DNA of 64,000 nucleotides from Bacilli bacterium (lineage in GTDB: Bacteria; Bacillota_I; Bacilli_A; RF39; UBA660): assembly GCA_016296185.1 (NCBI GenBank), contig JAEDJT010000002.1:4226-68225 (forward strand), in the 5' to 3' direction. Numbering within the stretch: the stretch's first letter is position 1; each line of letters opens with the position of its first letter. The notes beneath the pieces were generated by a model, which was not told the origin of the DNA, did not search any database, and saw only the letters and a program-made list of their open reading frames with translations. Both the position numbers and the translations under genes were made by a program. Below are positions 1 to 64,000 of the stretch, in pieces.

Positions 1-414
1 ATTATGCAAGATGCAATTGCTGTTGGTGTTGGGGTAGTAGATGCCAAAACAATTGATGAGATAAATATATTGGAAGCTTCAAGATTAGCTATGAAATTAG
101 CTATAGAAGATTTAAAAGTTAAACCTGAATATGTTTTAAGTGATGCTATGAAGTTAACTAATATTGATATTCCATATAAAGATATTATTCATGGCGATGC
201 TTTATCTTTATCTATAGCTGCTGGGTCCATAATTGCTAAAGTTACTAGAGATAGAATGCTATTAGAATTAGATAAAAAATATCCTCAATATGGATTTGCT
301 AAACATAAAGGATATCCAACAAAAGCACATTTAGAAGCTATACAAAAATATGGTTTATTTGAAGAATATAGATTTTCTTATAAACCAGTTAGTAATTTAA
401 TGAAAAAAGATTAG
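1..414 (+). CDS. rnhB: Ribonuclease HII, C-terminal part (5' end outside the window)
   Basis: Open frame runs from base 1. The translation has RNase HII-type motifs (EINILEASRLAM, GDALSLSIAAGSIIAKVTRD, YPQYGFAKHKGYPTKAH). Confidence 0.8.
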   Translation: MMQDAIAVGVGVVDAKTIDEINILEASRLAMKLAIEDLKVKPEYVLSDAMKLTNIDIPYKDIIHGDALSLSIAAGSIIAKVTRDRMLLELDKKYPQYGFAKHKGYPTKAHLEAIQKYGLFEEYRFSYKPVSNLMKKD

Positions 415-422
415 GAAGAGGA

Positions 423-2558
423 ATGGGTAGGATGAAAATATTTTATAATAAGGTATTTAAAAATTATTTTTTGTTAGTGTGTTGTTTATTTTTATTAGAA
501 GTATTTTTTAAATTATTTAATGGTATTTCATTATTTAATTGGTCAATTATAAGAATATTTTTAGGCGTAAACATGGTTTGTTTAATATTTGGTTTCTTAT
601 ATTCTTTTTGTGGCCGTATTGTTGGTAATGCTTTAACAATTATTACTGCATTTATTTTTACTATTTATAGTATTTTACAAACTGGTTTTTATAACTTTAT
701 AGGAACTTTTATGTCTTTAGGTAATATGAGTCAACTTGATGCTGTAGCTGACTATTTTGGAGATTATATTGCTAGTTTTAGATGGTATTACTGGATTATG
801 TTATTACCATTTATTGGTGTAGTTGCTTATTATGTTTTAGTTGAGCATAAAATTCATGTTATGGAAATGAATGAATTAATTGATTTTTCTGATAAATTTG
901 ATTCAGAAGAAAGAAAAGATTTAAATAATCGTAAAAGAAGAAAAGAATTAAAAAACACTATATTTGCTGAAAAAGCTAGTGCTATTATTGCAATAGGTTT
1001 ACTTACAGGTTTTTATTATTCAACATTTGTTGCACCATTTATGCAAAATGAACTACAAATTAAAACTAATTCTGAATTATTAGTTAATCCTGATTTACCT
1101 AATATTGCTAATGCTCAATTAGGATTTGTTGTTTATTCTTTAACTGATTCTAAATCTTTATTATTTCCAGCTAGTGTTAAGGTGAAATATGATTATGCTG
1201 ATGGGTATACAATTCAAGAACAAAAACAAAGTGGCTTTACTCGTAAAATAAATGATACTATTTGGAAAAAAGCAATTGAAGATGAACATAATTCTAGTTA
1301 TAAAACTTTAAGTAATTATTATATTAGTCAATCTATTACTGATGAAAATGATTATACTGGTTTATTTGCTGGTAAGAATTTAATTGTCATTATGATGGAA
1401 TCTGTAAATAATGTTGCTTTAAATCCTTCTTATTATCCTAATTTATATAAATTATATAGTGAAGGATGGAGTTGGGATAATTCATTTAGTCCACGTAATA
1501 GTTGTCCTACTGGTAATAATGAAATGGCTGGTATGGTTTCTTTATATACAATTAATAATAAATGTTCTGCCAATGCTTATATGAATAATGTATATCCTGA
1601 ATCAATATTTAATTTATTTAATGAAGCTGGATATACTACTTCTAGTTATCATAATTATACTGATCAATATTATTTTAGAAAGATTATTCATAATAATATG
1701 GGAAGTGGACATTATTATGGTGTTCAAGAACTTGGTATTCCTTATAGTGATGTTTATGAAGAATGGCCTAGTGATGTTGAGTTGATGAAAAAATTCTTAA
1801 AGAATTCTGAATCTGATGAAAAATATATGGCATGGATTTCAACTGTTTCTACTCATCATCCATATGGTGTTTCTAGTGAATTAGGAGATTTATATCTTGA
1901 CACATTTGCTAATACAAATTATAGTACTCCAATGAAGAGATACATGTCTAAGATGAAAGTTTTAGATGAAGCTATTGGTGTATTATTAGATGGCTTAGAA
2001 AAACAAGGTAAGTTAGATGATACTGTTATTGTCTTATATGGTGATAATTATCCATATGGATTAAAGACTGAATATTTAACTAATTATTTTGGTCATGATA
2101 TGTCTAAATATAATGAAGTTGATAAAACTCCTTTAATTATTTATAATTCAGCTATTAAGGCTACTAAATTTAATGAATATACTTCTTATATTAATATTAC
2201 ACCAACTGTTGCAAATTTATTTGGATTAGATTATGATCCTAGATATTATGCTGGTCATGATATTTTAAGTAAAGATTATGAAAATAGAGTTATTTTCTCT
2301 GATGGTTCATGGAGAGATGATGTTGCTTTCTATGATGCTACTAGTGGTAAAATTACTTTCTTTAGTAAAAACTTTACTTATTCTAATGATGAAATTAAGA
2401 GTATAAATAATTCAATTAAGAATAGAATTACAATGAGTAATCTTGCTATTAAAACTAATTATTTTAATTATCTTAATAATAGATTTAAAGAATATACTGT
2501 ATCTCCTATAAGTGGTGAAGCGGAATTAGTTACTGATAGTGAAGCAGAGAAAAAATAA
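423..2558 (+). CDS. LTA synthase / sulfatase-family membrane protein (LtaS-like phosphoglycerol transferase)
   Basis: 711 aa. N-terminal multi-TM region is followed by an extracytoplasmic sulfatase-like domain (IVIMMESVNN, SPRNSCPTGNNEMAGM, STHHPYG, VLYGDNYPYG). Start could also be the ATG at 432. Confidence 0.7.
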   Translation: MGRMKIFYNKVFKNYFLLVCCLFLLEVFFKLFNGISLFNWSIIRIFLGVNMVCLIFGFLYSFCGRIVGNALTIITAFIFTIYSILQTGFYNFIGTFMSLGNMSQLDAVADYFGDYIASFRWYYWIMLLPFIGVVAYYVLVEHKIHVMEMNELIDFSDKFDSEERKDLNNRKRRKELKNTIFAEKASAIIAIGLLTGFYYSTFVAPFMQNELQIKTNSELLVNPDLPNIANAQLGFVVYSLTDSKSLLFPASVKVKYDYADGYTIQEQKQSGFTRKINDTIWKKAIEDEHNSSYKTLSNYYISQSITDENDYTGLFAGKNLIVIMMESVNNVALNPSYYPNLYKLYSEGWSWDNSFSPRNSCPTGNNEMAGMVSLYTINNKCSANAYMNNVYPESIFNLFNEAGYTTSSYHNYTDQYYFRKIIHNNMGSGHYYGVQELGIPYSDVYEEWPSDVELMKKFLKNSESDEKYMAWISTVSTHHPYGVSSELGDLYLDTFANTNYSTPMKRYMSKMKVLDEAIGVLLDGLEKQGKLDDTVIVLYGDNYPYGLKTEYLTNYFGHDMSKYNEVDKTPLIIYNSAIKATKFNEYTSYINITPTVANLFGLDYDPRYYAGHDILSKDYENRVIFSDGSWRDDVAFYDATSGKITFFSKNFTYSNDEIKSINNSIKNRITMSNLAIKTNYFNYLNNRFKEYTVSPISGEAELVTDSEAEKK

Positions 2559-2573
2559 GAGATGAGGAATAAT

Positions 2574-4595
2574 ATGAAAAATTTAGTTATAGTGGAATCT
2601 CCAAGTAAAAGTAAAACTATTGAAAAATACTTAGGTGACAATTATAAAGTTGTTGCTAGTATGGGGCATATTAGAGATTTAGCTACTACAGGTAAGTTTG
2701 GATTAGGTGTTGACGTTGAAAATAATTTTGAACCTTCATATACTACTATGAAGGGCAAAAATAAAGTTGTTAGTGAATTAAAAAAATTAAGTAAAGATTC
2801 TGACATGGTTTATCTTGCAACCGACCCTGACCGTGAAGGAGAGGCAATCAGTTGGCATTTAAAAGAAGCTTTAGGTTTAAAGAAAGATTATCAAAGAGTT
2901 ACATTTAATGAAATTACTAAAGATGTAATTAAATCTTCTTTTGAAAATCCTAGAGATATTGATATGGATTTAGTTAAATCTCAAGAAACTAGAAGAATCC
3001 TTGATAGAATTATTGGTTTTAGATTATCTAAATTAATGCAATCAAAGACTGGTGGTAAAAGTGCTGGTCGTGTTCAAAGTGTTGCATTAAAATTAATTGT
3101 TGATAGAGAAAGAGAAATTGAAGCATTCATTCCTGAAGAATATTGGAGTATTACTGCTCAATTTGCTGGATTTGATGCTGACTTAGAAAAATTCAAAGGT
3201 GAAAAATTAGAAATTCATAATGAAAATGAAGCTCAAAGTATTTTGGACTCTTTAGATAAAGATTTCTTAATTACAAATATTGATAGTAAAGAAAAAGCTA
3301 AGAAAGGTGTTATGCCATTTAAAACTAGTACTTTACAGCAAACTGCAGTTAATAGATTAAATTTTGCAAGTAGCAAAACTATGAGAATTGCTCAAAAGTT
3401 ATATGAAGGTATTGATATTGGTAGTGAAACTGTCGGTTTAATTACATATATGCGTACAGATAGTGAAAGATTAAGTCCTGTATTTATTAATGAAGCATTT
3501 AAATATATTGAAGAAACTTTTGGAAAAAATTATGTTGGTGCTGTTAAGCAACAAAAGAAAAACGATAATATGCAAGATGCTCACGAAGGTATTCGTGTAA
3601 CTAGTGCATATAGAACTCCAGCTTCTTTAAAACAATATTTATCAGCTGATGAATATAAATTATATTCTTTAATTTATGCTAGAAGTATTGCTTGTTTAAT
3701 GGCGGATGCAAAGGTAAGATCTACTTGTGTAAGTTTATTAAATAATGATTATGAATTTAAAGCTAATGGTAGTGTATTAGTATTTGATGGTTATTTAAAA
3801 GTTTATGGCGATTATGAATCTAGTGAAGATACATTATTACCAGAATTAGTAGAAAATAGTAAAATTAGTTCTAATGATATTATTAAAGAACAACATTTTA
3901 CTAAACCAGCTCCTAGATATACTGAAAGTTCTTTAATTAAAGAATTAGAAAAATTAGGTATAGGTAGACCAAGTACATATGCTACTATTATGGAAACTAT
4001 TAAAGCTAGAAATTATGTTAAAGTTGAAGATAAAAAATTTATTCCTACAGATATTGGAATTGAAACTACTGATAAATTACAAGAAGGATTTAGTGATATT
4101 GTAAATGTAGATTATACTGCAAATATGGAAAATGAATTAGATGAAATAGCTGATGCTAAAATTAATAACATTGATGTATTAAAAGAATTCTATGATAAAT
4201 TCGAACCTTTAGTTGAAGATGCATTTAAAAATATGGAAAAATCTCAACCAGAAGAAACTGGAAATATTTGTCCTAATTGTGGTAGTCCTATGGTTATTAG
4301 AAATGGTAGATTTGGTAAATTTGAAGCTTGTTCTAATTATCCAGAATGTAAGACTATTATGAAAGAAGAAGTAGAAGTTAAAGAAATTTGTAATTGTCCA
4401 AATTGTGATAGTAAGATAGTAGAAAAGAAATCTCGTAGAGGTAAAGTATTCTATGGATGTAATAACTATCCAAAATGTAAAACTGCTTATTGGGATATGC
4501 CTATTGGTAGAAAATGTCCTGAATGTGGAGATATGTTATTAGAGAAGAAAAACAAGATTGTTTGTTCATCTTGTAATTATGAAGAAGAAAACTAG
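2574..4595 (+). CDS. topA: DNA topoisomerase I
   Basis: Toprim N-terminus LVIVESPSKSKTIEKYLG, DPDREGEAISWH, YMRTDS active-site region and C-terminal CxxC zinc-ribbon repeats. The ATG at 2574 is preferred over 2562 because a GAGGAA RBS lies upstream of it. Confidence 0.95.
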   Translation: MKNLVIVESPSKSKTIEKYLGDNYKVVASMGHIRDLATTGKFGLGVDVENNFEPSYTTMKGKNKVVSELKKLSKDSDMVYLATDPDREGEAISWHLKEALGLKKDYQRVTFNEITKDVIKSSFENPRDIDMDLVKSQETRRILDRIIGFRLSKLMQSKTGGKSAGRVQSVALKLIVDREREIEAFIPEEYWSITAQFAGFDADLEKFKGEKLEIHNENEAQSILDSLDKDFLITNIDSKEKAKKGVMPFKTSTLQQTAVNRLNFASSKTMRIAQKLYEGIDIGSETVGLITYMRTDSERLSPVFINEAFKYIEETFGKNYVGAVKQQKKNDNMQDAHEGIRVTSAYRTPASLKQYLSADEYKLYSLIYARSIACLMADAKVRSTCVSLLNNDYEFKANGSVLVFDGYLKVYGDYESSEDTLLPELVENSKISSNDIIKEQHFTKPAPRYTESSLIKELEKLGIGRPSTYATIMETIKARNYVKVEDKKFIPTDIGIETTDKLQEGFSDIVNVDYTANMENELDEIADAKINNIDVLKEFYDKFEPLVEDAFKNMEKSQPEETGNICPNCGSPMVIRNGRFGKFEACSNYPECKTIMKEEVEVKEICNCPNCDSKIVEKKSRRGKVFYGCNNYPKCKTAYWDMPIGRKCPECGDMLLEKKNKIVCSSCNYEEEN

Positions 4596-4613
4596 TTAAA
4601 TACTAGTTTTTTT
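4588..4613 (+). terminator. Intrinsic terminator of topA (overlaps the stop codon)
   Basis: Stem AACTAGT (4590-4596) pairs with ACTAGTT (4602-4608), 5-nt loop, T-run to 4613. Confidence 0.6.
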
Positions 4614-4614
4614 A

Positions 4615-4623
4615 TGTTATAAT
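4615..4623 (+). promoter_or_regulatory. Extended -10 promoter (TGtTATAAT) for the DUF1003 gene
   Basis: TG at 4615-4616 and TATAAT at 4618-4623, directly after the terminator T-run. It is one of at least 12 such modules in the window. Confidence 0.45.
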
Positions 4624-4638
4624 AATATAGGTGATAGT

Positions 4639-5157
4639 ATGGAAAATAATAATTCGGTAAATAAGAAAGCTTTAGTTAAAAAGTTATTAAAGCAAGAACT
4701 TGATGGAGCTCAAGAAGATGATTTACTTGAAATGCTTATTGATAAACCAATAGCAGTTGATGTAGATAAAATGGAAGATAGTAATTCTACATTTGGTGAT
4801 AAAGCTGCTGATAAAGTAGCTGAAATTGCGGGATCATGGACTTTTATTATTTGTTTTGTAGGATTCTTAGTTGGTTGGATTATAGTTAATATGGTTGTAT
4901 TACATAATTCTTCTGTAGATCCTTATCCGTTTATTTTACTTAACTTATTATTAAGTTGTTTATCAGCATTACAATCTCCATTAATTATGATGAGTCAAAA
5001 TAGACAAGCTAAAAAAGATAGTTTAAGAAGTCAAAATGATTATCAAATTGATTTAAAGAGTGAATTAATACTTGAAGACTTACATGATGATATTAAGAAG
5101 TTAATAAAAAATCAAAATGAAATATTAAAAAGAATAGAAGAATTAGAGAAAAAATAA
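4639..5157 (+). CDS. DUF1003 family membrane protein
   Basis: 172 aa. Two TM helices with DPYPFILLNLLLS...LQSPLIMMSQNRQ, typical of DUF1003, then a coiled C-terminus. Confidence 0.65.
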   Translation: MENNNSVNKKALVKKLLKQELDGAQEDDLLEMLIDKPIAVDVDKMEDSNSTFGDKAADKVAEIAGSWTFIICFVGFLVGWIIVNMVVLHNSSVDPYPFILLNLLLSCLSALQSPLIMMSQNRQAKKDSLRSQNDYQIDLKSELILEDLHDDIKKLIKNQNEILKRIEELEKK

Positions 5158-5183
5158 GTAACTAGCATGTTACTTATTTTTTT
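5154..5183 (+). terminator. Intrinsic terminator, immediately followed by TGtTATAAT (5183-5191)
   Basis: Stem TAAGTAAC (5155-5162) pairs with GTTACTTA (5169-5176), T-run 5177-5183. The TG of the extended -10 starts at the last T. Confidence 0.6.
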
Positions 5184-5210
5184 GTTATAATCATTATCAG
5201 GTGAAGAACT

Positions 5211-7007
5211 ATGAAACAAGAAAATATAAGAAACTTTTCTATTATTGCACATATAGATCATGGTAAAAGTACTTTAGCAGATAGAATATTAGAAATAACT
5301 GGTGGAGTAGATAAACATGATATGAAAGCTCAAATGCTTGATAGTATGGATCTTGAAAGAGAAAGAGGTATTACTATTAAGTTAAATGCTGTTCAATTAC
5401 ATTATAATTATAATAATGAAGATTATACATTACATTTAATAGATACTCCTGGTCATGTAGACTTTAGTTATGAAGTTTCCAGAAGTTTAGCTGCTTGTGA
5501 AGGTGCTATTTTAATTGTTGATGCAGCTCAAGGTATTGAAGCACAAACTTTAGCTAATTTATATTTAGCTTTAAATGATGATTTAGTTATTATTCCTGTA
5601 ATTAATAAAATTGATTTACCTAATGCTGATGTCCCTAAAGTATTAAAAGAGTTACATGATGTATTAGGTTTTAAGGAAGAAGAAGTACTACTTTGTAGTG
5701 CTAAAACAGGTCAAGGTGTTGAAGATATTGTTAAAGCTATTATTGAAAGAGTTCCAGCTCCTAAAATTAATAATGATGCACCTACTAGAGCTTTAATATT
5801 TGATAGTCATTTTGATGCGTATAGAGGTGTTATTGCCTTAGTAAGAGTATTTGATGGTAAAATTACTAGTAAAGATACTATGAAAATGTTAGCAACTGGT
5901 GATTCTTATGATGTTGTTGATTTAGGTGTTAATCATCCTAAAGAGGAAATTAAAAAAGAATTAGTATCTGGCGAAGTTGGATGGATAAGCGGTTCTATTA
6001 AAGATATTAGAAGTGTTAGAGTTGGTGATACTATTACAACTTTAAGAACTGAAGCTGAAGAACAATTACCTGGTTATCAACCAATGAAACCTATGGTTTA
6101 TAGTGGTATATTCCCAATTGAACCAAACAAATTTCCAGCATTAAGAGAAGCTTTAGAAAAATTACAATTAAATGATGCCGCTTTAACTTTTGAACCTGAA
6201 ACATCCGACGCTTTAGGATTTGGTTTTAGAACTGGTTTCTTAGGTTTACTTCATATGGATATTATTATGAGTAGACTTGAAAGAGAATTTGATTTAGATG
6301 TTATAGCAACTAGTCCATCAGTTATATATAATGTTACTTTAACTAATGGTAAAGTTGAAGTTATTGATAGTCCTACTAAAATGCCTGATAGAGGTACTAT
6401 TACTAAGATAGAAGAACCTTATATTAGAACTAATATATTTGTTCCTTCTGATTATATTGGTCCTATTATGGAATTATGCCAAGATAAAAGAGGGGATTAT
6501 ATTGGTATGGAATATATTGATCCTACTAGAGTTAATATTCATTATGAAATACCTTTAGCTGAAATAGTATATGATTTCTTTGATAAACTAAAATCTAGTA
6601 CTAAGGGTTATGCTTCATTTGATTATGAATTATGTGGATATAAACAATCAGATTTAATCAAGATGGATATTTTAATTAATGGTGAAATAGTTGATGCATT
6701 AAGTGTTATTGTTCATAAAGATTTTGCTTATGATAGAGGTAAAAAGATTGTTGAGAATTTAAAAGAAATAATTCCTAGACAATTATTCCAAGTACCTTTA
6801 CAAGCTAGTGTTGGTAGTAAAGTTATTGCTCGTGAAAATATTAGTGCAATGAGAAAGAATGTATTAGCTAAATGTTATGGTGGAGATATTTCTCGTAAAA
6901 AGAAATTATTAGAGAAGCAAAAAGAAGGTAAGAAAAGAATGAAAATGGTAGGTAGAGTAGAAGTACCTCAAGAAGCATTCTTATCTGTATTAAAAGCTGA
7001 TAAATAA
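5211..7007 (+). CDS. lepA: Translation elongation factor 4 (LepA)
   Basis: [21 protein letters not shown]1 motif, [13 protein letters not shown], and the LepA-specific C-terminal region. Confidence 0.95.
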
Positions 7008-7071
7008 AAGGAATTTTATATTCCTTTTTTTGTTTATTTTGATATAATAAGTTAACTTGGGGGATGGTCTT

Positions 7072-7677
7072 ATGATAAATATGGCAACTAACTATGATGA
7101 AGCTAAAAAGTTTATTACTAATGTTAGTGTTACTGAAGATGGAAAACAGTTTGAATTAACATTTGGTGATGGTCATGTTGAATATAGTGATTGTGTTAAT
7201 GATCATAATTATAATTTATATTTATATAGATTAGAAAAACAATTTTTAGAATATAAAGAAAAATTTGATAAGATGATAAGTAGAAAATATCTTCAAGTTA
7301 TTAATGAAAGATTTATTGGTACGTTATCAACTATTATTGTTTTATATTTTTCTTGTACTATGGATGTTCATGTTGTTATTAAAGTTATACTTAGTTTATT
7401 AATTGCTTTTACTGGTTTATGTTTTAGGATTAATTGTAATTTGAAATTTATTCAATTAGATAAAGTTAAGGAACATGTTGCATTAATGGATTATTTACAA
7501 AAACATATGAGTCAATATTATGGTAAAATAATAAATGAAGAAACTGGTGAAATTAAAGAGTCTCAAATTATTAATTTTAATAATATTGAAAGTTTTCGTT
7601 CTATAGATGGAATGAATAATATGTATAATCTTCTTAATTATAATGAAGAAAGTGAACCGGTAATGAAGAAAGGATAA
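7072..7677 (+). CDS. Hypothetical two-TM membrane protein, tandem paralog 1 of 3
   Basis: About 200 aa. Shares architecture with the next two ORFs: N-terminal soluble region with GDG/ADG, then an HNYN-LY-Y-LEKQF-YK-F helix, two TM helices and a C-terminal YL-KH segment. GGGGGA RBS lies before the ATG at 7072. Confidence 0.5.
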   Translation: MINMATNYDEAKKFITNVSVTEDGKQFELTFGDGHVEYSDCVNDHNYNLYLYRLEKQFLEYKEKFDKMISRKYLQVINERFIGTLSTIIVLYFSCTMDVHVVIKVILSLLIAFTGLCFRINCNLKFIQLDKVKEHVALMDYLQKHMSQYYGKIINEETGEIKESQIINFNNIESFRSIDGMNNMYNLLNYNEESEPVMKKG

Positions 7678-7682
7678 TATTT

Positions 7683-8306
7683 ATGATTGATTTAACTTTA
7701 AATGAATATGATAAAGATACTTTTATTACTGATATTTTGTTAAGTAAAGAATATGATAAGTTTTTAGTTAAATATGCTGATGGTTCTTCTATTATTGAAG
7801 ACTTTAATATTAGTTCTTTTAATTCTTTTTTGAGTAGAATGGAAAAACAATTTTATATGTATAAGGATGAATTTGTTGCTAGTATGAAGAAAAAGAAATT
7901 TAATGAATTTAGAAATATTATTGTTAGTATTGTTATTGAATTAGTTGCTTTAGGTTTTACTGTTTATGGTGATTTACCAAATATTTTAAAAACAATTTTT
8001 TGTATAGCTATTGCAATGATTTCTTTTGGGTATCAATTTTTTGTTGATAGTAAAATATATCAAGTTAATTCTAAATTAAATATTGTTAAATTATCTGAAG
8101 AATTATTGAAACATAAAAAAGATTTTAGTGTTAGAATTAAAGACCCTTCTGATAATAAGTATAAAGATTGGTATATTGTTAATCTTGCAAATATTGATGT
8201 TTTATTTGAAGTTGAGCATTTTGAACAAATAGATGCTTATTTCACTCCTGAAGTAAAAAATGATTATAAATTAAAGCTAACTAAAAAATTTAATAAAGAG
8301 AGTTAG
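7683..8306 (+). CDS. Hypothetical two-TM membrane protein, tandem paralog 2 of 3
   Basis: 207 aa. YADGSS, SFNSFLSRMEKQFYMYKDEF, two TM helices, LLKHKKDF. Only 5 nt after paralog 1. Confidence 0.5.
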   Translation: MIDLTLNEYDKDTFITDILLSKEYDKFLVKYADGSSIIEDFNISSFNSFLSRMEKQFYMYKDEFVASMKKKKFNEFRNIIVSIVIELVALGFTVYGDLPNILKTIFCIAIAMISFGYQFFVDSKIYQVNSKLNIVKLSEELLKHKKDFSVRIKDPSDNKYKDWYIVNLANIDVLFEVEHFEQIDAYFTPEVKNDYKLKLTKKFNKES

Positions 8307-8314
8307 GTGATATT

Positions 8315-8926
8315 ATGATAGATATGAGTCGTAAAGAAGATAATAAATCTGATTACATTGTTTATTTAGATAGAATTTTAGATAATACTTCTATTATGTA
8401 TGCTGATGGTGAACATAGTAATGAAGATTATAGTGCTCATAATTATAATGTTTATAGATATAAATTACTTGAACAAATTGAAAAATATAGTGAAGACTAT
8501 ATTGATAAGTTGAGTAAAGAATCTTTTTTGCTATTTTTACATAAGTGGACACCTATTGTTGGTAGTATTATCGGTATGTTTTTTGCTTATAATTTAGATT
8601 TAAGTAAAGTTAGTAAAATTATTTTAGCTTGTGTTTTATTAGCTTTTAATGATGTAAATTTACTTATTAATGAATTTTGGTGTGGCATTTTAACTGATAG
8701 ATTAGACAAAGTTGAATCATATCAATATTACTTGAAACATAAAAATACATTTATTGATAAGAGTGGTAAGGAAGATGAATTTATTCTTCCTATAGAAGAT
8801 ATTGATAATCATGATATGTCTTTAAATCAAGTTATTGGTATTAAAGAAACTATAGATGAGTATAAAAAGAATTATGGTGATGATATAATGGAATTATCAT
8901 TATTATATAAAAAATCTAGTAAATAG
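8315..8926 (+). CDS. Hypothetical two-TM membrane protein, tandem paralog 3 of 3
   Basis: 203 aa. YADGEHS, HNYNVYRYKLLEQIEKYSEDY, two TM helices, YYLKHKNTF. Confidence 0.5.
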   Translation: MIDMSRKEDNKSDYIVYLDRILDNTSIMYADGEHSNEDYSAHNYNVYRYKLLEQIEKYSEDYIDKLSKESFLLFLHKWTPIVGSIIGMFFAYNLDLSKVSKIILACVLLAFNDVNLLINEFWCGILTDRLDKVESYQYYLKHKNTFIDKSGKEDEFILPIEDIDNHDMSLNQVIGIKETIDEYKKNYGDDIMELSLLYKKSSK

Positions 8927-8962
8927 ATAGTAATTATTATATAATTTTTGGTAGGTGATAAT

Positions 8963-9535
8963 ATGGATAGACAAAAGTTATTTAAAGTTGAATTAGATTA
9001 TATTATTGATAAAGATATTAAAAAATCTTTAAGTATTATGATTGATTTAATTCCTGAATATTTTTTTACTATTCCAGCTAGTAGTACAGGTAAATATCAT
9101 CCTAGTTATGCAACTGGAGATGGTGGGTTAGTTAGACATACTAAAGCTGCTGTTAGAATGGCATATGAATTATTTGGTATATATAAATTTCCTCAACATA
9201 CAAAAGATTTAATTATTATGGGATTATTATTACATGATAGTTTAAAAAAAGGAGAAGTTGAAGAAAAATATACACGTTTTGATCACCCAGTTTTAGCTGG
9301 TGAATTTATTAAGAAACATGAAAAAGAATTAAAATTAAATAAGGAAGATATTGAATTCTTATATGATATTATTAGTTCTCATATGGGAAGATTTAACACT
9401 AGTGATTATAGTGATGTTATACTACCATTACCTAAAACTCCTGAACAAAAATTTGTTCATATGTGTGATTATTTAGCTAGTAGAAAAGTGTTAGATGTTA
9501 AATTTGATAATGATAATAATATAATAGATGAGTAA
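8963..9535 (+). CDS. HD-domain phosphohydrolase
   Basis: GGLVRHTKAAV...LLLHDSLK...HMCDY pattern (H...HD...D). AGGTGA RBS before the ATG at 8963. Confidence 0.6.
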   Translation: MDRQKLFKVELDYIIDKDIKKSLSIMIDLIPEYFFTIPASSTGKYHPSYATGDGGLVRHTKAAVRMAYELFGIYKFPQHTKDLIIMGLLLHDSLKKGEVEEKYTRFDHPVLAGEFIKKHEKELKLNKEDIEFLYDIISSHMGRFNTSDYSDVILPLPKTPEQKFVHMCDYLASRKVLDVKFDNDNNIIDE

Positions 9536-9594
9536 TCATCTTTTTTTATCACTAATAGAATAATGGAATAAACTATAATGATAGGAGAATTATT

Positions 9595-10296
9595 ATGGTT
9601 TATTGTATATTAATTCCTTTTATAGGAACATGTATTGGTTCTTTAATAATATTTTTTATTAGAACTGAGATTAAGACTAATATGGAAAATATTATTCTTG
9701 GTTTAGCTGCTGGTATTATGATGGCAGCAAGTATTTGGTCATTAATTATACCTAGTATTGATATTGGTAATGTATATAAATCAAGTATTGGTTTATTATT
9801 AGGTATATTTTTATTTTATTTATTAGATAGATTAGTTATTGATAAAGATTATTTTATATTAGATAAAGTTATGTTTGCGATTAGTGTTCATAATATACCT
9901 GAAGGTATGGCAGTAGGTGTATTATTATCTTCTTATTTGTTAGGTAATGCATCTTTAATATCTTGTCTTGCTTTAAGTATAGGTATTGGAATACAAAATA
10001 TTCCTGAAGGTTTTATTGTTTCGTTAAATAAATTTAAAAAAGGGTATACTTCTTATAAATCGTTTATATATGGTTTTATATCAGCAATATTCGAATTGTT
10101 AGGTTGTTTAATAACTTTATTATTTACTAATACTGTAAGTACTTTATTACCTTACTTATTATCAATTGCTGCAGGTGCAATGATATATGTAATAGTACTG
10201 GAATTAATACCTGAATCAAATAATGAAAATAAGTTAAATGTATTTGGTTTTATTGTAGGTTTTATAATAATGATGATATTAGATGTTATATTGTAG
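9595..10296 (+). CDS. ZIP family metal (zinc) transporter
   Basis: 233 aa polytopic protein with HNIPEGMAVG and QNIPEGF motifs typical of ZupT/ZIP. Confidence 0.7.
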   Translation: MVYCILIPFIGTCIGSLIIFFIRTEIKTNMENIILGLAAGIMMAASIWSLIIPSIDIGNVYKSSIGLLLGIFLFYLLDRLVIDKDYFILDKVMFAISVHNIPEGMAVGVLLSSYLLGNASLISCLALSIGIGIQNIPEGFIVSLNKFKKGYTSYKSFIYGFISAIFELLGCLITLLFTNTVSTLLPYLLSIAAGAMIYVIVLELIPESNNENKLNVFGFIVGFIIMMILDVIL

Positions 10297-10306
10297 GTGA
10301 AATGAA

Positions 10307-11185
10307 ATGGAAAGATTTGAAGAAACAAAAAAAGCTAGTTTATTTGGGGTTATTGGAAATATATTCTTATTTGTAATAAAGTTGATTATTAGTATTATTA
10401 CTCATAGTCAAGCCATGATTGCTGATACATGCAATAGTGGGTCAGATATATTTAATTCTTTTATGACTTATATTGGTAATAGAATAGCTAGTAAAGATGC
10501 TGATGATGATCATAATTTAGGTCATGGTAAAGCTGAATATTTATACTCAATGTTTATTAGTATTACTATGGTATTTTTAGGATTAAAAATAGTTTATGAT
10601 TCAGTAGTAGGAATATTTATTAAAGACAATTTTGTATTTAATTTTTGGTTAATAATTGTTTGTATTATTACTATTATAGTTAAATTCTTTTTATTCTTAT
10701 ATACTAATAAAGTTGCTAAAAAGTATGATAATTTATTAGTTAAAGCTAATAGTGATGATCATAGAAATGATTGCTTTTTAACATCATTAAATTTATTTTC
10801 TGCTGTTTTAAGTTATTTTGGAATTAAATATATAGATAGTATTGTTGGTATATTGATTTCTTTATGGATTATTCTATCTGGTGTTGAAATATTTATTAAA
10901 AGTTATGATGTATTAATGGATAAAACTATCAGTGTTAATATAAAGAATAAAGTATTAGATATTATCTTTGATCATAAAGAGGTATTAAAAGTTAATCATT
11001 TTAATGCAACACCAGTTGGTTATAGATATCAAATATCATTTACAATATTTGTTGATGGAGAATTAAGTACTTTTGAAAGTCATGGAATTGCAGATCATTT
11101 AGAAAAAGAAATTAAGGAAAAAATACCTGAAATTTATTTAACTGTAATACATGTTAATCCTGTTAATTTAAAAGTAGAAAAATAA
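10307..11185 (+). CDS. Cation diffusion facilitator (CDF) family metal efflux transporter
   Basis: 292 aa. Six TM helices with SQAMIADTCNSGSDI and DDHRNDC motifs plus a C-terminal cytoplasmic domain, as in CzcD/FieF proteins. Confidence 0.7.
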   Translation: MERFEETKKASLFGVIGNIFLFVIKLIISIITHSQAMIADTCNSGSDIFNSFMTYIGNRIASKDADDDHNLGHGKAEYLYSMFISITMVFLGLKIVYDSVVGIFIKDNFVFNFWLIIVCIITIIVKFFLFLYTNKVAKKYDNLLVKANSDDHRNDCFLTSLNLFSAVLSYFGIKYIDSIVGILISLWIILSGVEIFIKSYDVLMDKTISVNIKNKVLDIIFDHKEVLKVNHFNATPVGYRYQISFTIFVDGELSTFESHGIADHLEKEIKEKIPEIYLTVIHVNPVNLKVEK

Positions 11186-11243
11186 GTTAAAAATATAGTT
11201 TTTATATGTTATAATAATAGTGTATGGATAGGAGGAGTTTTAT

Positions 11244-12104
11244 ATGATAGTTAATATAGTTAAATGTCCTGATTGTAATAAAGAAATTGAAGTAGAAACT
11301 AAATATAAAAAAGCTATATGCACTCATTGTGGATCCTCTTTTAATGTTAATGATGCTATTAAAAAAACAACATTAGCAAACGTTGAAGAAAAATTTGAAT
11401 TAAATAGCTTAGATGAAAAAACTGTTTTAGATAAATTAAATAAATTAATTGATGAAGAAAAATATGAAGAAGTTTTAAAACAAATTGATAAATTAGATTT
11501 AAATAGTGTTAATTTTAAAGTTATATATTTAAGAGCTAAGTTGTGTTTGTTTAATAAAAATGATTTAACTAAATTAGATACTAGTGATGATTCTACTGAT
11601 GTCGAATTCTGGGATCAAGCTAGAGATATTATAAAATATTATAATGATGAAAAAGATATTTCTAAATTATTAAGTTCTACAGATTCAAATAGTATAAAGA
11701 ATATATCTGAGTCATATAAACAAATGCTAATTGATAAAGAATTATGTGAAAGAATTGCAAATAAAATAAATGATTATTTTGAAAAATTAGATGAAACTCC
11801 TAAACATAAAAAGAAAATAGCGGTTATTAATTCTACTGAATTCTTTAAAAGAGTTTTAGGAATAAATATGACTAAATTCTATAATGTTAATAGAGATATG
11901 ACTATTAATTATAAGCATGCTGGTGATGATAAACATGTTTATTCGAGATTATCTAGTTTTAAAAATTTAAATGAAGTTTATGATTCTTTAGTTGAAAATT
12001 ATGATAATTATATTAAAAGTATTACAGATTATACTAAATATAATTTATTTATTGGTATAGTTATAGTTATTTTAATAATTATTATTGCTATGGTTATATT
12101 TTAA
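11244..12104 (+). CDS. Hypothetical tail-anchored protein with N-terminal zinc ribbon
   Basis: CPDCNKEI...CTHCGSSF at the N-terminus, a long helical middle and a single C-terminal TM (LFIGIVIVILIIIIAMVIF). Its stop overlaps the next start (TAATG). Confidence 0.45.
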   Translation: MIVNIVKCPDCNKEIEVETKYKKAICTHCGSSFNVNDAIKKTTLANVEEKFELNSLDEKTVLDKLNKLIDEEKYEEVLKQIDKLDLNSVNFKVIYLRAKLCLFNKNDLTKLDTSDDSTDVEFWDQARDIIKYYNDEKDISKLLSSTDSNSIKNISESYKQMLIDKELCERIANKINDYFEKLDETPKHKKKIAVINSTEFFKRVLGINMTKFYNVNRDMTINYKHAGDDKHVYSRLSSFKNLNEVYDSLVENYDNYIKSITDYTKYNLFIGIVIVILIIIIAMVIF

Positions 12105-12469
12105 TGAATGCTAATGGTAAAAGATTAATAGATGCTAAATTGAATAGTTTAAGTAAATCTACTTTTAGAACTAGTTTTAAATTGAAACAAAAAGAAAGAG
12201 ATTATATAGATAAAAATGGTTTGGATAAGATTAGAGAACATGCTTATTCATTTATTGAAAGTAAATTAGGAGATGCTTATCCTGTCAATGATGGAAGCCA
12301 AACTCCTACAAAGAATCATCCTGTTTTTATTGCACAACATGCAACTGCTAGTTGTTGTAGAGGGTGTCTTCAAAAGTGGCATCATATAAATATGGGTAAG
12401 GAATTAACTCGCAATGAAATTAATTATATTGTTGAGTTAATAATGGAATGGATAAAAAGAGAATATTAA
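12104..12469 (+). CDS. DUF4186 domain protein
   Basis: HPVFIAQHATASCCRGCLQKWH matches my recollection of the conserved DUF4186 core. Translationally coupled to the upstream gene. Confidence 0.6.
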   Translation: MNANGKRLIDAKLNSLSKSTFRTSFKLKQKERDYIDKNGLDKIREHAYSFIESKLGDAYPVNDGSQTPTKNHPVFIAQHATASCCRGCLQKWHHINMGKELTRNEINYIVELIMEWIKREY

Positions 12470-12485
12470 GAAAAGTTGGTGTAGT

Positions 12486-13553
12486 ATGGCTAATATTTAT
12501 GATTATTTAGATAAATATGGAGATATATTATTTAGTGATAAAAAGTTTAATGAGATTGATGCTTGTATTTTATCTTGTATGTCTTATTTAGAATTAGATG
12601 GTATTGTTTCTAGTGGTAGAGAATATACAACTTTATTCTGGGCAATGAAAGAATTCTGTACTGATGAAAAGAGAAGAGAATATAATACTAGAGGTATTCC
12701 TCAAAAAGATATGTTCTATTTAGCTAAAGTATTAATGAATAAAAAAAGATATCAAAATATTCTTTTATATAATTATGTATATAAGGTTACTTTTGATGAA
12801 CAATTTGGCGCTTTAACTATGAAGTTAGATGATGGTACTACATTTGTTAGTTTTGAAGGAACTGATAATAATATAGTTGGTTGGGAAGAAGATACTAAAT
12901 TGTGTTATTCTTATCCTGTTCCTTGTCAAATTGACGCTATTAAATATTTAGATAAAGCTATTACTATATTTGAAAAGAATGTAATTGTTGGTGGACATTC
13001 TAAGGGTGGCCATTTAGCTTTAATTGCATCTATGAATGCTAATTTCTTTGATAGAGATAAAATAAAAAAAATATATAGTTTTGATGGACCTGGTTTAAGA
13101 AAACAAAATATTAATTCTTTAAAATATAAAAAAGTTGAAAAAAAATTAAATTTAATAATGCCCAATTATTCTATAGTTGGTTTATTATTACGTCATACTG
13201 ATGATTTTACTGTTGTTAAATCTAATAAAAAAGGTATTAATGCTCATAATCCATTTAATTGGGAAGTTAAAGATGATGAATTTGTTAGAACTGAATTGAG
13301 CAGTTTAAGTAAAAAGATTGATAATAGTTTAACTATTTGGTTAGATGATCATGATGATAAACACAGAAAACAAATGTGCACAGCTATCTTTGATATATTT
13401 AGAGAATTAGAAATATATAAAACTAGAGATTTGTTATCTGTTAAAAATTTATTTTCTATTATAAAAAAATCTAGAAAGCTAGATGATGAAACTAAAGATA
13501 TTTTATTAGATTTTATTAAATCTAATGTTAGTAGAATAAGAGAAAAAGAATAA
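12486..13553 (+). CDS. DUF2974 (Mbeg1-like) alpha/beta-hydrolase, lipase-like
   Basis: 355 aa. N-terminal IYDYL...FNEIDACILSCMSYL and nucleophile-elbow GGHSKGGHLA. Confidence 0.65.
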   Translation: MANIYDYLDKYGDILFSDKKFNEIDACILSCMSYLELDGIVSSGREYTTLFWAMKEFCTDEKRREYNTRGIPQKDMFYLAKVLMNKKRYQNILLYNYVYKVTFDEQFGALTMKLDDGTTFVSFEGTDNNIVGWEEDTKLCYSYPVPCQIDAIKYLDKAITIFEKNVIVGGHSKGGHLALIASMNANFFDRDKIKKIYSFDGPGLRKQNINSLKYKKVEKKLNLIMPNYSIVGLLLRHTDDFTVVKSNKKGINAHNPFNWEVKDDEFVRTELSSLSKKIDNSLTIWLDDHDDKHRKQMCTAIFDIFRELEIYKTRDLLSVKNLFSIIKKSRKLDDETKDILLDFIKSNVSRIREKE

Positions 13554-13570
13554 ATAGTGGAGGTTTTGGT

Positions 13571-13879
13571 ATGGACTTAAAAGATACATATAGATATTTA
13601 ATTGGTGCATATTTCGGTATTAGAGAAATGGATGAATATTCTTCTAAAGAATATGTATTAAAAGATATTGAAGATTATATTAAAGATTTCTTGTCTGTAA
13701 ATGAAATTGATTTTGATATAGAAAAGGAAAAAGATGATGTTTTAGATAATGTATCTTTAAAGACTAAACTACAAGATGCTTTAATTGTTTTACCAAAAGT
13801 TAATGCCACTTTAGAATTGACTTTATTAGTTAAAGCAAGATTAAAAAGAATTAGAGAAGAAGAATTGGAGGAAATGTAA
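13571..13879 (+). CDS. Hypothetical acidic protein (102 aa)
   Basis: ORF with GGAGG RBS and no recognisable motif. Its stop overlaps the start of the next ORF (TAATG). Confidence 0.4.
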   Translation: MDLKDTYRYLIGAYFGIREMDEYSSKEYVLKDIEDYIKDFLSVNEIDFDIEKEKDDVLDNVSLKTKLQDALIVLPKVNATLELTLLVKARLKRIREEELEEM

Positions 13880-15456
13880 TGGGAAGAGTTGATCCACAAA
13901 AACATGAAGAATTCTTAGCTATGATGAGGGATTATAATATTATTAATCCAATGATTCCTTTTAAAGATTCTTTTTATTTATCTTCTAATATTAATAATAT
14001 GGTTAATATTTATGAACCAAGTAAAGATATATGGATGATTAATTCTAAAGTTGATAATAAAGGTTGTTCTTTATATCAAAAAGTAGTAGATAAATATTTT
14101 TATAGAGGGATTAATCCTGAACTATTTACTGGAAATGTTTTAAAAGTAATGTGCCCTTGTTTAGAATCTGTTCCTAGTGCAGATGGATCTAATAGAGCTT
14201 TAAAATATGCTTATAATTTTTCTTTAATGGCTTTATTAAGTCAAAAGAGTGCTTTTGTTGATAAAGAAAAAATGTTTGATGGAGTTTTACAATTAGATGA
14301 ATTAGCTTTAGCAGATAAAGTTAAAAAAGAAATTGTTGAACTTCGTAATATGCATGGAGATGTTTTAAATAATGGTGTTAATTCTCCTCATTATGATGCT
14401 ATTAATACTAGATTTAAACAAGCTGGTTTAATGATGAATAATAGTTTATTACAAAAGAATAAAGATATGTTTAGTAATATAGTGACTATTATTAGAAATA
14501 TTAAAATAAATATAACTGAAAATAATTTGATACCTGAAAAAGAATTTATGGATTGTTTCGATATTGATAAGTTCTATTTGATATATTGTAAATGTGTAGT
14601 TGATTTTGTTAACTATTTTGATCAAATGAGTAAAAATGCTGATGGTAAAGGTTATGTACATAATTGTTTTGCGTGTTTAGGTCAATATTTATATTTAATA
14701 GATGAATGTTTTAAAGATACTGATTATAATCCTATGATTAAGTATTTTGATTATAAAGAAAATAAATTCAAATTCTATACTATTAGAGATTTAAGAAAAG
14801 AATATGAAAAGATTGAAAGAGAACATAAGGATAATCTTCAAAGAGTGGAATTTAGTGCTGAACAAGCTAAAAAGATGGGGGTAGTTCATAATATTGATGG
14901 TATAACTAATTTACTTAAGGTTACTAGTGAAAAAGATGCTGATATTATTAAAACTGGTTGGGATATTTTAGCTCCTGGTGAAACTGGTTCAAAAGTATCT
15001 AGCAAGAGTAGTGGAACAGTTGGTTCAAAAGCTCCTGCTAAAGTAGTTGAAACTGAAGATATTATTTTTAGAAAAATGGTTTTTGAAAGAACTAATTATG
15101 CTGCTAAAATTGTAGGTAAAGATAGATTTGCTGGCTATATAGGATATATGTATTACAATGGAATTGTTGTGTTTGAAAAATTCTATGATGATGATAAATG
15201 TACTAAACCTGCTCAATCCAATGCAACATATGTTATGAAGATTGATAATTTTACTAAATTTGCTAAAATGAGTAAATCTGAAATAATTGAGTTTATTAAA
15301 AATACTCAAACTGATGAAATTGATAGATTGTATCATAGTAAGAATTGGGAAAATAGATTACCTCGTGTTGTAAGTGGAGTTGAATATAGTCAAGAAGCTC
15401 AAATGATTATTGATACATTAATTGAATCTAATAAAAAGAATAATAAAACATTATAA
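13879..15456 (+). CDS. Hypothetical protein (525 aa), two domains joined by a Ser/Gly/Lys-rich linker
   Basis: Long uninterrupted ORF. Linker APGETGSKVSSKSSGTVGSKAPAK lies at about aa 365-390. The C-terminal module is FAGYIGYMYYNGIVVFEKF...ATYVM...LYHSKNWENRL. No family recognised. Confidence 0.45.
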   Translation: MGRVDPQKHEEFLAMMRDYNIINPMIPFKDSFYLSSNINNMVNIYEPSKDIWMINSKVDNKGCSLYQKVVDKYFYRGINPELFTGNVLKVMCPCLESVPSADGSNRALKYAYNFSLMALLSQKSAFVDKEKMFDGVLQLDELALADKVKKEIVELRNMHGDVLNNGVNSPHYDAINTRFKQAGLMMNNSLLQKNKDMFSNIVTIIRNIKINITENNLIPEKEFMDCFDIDKFYLIYCKCVVDFVNYFDQMSKNADGKGYVHNCFACLGQYLYLIDECFKDTDYNPMIKYFDYKENKFKFYTIRDLRKEYEKIEREHKDNLQRVEFSAEQAKKMGVVHNIDGITNLLKVTSEKDADIIKTGWDILAPGETGSKVSSKSSGTVGSKAPAKVVETEDIIFRKMVFERTNYAAKIVGKDRFAGYIGYMYYNGIVVFEKFYDDDKCTKPAQSNATYVMKIDNFTKFAKMSKSEIIEFIKNTQTDEIDRLYHSKNWENRLPRVVSGVEYSQEAQMIIDTLIESNKKNNKTL

Positions 15457-15470
15457 AAAGGGTTGATAAA

Positions 15471-15941
15471 ATGAATTCATGGCTTAGCTATTTGAAATAT
15501 AAGATATATGAAGATGTTAACACTGTTCTTCAATTGTTATTAATTGATAATAAAATACAAGGAACGAAGTATGATATTAATTATTTAGTTAATTTTATTA
15601 ATGAAAATTTAACTACTATGTCTTTTTTCTTTATTAATGATTCTAGTTTTTTAATAGAAGGAAATCCGTTATCTTTAATTAAGGTAATTAATGATAATTT
15701 AAATGATAATGGAGAGAGAGTAGTTGTACTTGAAAATAATGTAGCTATTAATAAGTGGATTATTAGTGTTTATGAAGACTATGTTAAAGAGTATGATGTC
15801 AAAGAAAAATTAAATATCGAGATTAGTAATCATTTTAATTTTGATAATTCTAAGAAGTTATTGATAATTGGATCAAGAGCTTTCATAAATGAAACTAAGG
15901 ATTCTATTAAGACTTCTTATGATACTTTAGTAGATGAATAA
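15471..15941 (+). CDS. Hypothetical protein (156 aa)
   Basis: ORF 14 nt downstream of the 525-aa gene with a GGGTTGA-type RBS. No recognisable motif. Confidence 0.4.
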   Translation: MNSWLSYLKYKIYEDVNTVLQLLLIDNKIQGTKYDINYLVNFINENLTTMSFFFINDSSFLIEGNPLSLIKVINDNLNDNGERVVVLENNVAINKWIISVYEDYVKEYDVKEKLNIEISNHFNFDNSKKLLIIGSRAFINETKDSIKTSYDTLVDE

Positions 15942-15969
15942 AAAAATAAAAAAAATTTTAAAAATACTA

Positions 15970-15998
15970 TTGACAAGTATAAATTTAAATAGTATACT
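15970..15998 (+). promoter_or_regulatory. Near-consensus sigma-A promoter: TTGACA, 17-nt spacer, TATACT
   Basis: TTGACA at 15970-15975, exact 17-nt spacer, TATACT at 15993-15998. An A-rich UP-like tract (15942-15965) precedes it. No protein gene follows. Confidence 0.6.
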
Positions 15999-16002
15999 AA
16001 GG

Positions 16003-16402
16003 TTACTTAATAGTAATGTAGCATACAGATGATGCAAATATTACATTATTAGTTAGCCCTGTGATATTGATGGTTTCTAATTATCATATCACATTAATAT
16101 TAATAAAGTATCTTAATCAATACTTATTAATGATCGGCTAACATAATAAGTAATGCATCTTTTAGTAAGCAGAATGATAATTAAACAATACTTAAAAGTA
16201 TCGTTAAATTACATTGACTTACATTTTATGATTAATTATTTTTTACTGTTATTGCTAACTTATCAGGCTGTTAAGTGTGTACGTACTCAAATGCCGAATT
16301 TTAAATTGATAAGTGCTTATAGATACTATCGTCAATAGTTGATATAAGTTTAATTAGCTCGGCGAAAAAATATATTGTTTTGACGGACAATATATTTTTT
16401 TT
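16003..16402 (+). ncRNA. Candidate large structured non-coding RNA (about 400 nt), class unknown
   Basis: Bounded by the promoter above and an intrinsic terminator, with no ORF that has an RBS. Nested helices found by hand include GTTAGCC (16052-58) with GGCTAAC (16136-42), enclosing hairpins 16061-16092 and 16099-16131. GCTAA (16254-58) with TTAGC (16354-58) encloses helices 16259-16313 and 16316-16348. Further hairpins lie at 16011-16051 and 16177-16211. Confidence 0.55.
16365..16402 (+). terminator. Intrinsic terminator of the candidate ncRNA
   Basis: Stem AAAAAATATATTGT (16365-16378) pairs with ACAATATATTTTTT (16387-16400), 8-nt loop, T-run to 16402. Confidence 0.7.
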
Positions 16403-16422
16403 GTCTTAAAAATGGATAATAT

Positions 16423-16454
16423 AAAAAGACTAGTTTATTTACTAGTCTTTTTTT
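16423..16454. terminator. Bidirectional hairpin terminator (ends the minus-strand symporter gene; second stop for + strand transcription)
   Basis: GACTAGT (16428-16434) pairs with ACTAGTC (16441-16447). It is flanked by an A-run (16423-27) and a T-run (16448-54) and overlaps the symporter stop codon. Confidence 0.65.
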
Positions 16455-17719
16455 GTTATTTTGTTTTTAACTTTATCGATAATTGTTTCTTTTTTATTCA
16501 TCCAGTCTTTTCCGTCTACAATTCTTGATGTAATCATTGAAGATGCTGTATCACCAGTTACATTTAATAATGTTGCTGCTGGATCAATTATTGTTGCAAT
16601 AATAGTTAAAATAGGTAATGCTGTCATTGGGAAACCCATCATTGTTAATATCATTGTTTCAGATATTGTACCACCACCAACTGGTACAGCTGTAATTAAT
16701 AGAGTAGCTATTAAGGATACTGCTAATACTTTACCAATAGATGGGGTAGTTCCGAATAAGTATACTAAGAACATTATTTTAAATACACTTCCGATTACTG
16801 ATCCATCTTTATGGAATGAAGTTCCTAGTGGAATCATTGTTTCGGCTACATCGTCTGAAACTCCAATTTTTTTAGCACATTTTACATTTACTGGTATAGA
16901 TGCTGCTGATGAACATGTTGAAATAGATGTTGCTGCAGCAGGTAATATATTTGACCAGAATGCTTTTAATCCTTTTTTACCACCAGCTATAAATGCATAT
17001 AATGAATATATTATAAAGAAATAAGCTATTGCTATTACTGTATAATATACAAATGTTTTTAAATATCCAACTGCTATTTCGCTACCGAATGTTCCTACTA
17101 ATGAAGCAAAGTAGCAACCTAATCCAATTGGTGCATATAACATTATTATATCTATAAATTTAAATACAACTTTATTTGCTGCTTCTAATACGTTTAATAG
17201 TGGTTTTCCGTCTTCTCCTGATTTACTTAAAGCGATTCCGAATAGAATAGAGAATACTACTATTGCTAGGATTGAATCTCTTGTAAGTAATAGTGAAAAA
17301 TCTGATACACTAATTGCTTGAATTGTTCTTTCTATAATATTTAATTCAACTGATTCAGCTTCAGTTCCTGCATCTAATACTTCTAGTATTGTAGATGAAT
17401 CTTTTGGATTAATTAACTTAAATGAATAAGTTGATACTAATCCGATTACTGCTGCAATTAATGATACTACTACAAAAGTACCGATAATTGATATCAATAG
17501 TTTTCCTAATCTTTTAGGTTGTTTTATTTTTGCTATTGATGTTGTGATTGTTAAGAATATTAATGGAACTATTATTACAAATAATAAGTTCATAAATAAT
17601 TCTCCGAATGGTGCTAGATAACTAGCTTTTTCTCCCCATATTATTCCTACGACAGCACCTATTATTAGACCTATTACTAATAATATTGTTTGTTTGTAAT
17701 TTGACCATATTTTTTTCAT
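16442..17719 (-). CDS. Dicarboxylate/amino acid:cation symporter (DAACS family)
   Basis: 425 aa polytopic protein. SSAASIPV, GTSFHKDGS and DPAATLLNVTGD motifs are typical of GltP/SstT-type sodium:dicarboxylate symporters. Confidence 0.85.
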   Translation of the reverse strand: MKKIWSNYKQTILLVIGLIIGAVVGIIWGEKASYLAPFGELFMNLLFVIIVPLIFLTITTSIAKIKQPKRLGKLLISIIGTFVVVSLIAAVIGLVSTYSFKLINPKDSSTILEVLDAGTEAESVELNIIERTIQAISVSDFSLLLTRDSILAIVVFSILFGIALSKSGEDGKPLLNVLEAANKVVFKFIDIIMLYAPIGLGCYFASLVGTFGSEIAVGYLKTFVYYTVIAIAYFFIIYSLYAFIAGGKKGLKAFWSNILPAAATSISTCSSAASIPVNVKCAKKIGVSDDVAETMIPLGTSFHKDGSVIGSVFKIMFLVYLFGTTPSIGKVLAVSLIATLLITAVPVGGGTISETMILTMMGFPMTALPILTIIATIIDPAATLLNVTGDTASSMITSRIVDGKDWMNKKETIIDKVKNKITKKD

Positions 17720-17846
17720 AGTCTTTCCTCCTCTTAATATAATGATATTCTTTGTCTCTTAATAATAAAAGTTATTATATTCCACACTATATTAGTTAAG
17801 TTTAACAAAAATCCACAAATGTGTTATTATTTAGTTGGTGATATAT

Positions 17847-19388
17847 ATGAAGAAGAACTATATTAAAATGAATGATAATGATGAACACTTAAGTTTAGGT
17901 AATTTATTTAGAATTATTAAGGAATTAAGTAAAAATAAATTTTCTGCATTACAAAGCGAAATATTTTGTTCTTTATTTGATGTAGATAATATTAATGATA
18001 CAACTGTTAATAATTATTGTGTTGGTTGTAGAAGTATTGGTGGAGAATATAAACAAATATTTTTAAATAAAAGTAATAGGTATAAAAAAGATAAAACTGA
18101 ATTTTGTAATAATATTATTCGTTTGTTATCTATTATTGATGGTAATGTTTATATTATAGATAATAATAAGATTGAGTTTATAAATAACAATAGTAGTGCT
18201 GAGTACTTAGCTAATAAGCTTTATAATATAGCTAAAAATGATAAAGATGTTAGTAATAGTTTAGTTGGTAATATTAAATCTTATATTCATGATTCAAATA
18301 TATATGAAGCTTTAGTTGAGGAATTATTATTTATAGTTTTATATAAGAAACAACCAATATATGAAAATGAATTAAAAAAAGAAGTTTTAGATAATATACT
18401 AAATGATACTAGTATTAGTAGTTCTAGTTTACAAGAATACTTATCTTTAAAATTAAGGGAAGGTATTAATTATGAATATTCGTTAAAACAATTAGCTTTA
18501 TCTGGTAATGCTTATGCTAATTTTGAAATGGGTACTAATGAGTTTTATGGTTATTATGCAGGATATCCTAGATATGATCATAGTTTAGAATATTTATCTA
18601 AAGCTGCTTCATTAGATCATGCAGGTGCTAATTATATGATAGGTAATATGTATATAAAAGGTTTGATTGGTAGCATGAGTGATCTTGAACTAGAAAAAGG
18701 TTATAAGTATTTATTAAAAGCTTTTGAATTAGGTAATGTAGCTGCTTCTAATGTTATTGGTAATATGTATAGAAATGGTATTCATCCTTTAAAGAAAGAT
18801 ATTAAAAAAGCCATTAAACATTATGAAATAGCTGCTGATAGTAATTATGTGTATGCATTTAATAATCTTGGTACTTTATATGAAGAACAAAATGATCTTA
18901 CTAAAGCTTTTGAATACTATATGAAATCTGCTGCTTTAGGTGAAAGTTGGGCTTGTAATAAAGTTGGAGAATATTATAGATTAGGATTATTAGAAAAAGA
19001 TATGAGTAAAGCTTTTAATTATTATAATAAAGCTTTGGATAGTAATTATAGAGTTTTATGTTATTATGCGTATTATAATTTAGCTTTATATTATTATTTA
19101 AATGGATATGATGATATTGTTCCTGTTAAGGATAAGGATACTGCTATTAAATATTTAACTATAGCTGGTAATAATGGTTGTTATGATGCTTATATTAAAT
19201 TATTTTATATCTATATTGATGAAATAATTAATGATAATAATAATTCTAATTATGATAATATGTTATTTGTTAAAAGTAAGATTGAAAACGATTCTAGATT
19301 TAATGAAGAATTAAAAATAGATATTGAAAATAAAATTAATGAGATAAAGAATAAGAAGAATGTAATAGATTTAAATGTTGTGATATAA
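17847..19388 (+). CDS. Sel1-like (TPR-type) repeat protein with distinct N-terminal domain
   Basis: The C-terminal half has repeated A..LG.MY..G.......A..YY.KAA units (GANYMIGNMYIKG, ASNVIGNMYRNG, AFNNLGTLYEE, ACNKVGEYYRLG). ATG at 17847 follows a GGTGA RBS. Confidence 0.65.
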   Translation: MKKNYIKMNDNDEHLSLGNLFRIIKELSKNKFSALQSEIFCSLFDVDNINDTTVNNYCVGCRSIGGEYKQIFLNKSNRYKKDKTEFCNNIIRLLSIIDGNVYIIDNNKIEFINNNSSAEYLANKLYNIAKNDKDVSNSLVGNIKSYIHDSNIYEALVEELLFIVLYKKQPIYENELKKEVLDNILNDTSISSSSLQEYLSLKLREGINYEYSLKQLALSGNAYANFEMGTNEFYGYYAGYPRYDHSLEYLSKAASLDHAGANYMIGNMYIKGLIGSMSDLELEKGYKYLLKAFELGNVAASNVIGNMYRNGIHPLKKDIKKAIKHYEIAADSNYVYAFNNLGTLYEEQNDLTKAFEYYMKSAALGESWACNKVGEYYRLGLLEKDMSKAFNYYNKALDSNYRVLCYYAYYNLALYYYLNGYDDIVPVKDKDTAIKYLTIAGNNGCYDAYIKLFYIYIDEIINDNNNSNYDNMLFVKSKIENDSRFNEELKIDIENKINEIKNKKNVIDLNVVI

Positions 19389-19409
19389 TTAATTTGGTAG
19401 GGTGATGTT

Positions 19410-20492
19410 ATGGATAGTTGTTATATTCATATTCCTTTTTGTAGAAGCATTTGTAGCTATTGTGACTTTTGTAAATTACTATATAATGGTCCATGGGTTA
19501 CAAAATATTTAAATGCTTTATTAATGGAAATTAATGATAGGTATCATGGAGAAAAAATTCATACTATGTATATTGGTGGTGGAACTCCGTCTATATTACA
19601 AGGTAAAGATTTAAGATACTTATTTGATATTCTTAATAAGATTGATTTATCTGAAGTTGAAGAATTTACTTTTGAATGTAATTTAAATGATATAAATGAA
19701 GATATGCTTAGTATATTAAAAGAGAATGGTGTTAATAGATTAAGTATTGGTATAGAATCTTTTGACGAAAAAAAGCTTGAATTTATGGAAAGAAAACATG
19801 ATTTTGATGATGCTAAAAATAAAATTGAATTATGTAGAAAAAAAGGTTTTGACAATATTAATGTTGATTTAATATATGGTATTCCTGGTGAAACATTAAA
19901 AGATTTAAAAAAAGATATTGGTTTGATTTTAAAATTAGAACCTGATCATATTAGTACATATTCTTTAATAGTTGAAGATAATACTAAGATTAGTAATAAT
20001 GGAGTTATACCTATTCCTGAAGAATTAGATGCATCTATGTATGAAATGATATTAGATGAACTTGATAAAAAAGATTATGAACATTATGAAATTTCTAATT
20101 TTGCTAAAAAAGGTAAAGAGAGTAAACATAATTTAAAATATTGGAATAATGAAGAATATTATGGGTTTGGATTAGGCGCTCATGGATACGTTAATGGTGT
20201 TAGATATCAAAACACTAGAAGTTTAACTGAATATTTTGAAGGCAAATATATATTAAGTTCTGAGTTACTTAGTTTAGAAGATAAAATGTATAATGAAGTT
20301 ATGCTTGGTTTTAGAAAAATGGAAGGTATAAATTTACAAGATTTTTATAATAAATATGAAATCAATTTACAAGAAGCTTTTAATTTAAGGACCGCTATTA
20401 AAGAAAAAGAATTAATATATGAAGATGGTTATATATATATTAACCCTGATTATATTTATGTAATGAATGAAATACTGATTAAAATACTTTAA
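19410..20492 (+). CDS. hemW: Radical SAM heme chaperone HemW (HemN-like, oxygen-independent coproporphyrinogen oxidase family)
   Basis: YIHIPFCRSICSYCDF CxxxCxxC motif, YIGGGTPS, and the position after lepA as in other Firmicutes. Confidence 0.85.
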   Translation: MDSCYIHIPFCRSICSYCDFCKLLYNGPWVTKYLNALLMEINDRYHGEKIHTMYIGGGTPSILQGKDLRYLFDILNKIDLSEVEEFTFECNLNDINEDMLSILKENGVNRLSIGIESFDEKKLEFMERKHDFDDAKNKIELCRKKGFDNINVDLIYGIPGETLKDLKKDIGLILKLEPDHISTYSLIVEDNTKISNNGVIPIPEELDASMYEMILDELDKKDYEHYEISNFAKKGKESKHNLKYWNNEEYYGFGLGAHGYVNGVRYQNTRSLTEYFEGKYILSSELLSLEDKMYNEVMLGFRKMEGINLQDFYNKYEINLQEAFNLRTAIKEKELIYEDGYIYINPDYIYVMNEILIKIL

Positions 20493-20547
20493 TTAGTATT
20501 TTTTTGTGTTATAATAGTTGTAGATTAATAGTAAAGGAGTGTGTATT

Positions 20548-20829
20548 ATGGCTACAAAAAGTGATGCTAAAAAAACAACTAAAAAAGCTAGTACAACAAA
20601 AAGTACTGCAACAAAAAGTACTTCATCTAAAAATGTAAGTAAATTTAAAGGAACAAGTAAAACATTTGAAAGATATATGTCTGTTTGTAGATTTATAATT
20701 GTTTTATGTTCTATTCTTTTAGTTTCTAGTATATTCTTTATGGTAGGTTATGGATTTAAAGAAGAAACTGATAAATATCCAGCTGTTATCGTAAAGACTG
20801 TTGAAGAGAGCGCTAATAATGAAGAGTGA
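20548..20829 (+). CDS. Small membrane protein with Lys/Thr/Ser-rich N-terminal tail
   Basis: AAAGGAG RBS. KKTTKKASTTKSTATKSTSSK tail followed by one TM. TGA stop. Confidence 0.45.
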   Translation: MATKSDAKKTTKKASTTKSTATKSTSSKNVSKFKGTSKTFERYMSVCRFIIVLCSILLVSSIFFMVGYGFKEETDKYPAVIVKTVEESANNEE

Positions 20830-21487
20830 TAAAACTCAAATAATATTATCATATGTTTTAACTATTATCTTTATAGTAGCTTGTGTTATTGGTGGAGCTA
20901 TAGCTGGAGATAAGTTATCTAATTTGAAAAAAGATAATAATGAAGAAAAAGTTCAAACTAAGTATGTCAGCAAAGTTGAAGACGAATTTGTTGAAGGAAA
21001 ACATTTAACAGAAGTTAATTATTATGATTCTTTTGAATGCGAAAATTTGGAGTGCAAAGGTGAATTTGTTTATTCTAATGATGGTAAAAAAATACAATAT
21101 AATGGAAAAGTATTAGAAGGATCTAGTCCTTTTATCTTTACTAATGGTGACAAAGAACAATATATTAATAATATTGAATCTGTTACTAGTTATGTTGATG
21201 ATGAAGGTAATTATTATTTTATGTTTGATATCTATTATATGTTATTAAAAGATTATGAATTTGAATTTGCTTTATATGATGAAGATTTAAATCTTATTCA
21301 TGAATTTAAACATGTAGTAGATTATAGAATTGTCGAATTAGAAAAAGATGATAAAGTAACAACATGTTTCTATTATTCTACTTTTGATGAAGGTAAATTA
21401 GATTATCATAAATATATTGTTGGTGAAAAAGATTATGTATTTTATTCTATTGACGGTGCTAATATAAAAGAATATATTGAAGAATAG
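20819..21487 (+). CDS. Hypothetical N-terminally anchored extracytoplasmic protein
   Basis: ATG at 20819 overlaps the end of the previous gene. One N-terminal TM (IILSYVLTIIFIVACVIGGAIAG) then a soluble domain. Confidence 0.45.
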   Translation: MKSDKTQIILSYVLTIIFIVACVIGGAIAGDKLSNLKKDNNEEKVQTKYVSKVEDEFVEGKHLTEVNYYDSFECENLECKGEFVYSNDGKKIQYNGKVLEGSSPFIFTNGDKEQYINNIESVTSYVDDEGNYYFMFDIYYMLLKDYEFEFALYDEDLNLIHEFKHVVDYRIVELEKDDKVTTCFYYSTFDEGKLDYHKYIVGEKDYVFYSIDGANIKEYIEE

Positions 21488-21495
21488 GGGATAAT

Positions 21496-22107
21496 ATGGA
21501 AAAGAAAGAAAATGTATTTTTTGGTATTGTAAAAGCATTATTTATAATTGTATTTATTGCTGGATGTACTATTGGTGGTGTATATACTGGTCAAAAACTT
21601 GCTGAAAATAATTTTGGTAAAATAGAAAATAAAGAAGATAAAAAAGAAGAAGACAAAGAGAAATCACTTAATAACTGTGCTTCAGATGTTGCAAATATTA
21701 TTAAGAATGCTAAAGGTAATTATTTTAATGTTACTTATAATTCCGATACAGCATATGTAAGTTATAGAAGTATAGCTGGTACTGAAGAAGATAGTTTGGC
21801 TATTGAAGGCGATAGCATTAGTTTTGATAAAAAGGTTTCTAAGATTGGTGTTTACCAAAATGCAACTACAGATGCTAGTGAACAATTAATGGTTATTTAT
21901 GAAGATGGTACTGTTGATAGTGTTTATTTAAATGTTGATAGTAAATTGACTAAAATGGCTGTTAATGACTTTAAAGAATATAAAGTTAAAGATATTTTAT
22001 CTTTGGAATATGATTTAGTTCTTGATGAAGCAACTAATAGTGCTAAAATGACAATGAAGGCTGAATTATTATTACAAGATGATTCTAAAGTAGTAGTAAA
22101 CAAATAA
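21496..22107 (+). CDS. Hypothetical N-terminally anchored extracytoplasmic protein
   Basis: GGGGATAA RBS, one TM (FFGIVKALFIIVFIAGCTIGGVY), a charged linker and a soluble domain. Confidence 0.45.
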   Translation: MEKKENVFFGIVKALFIIVFIAGCTIGGVYTGQKLAENNFGKIENKEDKKEEDKEKSLNNCASDVANIIKNAKGNYFNVTYNSDTAYVSYRSIAGTEEDSLAIEGDSISFDKKVSKIGVYQNATTDASEQLMVIYEDGTVDSVYLNVDSKLTKMAVNDFKEYKVKDILSLEYDLVLDEATNSAKMTMKAELLLQDDSKVVVNK

Positions 22108-22168
22108 TAAAAAAGATAGTTTTCTATCTTTTTTTTATGATATAATTAGATATATAAAAGTAGAGAGG

Positions 22169-24487
22169 ATGTTTTATATGAACGATATCGATAGAGAAGA
22201 TACTAAACCTATTAAAGTATTATCTGAGATTAATGATGAACCGATGACTCGTGTTAAGAAAAATTCTGATATTGATAATGAATCATCAGTTAGTAGAAGT
22301 GAAAAGTATAAAGATGTAGATGAAGAAGTTTTAGAAACTACTGAAGAAGAAAAAGCTGAAGAAGCATTAGCTGAAAAAAATATTGAAGAAGCAGAAGCTT
22401 TACTTGCTGAGGAGAAAAAAGAAGAAGAAGAAGCAGAAGAACCAGCTAAAGAAGAAAATAGTGAAAAAGGTATTAAAAAATTAATTACTAAATTTAAAGC
22501 ATTACCTAAAGGTGCAAAAATTGGAATTATAATTGGAATTATTATTTTAATAATTGGAATTATAGTTGGTATTTTATTATTAACTAAAAAAGATAATAAA
22601 GTTGAAGAAAAACAACCAGATGCTATAGAAGAAGCACCTGTAATAGTAGATAATTTCTATTATAAGAATGGTTATTTATATTTTTTAGATGATAGTGAAA
22701 ATGAAATTGGTTCTTATGAATGTGCTAATAAAGATGCTGATTTATGTTATGTAGCATTTAATAATTATAGAGATTCATTTGATAGTGTAGCTACTGTTGA
22801 TCAAGATGGAAAAGATATTCCTCAAAGAATGCCTATATTTAATGATAATTATGTATTTATTAATGATAATTCTAATGAAAAAGATGAAAAAGTTGTTATG
22901 TATTCAATTACTTCTGGAAAAGAAATTGATACTTATAAAACTGTTAAATCTTATGATTCAGGTTATATTGTATATAGTAGTTTAAGCAATAATCAATATG
23001 GTTTATTAAAAATTGAAGGAGATTCAGTTTCTGATTTAATTAAACCTATATATAATTATTTAGGTATGATTGATGGTAGAGAAGAAATCTTAGCTTTAAG
23101 TAGCAAAGGTTATGTATTAATTAATGATAGAGGAAAAGAATTAAGTTCACCATTAGCTAGTAATTTAGAAATTAAACAATATAGCGACAGTTTAATTGTT
23201 GCTAAAACTGGTGGAGATTATAGTGTTTATAATTATAAAGGTGATTTATTAGCTGATAGTTATACATTTGCTACTGTAGTTGATAACTATATGGGATTAG
23301 TTGATTCTAATAATAAATTATATATTAGAGATTTTGAAAATAATAAAATGAATGAAGAAGGTATATCTTTAAAAAATAAAGAATATGTATTAACTTATGT
23401 TTATAATGAAGATAAATCTTTAGATAAAGCTAAACAAAGCTTTTCACTTGAATTAAAAGATGAAGTATTAGCTGTTGCTATTTATCCTTCTGATTTTAAA
23501 GATCCTAATTATACTAATTTAGATTACAATATTATTTATACTAATAAAAAATATAATATGATGAATTATTTTGATGGTAAATTATATTTCTATAAAGATG
23601 AAGGAAAGACTGAATTAATTGGTAGTTATACATGTAATAATAAAAATACTATTGGTAACAATAACGAATTAACTTCATGTAATGTAGCTAAAGAAGCTTC
23701 TTATGAAGATAATGAAAGTTATACTAATACTTTAAATAAAGATTTTACAATTCCGATGATTCATAATAGATTTGTATTTATTGGTGATGGTAAAGGTACT
23801 ACTGTTTTATATGATTTAGTTGATAATAAAACTTTAGGTACTTATGAATCTGTTAGTAGTTATGTTGATTCTATTGATAGTAAATTTACTAATGTAGATA
23901 AAGATATAGTATTTACTGCTTTAAATAAAAAAGGTAAATATGGTATGGTTTCTTTAACTAGTAGTGGAGCAAGTGCTAAGATTAGATTTGAATATAATAA
24001 ATTAGAAAAATTTAGTAATAATTATATTTTAGCTCAAAATAGTGAAAATAAATGGTTATTAATATATGGTAATACTGATAGTACTTCAGTTGCTTATGAT
24101 TATAAAATTCAAAAAATTACTAGTGATAAAGCTTATTTTAAAGTAGGTAGTGGAGATAAATATTATATTTATAATACTACTGGTGCTAAAGTAGTTAATT
24201 CTGACTTTAAGTACATTAATATGTATCCTACATATTTTATTGGTGTTAATAGTTCTAATGAATTATATTTATATGATTATACTGGTAAAAAATTAACTAA
24301 TGAAGCTATTAAAGTAAATGGAACTAGTTGTAGTATTGGTGAATTTGCTACTGCTACTATAAGTGGTAACTCTTATACTATTAATTATTGTAGTAATGGT
24401 AGTTCATATGAAACTAAAAAGATAGATAATACTCCTATTAGTGATCCTAAGAAAGAGGAACCTAAAGAAGAGGAAAAAGAACAATAA
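22169..24487 (+). CDS. Large membrane-anchored protein with acidic N-terminus and WG/YG-type beta-repeats (internally duplicated)
   Basis: 772 aa. Glu-rich cytoplasmic N-terminus, TM (IGIIIGIILIIGIIVGILLL), then two copies of a module containing ELIGSY-C-NK...C-VA and YGLLKIEG / KYGMVSL repeats that resemble WG-containing repeats. Start may be 22178. Confidence 0.5.
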   Translation: MFYMNDIDREDTKPIKVLSEINDEPMTRVKKNSDIDNESSVSRSEKYKDVDEEVLETTEEEKAEEALAEKNIEEAEALLAEEKKEEEEAEEPAKEENSEKGIKKLITKFKALPKGAKIGIIIGIIILIIGIIVGILLLTKKDNKVEEKQPDAIEEAPVIVDNFYYKNGYLYFLDDSENEIGSYECANKDADLCYVAFNNYRDSFDSVATVDQDGKDIPQRMPIFNDNYVFINDNSNEKDEKVVMYSITSGKEIDTYKTVKSYDSGYIVYSSLSNNQYGLLKIEGDSVSDLIKPIYNYLGMIDGREEILALSSKGYVLINDRGKELSSPLASNLEIKQYSDSLIVAKTGGDYSVYNYKGDLLADSYTFATVVDNYMGLVDSNNKLYIRDFENNKMNEEGISLKNKEYVLTYVYNEDKSLDKAKQSFSLELKDEVLAVAIYPSDFKDPNYTNLDYNIIYTNKKYNMMNYFDGKLYFYKDEGKTELIGSYTCNNKNTIGNNNELTSCNVAKEASYEDNESYTNTLNKDFTIPMIHNRFVFIGDGKGTTVLYDLVDNKTLGTYESVSSYVDSIDSKFTNVDKDIVFTALNKKGKYGMVSLTSSGASAKIRFEYNKLEKFSNNYILAQNSENKWLLIYGNTDSTSVAYDYKIQKITSDKAYFKVGSGDKYYIYNTTGAKVVNSDFKYINMYPTYFIGVNSSNELYLYDYTGKKLTNEAIKVNGTSCSIGEFATATISGNSYTINYCSNGSSYETKKIDNTPISDPKKEEPKEEEKEQ

Positions 24488-24517
24488 AAAAATCTAACGT
24501 AATGTTAGATTTTTTTA
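24486..24517. terminator. Bidirectional terminator between convergent genes
   Basis: AAAAAATCTAAC (24487-24498) pairs with GTTAGATTTTTT (24504-24515), 5-nt loop. Overlaps the stop codon of the minus-strand gene. Confidence 0.65.
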
Positions 24518-25492
24518 TTTGTCTCCTTCAACATAATATGCATAATATTCATCGAATGTTATATTTTCATCATGTATTTTTTTAGCTGCTATTTCACCAA
24601 CATATCTGAAGTGCCAGCTTTCTGTTGAATATCCTGTTATATTTTCTTTATTTTCTGGATATCTTAATATGAATCCATACTTGTAACAATTGTTTTTTAA
24701 CCATTCGTATTCTTCTGATTCTGAAAAAACTTTTGCATTTGGATGTTCTAATGATGTAATATCTATTGCTAAACCTGTTTGATGTTCTGAATATCCAGGT
24801 CTTGCAGCATAAGAATCAGCGTATTTTAAACTTACTTTTTTAAATTCATTATATATTTCTTCTTGTGTTTCGTATGATCTGTATGAAGAATTAATCATTA
24901 ATCTTACACCTAATTTTTCTTCGACATCAGCTTTCATATCTTTAAATGCTAATAATACTTTTTCAGCTGCTTCATTATCAGCATATGCGTATGATAATTG
25001 TGCTTTTACTAAATCGTCTCTTTCAAATTCATTATTTAAATGATAAAACTTATTTACTAATATTAAATCGCCTTTAGTTATATCTGTATCTATTTCTTTA
25101 TTGTACCAACCTGATGCAGCATTGGTATTTACTAGTGCTATTATTAAATCTATTTCTTCTTTTTCATGTAATTCTTGGTATTGGACATATGCTTCAAAAT
25201 TTTTGTTTAAGTAATATTTTGATGAAATGATATCATAATATGTTTCATTATAATTATTTGTTTTTAAATAATTAACTATTTCATCATTAGTATTATTTAT
25301 TATATATTCGGCTTTTTCTTTTTCATAACCAATTTCAATTAATTTGTATTCGTCAGTCTTTTTATATTGTTCTTCTTTATATATTTTAATTGATTCATTT
25401 ATTGCATATATTCCTACTATTACGAATACTAATATATATAACATGGCTCTTTTTACTTCTGTTCTTAATTTTCGTCTTCTTTTCTTTGCCAT
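24515..25492 (-). CDS. D-alanyl-D-alanine carboxypeptidase, VanY/peptidase M15B family, membrane-anchored
   Basis: SSYRSYETQEEIY, GYSEHQTGLAIDI, ESWHFRYVG motifs, with an N-terminal basic tail plus TM. Confidence 0.75.
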   Translation of the reverse strand: MAKKRRRKLRTEVKRAMLYILVFVIVGIYAINESIKIYKEEQYKKTDEYKLIEIGYEKEKAEYIINNTNDEIVNYLKTNNYNETYYDIISSKYYLNKNFEAYVQYQELHEKEEIDLIIALVNTNAASGWYNKEIDTDITKGDLILVNKFYHLNNEFERDDLVKAQLSYAYADNEAAEKVLLAFKDMKADVEEKLGVRLMINSSYRSYETQEEIYNEFKKVSLKYADSYAARPGYSEHQTGLAIDITSLEHPNAKVFSESEEYEWLKNNCYKYGFILRYPENKENITGYSTESWHFRYVGEIAAKKIHDENITFDEYYAYYVEGDK

Positions 25493-25559
25493 ATTATCAC
25501 CTCTATATTAAAATTATATCATTTACATTTATAATTGTGTATTATATTTTTAATAAATA

Positions 25560-25588
25560 TTAGCACTCAACCATTGACAAGTGCTAGT
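25560..25588 (+). promoter_or_regulatory. CIRCE-like inverted repeat 1 (imperfect), overlapping the -35 box
   Basis: TTAGCACTC, 11-nt spacer, AGTGCTAGT. The spacer contains TTGACA. Confidence 0.5.
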
Positions 25589-25601
25589 TAAGTGATATAA
25601 T
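25574..25601 (+). promoter_or_regulatory. hrcA operon promoter: TTGACA, 16-nt spacer, TATAAT
   Basis: TTGACA at 25574-25579 and TATAAT at 25596-25601. Confidence 0.65.
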
Positions 25602-25605
25602 TATA

Positions 25606-25632
25606 TTAGCACTTATTTTAAAAGAGTGCTAA
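25606..25632 (+). promoter_or_regulatory. CIRCE operator (HrcA binding site)
   Basis: TTAGCACTT, 9-nt spacer, GAGTGCTAA. One mismatch to the consensus TTAGCACTC-N9-GAGTGCTAA. Located between the -10 box and the hrcA start. Confidence 0.85.
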
Positions 25633-25646
25633 TAGAGGTGACTATT

Positions 25647-26645
25647 ATGAACAATAGACAAAATGAGCTATTAAAAGAAATAGTTGAATCTTACATTAAT
25701 ACTGTTAAACCTGTTGGTAGTAAAGCATTGTGTAAGAAATTTAAGTTATCTTCCGCTACCATTCGTAATGAGATGGCTGAGTTAGAAAAATTAGGATATC
25801 TTGAAAAGAATCACGTATCAAGTGGTCGAGTTCCTTCGGAAGCCGGTTACAAGTATTATGTTGATCATTTAATGAAACCTAAAGAACTTAATGGCGAAGA
25901 AATGTTAAAGTTACAAACTATATTTAATAATCAACAACTACAAGTTAGTGATGCAATTGTTCAATGTATGGAAATAATAAGTGAACTTACTAATTATACG
26001 AGTGTAGTATTAGGTAAAAATAGTAGTGATAATACATTACAACAAGTTACTATTATTCCTATAGAAAATAATAAAATAGTTGCTTTGGTTTGTACTAACA
26101 AAGGTATCGTAGAAAATAAGAAATTTACTTTACCAGAAAACATATTTGTTGAAGAAGTTTCTAAAACATGTGAAATTATTAATAAGATGTTAGTTGGAAC
26201 TCCTATTAATCGAGTTAGTGAAAGATTAGAATTTGAAATTAAGCCGGTTATTAGTAAAACAATACAACAATACGAAGCTATTTATTCTATCTTTCATGAT
26301 GCTTTTAATGATTTTACTAAAGCAAATAGTAATGTTTTCTTTAGTGGTAAAGCTAATATTTTGAAACAACCTGAATATGGAAGTATTGATGAAGTTAAAA
26401 GAATTGTTTCAAAATTTGAAGATGAATCTTTAGTTAGAAAAATCGAAGAAAATGAAGATGGTGTTAATGTTTACATTGGTGATGATAATGAATTTGATTC
26501 AAATGTAACTGTCATTAAAAGTAAATATAATATAAATGGTGAAGAAGGTACTTTAGCTATAGTTGGTCCTAAAAGAATGGAATATGATAAAGTTATCGGA
26601 TTACTAGAATATATTAATAAAGAAATTGATAAAAATAATAAATAA
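25647..26645 (+). CDS. hrcA: Heat-inducible transcription repressor HrcA
   Basis: N-terminal RQNELLKEIVESYINTVKPVGSKAL winged-helix region. Sits at the head of the grpE-dnaK operon behind CIRCE. GAGGTGA RBS before the ATG at 25647. Confidence 0.9.
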   Translation: MNNRQNELLKEIVESYINTVKPVGSKALCKKFKLSSATIRNEMAELEKLGYLEKNHVSSGRVPSEAGYKYYVDHLMKPKELNGEEMLKLQTIFNNQQLQVSDAIVQCMEIISELTNYTSVVLGKNSSDNTLQQVTIIPIENNKIVALVCTNKGIVENKKFTLPENIFVEEVSKTCEIINKMLVGTPINRVSERLEFEIKPVISKTIQQYEAIYSIFHDAFNDFTKANSNVFFSGKANILKQPEYGSIDEVKRIVSKFEDESLVRKIEENEDGVNVYIGDDNEFDSNVTVIKSKYNINGEEGTLAIVGPKRMEYDKVIGLLEYINKEIDKNNK

Positions 26646-26706
26646 TTACGTGAGTAATTTTTGACTTACTGTAATATGAAATACAACGAAAGAGAGATGA
26701 TTTCTC

Positions 26707-27309
26707 GTGGCAGAAAAAAAGAAAACTGAGAAAGTATTAGAGGAAAACGCTATTCAAGATGAAAATGTTGAAGTTGAAACTCTTGAAGAAGTTGTAGACT
26801 CAGAAGAAAAAGAAGTTAAGGAATCTAAAAAAGGTATTTTTAAAAAGAAAAATGATTCTGAATTTCAAAAATTAGTTGAAGAAAATAAAGTTCTTCAAGA
26901 TAAAGTTCTTCGTGTTACTGCAGAAATGCAAAACATGAAAAGAAGAATGGAAGAGGAACGAAGTAATCTTCTTAAATATGAAGGTGAAGATTTTATTAAA
27001 TCTATTCTTCCAATTGCTGATAACTTTGAAAGAGCTATAGGAGTTAATGAAGAAGGATTAAGTGAAGAAGTTGTTAAATATTTAAATGGATTTAAAATGA
27101 TTTATTCTAACTTAAGTAGCATTTTACAAAGTAATCAAGTAGAAATTATAGATGCTATTAACAAACCTTTTGATCCTAATACTATGGATGCTGTTATGAC
27201 AGAAGAAAATAGTGAAGTAGAACCTAATACTGTTATAGATGTTTTACAAAAAGGATATACTTATAAAGGTAAAGTTATTAGACATGCTATGGTAAAAGTA
27301 AGCAAATAA
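26707..27309 (+). CDS. grpE: Nucleotide exchange factor GrpE
   Basis: RVTAEMQNMKRR, ILPIADNFERA, and KGYTYKGKVIRHAMVKVS at the C-terminus. GTG start. Confidence 0.9.
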   Translation: MAEKKKTEKVLEENAIQDENVEVETLEEVVDSEEKEVKESKKGIFKKKNDSEFQKLVEENKVLQDKVLRVTAEMQNMKRRMEEERSNLLKYEGEDFIKSILPIADNFERAIGVNEEGLSEEVVKYLNGFKMIYSNLSSILQSNQVEIIDAINKPFDPNTMDAVMTEENSEVEPNTVIDVLQKGYTYKGKVIRHAMVKVSK

Positions 27310-27318
27310 AAAATATAG

Positions 27319-29148
<1,830 letters not shown>

Positions 29149-29160
29149 TAATATGTACTT

Positions 29161-29186
29161 AAAAGTTCTAGGAGACTAGAACTTTT
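29161..29186 (+). terminator. Perfect 11-bp hairpin after dnaK (attenuator or processing site; weak U-tract)
   Basis: AAAAGTTCTAG (29161-71) pairs with CTAGAACTTTT (29176-86) across a GAGA tetraloop. Only a TTTT run follows. Confidence 0.45.
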
Positions 29187-29211
29187 AGGTTATTTATGAA
29201 AGGAATTTATC

Positions 29212-31002
29212 ATGTTAAGAAGTGAAATTAAAGAAACTGATAAGTGGGATTTGACTCCATATTTTAAAAATAAAGTAGAATATGATAAGTATTATGATGA
29301 GACTTTAAAATTAATTGATGAAGTTGTTTCTTATAAAGGTAAAATAATGAAAGATTCTGATTCTTTATTTAATTTTTTAGAATTAGAAGATCAATTAGAT
29401 TTAAGATTAGAAACTATATATGTTTATTCATATTTATATCATTATAGTGATACTAAAGAAGAATATGGTAAACAATTAAAAATTAAAGCTGATAATTTAG
29501 ATGAATTAATTAGTGAAAAAACATCTTTTGTTAGAAGTGAAATATTAAGTGTTGATTATGATTATGTTTTAAAACTTATTAGTAAAAATAAAGCTTTAGA
29601 TAAATATGCTTTTAGTTTAGAAAGATTTTTCAAATATAAAGATCATACTTTAAGTGAAGCAGAAGAAAGAATTATTTCATTAGCAGGTAATGCTTTTGGT
29701 ACTCCTGATGATGCTTATTCTAGTTTGGATAATGCTGATGCCAAATTTGATAATGTTTTTTATAATGGAAAAGAAGTTGAATTAAATCATAGTAATTATA
29801 TTAAATTTGTTTCTGATAAAGATAGAGAATTTAGAAAACAAGTTTTTGAAAAATACTATAAATTTTATGTTGATCATAAAAATACTATTGCTGATTTATA
29901 TTTAGGACAAGTTAAACAAGATCTTTTTTATAGTAAAGTTAAAAAGTTTGATAGTCCGTTAGAAATGAGTTTATTTAGTGATAGTATTGATGTTTCAGTT
30001 TATAAGAATTTAATTAAAACTATTCATAAAAGTTTTGATCCCTTTTATGACTATATGTCATTTAGAAAAAAATTTTTAGGTGTAGATGAATTACATATGT
30101 ATGATATTTATGTTGATCTTGTTAATGGTGAACCTAGAAAATTCACTTTTGATGAAGCAAAAGATACAATATTAGATGCATTAAAAGTATTGGGTGATAA
30201 ATATGTTAATGATTTATCTCAATCTTTTGATAATGGTTGGATTGATAGATATCCTAATGATGGTAAAAGAAGTGGTGCATATCAATGGGGATCTTATGGA
30301 TTGCATCCTTATGTTTCACTTAATTTTGAAGGAACAGAAGACTCTGTTAGTACTTTAGCTCATGAATTAGGCCATGCTATGCATTCTTATTATAGTGATG
30401 GTAAACAAGATCATGTATATGCTCAATATCCTATATTTTTAGCTGAAATTGCATCTACAGTTAATGAAGTGTTATTAAATGAATATTTAATTAATAATGC
30501 TAAAGATGATGATGAAAAATTATTATATATTACTTCTTTCTTAGATAAATTTAAGGGAACTGTATATAGACAAACTATGTTTGCTGAATTTGAAATGTTA
30601 GTACATGAAAAAATGCAAAATAATGAATTGTTAACTACTGATAGTATTAGTGATATTTATTATAATCTTAATAAACAATATTATGGTAAAGATGTAGTTA
30701 GTGATGAGTTAATTAGATATGAATGGAGTAGAATTCCTCATTTTTACACTCCTTTCTATGTTTATAAATATGCTACTGGTTTCTGTGCTGCTTTAGCAAT
30801 TGCTAGTGATATATTAAATAAAGTTCCTGGAGCACAAGAAAGATATTTAGAATTCCTAAGTAGTGGAGGTTCTAAATATCCTTTAGATACTTTAAAAGCT
30901 TGTGGTGTTGATATGACAACAAGTGAACCTATTTTAAAAGGCGTTAAGTTATTTGAAGATAAATTAAAACAAGCAAAAGAAATAGTTGAGAAGGTGAAAT
31001 AA
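29212..31002 (+). CDS. pepF: Oligoendopeptidase F (peptidase M3B)
   Basis: 596 aa. HELGHAMH zinc motif and overall PepF-like layout. Its stop overlaps the dnaJ start. Confidence 0.85.
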
Positions 31003-32132
31003 TGGCTGGTAGTAAGAATTATTATGATATATTAGGTGTTTCTAAAACTGCTACTGATTCCGAAATTAAAAGTGCATTCCGTAAACTTGCTAAACAATAT
31101 CATCCTGATTTAAATAAAGAAGCTGGAGCTGAAGAAAAGTTTAAAGAAATTGGTGAGGCTTACTCTGTATTATCCGATCCAGCTAAGCGTAAACAATATG
31201 ATCAATTTGGTCATGAAGCTTATACTAATGGTGCTAGTCAAGGAGGTTTTGGTGGAAATCCATTTGGTGGTGGTTTTTCAGCAGAAGACATCGATTTATC
31301 TAGTATTTTTGATGATTTATTTGGTGGCGGTATGTTTGGTGGCTCTAGTAGAAGAAGTAATTCAAGTAGACCACAAAAAGGTAGAGATTCTTTAGTTAAA
31401 GTTAATTTAACATTTGAAGAAGCTGTATTTGGATGTAAGAAATCTATTAATTTAGATTTAGATAGTGAATGTGATTCTTGTGATGGAAAAGGTGGAAGCG
31501 GTGAAGAAACTTGCTCTACTTGTAAAGGTAGAGGTCGTGTAGTTACTCAACAAAGAACTATGTTTGGGGTCTTCCAAAGTGAAACATCGTGTCCCGAATG
31601 TAATGGTAAAGGTAAAACATTTAAAAATGTATGTAAAAAATGTAATGGTAAAGGACATGTTATTAAAAATAAAGAAATTACTATTACTGTTCCTGAAGGC
31701 GTAGATAATGGTCATCAATTAAGAATTTCTGGAAAAGGTGCTGCTGGATATAATGGTGGACCTAATGGTGATATTTATATTGAATTTACAGTTAAAAATC
31801 ATCCTTTATTTGAAAGAAAAGAAAATGATATTTATTTAGATGTTCCAGTTACAATCACTGAAGCATGTTTAGGATGTAAAAAAGAAATACCTACATTAAC
31901 TGGAAGTGTTGTTATTGATATTGATGCTGGAAGCCAACCTGGTGATCAATTAAGACTTCGTGGTAAAGGTGTTAAAGATCCAATGGGGAAGAAAACTGGA
32001 GACATGTATGTTGTATTAAATGTTATAGTACCTACTAAGTTAGACAAGAAACAAAAAGATTTATTAAAATTATTATCTGAAACTGATTTAGATAATGAAA
32101 AAGAATTTAAAAATTTTAGTAAATATCTATAA
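31002..32132 (+). CDS. dnaJ: Co-chaperone DnaJ
   Basis: J domain with KQYHPDLN, a G/F-rich region and four CxxCxGxG zinc-finger repeats. Confidence 0.95.
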
Positions 32133-32208
32133 AAAGAAAACCAATTTTATTGGTTTTTTTTATTTTGTTTATGATATAATTATAATAGATAAAATATGGG
32201 TGATAAAT

Positions 32209-33504
32209 ATGACTAAAAGTGAACAAGATTCTATTAAACAATATCGAATTATTGCTATCGTAATAATTGTTGCTTTATTTGTTTTTGTTCTTTCAATTAT
32301 AGGTTGGAAACATAGTAGTTATTTTACTAGTAATACTGTTAACATTGTTGTAACAGAAGGTGACTTAACTATTAATTATATTGATGGTGATGAATTTTAT
32401 TATAAAGGTAAAAAGAGTTCTACTTACAACATTTCTATTGCTAATTATGGTAGTAGTAAAGTTTTCTATTCTTTAGATTTAGATGATGTTAAAGCTAATA
32501 ATAGTGTTGAAATTATCGTTAAAGATAATGAAGGTAATGAAGTGTATAAAGATGATGATGTTGATAGTGATATTACTTTACTTAGTTTATTAAGTATTCA
32601 ACCTAATGAAACTGCAAGATATTCTATTATTTTATCTTCTAAGAAGAATGTTGATTTTGAAGCTAAGTTTACTGTTATTAATGATTCTTTAACAACTCAA
32701 TCGTTTAGTGATTTGATTTTATTAAATAATAATATAAGTATTCCTAAAACTAAAATAGGTAAAGAAGCATCTGAAACTGATGAAGGTTTATTAAGTGCTA
32801 GTGATAATGATGGTGTAAGTTATTATTTCAGAGGTGTTAATGATAGTAATTATATTCAAATTAATGATTTAATGTTTAGAGTTGTTAGAATTAATGGTGA
32901 TGGTTCTGTTAGATTGATTTTAGACGATACTATTGCTGCTAAAGCTGCATATAATACTAATTCTTTAGAAGAAGGACATGAAGTTAAAGAATTAGCTTTA
33001 TTTGAAAAAGCAAGTGTTCTAGAAACTTTAAATAGTTGGTATGAATCTGCATTAAGTGAATACGATAATGTTATTGTTCCAAGTAGTTTTTGTAGTGAAA
33101 CTGAGTTTGTTAATTTAAATGGCGGTTTCTATAGATCAGGAGCTTATAATAGATTATATTTTAGTAACGAACCTTCTTTAAAATGTGAAGGAACAATATA
33201 TAAAAATAAAGTAGGATTATTAAGTGCTGATGAAGCTACATTTGCCGGTGCATTCCAAGATTATGAAAATAAGAAATATTATTTATATAATGAAAATATC
33301 TCTGATACTGTAATTTTAGGAAGTTCTGATTATGTAAATACAAATAATGAAATTGTTATGTTTGGATTTAATCCAGATGGAAGTTTAAATGATGATATTT
33401 TATTTAATAAAGTTGTTTCTATTAGACCTGTTATTAATTTAGGACCTAATGCTAAAGTTAAAGGTAAGGGAACAATTGATAATCCTTTTATAATTGTTTC
33501 TTAG
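32209..33504 (+). CDS. Hypothetical N-terminally anchored extracytoplasmic protein (431 aa)
   Basis: The ATG at 32209 follows a GGGTGA RBS. The longer track ORF would span the dnaJ terminator and a TGaTATAAT promoter at 32172-32180. One TM then a soluble domain (GVSYYFRGV...MFRVVRINGDGSVRLILDD). Confidence 0.45.
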   Translation: MTKSEQDSIKQYRIIAIVIIVALFVFVLSIIGWKHSSYFTSNTVNIVVTEGDLTINYIDGDEFYYKGKKSSTYNISIANYGSSKVFYSLDLDDVKANNSVEIIVKDNEGNEVYKDDDVDSDITLLSLLSIQPNETARYSIILSSKKNVDFEAKFTVINDSLTTQSFSDLILLNNNISIPKTKIGKEASETDEGLLSASDNDGVSYYFRGVNDSNYIQINDLMFRVVRINGDGSVRLILDDTIAAKAAYNTNSLEEGHEVKELALFEKASVLETLNSWYESALSEYDNVIVPSSFCSETEFVNLNGGFYRSGAYNRLYFSNEPSLKCEGTIYKNKVGLLSADEATFAGAFQDYENKKYYLYNENISDTVILGSSDYVNTNNEIVMFGFNPDGSLNDDILFNKVVSIRPVINLGPNAKVKGKGTIDNPFIIVS

Positions 33505-33600
33505 TTGTAAATAATAATGTAAATATTTGTATAATAAAGTTGTCAATTTATTTAATAATATATTTATTGTGATAATATATTATTGAAAGGAAGAATTTAT

Positions 33601-34263
33601 ATGAAGAATGTAGTTTATTTAGTTGATAATATTGCATCAAGTGATTATGGTTATTATGTGATTATAATTGCATTAAGTTTAATTGCTATTTGTATGTTCT
33701 TTCTAATTTTTAGTCAATATAAATTGATTAAAATGCATAAACAAGATAAAAGTATTGATGATAAAATTGAAGAAATGGAAGAAAGAAATATTGATTTAGA
33801 AGATACTGCTGAATTACCAGTATTAAAAGAAAATATTTTTTATGAAAAAGAAGATCCTGTTATTGAAGCTATGGCTTCTATTCCTGAAGATGATTATAAT
33901 GAAGAGGAAGAAACTCCAATTTCTATTTCTGAGTTAGAAGATTTACAAAGTATTACTAGAGAAATTGAATTAAATCCTATTGTAAAAAAATCTAGTTTAA
34001 CTCAATATGAAGCTGAACAAGAAGAAAGAGCTATTATTAGTTATGATGAATTATTAGCTAAAAGTGATAATGTAAGTATTGTTTATAGTGATTCTAAAGC
34101 AGATGATGATATTCTAGTTAAGAAAGTTGATTTAGAACAAACTGGTAAAATAGAATTAGATCCTATAAAGAAACAATTAAATAGTAAAGTGACTGTTATG
34201 AGTTACGATCATGAGGAAGCTTTCTTGAATGCTTTAAAGGATTTATCAAATTTGTTAAATTAA
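33601..34263 (+). CDS. Hypothetical membrane-anchored acidic protein
   Basis: GAAAGGAAG RBS, one N-terminal TM, then a Glu/Asp-rich soluble region. Confidence 0.4.
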   Translation: MKNVVYLVDNIASSDYGYYVIIIALSLIAICMFFLIFSQYKLIKMHKQDKSIDDKIEEMEERNIDLEDTAELPVLKENIFYEKEDPVIEAMASIPEDDYNEEEETPISISELEDLQSITREIELNPIVKKSSLTQYEAEQEERAIISYDELLAKSDNVSIVYSDSKADDDILVKKVDLEQTGKIELDPIKKQLNSKVTVMSYDHEEAFLNALKDLSNLLN

Positions 34264-34295
34264 GACTTTGAGTCTTTTTTTATTAGGAGAATTTT

Positions 34296-34997
34296 ATGAA
34301 AAAGAAATATTTAATGGAATATAATATGATATTTGCTAATATCCTATCTACTATTCTTATGTTTGTATGTATAGGTATTGGTTTTTTAGTTTTTTATTTT
34401 AATTTAATTACTGTCGAGAGTTTTAAATTTAATTTTTTTATTTTTTTCATTTTTATAGTTATTATGTTTGGTTATTTAGGAATTCATGAACTTGTTCATG
34501 GAATTACTTATAGATTAACTGGTGCTAAAAGTGAAAATATTAAATATGGTATTGCTTTAGAAAAAGGTATTTTATTTTGTAAATGTGGTGGAGATGTATC
34601 TAGAAAATGTATTTTAACTAGTGTTATTATGCCTTTTATAGTATTAGGTTTATTTACTGGTATTATTTCGATTATATTTAATCTTCCTTTATTATTTATT
34701 TTAAGTTTATTGAATATTTCTGGATGCAGTGGAGACTTAATGATGTTTTGTTGGTTCTTAAATAGAGATAAAGATATTAAATTTAGAGAAATAGGTGATT
34801 CAACAACTTTTATTATTACTACTACTGAAGAATTAAATAAAAAGAAATTTGTTTGTTGTAAAGTTAAAGAAGTAATTAATAAAGTTGAAGATAATAAGTT
34901 TTTAAAAAAGATTAATTGTAGTAAGGAAAGTTTTATTGTACTTATTATTATAGGTATTATTATAGTAATTGATGTTATTTTATATTTATTCGTATAA
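34296..34997 (+). CDS. DUF3267-like putative zincin metallopeptidase, membrane protein
   Basis: HELVHG (HExxH) next to a TM helix, plus several further TM helices. Confidence 0.5.
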   Translation: MKKKYLMEYNMIFANILSTILMFVCIGIGFLVFYFNLITVESFKFNFFIFFIFIVIMFGYLGIHELVHGITYRLTGAKSENIKYGIALEKGILFCKCGGDVSRKCILTSVIMPFIVLGLFTGIISIIFNLPLLFILSLLNISGCSGDLMMFCWFLNRDKDIKFREIGDSTTFIITTTEELNKKKFVCCKVKEVINKVEDNKFLKKINCSKESFIVLIIIGIIIVIDVILYLFV

Positions 34998-35050
34998 TCT
35001 TTGGTGATTATACGTTTTTATGTTATAATTTTTTTTACGAGGTGAAGAAT

Positions 35051-36334
35051 ATGAAATTTAATATTATTACTTTTGGTTGTAAGGTTAATAGTTATGAATC
35101 TGAATATATTAAAGAACAATTATTAAATAATGGATATGTATATTCTGATAATGTTAAAGACTCAGATATTATTATTGTAAATACATGTAGTGTAACTAAT
35201 GTCGCTGATACTAAATGTTTTAAAACTATAAGAGGTATTAAAAGAGATAATAGTAATGCAATATTAATGGTATGTGGCTGTTCTTCACAAAATAATCAAG
35301 ATGAATATAAAGATATGGATATTGATATTTTACTTGGTACTAATGATAAAAAGAATGCATTATCATTAATTGAAGATTATAGAAGAAATAAAATTAAATT
35401 TGTTAAATTTGCTGATTCTAAACGTAGAGATTTTGAAGATATGAAAGTTGATAATTTTAATGATTTAACTAGAGCATATGTAAAAATACAAGATGGATGT
35501 AATAATTATTGTACTTATTGCGTTATTCCTTATGTTAGAGGAAGTATTAGAAGTAAAGATTTTGATGAAACTGTTAATGAAATACGTGAATTAGTTGATC
35601 ACGGACATAAAGAAATTGTATTTACTGGTATTGATACTGGAGCTTATGGTAAAGAAACTAATGGTAAGTATGATTTAGTTAAGTTAATTAGAGAAATTAG
35701 TAAGTTTGATAATCTTCATAGAATAAGAGTTAGTAGTATAGAAATTACTACTTTAACTGATGAATTTATTGATGAACTTAAAAATAATAAAAAAGTTTGT
35801 GGTCACTTACATATTTCATTACAAAGTGGTAGTGAACGTATTTTAGAGTTAATGAATCGTAAATATAATAAACAAGAGTATTTAGATAAAGTTAAATCAT
35901 TAAGAGATGCAAGACCAGATATAAATCTAACTACAGATGTAATTGTTGGCTTTCCTACTGAAACTGAAGAAGAATTTAATGAATGTGTTGAATTTTGTCG
36001 AGAAGTTAAATTTAGTAAGATTCATGTATTTCCATATTCAATTAGAAAAGGTACTAAAGCAGCTGAAATGGATGGTCAAATTGATGGTGCTATTAAGAAA
36101 GAAAGAGCTAGAAAATTAATTGAAATAGATAATGATTTACAACTAGAATTTAATAAACAATTTATAGGTAAAACAGTTAATGTTTTGGTAGAAGAAACAA
36201 AAGCAGGTAAATCTATTGGTCATACTGAAAATTTCTTAAAGGTTTATATTAATGATGTTGTTGAAAGCAATACTTTCGTTGATGTTGAAATTATTAGTGC
36301 AGATATTGAATCTGTAACTGGAAATGTAAAATAG
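35051..36334 (+). CDS. mtaB: tRNA methylthiotransferase MtaB (MiaB-like radical SAM)
   Basis: N-terminal UPF0004 domain (TFGCKVNSYESEY, NTCSVT), radical SAM CNNYCTYCVIP and a TRAM-like C-terminus. Confidence 0.8.
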   Translation: MKFNIITFGCKVNSYESEYIKEQLLNNGYVYSDNVKDSDIIIVNTCSVTNVADTKCFKTIRGIKRDNSNAILMVCGCSSQNNQDEYKDMDIDILLGTNDKKNALSLIEDYRRNKIKFVKFADSKRRDFEDMKVDNFNDLTRAYVKIQDGCNNYCTYCVIPYVRGSIRSKDFDETVNEIRELVDHGHKEIVFTGIDTGAYGKETNGKYDLVKLIREISKFDNLHRIRVSSIEITTLTDEFIDELKNNKKVCGHLHISLQSGSERILELMNRKYNKQEYLDKVKSLRDARPDINLTTDVIVGFPTETEEEFNECVEFCREVKFSKIHVFPYSIRKGTKAAEMDGQIDGAIKKERARKLIEIDNDLQLEFNKQFIGKTVNVLVEETKAGKSIGHTENFLKVYINDVVESNTFVDVEIISADIESVTGNVK

Positions 36335-36407
36335 TATAAAGAAAGTGTCTATTTGATAGACACTTCTTTTTTTATGAATTATAATTTTATTATAGGATAG
36401 TGATAAT

Positions 36408-37130
36408 ATGAGTGAAAGAATTGATTTATATGGCGGTGGAATTTATAACGGCGCTTTAATTAATAGTTTAAGTGAAGAAGCTAAGAAAAAAATTAGAAAT
36501 GGCGAACATGTTCAAATTGAAAATCATAAAGAAGTAAGTGAACAAGAACTTAGAGAACGTGAAGTTAAAAGACAAGAATATTCTAAAAATAAAAGAAAAA
36601 AACAAATGGAAAAAAAATTAAAAACTGCATTTGTTTCTGGAGTTATTGCTTCTTGTATAGTTATTACTGCAGGTGCTATATCTGTTAATGGTATTAAGAA
36701 TAAAATAGAAGCTAATTCTTATAATTATGAATATACTAAAGAAGGTAACCAAGCAATTAATGCAAGTAGTTATATTTTACCTTTACAACCTGGTGATCAT
36801 GAATATCATCATGCTTACCATTTTGATGTTATTGTAGATGCTGTTAGTAAAGGTGATTTTGATGCTGAATTATTTGGTGCTTATAATGGAATGATTCATG
36901 ATACTGATAGAGCTACTGCTTTAAAAAATATGGATACTTTAGTATGGCAATGTAGTTTAAGAGATTTATGTGAATGTACTAGTTTCACTCAATACTGTGA
37001 AGAACGTGGCTATGTTGATGAGAATGGTAAGATTGATACAAAAGCTTATGAATTAGCTGTAAAAGAATATATAAGAAATTTAGAAACACTTGAAAATTCT
37101 CAAGAAGAAGTAAATTCATTTAGACATTAG
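36408..37130 (+). CDS. Hypothetical single-TM protein (240 aa)
   Basis: ORF with a basic region, one TM (AFVSGVIASCIVITAGAISV) and a Cys/His-containing C-terminal domain. No family recognised. Confidence 0.4.
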   Translation: MSERIDLYGGGIYNGALINSLSEEAKKKIRNGEHVQIENHKEVSEQELREREVKRQEYSKNKRKKQMEKKLKTAFVSGVIASCIVITAGAISVNGIKNKIEANSYNYEYTKEGNQAINASSYILPLQPGDHEYHHAYHFDVIVDAVSKGDFDAELFGAYNGMIHDTDRATALKNMDTLVWQCSLRDLCECTSFTQYCEERGYVDENGKIDTKAYELAVKEYIRNLETLENSQEEVNSFRH

Positions 37131-37139
37131 GAGGCTAAT

Positions 37140-37364
37140 ATGGAAGAAATGGAATATATTGTTATAGACGGTAAGGAATATAACATAATAAAAGAATTAG
37201 AAACAGAAGGTCGTAAATATGTATTATTAGCTAATAATGATGATGTTAATGATGTATTTGTTAGAAGAGTAACTCATGATGAAGATACTGATTATATTGT
37301 AGGCTTAGATAGTCCTGAAGAGTTTGAAAAAGTGATGGTTCTGTTTATGAAAGAGTTAAGATAA
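37140..37364 (+). CDS. DUF1292 (YrzB-like) small acidic protein
   Basis: 74 aa. The pattern EGRKYVLLANNDD...VFVRRV...DSPEEFEKV is typical of DUF1292. Confidence 0.55.
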   Translation: MEEMEYIVIDGKEYNIIKELETEGRKYVLLANNDDVNDVFVRRVTHDEDTDYIVGLDSPEEFEKVMVLFMKELR

Positions 37365-37426
37365 AAGCGAAAATTTATTCGCTTTTTTATTTTGTGTATG
37401 ATAAACTATATTATGGTGATGCTTAT

Positions 37427-39643
37427 ATGGAATATATAAGAGGTAAATTCAAAAATATGATATTTGAATCTGATAATGGATATAAAGTAGGATTATTTAG
37501 AATTAAAGAAACTAACCAAGAAGAAATGAATGATATGGTTAATAAAACAATAACTTTTACTGGTTATTTTGCTGATATTAATCAAGATGATTACTATAAA
37601 TTAAGTGGCAAATATGTAGATAATAATAAATATGGTATGCAATACCAAGTTACAAATTATGAAAGAGAAGAACCTGAAGGTAGAGATGCTGTAATTGAGT
37701 TTTTATCTAGTTCTTTAGTAAAAGGTTGTGGTGAAAAAACTGCTATTGCTATTGTTGATGCATTAGGAGAAAATGCTCTTAATTTAATTAAAGACGATTA
37801 TAATAATTTACTTAAAGTACCTGGTATAAGTGAAGTTAAGGCTTTGAGAATATATAAATCTATTGTTAAGTATAATAGTACTGATGAAATTATTGTTGAA
37901 CTTAAAAAAATGGGTTTTACTATTAATGAATCTCTATCAATAATTAATAAATATGGTGATTCTAGTTTAACTATAGTTAATAAGAATTTATATTGTTTAA
38001 TTGATATTATTGATTTTAATAAGTTAGATAAAGTTTTTTTAGATTTAAAAAAAGCAGATAGTGAAGAACGTGTATATGCTTGTATTATTGAATCTTTAAA
38101 ACGTTTAGGTTTTAAAAATGGTGATACTTATTCAACATATGATGAATTGTTTAGTAATATTAGAAATGAATTTAAGATATTTATTACAGAGGATGAATTA
38201 GACGAGTATTTGGAACAATTAAAGAAAGATAAGATAATTGTAGTCAAACATAAGAAATACTTCTTAAAAGAGCTGTATGATGCTGAAGAATGTATAGCAG
38301 ATAATCTTGCTTTAATTGAATCTCATAGTAGATGTAGAGTTGATCATTTTGATGATTTAATAGCAGCTGTTGAACTTGAATATGATGTTAAATATAATGT
38401 TGATCAAAAGAAAGCTATTAAAAATGCTTTAACTAATAGAGTAAGTATTATTACTGGAGGTCCTGGAACAGGTAAAACTACTATTATTAATTCTATTGTT
38501 AAGCTATATGAAAGAATTCATAATTTAAATTATAAAGATATTATTAATGATATTGCATTATTAGCTCCAACTGGTAGAGCTGCAAAAAAGATTAGTGATT
38601 CTACTGGATTACCAGCTATGACTATTCATAGATATTTAAAATGGAATAAAGATAAAAATGAATTTCAAATTAATGAGTATAATAAAAACTATCATAAGTT
38701 AGTTATTATTGATGAAACTAGTATGATTGATACTAATTTATTTGATTGTTTATTAAGGGGTATTGGTCATAATATTCAATTAGTTTTAGTAGGTGATGCT
38801 AATCAATTACCTAGTGTTGGACCTGGTTTAATTTTAAATGATTTGATTGATAGTGATTGTTTTACTCATATTAAATTAGAACAAATTTATAGACAAAGTA
38901 ACAATAGTTATATACCTATATTAGCTAAAGAAATTAAATATAGAGAACTTAGTTCTGAATACAAAGAACAAAGAGATGATTATAATTTCTTACATGCTAC
39001 TGGATTACAAATTAAAGAATATGTAAGAAAAATATGTGAAATGTCTAGAGACAAAGGTTTAACAGAAGACGAAATTCAAGTCTTAGCTCCTATGTATAAA
39101 GGTGAAAATGGTATTGATAATTTAAATCAATTATTACAAAGCATTTTTAATCCTAAAGATAATAATAAAAAAGAAGTTAAAGTAGGAGATGTTATTTTTA
39201 GAGAACATGATAAAGTTTTACAATTAGTTAATGATCCTGATAATAATATTTTTAATGGTGATATTGGTTATATTACAAATATTGCTACGGTTACAACTCC
39301 TAAAAAGAAAGAAATTTTTACTATTGATTTTGATGGTAATAAAGTTTTATATGGAAGAGAAGATTTAGTTAATATTAAACACGCTTATGCGATTACAATT
39401 CATAAAAGTCAAGGTTCTGAATTTGCTCATGTTATTATGCCTATTTCTAAGTCATATTATAGAATGCTTTATAATAAACTTATATATACAGGTGTTTCAA
39501 GAGCTAAAAAGAGTTTGATAATGATTGGAGAAGAAGAAAGTTTTTTAATGGCTATTAATAATGATTATTCTAATAATAGAAAAACTAATTTAAAAGAACA
39601 AATTATGAATAGTTTTAAAGATTTAGAACAAACTACCAAGTAG
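37427..39643 (+). CDS. recD2: ATP-dependent RecD-like DNA helicase (RecD2, SF1B)
   Basis: Walker A GGPGTGKTT, DETSMID, GDANQLPSVGPG, TIHKSQGSEF. The N-terminal OB/HhH region is typical of RecD2. ATG at 37427 follows a GGTGA RBS. Confidence 0.9.
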   Translation: MEYIRGKFKNMIFESDNGYKVGLFRIKETNQEEMNDMVNKTITFTGYFADINQDDYYKLSGKYVDNNKYGMQYQVTNYEREEPEGRDAVIEFLSSSLVKGCGEKTAIAIVDALGENALNLIKDDYNNLLKVPGISEVKALRIYKSIVKYNSTDEIIVELKKMGFTINESLSIINKYGDSSLTIVNKNLYCLIDIIDFNKLDKVFLDLKKADSEERVYACIIESLKRLGFKNGDTYSTYDELFSNIRNEFKIFITEDELDEYLEQLKKDKIIVVKHKKYFLKELYDAEECIADNLALIESHSRCRVDHFDDLIAAVELEYDVKYNVDQKKAIKNALTNRVSIITGGPGTGKTTIINSIVKLYERIHNLNYKDIINDIALLAPTGRAAKKISDSTGLPAMTIHRYLKWNKDKNEFQINEYNKNYHKLVIIDETSMIDTNLFDCLLRGIGHNIQLVLVGDANQLPSVGPGLILNDLIDSDCFTHIKLEQIYRQSNNSYIPILAKEIKYRELSSEYKEQRDDYNFLHATGLQIKEYVRKICEMSRDKGLTEDEIQVLAPMYKGENGIDNLNQLLQSIFNPKDNNKKEVKVGDVIFREHDKVLQLVNDPDNNIFNGDIGYITNIATVTTPKKKEIFTIDFDGNKVLYGREDLVNIKHAYAITIHKSQGSEFAHVIMPISKSYYRMLYNKLIYTGVSRAKKSLIMIGEEESFLMAINNDYSNNRKTNLKEQIMNSFKDLEQTTK

Positions 39644-39654
39644 AGGTGATATTT

Positions 39655-39777
39655 TTGAATAAAAAGAATATGATTATTCTTGGTACAAGTATTGTTACAA
39701 GTATGATGGCAGGCTATATTGTTGCCAAAGTAAAAGATGCTTTAGAAACTAAATGTATTATTGATGAATTGACCTAG
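39655..39777 (+). CDS. Possible small membrane protein (35-40 aa), absent from the ORF track
   Basis: GAGGTGA RBS, TTG at 39655 (or ATG at 39670), hydrophobic MIILGTSIVTSMMAGYIVAKV, followed by terminator GACCTA-gtata-TAGGTC plus a T-run. Confidence 0.3.
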   Translation: MNKKNMIILGTSIVTSMMAGYIVAKVKDALETKCIIDELT

Positions 39778-39806
39778 TATATAGGTCTTTTTTCTTAGGA
39801 GATTAT

Positions 39807-40802
39807 ATGAAATTAGATAATATTAAGAAGTATATGTATTTACTTATTTGTATATCATTGTTGGTTTTTATTGTTAAGTATTCTAATTTTGTTAGTATTA
39901 TATCTTGTTTTATTAAAGTATTAATTCCTATTGTTATAGGTTTCTTATATGCGTGGTTTGTTAATCCATTGGTTTGTAAGTTTAAGTTTAGTAGAAGAAT
40001 AAGTTCACTTATTGTATTTTTAATTGTCATATCTATTATTGCTATATTTATGATATTTATTGTTCCAACTTTATATAAAGAAATTAAAAGTTTAGTTATT
40101 ATGTTACCTAAATTTTTAGATTATATAAATGATTTATTAGATAAGTTTAATCTTAGTGAATATATAAGTTTAGATAGTTTTAATATAGATAATATACCTT
40201 TAATTATTTTAAAAAATATTAAAGGAATTATAATTTCTATTAGTAGTATTGTTATTGGTTTAATGATAGGATTATATATGTCTTTAGAATATGACAATAT
40301 TTATAATTTTATTATGAATCGTGTTCGTGATAAAAGTTTAGTTAATGAATTATCTGATAAAGTTAGATGTTGTATTAAAGGTACTTTATTTGTTGCATTT
40401 ATTGTATTTATATTAGATACTGTTTATTTTTATATTATTAAACTAGATGGTGCTTTATTATTAGGTTCACTGTGTGGTTTAACAGATTTAATTCCTTATA
40501 TAGGACCTTATATTGGTGGAACAGTTGCTGTTTTAGTTTCTTTAGGTGAAGGAGGCAAATTGTGGTTATTAACGCTTATTGGTTGTGTTGGTGTTCAAAT
40601 ATTAGAAAATAATATTTTACAACCTTGTATTATAAGTAAAACAACTAAATTAAGTCCTTTATTAGTCATTATTGGTATGACTGTTTTTGGAAAGTTATTT
40701 GGTGTTATAGGTATGATAATTGCAACTCCTTTAGTTTGTATGTTAAGTATTATATTTAAGTATTATTTTTATTCTAAGTACTTTACAAATAGTAAAATAT
40801 AA
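39807..40802 (+). CDS. AI-2E family transporter (PerM/UPF0118)
   Basis: 331 aa polytopic protein. The C-terminal LIPYIGPYIGG...ENNILQPCIISK region is typical of the family. Confidence 0.7.
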   Translation: MKLDNIKKYMYLLICISLLVFIVKYSNFVSIISCFIKVLIPIVIGFLYAWFVNPLVCKFKFSRRISSLIVFLIVISIIAIFMIFIVPTLYKEIKSLVIMLPKFLDYINDLLDKFNLSEYISLDSFNIDNIPLIILKNIKGIIISISSIVIGLMIGLYMSLEYDNIYNFIMNRVRDKSLVNELSDKVRCCIKGTLFVAFIVFILDTVYFYIIKLDGALLLGSLCGLTDLIPYIGPYIGGTVAVLVSLGEGGKLWLLTLIGCVGVQILENNILQPCIISKTTKLSPLLVIIGMTVFGKLFGVIGMIIATPLVCMLSIIFKYYFYSKYFTNSKI

Positions 40803-40810
40803 TCTATAAT
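40782..40810 (+). promoter_or_regulatory. Promoter TTTACA, 17-nt spacer, TATAAT for the Ala T-box leader
   Basis: TTTACA at 40782-40787 and TATAAT at 40805-40810. Overlaps the 3' end of the upstream transporter gene. Confidence 0.5.
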
Positions 40811-40816
40811 CTATTT

Positions 40817-41007
40817 TGTAATTAATTGTTGATGAAGACGGAAACTTATTTAAGTTTATAGAGAGTTCATGGTTGGTGTAAATGAATAATGGAGATAAGT
40901 TAAGAGCTACCTTCGGAGATTAATCGGTTAATAGCCGTTATCTATAATTAAGTAAAATAAAGGATGGTACCGCATTATTTGCTCCTTGGCAAGTAATGTG
41001 TTTTTTT
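40817..41007 (+). promoter_or_regulatory. T-box riboswitch leader, probable Ala specifier (GCU)
   Basis: GA/K-turn-like TTGATGAAG, AGAGAG box, GGTTGGTGTAAA distal loop, specifier context AAGA-GCT-A, T-box sequence GGATGGTACCGCA. Terminator stem 40973-40982 pairs with 40989-40998, with T-run 41001-41007. Confidence 0.85.
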
Positions 41008-41022
41008 ATTTAAGGAGGATTT

Positions 41023-41523
41023 ATGAAAATTATTTTAATTTCTGGAAAAGCTGGAAGTGGTAAAAGTAGTTTAGCTAATATTCTTAAAGAAAAATTAGAT
41101 AAATGTGTTGTTACTAATTATAGTAAATATATTAAATTGTTTGCTATGGAAATGCTTAACTGGGATGGCAGTGATGAAAATAAACCTAGATCTTTTTTAC
41201 AAGAGATGGGTGATACTTTAAGAAGTATTAATAAAAATTTTTTAACTGATAGAATGCTTCAAGATATTAATGTATATAGTAAATATTATGATTATGTTAT
41301 TATTTCTGATGTAAGACTTGTTAATGAATTAGAATATTTTAATGATAAGTTTGATACATATTCTATTAGAATTAATAATAATGATAATAGAAAGAAACTT
41401 GATAATAATCAAAGTCATCATATTACTGAAGTAGAATTAGATAATTACAATAAATTTGATTTGGTTATAGATGATGAAGAAATTAATAATAATATTGATA
41501 AAATAGTGGAAGGATTGAAGTAA
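41023..41523 (+). CDS. P-loop NTPase, dNMP-kinase-like
   Basis: 166 aa. Walker A ISGKAGSGKSS, later FLQEMGDTLR and ISDVRLVNE, resembling phage-type deoxynucleotide monophosphate kinases. AAGGAGG RBS. Confidence 0.5.
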   Translation: MKIILISGKAGSGKSSLANILKEKLDKCVVTNYSKYIKLFAMEMLNWDGSDENKPRSFLQEMGDTLRSINKNFLTDRMLQDINVYSKYYDYVIISDVRLVNELEYFNDKFDTYSIRINNNDNRKKLDNNQSHHITEVELDNYNKFDLVIDDEEINNNIDKIVEGLK

Positions 41524-41524
41524 A

Positions 41525-43276
41525 ATGAATTTAAAAGATTTATATATTAATTTTATGGTAAGTAAAGGACATAAACAAATTCCTAGTGCACCTGTTGTAC
41601 CTGAAAATGATCCATCTGTATTATTTAATACTGCTGGTATGCAACCTTTAATTCCATATTTAATGGGAGCTAAACACCCATATGGTACTAGATTAACTGA
41701 TTACCAAAAATGTGTTAGAACTAATGATTTAGATAATATTGGTGATACATATCATCATACATTCTTTGAAATGTTAGGTAACTGGAGTTTAGGAGATTAT
41801 TTTAAAGATGAAGCTATTTCTTGGAGTTTTGAATTCTTAACTGAAGTTTTAGAGATTCCTGTTGAAAAATTAGCTGTTACAGTATTTGCTGGAACTGATA
41901 CAATTCCATTTGATGAAACTAGTTATAATAAATGGTTAAGTTTAGGTATTCCAGAATCTAGAATTGCTAAAACAGTAGATGATAATTTCTGGATTGCTGG
42001 TGAAACAGGACCTTGTGGACCTGATTCAGAAATGTTCTATTGGAGAAGTGAAGATCCAATTCCTGAAGTATTTGATACAGAAGATAATAGATGGGTTGAA
42101 ATCTGGAATGATGTATTTATGCAATTTGAAAAACATGCTGATGGTTCTATAACTGAATTACCTGCTAAAAATGTAGATACTGGTATGGGTGTAGAGAGAA
42201 CTACAGCTATACTTGAAGGAAAAATGGATAATTATGAATCTAGTATTTGGACTCCTGTTATTAATTTAATTGAAAATATTAGTGGTTTATCTTATTATGG
42301 TAATGAAAAATCAATGAGAATAATTGCTGACCATTTAAGAACTGCTGTATTTATTTTAGCTGATCCAGCGGGAATTAAACCAAGTAATACTGATCAAGGT
42401 TATATTTTAAGAAGATTAATAAGAAGAGCTATTAGACATGCTAAGAATTTAGGTATTGATATTAATAGTGATTGGGAACAACAAATTGCTACTTGTTTAT
42501 TAGATATGTATGAAGTTTATTATGCTGAATTAAAAACAAATAGACAAGTTGTTTTAGATGGATTATCTAATGAAAAAGTTAAATTTAATAGAACTCTAGA
42601 AAAAGGATTAAGAGAATTTGAAAAAACTACTAGAGATGGAAAAGATATTGATGGAGAAACTGCATTCCATTTATTTGATACTTATGGATTTCCATTAGAA
42701 TTAACTGTTGAACTTGCTTCTGAAAAAGGATTAAAAGTTGATGAAGAAGGTTATGAAGTTAAGTTTAGGGAACATCAAGAAAAGAGTAGAACTGCTTCTC
42801 AAGGTAAGTTTAAAGGTGGTTTAGCTGGTAATAGTGAAATTGAAACTAAATATCATACAGCTACTCACTTACTTAATGCAGCATTAAAAGTAGTTGTAGG
42901 TCCTGATGTTCATCAAAAAGGTTCTAATATTACAGAAGAAAGAATGAGATTCGATTTCTCTTGTGATCATAAATTAAGTGATGAAGAAAAACAACAAGCT
43001 GAAGCTTTAGTTAATCAATGGATTAGTGAAGGTTTAGATGTAGTAGTAGAAGAGATGAGTAAAGAAGAAGCCATTTCATCTGGCGCTGAATGTCAATTTA
43101 TTGAAAAATATCCTGATCAAGTTACTGTTTATACTATTGGTAATAATATTAGTAAAGAATTATGTGGTGGACCACATGTTAAAAATACTAGTGAATTAGG
43201 ACATTTTGTTATTAAAAAAGAAGAGGCATCAAGTGCTGGTGTTAGAAGAATTAAAGCTATTTTAGAAGATAAGTAA
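41525..43276 (+). CDS. alaS: Alanine--tRNA ligase, short form (583 aa)
   Basis: Class II AlaRS core (LFNTAGMQP, HHTFFEMLGNWSLGDYF, GPCGPDSEMFY, VDTGMGVERT, RIIADHLR, YILRRLIRRA) and editing-site HTATHLL...CGGPHV. The ORF ends right after the editing core. Confidence 0.9.
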   Translation: MNLKDLYINFMVSKGHKQIPSAPVVPENDPSVLFNTAGMQPLIPYLMGAKHPYGTRLTDYQKCVRTNDLDNIGDTYHHTFFEMLGNWSLGDYFKDEAISWSFEFLTEVLEIPVEKLAVTVFAGTDTIPFDETSYNKWLSLGIPESRIAKTVDDNFWIAGETGPCGPDSEMFYWRSEDPIPEVFDTEDNRWVEIWNDVFMQFEKHADGSITELPAKNVDTGMGVERTTAILEGKMDNYESSIWTPVINLIENISGLSYYGNEKSMRIIADHLRTAVFILADPAGIKPSNTDQGYILRRLIRRAIRHAKNLGIDINSDWEQQIATCLLDMYEVYYAELKTNRQVVLDGLSNEKVKFNRTLEKGLREFEKTTRDGKDIDGETAFHLFDTYGFPLELTVELASEKGLKVDEEGYEVKFREHQEKSRTASQGKFKGGLAGNSEIETKYHTATHLLNAALKVVVGPDVHQKGSNITEERMRFDFSCDHKLSDEEKQQAEALVNQWISEGLDVVVEEMSKEEAISSGAECQFIEKYPDQVTVYTIGNNISKELCGGPHVKNTSELGHFVIKKEEASSAGVRRIKAILEDK

Positions 43277-43334
43277 TTATCTTCTTTTTTATTTTTTTAT
43301 TAGTGGTATAATTATATTAGAAAGGAAGCTAGAT

Positions 43335-44387
43335 ATGAGAAAATTTAAACAATTATTAATGGCATTAATTATGATGTTATTTGTTCCTATGTTTGTTTCA
43401 GCAGCTGGTATTGTTGAAGCAGATGATCAAATTACTACAGAAGGAGAATATTATAGTAATAAAATTATTGCTGGAGATAAAGTTACTAATGAAGCTTATA
43501 TTGATGGTTTAGCATTATTAACAGGTAATTCTGTTAAAAATAATGGTAAGTTATCTTATGGTTTCTTAGCTGGTAATGATATTACTATTAAAGGAGAAAT
43601 TGAAAAGGATTTATTCGCTGCTGGTAACGATATTACTATCGAAGAAGATGCAATTATTCCTAGAGATGTATATTTAGCAGGTAATAAAGTAGTTATTAAA
43701 GCTAATATTGGTAGAACATTATATGTTGCTGCTAATATATTAGATTTAAGAGATGTTACTGTTAATGGTAATGTTAAAACTGCAGTTGAAGAAATTTTAG
43801 TTAATGATAATACTGTTATTAATGGTACTTTATCTTATGAAGAAAATACTATTATTGGTAATTTAGATGCAGCAACAATTAATGATGTTGTTACATATAA
43901 AGAATCAACAGTTAAACCTTCATTTAAAGAAGAAGTAATTGATACAGCTAGTTCTACAATTGCATTATTAGTTACTGTATTAGTTTTATTTATTGTATTT
44001 AAACAATTAAGAGAAACTATCGATGAAATAGAATTTGATGTTGCATCTTTTGTTAAAAATATAATTTTAGGATTTGCTTTTTTAATAGTTGTTCCAGTTG
44101 CTAGTGTTCTTTTAATGATTACTGGTGTTTTCTTACCATTATCATTAATTGCTTTAGCTTTATATGCTATTGTTCTTTACTTAAGTGTGGGTATTGGTTC
44201 ATATGTAATTGGTAGATTATTATGGAATATAACTAAAAAAGATCATAATTGGTTCATTGATTTAATAATTGGTATTGTTTTAGTAAACATTGTTGGATTA
44301 ATTCCAGTTGTAGGTGAAATAGTTGAATCATTAATTACTTTCTACGGAATTGGATTAATTGCTAGTTTATTAAAACCAAGTAAATAA
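43335..44387 (+). CDS. Membrane protein with exported bactofilin-like beta-helical repeat domain
   Basis: Signal peptide (FVPMFVSAAG), repeated AGN-(D/K)-(I/V)-TI units, and about four C-terminal TM helices. Confidence 0.45.
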   Translation: MRKFKQLLMALIMMLFVPMFVSAAGIVEADDQITTEGEYYSNKIIAGDKVTNEAYIDGLALLTGNSVKNNGKLSYGFLAGNDITIKGEIEKDLFAAGNDITIEEDAIIPRDVYLAGNKVVIKANIGRTLYVAANILDLRDVTVNGNVKTAVEEILVNDNTVINGTLSYEENTIIGNLDAATINDVVTYKESTVKPSFKEEVIDTASSTIALLVTVLVLFIVFKQLRETIDEIEFDVASFVKNIILGFAFLIVVPVASVLLMITGVFLPLSLIALALYAIVLYLSVGIGSYVIGRLLWNITKKDHNWFIDLIIGIVLVNIVGLIPVVGEIVESLITFYGIGLIASLLKPSK

Positions 44388-44448
44388 GAATAAAAAAAGG
44401 TTTTAAACCTTTTTTTATTTGTTATAATTATTTTGGAAGGTAACTAAT

Positions 44449-45090
44449 ATGAGTATAAAAGATGTTAAATTAAAGAAACCAAAAGTTAATAAAGCTACAG
44501 ATTATTTATTAGAAGATTCTTATAATGAAGATTATTTTGTAAATTGTATATTTAATAATAATATTGATGATAATATAGTGATTGAAAGTACTATTTTTGA
44601 TGGATGTATTTTTAATAATATTGATTTTTCTAATATTGAATTAATTGATGTTGAATTATTAGATTGTGTATTTAATAATTGTGATTTGTCTAATAAATCA
44701 TTTAATGATAAATTTATTGAAAGAGTAGAATTTAATGATTGTAAATTAATTGGTATTTCTTTTATTAATTCAAGATTGAAAGATGTTTTAATAGATAATT
44801 GTAATTGTAAGTATGTTAATTTTGCAAATACTAATTTTAATACTGTTATTATTAATAATAGTGATTTATCCCAAATTTCATTTTATGAAACTATATTAAA
44901 AAATATTTTATTTGATAATGTTAATTTTGATAAAGCTGAAGTTTATAATACATTATTAAATAAAATAGATTTTTCTACTTGTACTATTACTGATATGTTA
45001 ATTGATCAAAAGTCTTTGAATGGAATGATTATTGATAGATTTCAATCACAAGATTTGGTTCGTATGTTGGGAGTAGAATTTAAAGATTAA
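44449..45090 (+). CDS. Pentapeptide repeat protein
   Basis: Continuous A(D/N)LxX-type pentads (FDGCIFNNIDFSNIELIDVELLDCVFNNCDLSN...). Confidence 0.75.
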   Translation: MSIKDVKLKKPKVNKATDYLLEDSYNEDYFVNCIFNNNIDDNIVIESTIFDGCIFNNIDFSNIELIDVELLDCVFNNCDLSNKSFNDKFIERVEFNDCKLIGISFINSRLKDVLIDNCNCKYVNFANTNFNTVIINNSDLSQISFYETILKNILFDNVNFDKAEVYNTLLNKIDFSTCTITDMLIDQKSLNGMIIDRFQSQDLVRMLGVEFKD

Positions 45091-45174
45091 TTTATTAATC
45101 TTTTTTTATTTGTTTAAAAGGATATAAGTTATTTATATTTAATATATAAGTGAAGGGGCGATTTAGGAGGTTAG

Positions 45175-46872
45175 ATGAAAAAAGTATTAATGAGTTGTGT
45201 GTTAATACTTGTTTGTGTTTTTAGTTTTAATATTAAAGCTTCTGCTATTGGTTATAATAGTTTTGATGATTATTATATTTTAGAAGGAGATAATTTTAAT
45301 TTTAGTAAGAATACTGTTTATTATTCTGATGATAGTGAAGGTATATTATATTTATATGATTATAATTACGATTCTAAATATAATGGTACTTTTGAAAAAT
45401 ATTTAGATACTGATTTTAATAAATTATCTGAAGATAAAAAATTACAAATTGCTAAAATTATAAAATATGGTTTTGGTTATTCTACTCATACTGATATTGT
45501 ATGGTATAAAGTTACACAAATAATGATCTGGGAAGTTATCTATGATGCTAAAGGTTATGTAGCTAAAGATTTAAATGGAACTAAAATTGATAATTATGAT
45601 CTAATGGTTGACGAAATTAATAATTTAATTAATGGACCTTCATTAGATGATATAGAAGTTAAATATGGCAAATCTGTTTTGATTAAAGGGTTAACGTACG
45701 ATTACATACTTGATACAGTTTATCCATATTCGTTATCTAAAACTGGAGCAGTTTTATATAATGTAAATAAAGATAGTGTTATTAGTTTTACTGAAGGTAA
45801 TACTAATAATCAAACTGGTAAAATGAAATATTTTGTATTAGATGATAAACCTGTTTTTATTCGTGGTGGTGAATTTTATAATGAACCTAAACATATTAAT
45901 GTTAATGTATTAAAAGGCAGTATTAATATTAAATTAAATGATAGTAAAGATTATTATTCTTCTGCGGATAATTCTAATTTATGTTATGAAATATATCATA
46001 ATTTAACTTTAGTTGATACTTTGTGTTATAAAAATGGAACTGATTATACTATAACTAATTATCAAGGCGATTATTACTATAAACAAGTTAGTAGTGGTAT
46101 TGGATATTTAGATGATGATGAAGAATATGAGTTTACTATTGGAAATGATAATGAAGATTTAATAATTAATAGTAATCCAATTACTAATAATATTAGTTTT
46201 AGTCATCTTTATTGCGTTGATGATGTTTGTTCACCGCTATCAGATGTTAAATATTATTTATATAATAATATTAGTAAAGAATTAATTGGAGAATATCACA
46301 GTAATTCAGAAGGTAAGTTAAATTTGAAATTGGGTTATGGAGAATATTTATTAGAACAAAAATCAGGTATGTTAGGTTTTACTATTAGTGCTCCTGTTAA
46401 ATTTCAAGTTAAAGAAGATAGTAAAGAACAAAAATTTGTTATGAAAAATAAATTCATTAGTAAAGGTGAATTTGTTGATGTTGTAATTGAACAAAAAAAT
46501 GATAATATATTAAATAATATAATTGTAGATAATGAAGATAAAATTGATAATGAAAATGAAGTTATAATAGATGAAGTTAATAATGATAATTTAATGGTAG
46601 ATAATTCTGGTTCTATAATGTTAGATAAAAAAGATGATATTGTTATAAAAGAAGTGGATGATTCTAATGATTTGAATAATCAAATTATTGATACCATTGA
46701 TTCTGATGATGTTGCTATGAAAGATGTAGATGAATTGAATGAAATTTATAGTGATAGATATTATGATGAAACAGTTGATAATCCTCATACAGGTTATAGT
46801 TTACATGCAAGAACATGGGTTATATTTTTAACTTTGAGTGAGATATTAAGAAGAGTTATTAAGAAAAAATAA
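45175..46872 (+). CDS. Secreted surface protein with Cna-B/SpaA-like domain and LPXTG-type (NPHTG) C-terminal sorting signal
   Basis: Signal peptide. TQIMIWEV segment resembling the TQXA motif. Prealbumin-like segment (YYLYNN...NSEGKLNLKLGYGEYLLEQ). Asp/Asn-rich spacer. The C-terminus has NPHTG, a hydrophobic stretch and RRVIKKK. Confidence 0.55.
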   Translation: MKKVLMSCVLILVCVFSFNIKASAIGYNSFDDYYILEGDNFNFSKNTVYYSDDSEGILYLYDYNYDSKYNGTFEKYLDTDFNKLSEDKKLQIAKIIKYGFGYSTHTDIVWYKVTQIMIWEVIYDAKGYVAKDLNGTKIDNYDLMVDEINNLINGPSLDDIEVKYGKSVLIKGLTYDYILDTVYPYSLSKTGAVLYNVNKDSVISFTEGNTNNQTGKMKYFVLDDKPVFIRGGEFYNEPKHINVNVLKGSINIKLNDSKDYYSSADNSNLCYEIYHNLTLVDTLCYKNGTDYTITNYQGDYYYKQVSSGIGYLDDDEEYEFTIGNDNEDLIINSNPITNNISFSHLYCVDDVCSPLSDVKYYLYNNISKELIGEYHSNSEGKLNLKLGYGEYLLEQKSGMLGFTISAPVKFQVKEDSKEQKFVMKNKFISKGEFVDVVIEQKNDNILNNIIVDNEDKIDNENEVIIDEVNNDNLMVDNSGSIMLDKKDDIVIKEVDDSNDLNNQIIDTIDSDDVAMKDVDELNEIYSDRYYDETVDNPHTGYSLHARTWVIFLTLSEILRRVIKKK

Positions 46873-46984
46873 TAACTTTTTTTTCGTTTTATGACATTTT
46901 TTTACATTTTTTATTAAAAATAGTAAAAAAAATAAAGGAAATAGGGCATATATCTATAATAATTAATAGTAGAGGGTGATTTTT

Positions 46985-48742
46985 ATGGCTTATTTATCTA
47001 ATGAAGAAATAGATTCTATAAGAAATAAAGCAAACATCGTTGATATTATTAGTAGTTATTTACCTCTTACTCAAGCTGGTAAAAGTTACAAAGGTGTTTG
47101 TCCATTTCATCAAGATCATTCTCCTAGTATGCACGTTTCTCCTGAAAAGGGAATATTTAAGTGCTTTGCTTGTGGTGAATCTGGTGGTATTTTTGAGTTC
47201 GTTGAAAAATATGAAAATGTATCATGGATTGAAGCAGTTGAAATTGTTGCTAACAAATGTGGTTTAGAATTATCTCAAAGTATTGTGAAAGGATCTAGTA
47301 ATTCATATTTTAAAGAAGAATATGAAATTATGGATTTAACTGAAAAATATTTTGTAAATAATTTAAAAACTAGTTTTGGCGAACAAGCTCTTGCTTATTT
47401 AAAAGAACGTGGAATTGATGAAGATGTTATTAAGGAATTTGGAATTGGATTAAGTTTAGATGATAGAGATACTTTATTAAAACTTCTTTCTAAGAAAAAT
47501 TATGAAGTTGATAAACTTGATGAATTAGGATTAATTAATAATGTTAATGGAAGTGTATATGATTTCTTTACTAGAAGAATTACTTTTCCTCTATGGGATA
47601 AAGATGGTCATATAGTAGGTTTTAGTGGAAGAATTTATAGAGGTGAAAAAGATACTTCTAAATATATGAATTCTAAAGAAACTAAAATATTTAAAAAAGG
47701 TGAAACTTTATACAATTATCATAATGCAAAAGATGTTGCTAAAAGAGAAAAAGAAATAATTGTTGTTGAAGGTTTCATGGATGCTATTAGAGTTAGTGCT
47801 AGTGGTATTAAAAATGTTGTTGCTTTATGTGGTACTGCAATGACTAAAGAACAAATTCAATTATTACAAAAGGTTAGAGGTAGAGTTATCTTATGTTTAG
47901 ATAATGATAATGCTGGTGAAATTGCTACTTTAAATAATGGTGAAGATTTAGTTAAAAATGGTTTAGATGTTCATGTAATTAGATTAAGTGGTGAAAAGGA
48001 TCCTGATGAATATATCTTAGCTAATGGTGCTCAAGCGTTTTTAGAAAATGTTAAGAAACCTATTACTTTCTTTGAGTTTAAAAAGAATTATTTAAAAAAA
48101 GGAAAGAATTTAAATAATAATCAAGAATTAACTCAATATATTAATTCTGTACTTCAAATGATAAGTAGTAATAATGATATTATTTTTAGAGAATTAACTT
48201 TAAGAGAATTGAGCAATGAATTTGGTTTATCAATGGATGTTTTAAATTCTAAATTATTAGAATTACAACCAAATCAAGTAGTTCAACAAAAAAGTAATGA
48301 TCAACCAAAAGTAATTGTAAAAGTTAAAAAAGATAATTTTACTGTTTGTTGTGAAAAAATATTATTTTTTATGATGAATGATGGGTTATATATAGATAAT
48401 TATAAAAAGAAAATAGGTATCTTTAATGATGCTTTATATAGACAAATTGCTAATGAAATAGTATATTATTATGAGTCCAGTGGAACTATTAGTGTAGCTG
48501 ATTTTATTACGTATGTTCATGATAAAGATGAAATTAAAGGTAAAGTTATGGAAATTGTAAATGAAGCATTTGATGATGAAGTTACAATGGAAGCTATGGA
48601 TGAGTATGTGACAAAGTTTTTTAAAGTTTCAACACAGAATGAGATTGAAAGATTAAAACAGCAAATGAAAAAAGAACTTGATCAAGATAAGAAGTTAAAA
48701 ATTGCGATGAAAATTGCTGAATTAAAAAAGGATGTGTTTTAG
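46985..48742 (+). CDS. dnaG: DNA primase
   Basis: Zinc-ribbon CPFHQDHSPSMHV...FKCFACGESG and Toprim EGFMDA...DNDNAG. Confidence 0.95.
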   Translation: MAYLSNEEIDSIRNKANIVDIISSYLPLTQAGKSYKGVCPFHQDHSPSMHVSPEKGIFKCFACGESGGIFEFVEKYENVSWIEAVEIVANKCGLELSQSIVKGSSNSYFKEEYEIMDLTEKYFVNNLKTSFGEQALAYLKERGIDEDVIKEFGIGLSLDDRDTLLKLLSKKNYEVDKLDELGLINNVNGSVYDFFTRRITFPLWDKDGHIVGFSGRIYRGEKDTSKYMNSKETKIFKKGETLYNYHNAKDVAKREKEIIVVEGFMDAIRVSASGIKNVVALCGTAMTKEQIQLLQKVRGRVILCLDNDNAGEIATLNNGEDLVKNGLDVHVIRLSGEKDPDEYILANGAQAFLENVKKPITFFEFKKNYLKKGKNLNNNQELTQYINSVLQMISSNNDIIFRELTLRELSNEFGLSMDVLNSKLLELQPNQVVQQKSNDQPKVIVKVKKDNFTVCCEKILFFMMNDGLYIDNYKKKIGIFNDALYRQIANEIVYYYESSGTISVADFITYVHDKDEIKGKVMEIVNEAFDDEVTMEAMDEYVTKFFKVSTQNEIERLKQQMKKELDQDKKLKIAMKIAELKKDVF

Positions 48743-49846
48743 ATGAAAGAAATTAAGAGTTTTGAAGAAAGACAAAAAGATTTAATTGAATTAGGTCAAA
48801 AAAATGGTTTTATTTTAACATTTGAACAATTAGCAGAAGCATTAAAAGGATTAGATATTGATAATGATTCATTAGATAACTTATATAATTCTTTAATGGA
48901 AAATGGTATTCAAGTTGTTACTGAAGAAGCTGCTTCTGATAATGGTAATGGTAAAAAGGTTATTGAAGACGAAGAAAATTTAGTTTTAAGTGATGAAGAA
49001 ATTACTAAAGATATTAATATTAATGATCCAGTTCGTATGTATTTAAAAGAAATTGGTCGTATTAGCTTATTAAGTCCAGATGAAGAAACTGAATTATCAG
49101 TTAGAATTGCTAATGGTGATGAAGATGCAAAAAATATTTTAGCTGAATCTAACTTACGTTTAGTTGTTTCTATTGCTAAAAGATATGTTGGTAGAGGTTT
49201 ATTATTCTTAGATTTAATTCAAGAAGGTAATATTGGTTTAATGAAAGCTGTTGAAAAGTTCGACTATGGTAAAGGTTATAAGTTTAGTACATATGCTACT
49301 TGGTGGATTAGACAAGCTATTACTAGAGCTCTAGCTGATCAAGCTAGAACTATTCGTGTTCCAGTTCATATGGTTGAAACAATTAATAAAATGGCTAGAA
49401 TTCAACGTCAAATGACTCTTGAATTAAATAGAGAACCATCTGAAGAAGAATTAGCTGAAAAAATGGGAATTACTGTAGATAAAGTAAGAGAAGTTATGAA
49501 AATATCTCAAGATCCAGTAAGTTTAGAAACTCCAATTGGTGAAGAAGATGATTCACATTTAGGTGATTTTATTAAAGATGAAAGAAGCATGAGCCCAGAA
49601 GAATATGCTACAAATGAAATCTTAAAAGAAGAAATTGGTAACGTATTATTAACTTTACAAGAAAGAGAAAGAGAAGTACTTGAATTAAGATTTGGTTTGG
49701 TTGATGGCACTAGTCATACTCTTGAAGAAGTTGGTAAGAAATTTAATGTTACAAGAGAACGTATTAGACAAATTGAAGCAAAAGCTTTAAGAAAATTAAG
49801 ACATCCTTCTAGAGCTAAAAAATTGAAAGATTTCTTAAGTGAATAA
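48743..49846 (+). CDS. sigA: RNA polymerase primary sigma factor (SigA/RpoD)
   Basis: Region 2 ([18 protein letters not shown]...[16 protein letters not shown]) and region 4 ([28 protein letters not shown]). Confidence 0.97.
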
Positions 49847-50483
49847 AATTAGTAAAAGATTAGAATCTTTAGCGTCTTATGTTGATGTTAAAGATTCTAT
49901 TATTGATGTTGGTTGTGACCATGGTTATTTAAGTATTTATTTAAAAGAAAATAAATTATGTAAGAATATTATTGCTAGTGATGTTAATAAAAATGCTTTA
50001 AGTAGTGCTATTAATAATATTAAAAATAGTAAATTAGATATTGATACTTATTTAAGTGATGGTATTAAAGATGTACCTATGAAAGGTGTAGATACATTAG
50101 TTATTTCTGGAATGGGGACATCAACTATAAAACATATATTAGATGATCAATCTAAATTAAAACATATTAATAAGTTAATAATTCAATCAAATAATGACCA
50201 TATGATTTTAAGATCTTTTATGAATGATATTTGTTATTATTTATCAGATGAAAAAGCTGTATATGATAAAGGTAAATGGTATTTAACTTGTTTATTTATT
50301 AAATCAGATAAAGTAAATACTAAGAATCAAATTGAATATGGTTATTTATCTGATGATATGTATAATATGCATCAAATTGATGAATTAAAAAGAATTATTA
50401 AAAAGATTCCTTTATTTAGTTCTAGTAGATTTAAAAAGTGTTTTGAATTATATAAATTAAAAAAAGCTATCCGTAATAGATAG
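49839..50483 (+). CDS. trmK: tRNA (adenine22-N1)-methyltransferase TrmK
   Basis: RLESLASYV...[14 protein letters not shown]...ASDVN...ISGMG. Follows sigA as in Bacillus. GTG start overlaps the sigA stop. Confidence 0.7.
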
Positions 50484-50488
50484 TTTTT

Positions 50489-50707
50489 TTATTGAAAAAA
50501 AATAGGTTTATTACTAGTTATTATTTCTTCTTTTATATTATTATTAATTTTATTTTGTTTTTCATTTATACTTAATTTATTAAAATATTCGTTTGATTTA
50601 TTTATGATTGGTTGTAATTCTCTATATAAAGGTATTATTTTTTTTGCTATATTTATTGATTTTGTTAATCCATCAAGTAGTTTTAATAATGATAGATTAT
50701 TATTCAT
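50489..50707 (-). CDS. Hypothetical small protein (72 aa)
   Basis: ORF with a GGTGG RBS before the ATG at 50707. Asn/Lys-rich, no motif recognised. Confidence 0.3.
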   Translation of the reverse strand: MNNNLSLLKLLDGLTKSINIAKKIIPLYRELQPIINKSNEYFNKLSINEKQNKINNNIKEEIITSNKPIFFQ

Positions 50708-50780
50708 GTTAACCACCAATATATTATATGTTTTTTGATTATTTATTATGATATAATTTTAATGATAGTAGGTGATATAA

Positions 50781-51542
50781 ATGCTTATGGATATATATAT
50801 TATTACATTATTATTCATTGCTGGATTATTTTTAGGAATGTTATTTGTGATAATAGGAATTAAATTACCTTTAAAAGAAAGATGTTTTACAAATGTTTGT
50901 GATACATGTAATGATAAATATAAAGTTAGTGAACTTATACCTTTATTTTCTTATGTTTTGAATAGAGGAAAGTGTAATCATTGTAAAACAAAAATGTCTA
51001 TATTAATTCCTATTCTTGAAGTATTTACTGGTTTTTTATTTACTATGTCTTATATTAAATATGGTATTAGCTATGAGATGTTTATATTTTTGATCATTAG
51101 TTCATTATTAATTATTGTTTTTGTTAGTGATTTTAAATATTTTGTTATTATGGATAGTCCAGTTGTTCTTGCAAGTATTTTAGTATTGATTTTAAAATAT
51201 ATCTTTTTTGGGTTTAAAACATTTATTATTTCATTAATTAGTGGTTTATTATTATTTATATTTTTATTAGTTATTAAACTTATTGGAGATAAAATATTTA
51301 AAACGGAATCACTTGGTGGAGGAGATGTTAAACTTTTATCTTTCTTTGGTTTTGTATTAGGAATTAGGCTAGGAATAGTTGCTCTTATTCTTGGATCGTT
51401 TTTAGCTTTTCCTTATGCAATATATTCTACAATGTCTCATGATGAGAATGAAGTTCCTTTTGGACCATTTTTAGTTACTGGTTTATTGTTAACTTTTACT
51501 TTTATGGAACCAATTAGAAATTTTATACAAATTTTATTCTAA
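50781..51542 (+). CDS. Prepilin peptidase (A24 family; PilD/ComC-like)
   Basis: N-terminal Cys cluster (CDTCN...CNHCK), polytopic, catalytic-region GGGDVKLL. Confidence 0.8.
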   Translation: MLMDIYIITLLFIAGLFLGMLFVIIGIKLPLKERCFTNVCDTCNDKYKVSELIPLFSYVLNRGKCNHCKTKMSILIPILEVFTGFLFTMSYIKYGISYEMFIFLIISSLLIIVFVSDFKYFVIMDSPVVLASILVLILKYIFFGFKTFIISLISGLLLFIFLLVIKLIGDKIFKTESLGGGDVKLLSFFGFVLGIRLGIVALILGSFLAFPYAIYSTMSHDENEVPFGPFLVTGLLLTFTFMEPIRNFIQILF

Positions 51543-51568
51543 AAAAAAGAACTATTTATTAGTTCTTT

Positions 51569-53344
51569 TTATATTGCTTGATAATCTCCATAATCCATGT
51601 TGTCATAATCTTCTTCAGTTATTTCTGTAGGTTGTTCTTCTATTTCTTCAACTACAGGTTGCTCTTGCTGAACTTCTTCAACTGGAGTAGTATCTTCTAC
51701 TTGAGAATTTTCTTCAACTACTTGTTGTTCTTCAACAATTTCTTCAGTTGGAGCTTGTTCTTCAGTCGATTGTTCTACTTGAGTTTCTTCATTTGGAGTA
51801 GTAGTTTCTTCATTTATAGTTTCTTTTGTGTTTGTTTCTTCGTTTGTATTTACGATATTTTCTTCGTTAACTGTTTCTTCTGCTACTATTTCTTCAGTAG
51901 GTTGTTCTTCAACAACTTCTTCTGTGTTTTCTTCAGTAACTTCAGTATTTTCTTCTACAGTAGTTTCTTCAATTGGTTGTCCTTCAACGCTTTCTTCAGT
52001 TTGAATTTCTGTATTTTCAATAATTTCTTCAGTTGGTTCGTTTTCAGTTACTTCATTTACTTCTTCAACTGGAGTTTCTTCTTCGTATGGAACATTATCT
52101 ATAGGTACTTCAATTTCTCCTAATATTGCTTTTTTAAGAGCATCATTATAATATCCGAAGTCATTGCTAATATCAGCAACTTTTATTACTTCATTTAATG
52201 ATGTTTCTTCTAGAAGTACTTTATTTAATCCATCTTCAATAATATTTGTTATATTTTGATATACCATATTTCTTAATGGTTCTTTTGTTATTTTTTTATT
52301 AATTGCGTTTTTAATTTTATCATCTATTACTAATACTTCTGTTAGTGGAATACGTCCAGTATATCCGTCTTGGCATTCACGACATCCAACAGCATCAATA
52401 ATATTTTCAATATCTATATTTAAAGCTTTTTTAAATATATTTTTTTCATAATCTGTAGCAGGTCTTTCAGCTTTACAGTATGGACATAATCTTTTAACTA
52501 ATCTTTGTGAAATAATACCTGATAGAGAAGTTGCTAATAAATAATTTTCAATATCTCTGTTTTCAAGATTTTCTAATGTTGTATATATATTTTTAGTATG
52601 CATTGTTGAAATTAATAATTTTCCATTTAAAGCTGATCTTACAACAAGTCTTGCGGTTTCATCATCAGATATTTCACTTAATCCAATTATATTTGGATCT
52701 TGTAGTAAAGTATTTTCTAATAAAACTGGGATTGTTAGATTTTTATCGATATTCACTTGAGCTTGATTGATTCCATCTATTTTCATTTTTATTGGATTTT
52801 CAATAGTCATTATATTTTTAGTATCATCTTTTAATTCTTTTAACATAGAGTATAGAGTAGTAGTTTTACCTGATAATATTTGTCCTGTAATTAAAATAAT
52901 ACCAGATGAGTTTTTCATTAATGATTTGATTTTGGTTAAATCTGTTTCATTAATTCCTAAATTATCAATTCCTTCTAAACTTTTTGTATAGTCAGATAAG
53001 TGAATTACAATTTTTTCTCCATTTAATAATGGTAGGGAAGATACTCTCATATTGTAAGAATTATTATCTTGCTCATGATTTATTATTCCTTTTTGAGGAA
53101 GTTCTGAATCAGTTATGTTCATTCCACTTATTATTTTTACTCTTGTTATGATATTCTTTTTCATACTATCTGGAGCTTTAGTATAATCTGTTAATTCTCC
53201 ATCAATTCTCATTTTAATTAATAGTCCATCTTTTACTGGATCTAAGTGAATATCTGTTGCTTTATGTTTTATGGCATCTGTTAAAATTGTTTTCACAATA
53301 TTTACAGCTGTTTCTTTGTTATAATCGAATGTTTTTAATGCCAT
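51569..53344 (-). CDS. GspE/PilB/ComGA-family secretion ATPase with long acidic C-terminal extension
   Basis: Walker A TGQILSGKTTT, an Asp box and a tetracysteine motif (CPYC...CREC). The last ~170-175 aa form an E/T/V/Q-rich tail. AGGAG RBS favours the ATG at 53344. Confidence 0.75.
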   Translation of the reverse strand: MALKTFDYNKETAVNIVKTILTDAIKHKATDIHLDPVKDGLLIKMRIDGELTDYTKAPDSMKKNIITRVKIISGMNITDSELPQKGIINHEQDNNSYNMRVSSLPLLNGEKIVIHLSDYTKSLEGIDNLGINETDLTKIKSLMKNSSGIILITGQILSGKTTTLYSMLKELKDDTKNIMTIENPIKMKIDGINQAQVNIDKNLTIPVLLENTLLQDPNIIGLSEISDDETARLVVRSALNGKLLISTMHTKNIYTTLENLENRDIENYLLATSLSGIISQRLVKRLCPYCKAERPATDYEKNIFKKALNIDIENIIDAVGCRECQDGYTGRIPLTEVLVIDDKIKNAINKKITKEPLRNMVYQNITNIIEDGLNKVLLEETSLNEVIKVADISNDFGYYNDALKKAILGEIEVPIDNVPYEEETPVEEVNEVTENEPTEEIIENTEIQTEESVEGQPIEETTVEENTEVTEENTEEVVEEQPTEEIVAEETVNEENIVNTNEETNTKETINEETTTPNEETQVEQSTEEQAPTEEIVEEQQVVEENSQVEDTTPVEEVQQEQPVVEEIEEQPTEITEEDYDNMDYGDYQAI

Positions 53345-53442
53345 ACTATCCAACTCCTATCTTTTTATTCTAATATATATTATATCTTATTTTGTTTTAT
53401 TACTCAATATAATTTTGTTCTTTCTAGATTATAATTAAGATA

Positions 53443-53471
53443 TTGATTTTGTATAAAGTTTTATGTATAAT
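53443..53471 (+). promoter_or_regulatory. Promoter TTGATT, 17-nt spacer, TATAAT for the Val T-box leader
   Basis: TTGATT at 53443-53448 and TATAAT at 53466-53471. Confidence 0.5.
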
Positions 53472-53477
53472 ATATTT

Positions 53478-53680
53478 AAATATGTTGAAGAAGAGGAGTA
53501 TTCTGTTTGGATATTGTAGAGAGCTTATGTTTGGTGAAAATAAGTGTTGAAGACAGATGAAGGTTGCTTTGGAGTATGATCCGTTAATATGCGTTAAATA
53601 TTAGAGATGTATAACAATAAGTTATAAATTAAGGTGGTACCGCGGAATTATTTTCGTCCTTAAGTTTATAACTTTTTTTT
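53478..53680 (+). promoter_or_regulatory. T-box riboswitch leader, probable Val specifier (GUU)
   Basis: TTGAAGAAG, AGAGAG box, TTTGGTGAAAA distal loop, specifier context GAAG-GTT-G, consensus T-box AAGGTGGTACCGCG. Terminator stem 53621-53634 pairs with 53658-53672, with T-run 53673-53680. Confidence 0.85.
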
Positions 53681-53699
53681 ATTGGAAAGGGGAATTAAT

Positions 53700-54416
53700 G
53701 TGATAGAAGCTTTTGAACGTTATGTAAGTAATTATGATATGAATGATATCAATATTAAACTTAAATATGATCACTCGTATCGAGTCATGGAGTTAAATAA
53801 AAAGTATGCTACTTTGTTAGGTTGGAATAAGGAAGATATAGAGTTAGCTAGTATTATTGGTTTATTGCATGATATTGGTAGATTTGAACAACTAAAGGTT
53901 TATCATACATATGATGATTTTAAAAGTGTTGATCATGCTGATTATAGTGTTGAACAATTATTTGATAAAGGTTTGATTAAAGAATTTTGTAATAAAGAAG
54001 AATGGTATCCGATTATAAAATTTGCTATTCAGAATCATAATAAATTTGTTATTTCACAATGTGATAATGAAAGAATTCTTAAGCATACAAAGTTAATTAA
54101 AGATAGTGATAAAGTTGATATTATTTATTTACTTGGTACTTTAGGTGAGTTAAATCAATGTTGTACCGATGATAAATTAACTCCTGAATTAATGGAAGTA
54201 TTTAGAAAAAGACAATTAGTTCCTAGAGATAAATGTATTAATAAAAATGATAAAATTCTTGTTCAATATGCATTTGTTTTTAATGTCTATAATGATATAT
54301 GTTTAGAAGATTATAAAAAGTATATTACCAAGTTTCATAAAAGAATGAATGGTGGAGAGCAATTTGAAGAAGTTATGGAAATTATATTAAATTATATAGA
54401 TGAAAGGTTGTGTTAA
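53700..54416 (+). CDS. HD-domain phosphohydrolase
   Basis: H...HD...D pattern (DHSYRV, GLLHDIGRFEQ, DHADYS, KDSDKVD). GTG at 53700 follows a GGAAAGGGG RBS. Confidence 0.6.
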   Translation: MIEAFERYVSNYDMNDINIKLKYDHSYRVMELNKKYATLLGWNKEDIELASIIGLLHDIGRFEQLKVYHTYDDFKSVDHADYSVEQLFDKGLIKEFCNKEEWYPIIKFAIQNHNKFVISQCDNERILKHTKLIKDSDKVDIIYLLGTLGELNQCCTDDKLTPELMEVFRKRQLVPRDKCINKNDKILVQYAFVFNVYNDICLEDYKKYITKFHKRMNGGEQFEEVMEIILNYIDERLC

Positions 54417-54417
54417 T

Positions 54418-56967
54418 ATGGAAATGAATACAAAATATGATCATAAGATTGTAGAAGAAAATAAATATGAAAATTGGAAAAATAAAGGATATTTTAATAG
54501 TGGAGATAAAAGTAAAGATGCTTATACTATAGTTATTCCACCTCCAAATGTTACAGGTAAATTACATATTGGTCATGCTTATAATGTTGCTATTCAAGAT
54601 GCAATTATTAGATATAAAAGAATGCAAGGATTTGATACTTTATGGTTACCAGGTATGGATCATGCTGCAATTGCAACAGAAGCTAAAGTTGTTAAGAAGT
54701 TAAAAGATCAAGGTATTGATAAATATGAATATGGTAGAGAAAAATTCTTAGATGCTTGTTGGGATTGGACTAAAGAGTATGGTGGAAATATTAGAGATCA
54801 ATGGGCTGCTATGGGTATTTCTGTTGATTACAATAAAGAAAGATTTACTTTAGATGAAGGATTAAATAAAGCAGTTACTCAAGTATTTGTTGATTATTAT
54901 AATAAAGGCTTAATTTATCGTGGTGAAAAAATTATTAACTGGGATCCAGCTGCTCAAACAGCTTTATCTAATGAAGAAGTTGTTTTCTCTGAAGAAAAAA
55001 GTGCTTTCTATCATTTAAAATATAAAATTGTTGGTACTGATGAATATTTAGATGTTGCTACTACTAGACCTGAAACTTTATTTGGTGATACAGCAGTTGC
55101 AGTTAATGAAAATGATGAACGTTATAAAAAATATATTGGTATGGAAGTTGAATTACCATTTATGGATAAAAATATTCCTATTATTGCTGATGAACATGCT
55201 GATATGGAAAAAGGAACAGGTGTTGTTAAAATAACTCCAGCTCATGATCCTAACGACTTTGAAGTTGGTAATAGACATAATCTAGAAAGAATCGTCATTA
55301 TGAATGACGATGCTACTTTAAATGAAAATGTTCCTAAAAAATATCAAGGTATGAGTAGAGAAGATGCTCGTGAAGCTGTTTTAGAAGATTTAAAAGCTGC
55401 TGATTTATTATTAGAAATTGAGCCTTTAGTTCATGAAGTTGGACATTCTGAACGTACAGGTGTTATGGTTGAACCTATGGTTAAAAAACAATGGTTTGTT
55501 AAAATGAGAGGTTTAGCTGATAGAGTATTAGAAAATCAATCTAATAAAGATACAAAAGTTAATTTTGTACCTGAATATTATGAAAAAACTATGAATCACT
55601 GGATGGAAATTACTTATGACTGGTGTATTTCTCGTCAATTATGGTGGGGACATAGAATTCCTGCTTGGTATAAAGGTGAAGAAATATATGTTGGTATGGA
55701 ACCTCCTAAAGGTGAAGGTTGGGTTCAAGATGAAGATGTTCTTGATACATGGTTCTCAAGTGCTTTATGGCCTTTCTCAACTTTAGGTTGGCCAGAAGAA
55801 ACTGAAGATATGAAGAGATATTTCCCTACAGATTGTTTAGTTACTGGTTATGATATTATTCCTTTCTGGGTTAATAGAATGACTTTCCAATCATTAGAAT
55901 TAAATAATGTTAGACCATTTAAAGATGTTGTCATTCATGGTTTAGTTCGTGATAAAGAAGGTCGTAAGATGTCTAAATCATTAGGTAATGGTGTTGATCC
56001 ATTCGATATGATAGAAAAGTATGGTACCGATGCATTAAGATATTATTTAAATACTGATTGTGGATTTGGTACTGATTTAAGATTTGACGAAGTTAAAATG
56101 ACATCTACATGGAATTATATTAATAAAATTTGGAATGCTTCTAGATTCGTATTATTAAATATTGAAGATCTAAAAGAATTAACTTTTGATAATTTAACTA
56201 CACAAGATAAATGGATTTTAACTAAATATGAAAATATAGTAAAATCAAGTATTAAACACATGGATAATTATGAATTTAATTTATTTGGTTCTGAAACATA
56301 TAGTTTTATTTATGATGATTTTTGTAGTAGTTATATTGAATTTGCTAAATTTAATAGTGAATCAAATACAACTAAGTCAGTATTATGTTATATATTGACT
56401 GGTATTTTAAAAATGTTACATCCATTTATGCCTTTTGTTACTGAAGAAATCTATCAAATGTTACCAATAAAAGATGAAGAATCTATCATGATTAGTGATT
56501 ATCCTTCATATAATGAAGAGTATGTATTTGATAAAGAAAAAGAAGAAATGGATAAAGTTATTGAATATATTTCATATTTTAGAAATAAGAAAGCTGAAAA
56601 TAATATAAGTAGTGAATTTGAAGTAGTTACTAATATTACTAATGAATTAATAATTAAAATGTTAAAATTAGAAGATAAAATTGTAAATTCTAGTGAATTA
56701 ACTGGTTCATTATTAGTAAGTTTAGGTAATTATGAATTAACTATTTATTATGATAATTCTAAGCAAAAAGGTGAAGAATTAGAGAATTTAACTAAAGAAA
56801 AAGAACAATTAGAAGGTTCTATTGCTAGAAGAAGTAAATTACTAAGTAATGAAAATTATGTTGCAAAAGCACCAGAAAAGATTGTTAATCAAGAAAAAGA
56901 AAATTTAGCAATTGAAGAAGAAAAATTAAAAGTAGTTATTGCTAGATTAGAAGAATTAAGTAAATAA
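54418..56967 (+). CDS. valS: Valine--tRNA ligase
   Basis: PPPNVTGKLHIGHA (HIGH), KMSKSLGN, and a coiled-coil C-terminus. Confidence 0.95.
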   Translation: MEMNTKYDHKIVEENKYENWKNKGYFNSGDKSKDAYTIVIPPPNVTGKLHIGHAYNVAIQDAIIRYKRMQGFDTLWLPGMDHAAIATEAKVVKKLKDQGIDKYEYGREKFLDACWDWTKEYGGNIRDQWAAMGISVDYNKERFTLDEGLNKAVTQVFVDYYNKGLIYRGEKIINWDPAAQTALSNEEVVFSEEKSAFYHLKYKIVGTDEYLDVATTRPETLFGDTAVAVNENDERYKKYIGMEVELPFMDKNIPIIADEHADMEKGTGVVKITPAHDPNDFEVGNRHNLERIVIMNDDATLNENVPKKYQGMSREDAREAVLEDLKAADLLLEIEPLVHEVGHSERTGVMVEPMVKKQWFVKMRGLADRVLENQSNKDTKVNFVPEYYEKTMNHWMEITYDWCISRQLWWGHRIPAWYKGEEIYVGMEPPKGEGWVQDEDVLDTWFSSALWPFSTLGWPEETEDMKRYFPTDCLVTGYDIIPFWVNRMTFQSLELNNVRPFKDVVIHGLVRDKEGRKMSKSLGNGVDPFDMIEKYGTDALRYYLNTDCGFGTDLRFDEVKMTSTWNYINKIWNASRFVLLNIEDLKELTFDNLTTQDKWILTKYENIVKSSIKHMDNYEFNLFGSETYSFIYDDFCSSYIEFAKFNSESNTTKSVLCYILTGILKMLHPFMPFVTEEIYQMLPIKDEESIMISDYPSYNEEYVFDKEKEEMDKVIEYISYFRNKKAENNISSEFEVVTNITNELIIKMLKLEDKIVNSSELTGSLLVSLGNYELTIYYDNSKQKGEELENLTKEKEQLEGSIARRSKLLSNENYVAKAPEKIVNQEKENLAIEEEKLKVVIARLEELSK

Positions 56968-57108
56968 TTTATATAAAAAGTTGAGTAAAATTGGACAAAA
57001 TATCCCGTTTGTGGTATATTTTATTAGCATTAAAAAGTTCAGAAAAAAGTTCTATTTTATTTGACTTTTTTCTATCATGGTAGGTATAAAATTTTAAGGG
57101 GGGTTATT

Positions 57109-57798
57109 ATGGCTACTAATAAAGTTAACAAAGTAAATGCGCCTGTATTAAGTGATTATTCAATTACTAACTATATCGCTGCACAAAATAAAGTTTTATC
57201 GTATTTAGAAATGCTTAAAAGTGATTTTAAAGCTAAATATGATAATGATATTGTTTCTTTCTTTCAATATAGAATTAAAGATAACGAAAGTTTAATTAAT
57301 AAATTACAAAAAGATAATTTACCAATTACTGAAGAAGCGGCTATGAAGAATTTAAATGATATTGTTGGTTTACGTATTGTATGTCCAAACTTATTATATG
57401 TTCAAATAATTATTGAATTATTAAAGAAAAGTACAACATTTAAAATTATTAATGAAAAAGATTATATTTCTCATCCAAAAGATAGCGGATATAGATCTTA
57501 CCATTTAATTGTTGAAGTTCCTGTTGATTTAGTTGATGGTTTAAAAGTAATTAGAGTTGAGATACAAATTAGAACATTATTAATGCATGCTTGGAGTAAT
57601 TTCGAACATGATAAATGTTATAAAAAAGATATTGTTGATCAAGAATTACATGATAGTTTAAAACAACGTAGTGATTTATTATTTGATATGGATTTAGACA
57701 TGATGAGTCAATTAGTTAACGAAAGAAAAAACATTGATGGTGAAATGACTAGTGTTAATGAATATATTCATAAATTAATAAGAGGTAAAAGTCAATAA
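57109..57798 (+). CDS. Small alarmone synthetase (RelQ/RelP-type GTP pyrophosphokinase)
   Basis: RelA/SpoT synthetase motifs: DIVGLRIVC, SGYRSYHLIVEVP, VEIQIRTLLMHAWSNFEHD. GGGGGG RBS. The upstream extension of the track ORF overlaps a TTGACT, 18-nt spacer, TATAAA promoter at 57061-57090. Confidence 0.8.
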   Translation: MATNKVNKVNAPVLSDYSITNYIAAQNKVLSYLEMLKSDFKAKYDNDIVSFFQYRIKDNESLINKLQKDNLPITEEAAMKNLNDIVGLRIVCPNLLYVQIIIELLKKSTTFKIINEKDYISHPKDSGYRSYHLIVEVPVDLVDGLKVIRVEIQIRTLLMHAWSNFEHDKCYKKDIVDQELHDSLKQRSDLLFDMDLDMMSQLVNERKNIDGEMTSVNEYIHKLIRGKSQ

Positions 57799-57857
57799 AA
57801 TGATTGATATCTCTTTTTTTATGCTATAATAATTTCTTGACTAATTGGAGGGGTTAG

Positions 57858-58769
57858 ATGGAAAAGAAAGATATTGTTGACCAATTTGTGTTATCAAGAC
57901 CTGATGCTGTTGGTGTTTATGGCTATGGTTCAGGTGTATTTAAACAAGAATCTTATTCTGATTTAGATAAACCCCAAATTGATCTTATTTTTATTGTAGA
58001 TGATTTACGAAAATGGCATGTAGAAAATATTAAATTAAATAATGGAGATTATTCTATTATTGGTAAAATACATTTTAATTTGAATAGTTTAAAGAAAATT
58101 AAAGGTTTTAATAAAATTACTTATGTTAGTAATGTTAAATTTAAAGACTATAAATTTAAATATGGTGTCGTTGAATTATCTGATTTTATTAAAAGTTTAA
58201 AAACATGGAATAATTTTTTTATTGCTGGTAGATTTCAAAAACCTACTATGAAAATAAAAGGAAATTATTTAATAGATAATGCTTTGAATTCTAATATTGA
58301 AAGTGCATTATTAGTTGGTTGTTTATTATGTGATGCTGAAACTGATTTTATTAGATTATATGAATTGATATGTGGTTTGTCTTATTTGGGAGATATTAGA
58401 ATGTCATTTGCTGAAAATCCAAATAAAGTACAAAATATTGTTAAAGGTAGTATTAGTAATTTTGTAAGAATGTATTTAATTGATTTACCTTTTATAAAAT
58501 TTAATACTAATTGTAGTGTAATTATTAACCATAAATATATTTTAGAACATATAGATTTATTACCATTGGATTTATTATCTTATTTAATGGATGTTAAAAC
58601 TGATTTATCTAATCTAGAAGAAGTTAGAAATAATATATATAAGTATTTTAGAATTAAAAATAGAGAAGAGAGTTTTCATCAAATTTTAGATGGTCTTAAG
58701 ACTAATGGTGTTGTTAAAAGTGTTCCATATGCTTTAGCTAAAATTAATAAACGTTTTAGTATTAAATAG
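57858..58769 (+). CDS. Tam41/Mmp37-like nucleotidyltransferase (phosphatidate cytidylyltransferase family)
   Basis: N-terminal GVYGYGSGVFKQ...IDLIFIVDD NTase signature and the later LSYLGDIRM motif, as I recall for the Mmp37/Tam41 family. Confidence 0.5.
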   Translation: MEKKDIVDQFVLSRPDAVGVYGYGSGVFKQESYSDLDKPQIDLIFIVDDLRKWHVENIKLNNGDYSIIGKIHFNLNSLKKIKGFNKITYVSNVKFKDYKFKYGVVELSDFIKSLKTWNNFFIAGRFQKPTMKIKGNYLIDNALNSNIESALLVGCLLCDAETDFIRLYELICGLSYLGDIRMSFAENPNKVQNIVKGSISNFVRMYLIDLPFIKFNTNCSVIINHKYILEHIDLLPLDLLSYLMDVKTDLSNLEEVRNNIYKYFRIKNREESFHQILDGLKTNGVVKSVPYALAKINKRFSIK

Positions 58770-58826
58770 ATTGATTTAAAAACAAATGTTTGATATAATT
58801 TATTTGTTGAAAATGGTGATAGTTTT

Positions 58827-60164
58827 ATGAATAATGAAGAACAACGTTATTATACTGTTACTCAATATAATCAAGCTATTAAGAACTTTTTAGATTCTAA
58901 AGTTGAATGTCAATATGTTCATATTCAAGGTGAAATATCTAACTTTAAAGGTCATTCTCGTGGTCATTTATATTTTACTTTAAAAGATGAAGAATCTAGA
59001 ATGAATGCTGTTATGTTTCAAACTGCTGCACAAAAATTAGATTTTGAACCTAAAGATGGCGATGAAGTTCAAGTAGATGGACGTATTAGTGTTTATGTTC
59101 CTAATGGTGGTTATCAAGTTTATATTGAAAAAATGAAACTTGCTGGTAATGGTGATTTATTAAGAAAATTTGAAGAATTAAAGAAAAAATTAGAAGATGA
59201 AGGTTTATTTGATGAAAGTCATAAGAAACCTATTCCAAGATTTCCTAAGAAAATTGGTATTATTACAGCACCAACTGGAGCTGCTATTAGAGATATTTTA
59301 TCTACTATTAAGAGAAGATATCCATTATGTGAAACAATTTTATTTCCATCATTAGTTCAAGGTGATGAAGCTAAATTTGATATTGTTAGAAATATCGAAA
59401 GAGCTCAAGATTATGATTTAGATGTAATTATTTGTGGACGTGGTGGAGGTTCTATAGAAGATTTGTGGGCATTCAATGAAGAAATTGTTGCTAGAGCTAT
59501 TTATAATAGTAATATTCCTATTATTAGTGGTGTAGGTCATGAACCTGATAGAACTATTGCAGATTATGTTGCAGATTTAAGAGCGCCAACTCCAACTGGA
59601 GCTGCAGAAATGTGTGTTCCTAATTTACCTGATTTATTACATTTAATTGATCAGTATACAATTAGAACAAATGAAAATATTAAGGGTATTATTAATTTCT
59701 ATCAAAAGAAATTAGATATTTTAAAAAATACTTATGTGTTAAGAAATCCTTTAGCTTTATACGAAGTTAAAGAACAAAAATTAGATACTTTAATTGATAG
59801 AAGTAATTCTATTATTACTAGTATGTTAAATGATTATACAGTTAGATTGAATAATATTAAATCTAGTTATGTTTTAAAAAATCCTTTAGCTACTTATGAA
59901 GTTAAAAGAGAAAAAGTTAATAGCTATGTTGAAATATTAAATAAGATTATTAAAGGTAATTTAGATAATTATAATTATAAATATTCTATGATGATTAATA
60001 AATTAGAATTATTAAATCCTTTAAATATTTTAAATAAGGGGTATAGTTTAGTTACTGTTAATGATAATGTTGTTAAGAGTGCTAAAGATTTAAAAGTTAA
60101 TGATAGTATTAACATTAGATTACATGAAGGTAATGTAGAAGCTATAGTAAAGGAGATTAAGTAA
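58827..60164 (+). CDS. xseA: Exodeoxyribonuclease VII large subunit
   Basis: OB-fold N-terminus (YVHIQGEISNFKGHSRGHLYFTLKD), GRGGGSIEDLWAFNEE, GVGHEPD. Confidence 0.92.
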   Translation: MNNEEQRYYTVTQYNQAIKNFLDSKVECQYVHIQGEISNFKGHSRGHLYFTLKDEESRMNAVMFQTAAQKLDFEPKDGDEVQVDGRISVYVPNGGYQVYIEKMKLAGNGDLLRKFEELKKKLEDEGLFDESHKKPIPRFPKKIGIITAPTGAAIRDILSTIKRRYPLCETILFPSLVQGDEAKFDIVRNIERAQDYDLDVIICGRGGGSIEDLWAFNEEIVARAIYNSNIPIISGVGHEPDRTIADYVADLRAPTPTGAAEMCVPNLPDLLHLIDQYTIRTNENIKGIINFYQKKLDILKNTYVLRNPLALYEVKEQKLDTLIDRSNSIITSMLNDYTVRLNNIKSSYVLKNPLATYEVKREKVNSYVEILNKIIKGNLDNYNYKYSMMINKLELLNPLNILNKGYSLVTVNDNVVKSAKDLKVNDSINIRLHEGNVEAIVKEIK

Positions 60165-60165
60165 T

Positions 60166-60393
60166 ATGGCAGAAAAAAAAGAAATGACTTTTGAAGAATC
60201 ATTAGTTGAATTAGAAAATATTGTAAAAGAATTAGAAGCAGGAAATGTTGATTTAGATAAGGCTATTGAAAAATATAGTGAAGCTATGAAACTTGCTAAA
60301 ACTTGTAGTGATAAGTTAAATAATGCTACAGAAGCAGTTAATAAAATATTAAAAGAAAATGGTGAATTAGAAGATTTTGAAATTGGAGAATAA
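60166..60393 (+). CDS. xseB: Exodeoxyribonuclease VII small subunit
   Basis: 75 aa. FEESLVELENIVKELE...LDKAIEKYSEAMKL. Immediately follows xseA. Confidence 0.9.
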   Translation: MAEKKEMTFEESLVELENIVKELEAGNVDLDKAIEKYSEAMKLAKTCSDKLNNATEAVNKILKENGELEDFEIGE

Positions 60394-60450
60394 ATCTTCT
60401 TTTTTTATGTTTTTAATGTTATAATAGTTAATATAATATGAGGTGTTGAT

Positions 60451-62274
60451 ATGGCAAGTAAGAAAAATGATACTGAAACAAAAGAAAAAGTAAGTAAGAC
60501 TAAAAAAACTGCTGAAAAAAAGGAAACTGCTAAGAAAACTTCTTCAAAGAAGGTTTCAGCTAGTACTAAGAAAAATACAGTAAAAAAAGAAGCAGATATT
60601 GTTAGTGAAGTAAAAGAAGAAGTTATTGAAACTAAACCTGAAGTTAGTGAAAAGACTGAATTATTACAAGTACCTGATTCTGTTGTTAAAGATGCTTTAA
60701 AGCAAGTTAATAAAGCTGCTAAAAAACAAGCTAGACAAGAATTTTTGAGTAAAGTAGTTGAAGAATTAATTGCATTTTTATTCTTAGTTATTATTATTTG
60801 TTTAGTTATTTTTGGTGTAGGATATTGGTATAAAAATTATTATGTTGAAAGAGAAGATCAAGTTGAAGCACAAGAACAAGAAAAATTAAATTCTGAATAT
60901 AGAATTGTTTCTTATTCATCTCCAACAGGTAATATTAGTGTTCTTAATGATAATTATGTAATTGATTATAATAAAGATAATAGTAAAGTTACTAAAATCC
61001 TTGATAGAGAATTAAATACTCTATTTGAAGGTGAACTTGAAGTTACAAAAGTAATTCCTTCTACTGATGGCACTATTTATGCTTATTTAGATGAAGATGC
61101 AGAATCTGAAAATTTAGTTACTCTTTATAAATTAGTTGATGGGGAATTTGAGAAAATTAAAGAAATTGGTACTCTAGGTTATTATTTTAGTCCGATTGTT
61201 TATACTACTAATGGAAATAATTCTTATTTATTAGGCTTCTATGGTGAAGAAAATAGTGATGCAACTGATTCTGTTATTTATAATTTAAATGGTGATAAGA
61301 GTGAATTACATGGTTACTCTTTAGTTGGTGATTATAATAGAAGTAGTTCAGATGCTGAAATTAGAACTAGAAATAAAAATTATATTGTTGCTAAAAGTCT
61401 TTCTAGTAAAAGATATGGTTTATATAATTTAAATGATAATCAATTAACTTTTGAAGCTTTATATGATGAATTACATTGTACTTTTGATGATAATTTTGTT
61501 GCTAAAAAAGATAATTATACTGGTATTTTAAATATTAAATCTAAAAAAGTTGTAGATTTCCAATATGATTTTATTGATATTCAAAAAGGTTATTATGTTG
61601 TATCTAAAGATAATAAGTTAGCTATTATGGATTCTGATTTTAAATTATTAACAGGTTTTGATTTTGATTATCAAACAAATAATTATTATAAAGCTTATAG
61701 TTATACTAAAGCTAATTCATTTGTTTCTTATAAAATAAATGATATGTATTTGTTGGTTACTAATAATAATGAGAAGAGTGGAAGTTATAATAAACATACA
61801 GCTTATTTAATTAAGAATAGTGGTGCTTATACTGAAATAGTTGAAACATATATTGAATATGATAAAGATAGTAATTTCTTATATTCTTATGATGATAATA
61901 CTGATGTTTATACTATTTATGAAATTGATAATGAAAATATATTGAATTCTTATGAAATTAGTTTAAATGGTTATATTTTAAATAATGTTACTATTTCTAA
62001 ATATAATGATGAAATTGTAAGAATTAATAATGATATATATATTAATTTTAAAACTAATGAAGAAGTTGAAGGTTTAACTTATACTAAAGATTATTCTTTT
62101 GATACTTATAAAGTTTCTTTAGACTATGAAAATGCTAAAGGTTTAATTTATACAGGTGATGTTATTACTTCTACATATAAATGTAATTCAAAAGATAATT
62201 ATGTTGTTAGAGAAGATAATACATTCTATATAATATTAGAAAATGATTATATTTCAATTGAGAAGATTTCTTAA
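60451..62274 (+). CDS. Membrane-anchored WG/YG-repeat protein with Lys/Thr/Ser-rich N-terminal tail
   Basis: 607 aa. Basic tail, one TM (LIAFLFLVIIICLVIFGVGYW), and repeats such as KRYGLYNLNDNQLTFEALYDEL, YTGILNIKSKKVVDFQYDFI, NKLAIMDSDFKLLTGFDFDY. Confidence 0.5.
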   Translation: MASKKNDTETKEKVSKTKKTAEKKETAKKTSSKKVSASTKKNTVKKEADIVSEVKEEVIETKPEVSEKTELLQVPDSVVKDALKQVNKAAKKQARQEFLSKVVEELIAFLFLVIIICLVIFGVGYWYKNYYVEREDQVEAQEQEKLNSEYRIVSYSSPTGNISVLNDNYVIDYNKDNSKVTKILDRELNTLFEGELEVTKVIPSTDGTIYAYLDEDAESENLVTLYKLVDGEFEKIKEIGTLGYYFSPIVYTTNGNNSYLLGFYGEENSDATDSVIYNLNGDKSELHGYSLVGDYNRSSSDAEIRTRNKNYIVAKSLSSKRYGLYNLNDNQLTFEALYDELHCTFDDNFVAKKDNYTGILNIKSKKVVDFQYDFIDIQKGYYVVSKDNKLAIMDSDFKLLTGFDFDYQTNNYYKAYSYTKANSFVSYKINDMYLLVTNNNEKSGSYNKHTAYLIKNSGAYTEIVETYIEYDKDSNFLYSYDDNTDVYTIYEIDNENILNSYEISLNGYILNNVTISKYNDEIVRINNDIYINFKTNEEVEGLTYTKDYSFDTYKVSLDYENAKGLIYTGDVITSTYKCNSKDNYVVREDNTFYIILENDYISIEKIS

Positions 62275-62322
62275 TACCTTCTCAATTTTTTTGTTTTATA
62301 GTATAATATTCTTGTGATTATT

Positions 62323-63759
62323 ATGGATTTAGAAAAAAGAAATAGATATATATTAATTATTACTGTAATTGTTATGTTATTTATTGTTTTAGCTAATGGG
62401 ATTTATTTATCTTTGAAAAATACTAAAGATGAATCTGATGTTAAAGTTAAAATTAATCAAATATATAGTTCTGAATATGATATTGTTGTTTTAGGTGATC
62501 AATATTATTTAGGTTTATTTGATGATAAAATTCATGCAATTATTAATAGTGATGGTAAAGAAGTTTATAAAACTGATGAAGGTATTAGTGACGCTAAATG
62601 GTTTAAGAATAAAGATGATAATTATATCATTTATACTAATAATAATGATAAGTTAAAAATATATTTATTTGATGGAATTGAGTTTAATTTAATTAATAGT
62701 TATGATACTGAAGATTCTGTTAAACCTGTTTTATATGTTAATAATGAAGATAAATATATTGTTTCTTTAGTTAGTAGTTATGATAATAATTTAGTTCTTT
62801 ATGATTTATATGATAATAATTCTATTATATTAGAAGATACTTTGTTATTAACTGATTATATTAAGGATAATGTTTATTATACTAATAATGATGATTATTT
62901 GGTTACTATGAAAGATAATAAAGTAGGTTGTATTGATTTTAATGGTAATACCATTATTGATTATCAATATGATAATTTGTTAAGTACTGATAATGATTCT
63001 TTTATAGGTGTTAATAATAAGAAATTATATGGTGTAATTGATATAGATAATAATGTATTAATTGATTTTAAATATAATGCTATTAATTATTTTGATAATT
63101 ATTATGTTGTAGTAAATAATAAGAATAAAATGGCTTTATTTGATGGTGAATATAAGAATATTACTGGTTTTACTATGGATTATAATTCTTTATTGGAATT
63201 TAATCTTAAAGAAGCTAATAATAGCTTTAAAATGTATGTTTTAGATAATTCTATTGTATTACTTAATAATTATGGAGAAGATTTTTATAAAACGGAATAT
63301 GATAAACATAATTTATATGTAATTAGTGATGGGAAAGTTATTAATACTATTAATCAAATTGGTTTTGGTATAACTAATTTAATATATAGTTATGATAAAG
63401 AATATAATGTTGTTATTTATAATGATTATATGATTCCTATTGGTAATTTTAAAATAGATGATGTAAGTAAAATTAATAGTATTAAATATATTAATGATAA
63501 AGATATTGTTGTTGATTGTGTATCGTTAAATGGTGTTACTAAAAAGATTTATTATAATTCTAAATATGATGTTATTAGTTTTAAATATGGTGATTTAGTT
63601 TTTTCTTCTTCTGATTATTATGTTTATTTAAATAATGATGAAATAACTGTTACTGATAAAAATGATAATGTTATTAGTAGTAAGAAATGTGATAATGTTA
63701 TTGTTAATGGTGATGAATTAATTATTGATAATGAAATTTATTTAATTAAAGAGAGTTAA
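62323..63759 (+). CDS. Membrane-anchored WG/YG-repeat protein
   Basis: About 478 aa. One TM, and repeats KVGCIDFNGNTIIDYQYDNL, KLYGVIDIDNNVLIDFKYNAI, NKMALFDGEYKNITGF. Confidence 0.5.
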   Translation: MDLEKRNRYILIITVIVMLFIVLANGIYLSLKNTKDESDVKVKINQIYSSEYDIVVLGDQYYLGLFDDKIHAIINSDGKEVYKTDEGISDAKWFKNKDDNYIIYTNNNDKLKIYLFDGIEFNLINSYDTEDSVKPVLYVNNEDKYIVSLVSSYDNNLVLYDLYDNNSIILEDTLLLTDYIKDNVYYTNNDDYLVTMKDNKVGCIDFNGNTIIDYQYDNLLSTDNDSFIGVNNKKLYGVIDIDNNVLIDFKYNAINYFDNYYVVVNNKNKMALFDGEYKNITGFTMDYNSLLEFNLKEANNSFKMYVLDNSIVLLNNYGEDFYKTEYDKHNLYVISDGKVINTINQIGFGITNLIYSYDKEYNVVIYNDYMIPIGNFKIDDVSKINSIKYINDKDIVVDCVSLNGVTKKIYYNSKYDVISFKYGDLVFSSSDYYVYLNNDEITVTDKNDNVISSKKCDNVIVNGDELIIDNEIYLIKES

Positions 63760-63831
63760 TCTCTTTTTTTAATGGTATTTATTGGTTTAATAAAATTATT
63801 ATATTTATTAATAATATTATTAGGTGATAAT

Positions 63832-64000
63832 ATGAAAAAAATATTAATTCTATTATTATTTATGCCAATTATTGTTTTTGCTTATAGTAATAAGATTATT
63901 CCGGGTGGTGAAACGATTGGTATTGAAATTAATAATGATGGTTTAATTGTTATTGGTTTGTATAAGATTAATGATAAGTATATAAATAATTATTTTAAAA
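63832..64000 (+). CDS. SpoIVB-like (S55) peptidase, N-terminal fragment; continues beyond the window
   Basis: Signal/TM sequence then IIPGGETIGIEINNDGLIVIG, resembling the PGG-SIG-K-GV-VVG start of SpoIVB. Its position downstream of xseAB is consistent with Bacillus-type synteny. Confidence 0.35.
   Translation, partial: MKKILILLLFMPIIVFAYSNKIIPGGETIGIEINNDGLIVIGLYKINDKYINNYFK

Follow-up and report, generated by a model that had tools for sequence, protein, structure and literature searches.

The window analysed here, a 64,000-nt stretch of Bacilli DNA of ~25% G+C, contains 52 gaps between open reading frames, with a median length of 46.5 nt and 41 of them shorter than 100 nt. The largest, at 15942-16441 (500 nt), lies between an ORF for a 156-aa protein of unknown function (15471-15941, + strand) and a convergent sodium:dicarboxylate symporter (SDF) gene (16442-17719, - strand; PF00375). 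In this gene-free gap between convergent genes a preliminary description of the DNA had placed an orphan, non-coding, structured unit of ~400 nt, a candidate new ncRNA, and the tests run among those listed there as able to refute it (a match to a known RNA, lack of homologues, lack of covariation, a conserved small protein) all support the proposal. The features of the locus are as follows.

15942-15969, + strand: A-rich tract 5' of the -35 element, UP-element-like from a reading of the sequence; A-rich DNA also precedes TTGAC in the homologous units
15970-15998, + strand: sigma-70-type promoter, with TTGACA (15970-75), a 17-nt spacer and TATACT (15993-98), an 11/12 match
16002-16405, + strand: the whole RNA, ~400 nt, from its predicted start to the terminator T-run, the ends being placed by promoter geometry and the terminator
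16365-16402, + strand: terminator, a long hairpin with an A-run before its stem and a T-run after it, stem 16365-78 with 16388-16402, 9/11 stem pairs changing on both sides; its loop UGACG (16381-16385) is one partner of a loop-loop kiss
16423-16452, no strand assigned: second hairpin with flanking A and T runs, the terminator of the SDF gene, outside the RNA; it overlaps the SDF stop codon (16442-16444) and lies beyond the covariance-model match

The promoter had been singled out as the best in the window; its score and spacing stand, but a site at 25574 matches at 12/12 positions with a 16-nt spacer. The intrinsic terminator is as first described, with both hairpin and T-run present and a stem supported by covariation. 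The second hairpin, taken for a backup terminator, does exist, but reads as a bidirectional terminator of the convergent SDF gene. No further copy of the region was found within the window by blastn. Against Rfam 15, including its models for RNase P, tmRNA, SRP, T-box, 6S, OLE, ROOL, GOLLD, raiA and HEARO RNAs, the region matched no family at the gathering threshold, the interval 15900-16500 returned only terminator-like noise at E<=10, and 15 homologous loci gave 0 matches; the only Rfam match in the window is a T-box at 53476-53664. ARAGORN found 0 tRNA or tmRNA genes in the window, and no description of this RNA was found in the literature on AI-2E/VanZ riboswitches, RF39 ncRNAs and new ornate RNAs.

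Homologues were first detected by nhmmer only through the 3' ~170 nt, at three loci, two of which gave two matches each, and hand alignment of these loci made compensating helices visible. A genome-collection scan anchored on the symporter detected the 3' domain at 11 of its 80 loci (nhmmer/blastn and covariance model R1), and a second covariance model, R2, added no members among the other 69; E-values from these short-calibrated models are rough. As a second anchor we used p103, a conserved 102-104-aa protein encoded upstream of the RNA (13571-13879 in the window; 403 homologue clusters). In this search (nhmmer/blastn, models R1 and R2) the RNA was present at every locus with enough downstream sequence, as it was in five strains of the window's species, 99% identical and from pig gut among other sources. 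Metagenome contigs scanned with a tighter DNA pattern yielded seven loci, five of them real and close to known members, one (L094) a chance match and one (L099) without a match to R1 or R2, and a loose pattern applied to viral contigs gave 13 chance matches, with 0 confirmed by a model. The p103 protein itself has no Pfam or PDB sequence match, and its confident five-helix model, having no significant Foldseek match, is uninformative as to a possible role as a partner of the RNA.

In total, the family comprises 30 units in at least 14 lineages, well outside this strain, with 1-3 tandem copies per locus and full-length units of 337-760 nt. The hosts are uncultured gut Bacilli (record titles 'Candidatus Coprovivens' and 'uncultured Bacilli/Tenericutes'), and the symporter of the window is at most 71% identical to symporters of such Bacilli. 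All members belong to one narrow clade with conserved gene order; thus, the covariation described below represents fewer events than the sequence counts suggest, and genomic context says little about function. All 28 tabulated homologous units have a promoter of the form TTGAC(A/T/G)-17-TAT(A/G)(A/C/T)T, which stops 3-4 nt short of a near-invariant 5' sequence, (G/A)UUACUU(A/G)AUAGUAAAG.

Comparison of the units indicates that the conserved portions of the RNA are its first ~25 nt and a 3' domain of ~160 nt, with a hypervariable, hairpin-rich middle between them. The elements of the fold, as they occur in the window, are listed in 5' to 3' order.

16005-16013, + strand: 5' strand of helix P0, ACUUAAUAG, at the near-invariant 5' end; invariant in alignment A4, pairs with 16268-16276, 9/9 in the MFE fold
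16019-16028, + strand: 5' strand of helix Pc, UAGCA (16019-23) and ACAG (16025-28), which closes the variable domain; paired in the MFE fold with 16246-49 and 16253-57
16029-16245, + strand: variable expansion domain; the three-way junction and hairpins of the preliminary description fall here; no sequence conservation across lineages
16246-16257, + strand: 3' strand of Pc, CUGU (16246-49) and UGCUA (16253-57); MFE fold and cognate duplex test
16259-16266, + strand: 5' strand of helix P1, CUUAUCAG; pairs with 16306-16313, 5/7 pairs change on both sides, 99.4% of cells paired
16268-16276, + strand: 3' strand of P0, CUGUUAAGU, inside the P1 loop; alignment, compensatory change and MFE fold
16279-16286, + strand: conserved palindrome GUACGUAC, a candidate site for symmetric RNA-RNA dimerisation; variants remain palindromic
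16292-16297, + strand: 5' strand of PK1, UGCCGA; pairs with 16359-16364
16306-16313, + strand: 3' strand of P1, UUGAUAAG; covariation and cognate duplex test
16315-16349, + strand: P2/P2b hairpin; both-side changes in 7/7 P2 pairs and 4/4 P2b pairs
16315-21 with 16343-49, + strand: strands of P2; covariation
16325-29 with 16335-39, + strand: strands of P2b; covariation
16330-16334, + strand: P2b loop CGUCA, kiss partner of the terminator loop; CUGUCA in most members
16359-16364, + strand: 3' strand of PK1, UCGGCG; compensating pairs, duplex test and MFE fold

In this arrangement P1 crosses both P0 and PK1, the 5' end of the RNA pairs into the P1 loop, and the P2b loop pairs with the loop of the terminator hairpin. 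The crossing of P1 with P0 and PK1, taken together with the loop-loop pairing, means that the core is multiply pseudoknotted and built from both ends of the RNA. In one homologue (L123) no T-run follows the kissing hairpin and the RNA extends a further ~270 nt before it meets another terminator, which indicates that this hairpin is structural.

Eight interactions have covariation support: P0, Pc, P1, PK1, P2, P2b, the loop-loop kiss and the terminator stem. In alignment A5 (25 distinct sequences, fitted to the model) 94.1% of the cells are paired and 27/36 pairs change on both sides, and compensatory change is abundant, the covariation score being 0.671 as compared with 0.259 for shuffled alignments (0/500 reach the observed value) and 0.08-0.15 when partners are slid. 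Because A5 was fitted to the model structure its pairing counts are inflated, and we therefore also compared the duplex energies of cognate and non-cognate strands in 13 lineages, using hand-anchored windows. Cognate strands paired better in 13/13 lineages for P1, P2 and the terminator (p = 1e-4), in 12/13 for PK1 (p = 2e-4) and in 11/13 for Pc (p = 0.0085), and although P0 and the kiss are nearly invariant, cognates were still favoured there. At the level of individual pairs, PK1 occurs as at least 12 different compensating sequence pairs across lineages, P0 carries a compensatory change in L006 and L007 (ACUUGAUAG/CUAUCAAGU), and Pc is replaced in other lineages by GUGGAAG/CUUCUAC, GUAAAAAU/AUUUUUAC or UAGACA/UGUCUA. 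The kiss is CUGUCA/UGACAG almost everywhere, CUGUCA/UGGCAG, with a G-U, in L097, CGUCA/UGACG in the window and L110, and CUGCA/UGCAG in copy 3 of L113; the last two are one base pair shorter, and are shortened on both sides.

The 402-nt transcript folds far better than shuffled sequences on either strand (z = -5.7 on the + strand and -7.5 on the - strand), and it is on account of the many G-U pairs that we assign the RNA to the + strand. P0, Pc, PK1, P2 and P2b also emerge independently from an MFE fold of the window sequence that allows no pseudoknots. The helix layout first drawn by hand can now be sorted against this core. It captured the terminator, the CTTATCA/TGATAAG helix (P1) and the hairpin at 16316-16348 (P2/P2b), each of which is supported by covariation, but not the pseudoknots or the restriction of conservation to the 5' ~25 nt and 3' ~160 nt. 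The GTTAGCC/GGCTAAC three-way junction and its two inner hairpins do appear in the MFE fold, but they lie within the hypervariable domain, beyond the reach of covariation. Two further pairings find no support, the GGC/GCC helix inside CTTATCA/TGATAAG and the GCTAA/TTAGC closure, since their bases belong to Pc and PK1; the closure is moreover possible only in the window and L110, where it competes with the covarying helices. The stated concentration of G and C in helices is real but slight (72.5% of G/C paired, compared with 68% of all bases). The variable part folds strongly by itself (z = -5.1), and across lineages the domain ranges from ~170 to ~600 nt and is strongly folded throughout (z = -1.6 to -11).

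Between P0 and PK1 lies a perfectly self-complementary sequence of 8-12 nt; by chance, a palindrome of at least 8 nt is expected in ~3% of 17-mers of this composition. It reads GUACGUAC in most members, GUGUACAC in L042, GUAUGCAUAC and GUAUAUAUAC in L113, and GUGCGCAC in L123, so that the ACGU at its centre is replaced by UGCA, UAUA, GUAC or GCGC with self-complementarity kept, and these four central bases are unpairable within a hairpin. In two-copy genomes neither copy is a good palindrome, but the two copies, a and b, complement each other almost perfectly, the a x b duplex of L015 and L022 being worth -13.2 kcal/mol as compared with -5.5 to -7.6 for the self-pairs. L113 shows the opposite order, with self-pairs at -15.5 and -11.8 and the duplex between copies at -7.1. 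Since L015, L022, L098 and L100 are relatives of one another, the complementarity of paralogues counts as a single evolutionary event.

For OLE and GOLLD, intermolecular kissing loops were argued from covariation that preserves a palindrome and were confirmed by cryo-EM (PMC12286853). The palindrome variants and the a/b paralogues described here show the behaviour on which that argument turned, namely palindromic or complementary loops that covary as only intermolecular pairing explains (PMC12286853). On the strength of this palindrome-preserving covariation, as in OLE and GOLLD, we favour dimerisation at roughly even odds, and would put self-association through the palindrome itself slightly short of an even chance; alternatively, the palindrome may fold locally into a short hairpin or be bound by a dimeric protein.

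At most loci a VanZ (PF04892) and/or AI-2E transporter (PF01594) gene follows the element after 30-60 nt on the same strand, all loci forming one syntenic block. This placement, the terminator at the end of the element and the tandem copies, which are reminiscent of tandem riboswitches, at first suggested a cis-regulatory leader (riboswitch or attenuator) in which the 3' domain would respond to a ligand or factor and its terminator would gate VanZ/AI-2E, with the window copy an orphan after gene loss. However, the association may only mirror the conserved gene order of one clade, and, at the sequence level, an extended -10 promoter (TGnTATAAT) precedes the gene, 3' of the RNA terminator, at every locus that has VanZ/AI-2E. 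There are two tandem copies in L015, L022, L098 and L100 and three in L113; each copy is a full unit with a promoter to itself, and in L113 one more terminator lies behind each of copies 1 and 2. The terminator loop has a constant place in the conserved fold, the corresponding hairpin of L123 is not a terminator, and no anti-terminator pairing alternative to the terminator is conserved among the homologues. Three gene-less lineages (the window, L003 and L110-112) retain the RNA without VanZ/AI-2E, with fresh compensatory changes in PK1 (GCCGA/UCGGC in the window, GCGG/CCGC in L003, GUGGA/UCCAC in L110). Among five strains of the window's species, moreover, the 160-nt 3' domain shows 0-2 differences, a divergence that does not exceed that of the flanking genes. 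Separate downstream promoters, autonomous tandem units, orphan contexts, the L123 hairpin and a rate of change no faster than that of neighbouring genes thus lead us to reject the riboswitch, and a leader function of any kind appears improbable. Several of these observations also bear on the idea that the window copy is a decaying relic of a family that is real elsewhere, which we consider very improbable. Although the window locus lacks VanZ and the orthologous AI-2E gene and has two insertions upstream (genes for proteins of 525 and 156 aa, both of unknown function), nothing is damaged in the promoter, the 5' motif, the helices or the terminator. The window-specific kiss and PK1 are compensated, no faster decay of the RNA is seen among the 99%-identical strains, and the sister lineages L110 and L003 have the same arrangement. 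Antisense control of the convergent SDF gene was considered as well and set aside: a strong terminator ends the element, and adjacency to SDF is not general.

Two further readings concern the product rather than its surroundings. An ATG-initiated ORF of 61 codons (16153-16338) raises the question of a small-protein gene or dual-function RNA, in which this or another short ORF would encode the product. As first noted, the ORF has no Shine-Dalgarno sequence; it is shortened to 56 aa in the 99%-identical strain L104 and has no counterpart in the homologues, of which L003, L009 and L120 have no ORF of at least 20 aa in the RNA. Comparison of the window with its homologues revealed no conserved ORF, peptide or Shine-Dalgarno sequence in the RNA; cross-matches between ORFs merely follow the conserved RNA core, in varying frames, and substitutions track base pairing rather than codons. 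A coding function is, in our estimation, scarcely credible. A monomeric trans-acting regulator, either a protein sponge or a base-pairing sRNA, would use the conserved core only for stability and the variable hairpins to display sites to a protein or to target RNAs, with the palindrome acting as a hairpin in itself or as a contact for protein. The strong promoter, the several copies and the many-hairpin variable domain of changing length recall sponges of the CsrB/RsmZ type; seven lineages share, exactly or nearly so, the hairpin loop AUUGAAAGAUAU in their variable domains, and A-rich RAAAGA-type loops occur in others. Yet no loop motif is common to all lineages and no conserved single-stranded seed region is evident. 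A hairpin, furthermore, has no need of self-complementary central four bases, which are nevertheless kept through five variants, and paralogue-specific complementarity fits RNA-RNA pairing better. We therefore regard a monomeric regulator as unlikely.

Taken together, the locus very probably encodes a real, conserved, structured, stand-alone ncRNA. Our preferred reading, to which we assign a probability of about 0.7, is that ~16002-16405 (+ strand) is the gene for a large structured ncRNA of an uncatalogued family that acts in trans as a folded, possibly dimeric particle, and its most likely mechanism would be that of a stable, end-protected, self-associating structural RNA. The 5' ~25 nt and 3' ~160 nt form one pseudoknotted core from which the hypervariable hairpin domain projects on stem Pc, and we suggest that the RNA works as a stable folded particle and not as a leader for its neighbours. 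With the 5' end buried in P0 and the terminator hairpin built into the fold, both ends would be protected. The palindrome would pair with its counterpart on a second molecule or, in two-copy genomes, with that of the paralogue, so that the working unit would be an RNA dimer, and a larger assembly would be possible if the kiss were also intermolecular. In its most elaborate form, which we hold only tentatively and consider doubtful, the RNA would be a new self-assembling RNA-only particle: homodimers in one-copy genomes, a:b heterodimers where the gene is duplicated, and an intermolecular CUGUCA/UGACAG kiss that joins them into a closed higher-order assembly displaying the variable domains. If true, it would be the first RNA-only assembly from an abundant uncultured lineage of the human and animal gut, and the first natural paralogue-encoded heteromeric RNA quaternary structure.

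To our knowledge, the large and intricately folded bacterial ncRNAs make up fewer than a dozen known classes, the majority without an assigned function, and three large ornate classes have recently been found to be RNA-only dimers or cages. The present family adds a well-supported class with a compact, tractable conserved core of ~185 nt and a dispensable-looking expansion domain, widespread in an uncultured gut clade. Natural 'specificity-swap' experiments are already on record in the palindrome variants, the complementary paralogues and the kisses shortened on both sides, and these make RNA quaternary structure directly testable in vitro; GUACGAAC is an example of a designed change of GUACGUAC that breaks the palindrome.

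With lengths of 337-760 nt, eight covarying interactions, the P1/P0 and P1/PK1 pseudoknots, a kiss and no coding function, the RNA fits the descriptive category of large ornate stand-alone bacterial ncRNAs, which is not a homologous family. It is a new class at the level of the RNA family, within this known descriptive kind. The likeness to OLE, GOLLD, ROOL and raiA remarked on in the preliminary description thus holds for kind, but there is neither homology nor an Rfam match. As candidate roles, it may serve as a scaffold, an RNP or a container, as debated for OLE, ROOL and GOLLD.

OLE RNA lies within an operon with partner protein genes, in extremophilic or anaerobic Firmicutes. Like OLE (RF01071), the present ncRNA runs to several hundred nt, is restricted to particular Firmicutes lineages, has many covarying helices and has no assigned biochemical task. 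OLE forms a symmetric homodimer, including a kissing loop whose palindrome covaries yet stays palindromic (PMC12286853), and the site at 16279-16286 has this palindrome-preserving signature. There is no sequence or structure match between the two, however, and the present RNA differs in having its own promoter and terminator, a core in which the 5' and 3' portions are pseudoknotted, a hypervariable middle and gut Bacilli as hosts.

ROOL and GOLLD are often found in prophages or near tRNA genes. They too are large ornate RNAs with kissing loops, whereas the present RNA has no Rfam match, is smaller (340-760 nt), and has neither tRNAs in the window nor a phage context. The kissing loops of ROOL and GOLLD were first read as covarying 'tertiary' contacts and proved to be intermolecular, and ROOL has a poorly conserved internal linker (PMC12286853). 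The palindrome invites a further comparison, which concerns pairing alone. In phi29 pRNA and the retroviral DIS, complementary or palindromic loops covary, keep their intermolecular pairing and set partner specificity; in contrast to the present RNA, a chromosomal bacterial gene, these are viral elements with known roles in packaging or genome dimerisation.

The raiA motif RNA of Firmicutes is a stand-alone, terminator-ended, pseudoknotted RNA that was long mistaken for a riboswitch because of its recurrent downstream gene. The present RNA shares these traits, recurrent downstream gene included, but matches no raiA model, has other helices, and adds a variable domain and a palindrome. As in transcription-terminating riboswitches, a structured domain and an intrinsic terminator lie 5' of transporter genes, sometimes in tandem; unlike them, the RNA and the downstream genes have separate promoters, orphan contexts occur, the homologues share no switching helix, and the terminator loop belongs to the fold. 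A terminator-ended element 5' of transporter genes should not be called a riboswitch until an intervening promoter has been checked for.

The structured RNA gene has one constant neighbour, p103, which lies upstream of it on the same strand in all loci examined, that is, in the window and in the homologous loci L101-L124 from related uncultured gut Bacilli. In the window, the features from p103 to just past the 3' end of the RNA gene, together with a more distant gene of the AI-2E family, are as follows.

13571-13879, plus strand: p103, a conserved acidic protein of 102-104 aa with 403 homologue clusters
13879-15456, plus strand: gene of unknown function, 525 aa, between p103 and the RNA; no Pfam match
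15471-15941, plus strand: gene of unknown function, 156 aa, between p103 and the RNA; no Pfam match
16423-16452: 12-bp hairpin with A and T runs on its flanks; it overlaps the convergent SDF (sodium:dicarboxylate symporter) gene at that gene's stop codon
39807-40802, plus strand: distant AI-2E-family paralogue

The p103 sequence matched nothing in Pfam or the PDB. Its AlphaFold model is a confident five-helix bundle (pLDDT 93), for which Foldseek returned no significant match. The protein may be the RNA's partner, or its position may reflect no more than synteny.

The 525-aa and 156-aa genes occur only in lineages that lack the VanZ and AI-2E genes found 3' of the RNA in most loci (the window species, L003 and L110-112), an arrangement that looks like a swap of one gene pair for another around a fixed RNA gene. 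The gene at 39807-40802 shares about 24% identity with the AI-2E genes 3' of the RNA in other genomes and is not their orthologue. On the 3' side, the hairpin at 16423-16452 would terminate transcription in both directions, and transcripts that read through the end of the RNA gene would meet a second stop there.

Elsewhere in the window, the second-largest gap is filled by a T-box leader (RF00230, 53476-53664, plus strand; score 111 bits, gathering threshold 93) upstream of an ORF starting at 53682. Four more gene-free gaps of 260-310 nt (20493-20800, 37131-37393, 50484-50780 and 60165-60450) gave no Rfam match at the gathering threshold (0/4). A perfect 12/12 promoter (TTGACA, 16-nt spacer, TATAAT; 25574-25601, plus strand) precedes an ORF starting at 25626.

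The RNA itself occurs in tandem and in long forms, the latter being:

L123, 4365-~5010: 3' extension of ~270 nt past the kissing hairpin (the counterpart of the terminator hairpin in the window RNA)
L118, 4361-~5110: variable domain of ~600 nt; total ~750 nt

Three complete tandem units occupy 4307-5845 of L113. Copies 1 and 2 are near-identical, and the p103-type terminator is duplicated as part of the same block. The palindrome and kissing-loop sequences of copy 3 are its own, and from them its pairing specificity is predicted to be orthogonal to that of the other two. The variable domains of L005, L009/L120, L008/L116, L013, L042, L096 and L118, otherwise unalignable, share the hairpin loop AUUGAAAGAUAU or one very similar to it, and in L110 three hairpins carry UUCAAAAGA loops. 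Both loops may be tertiary-contact or protein-binding motifs.
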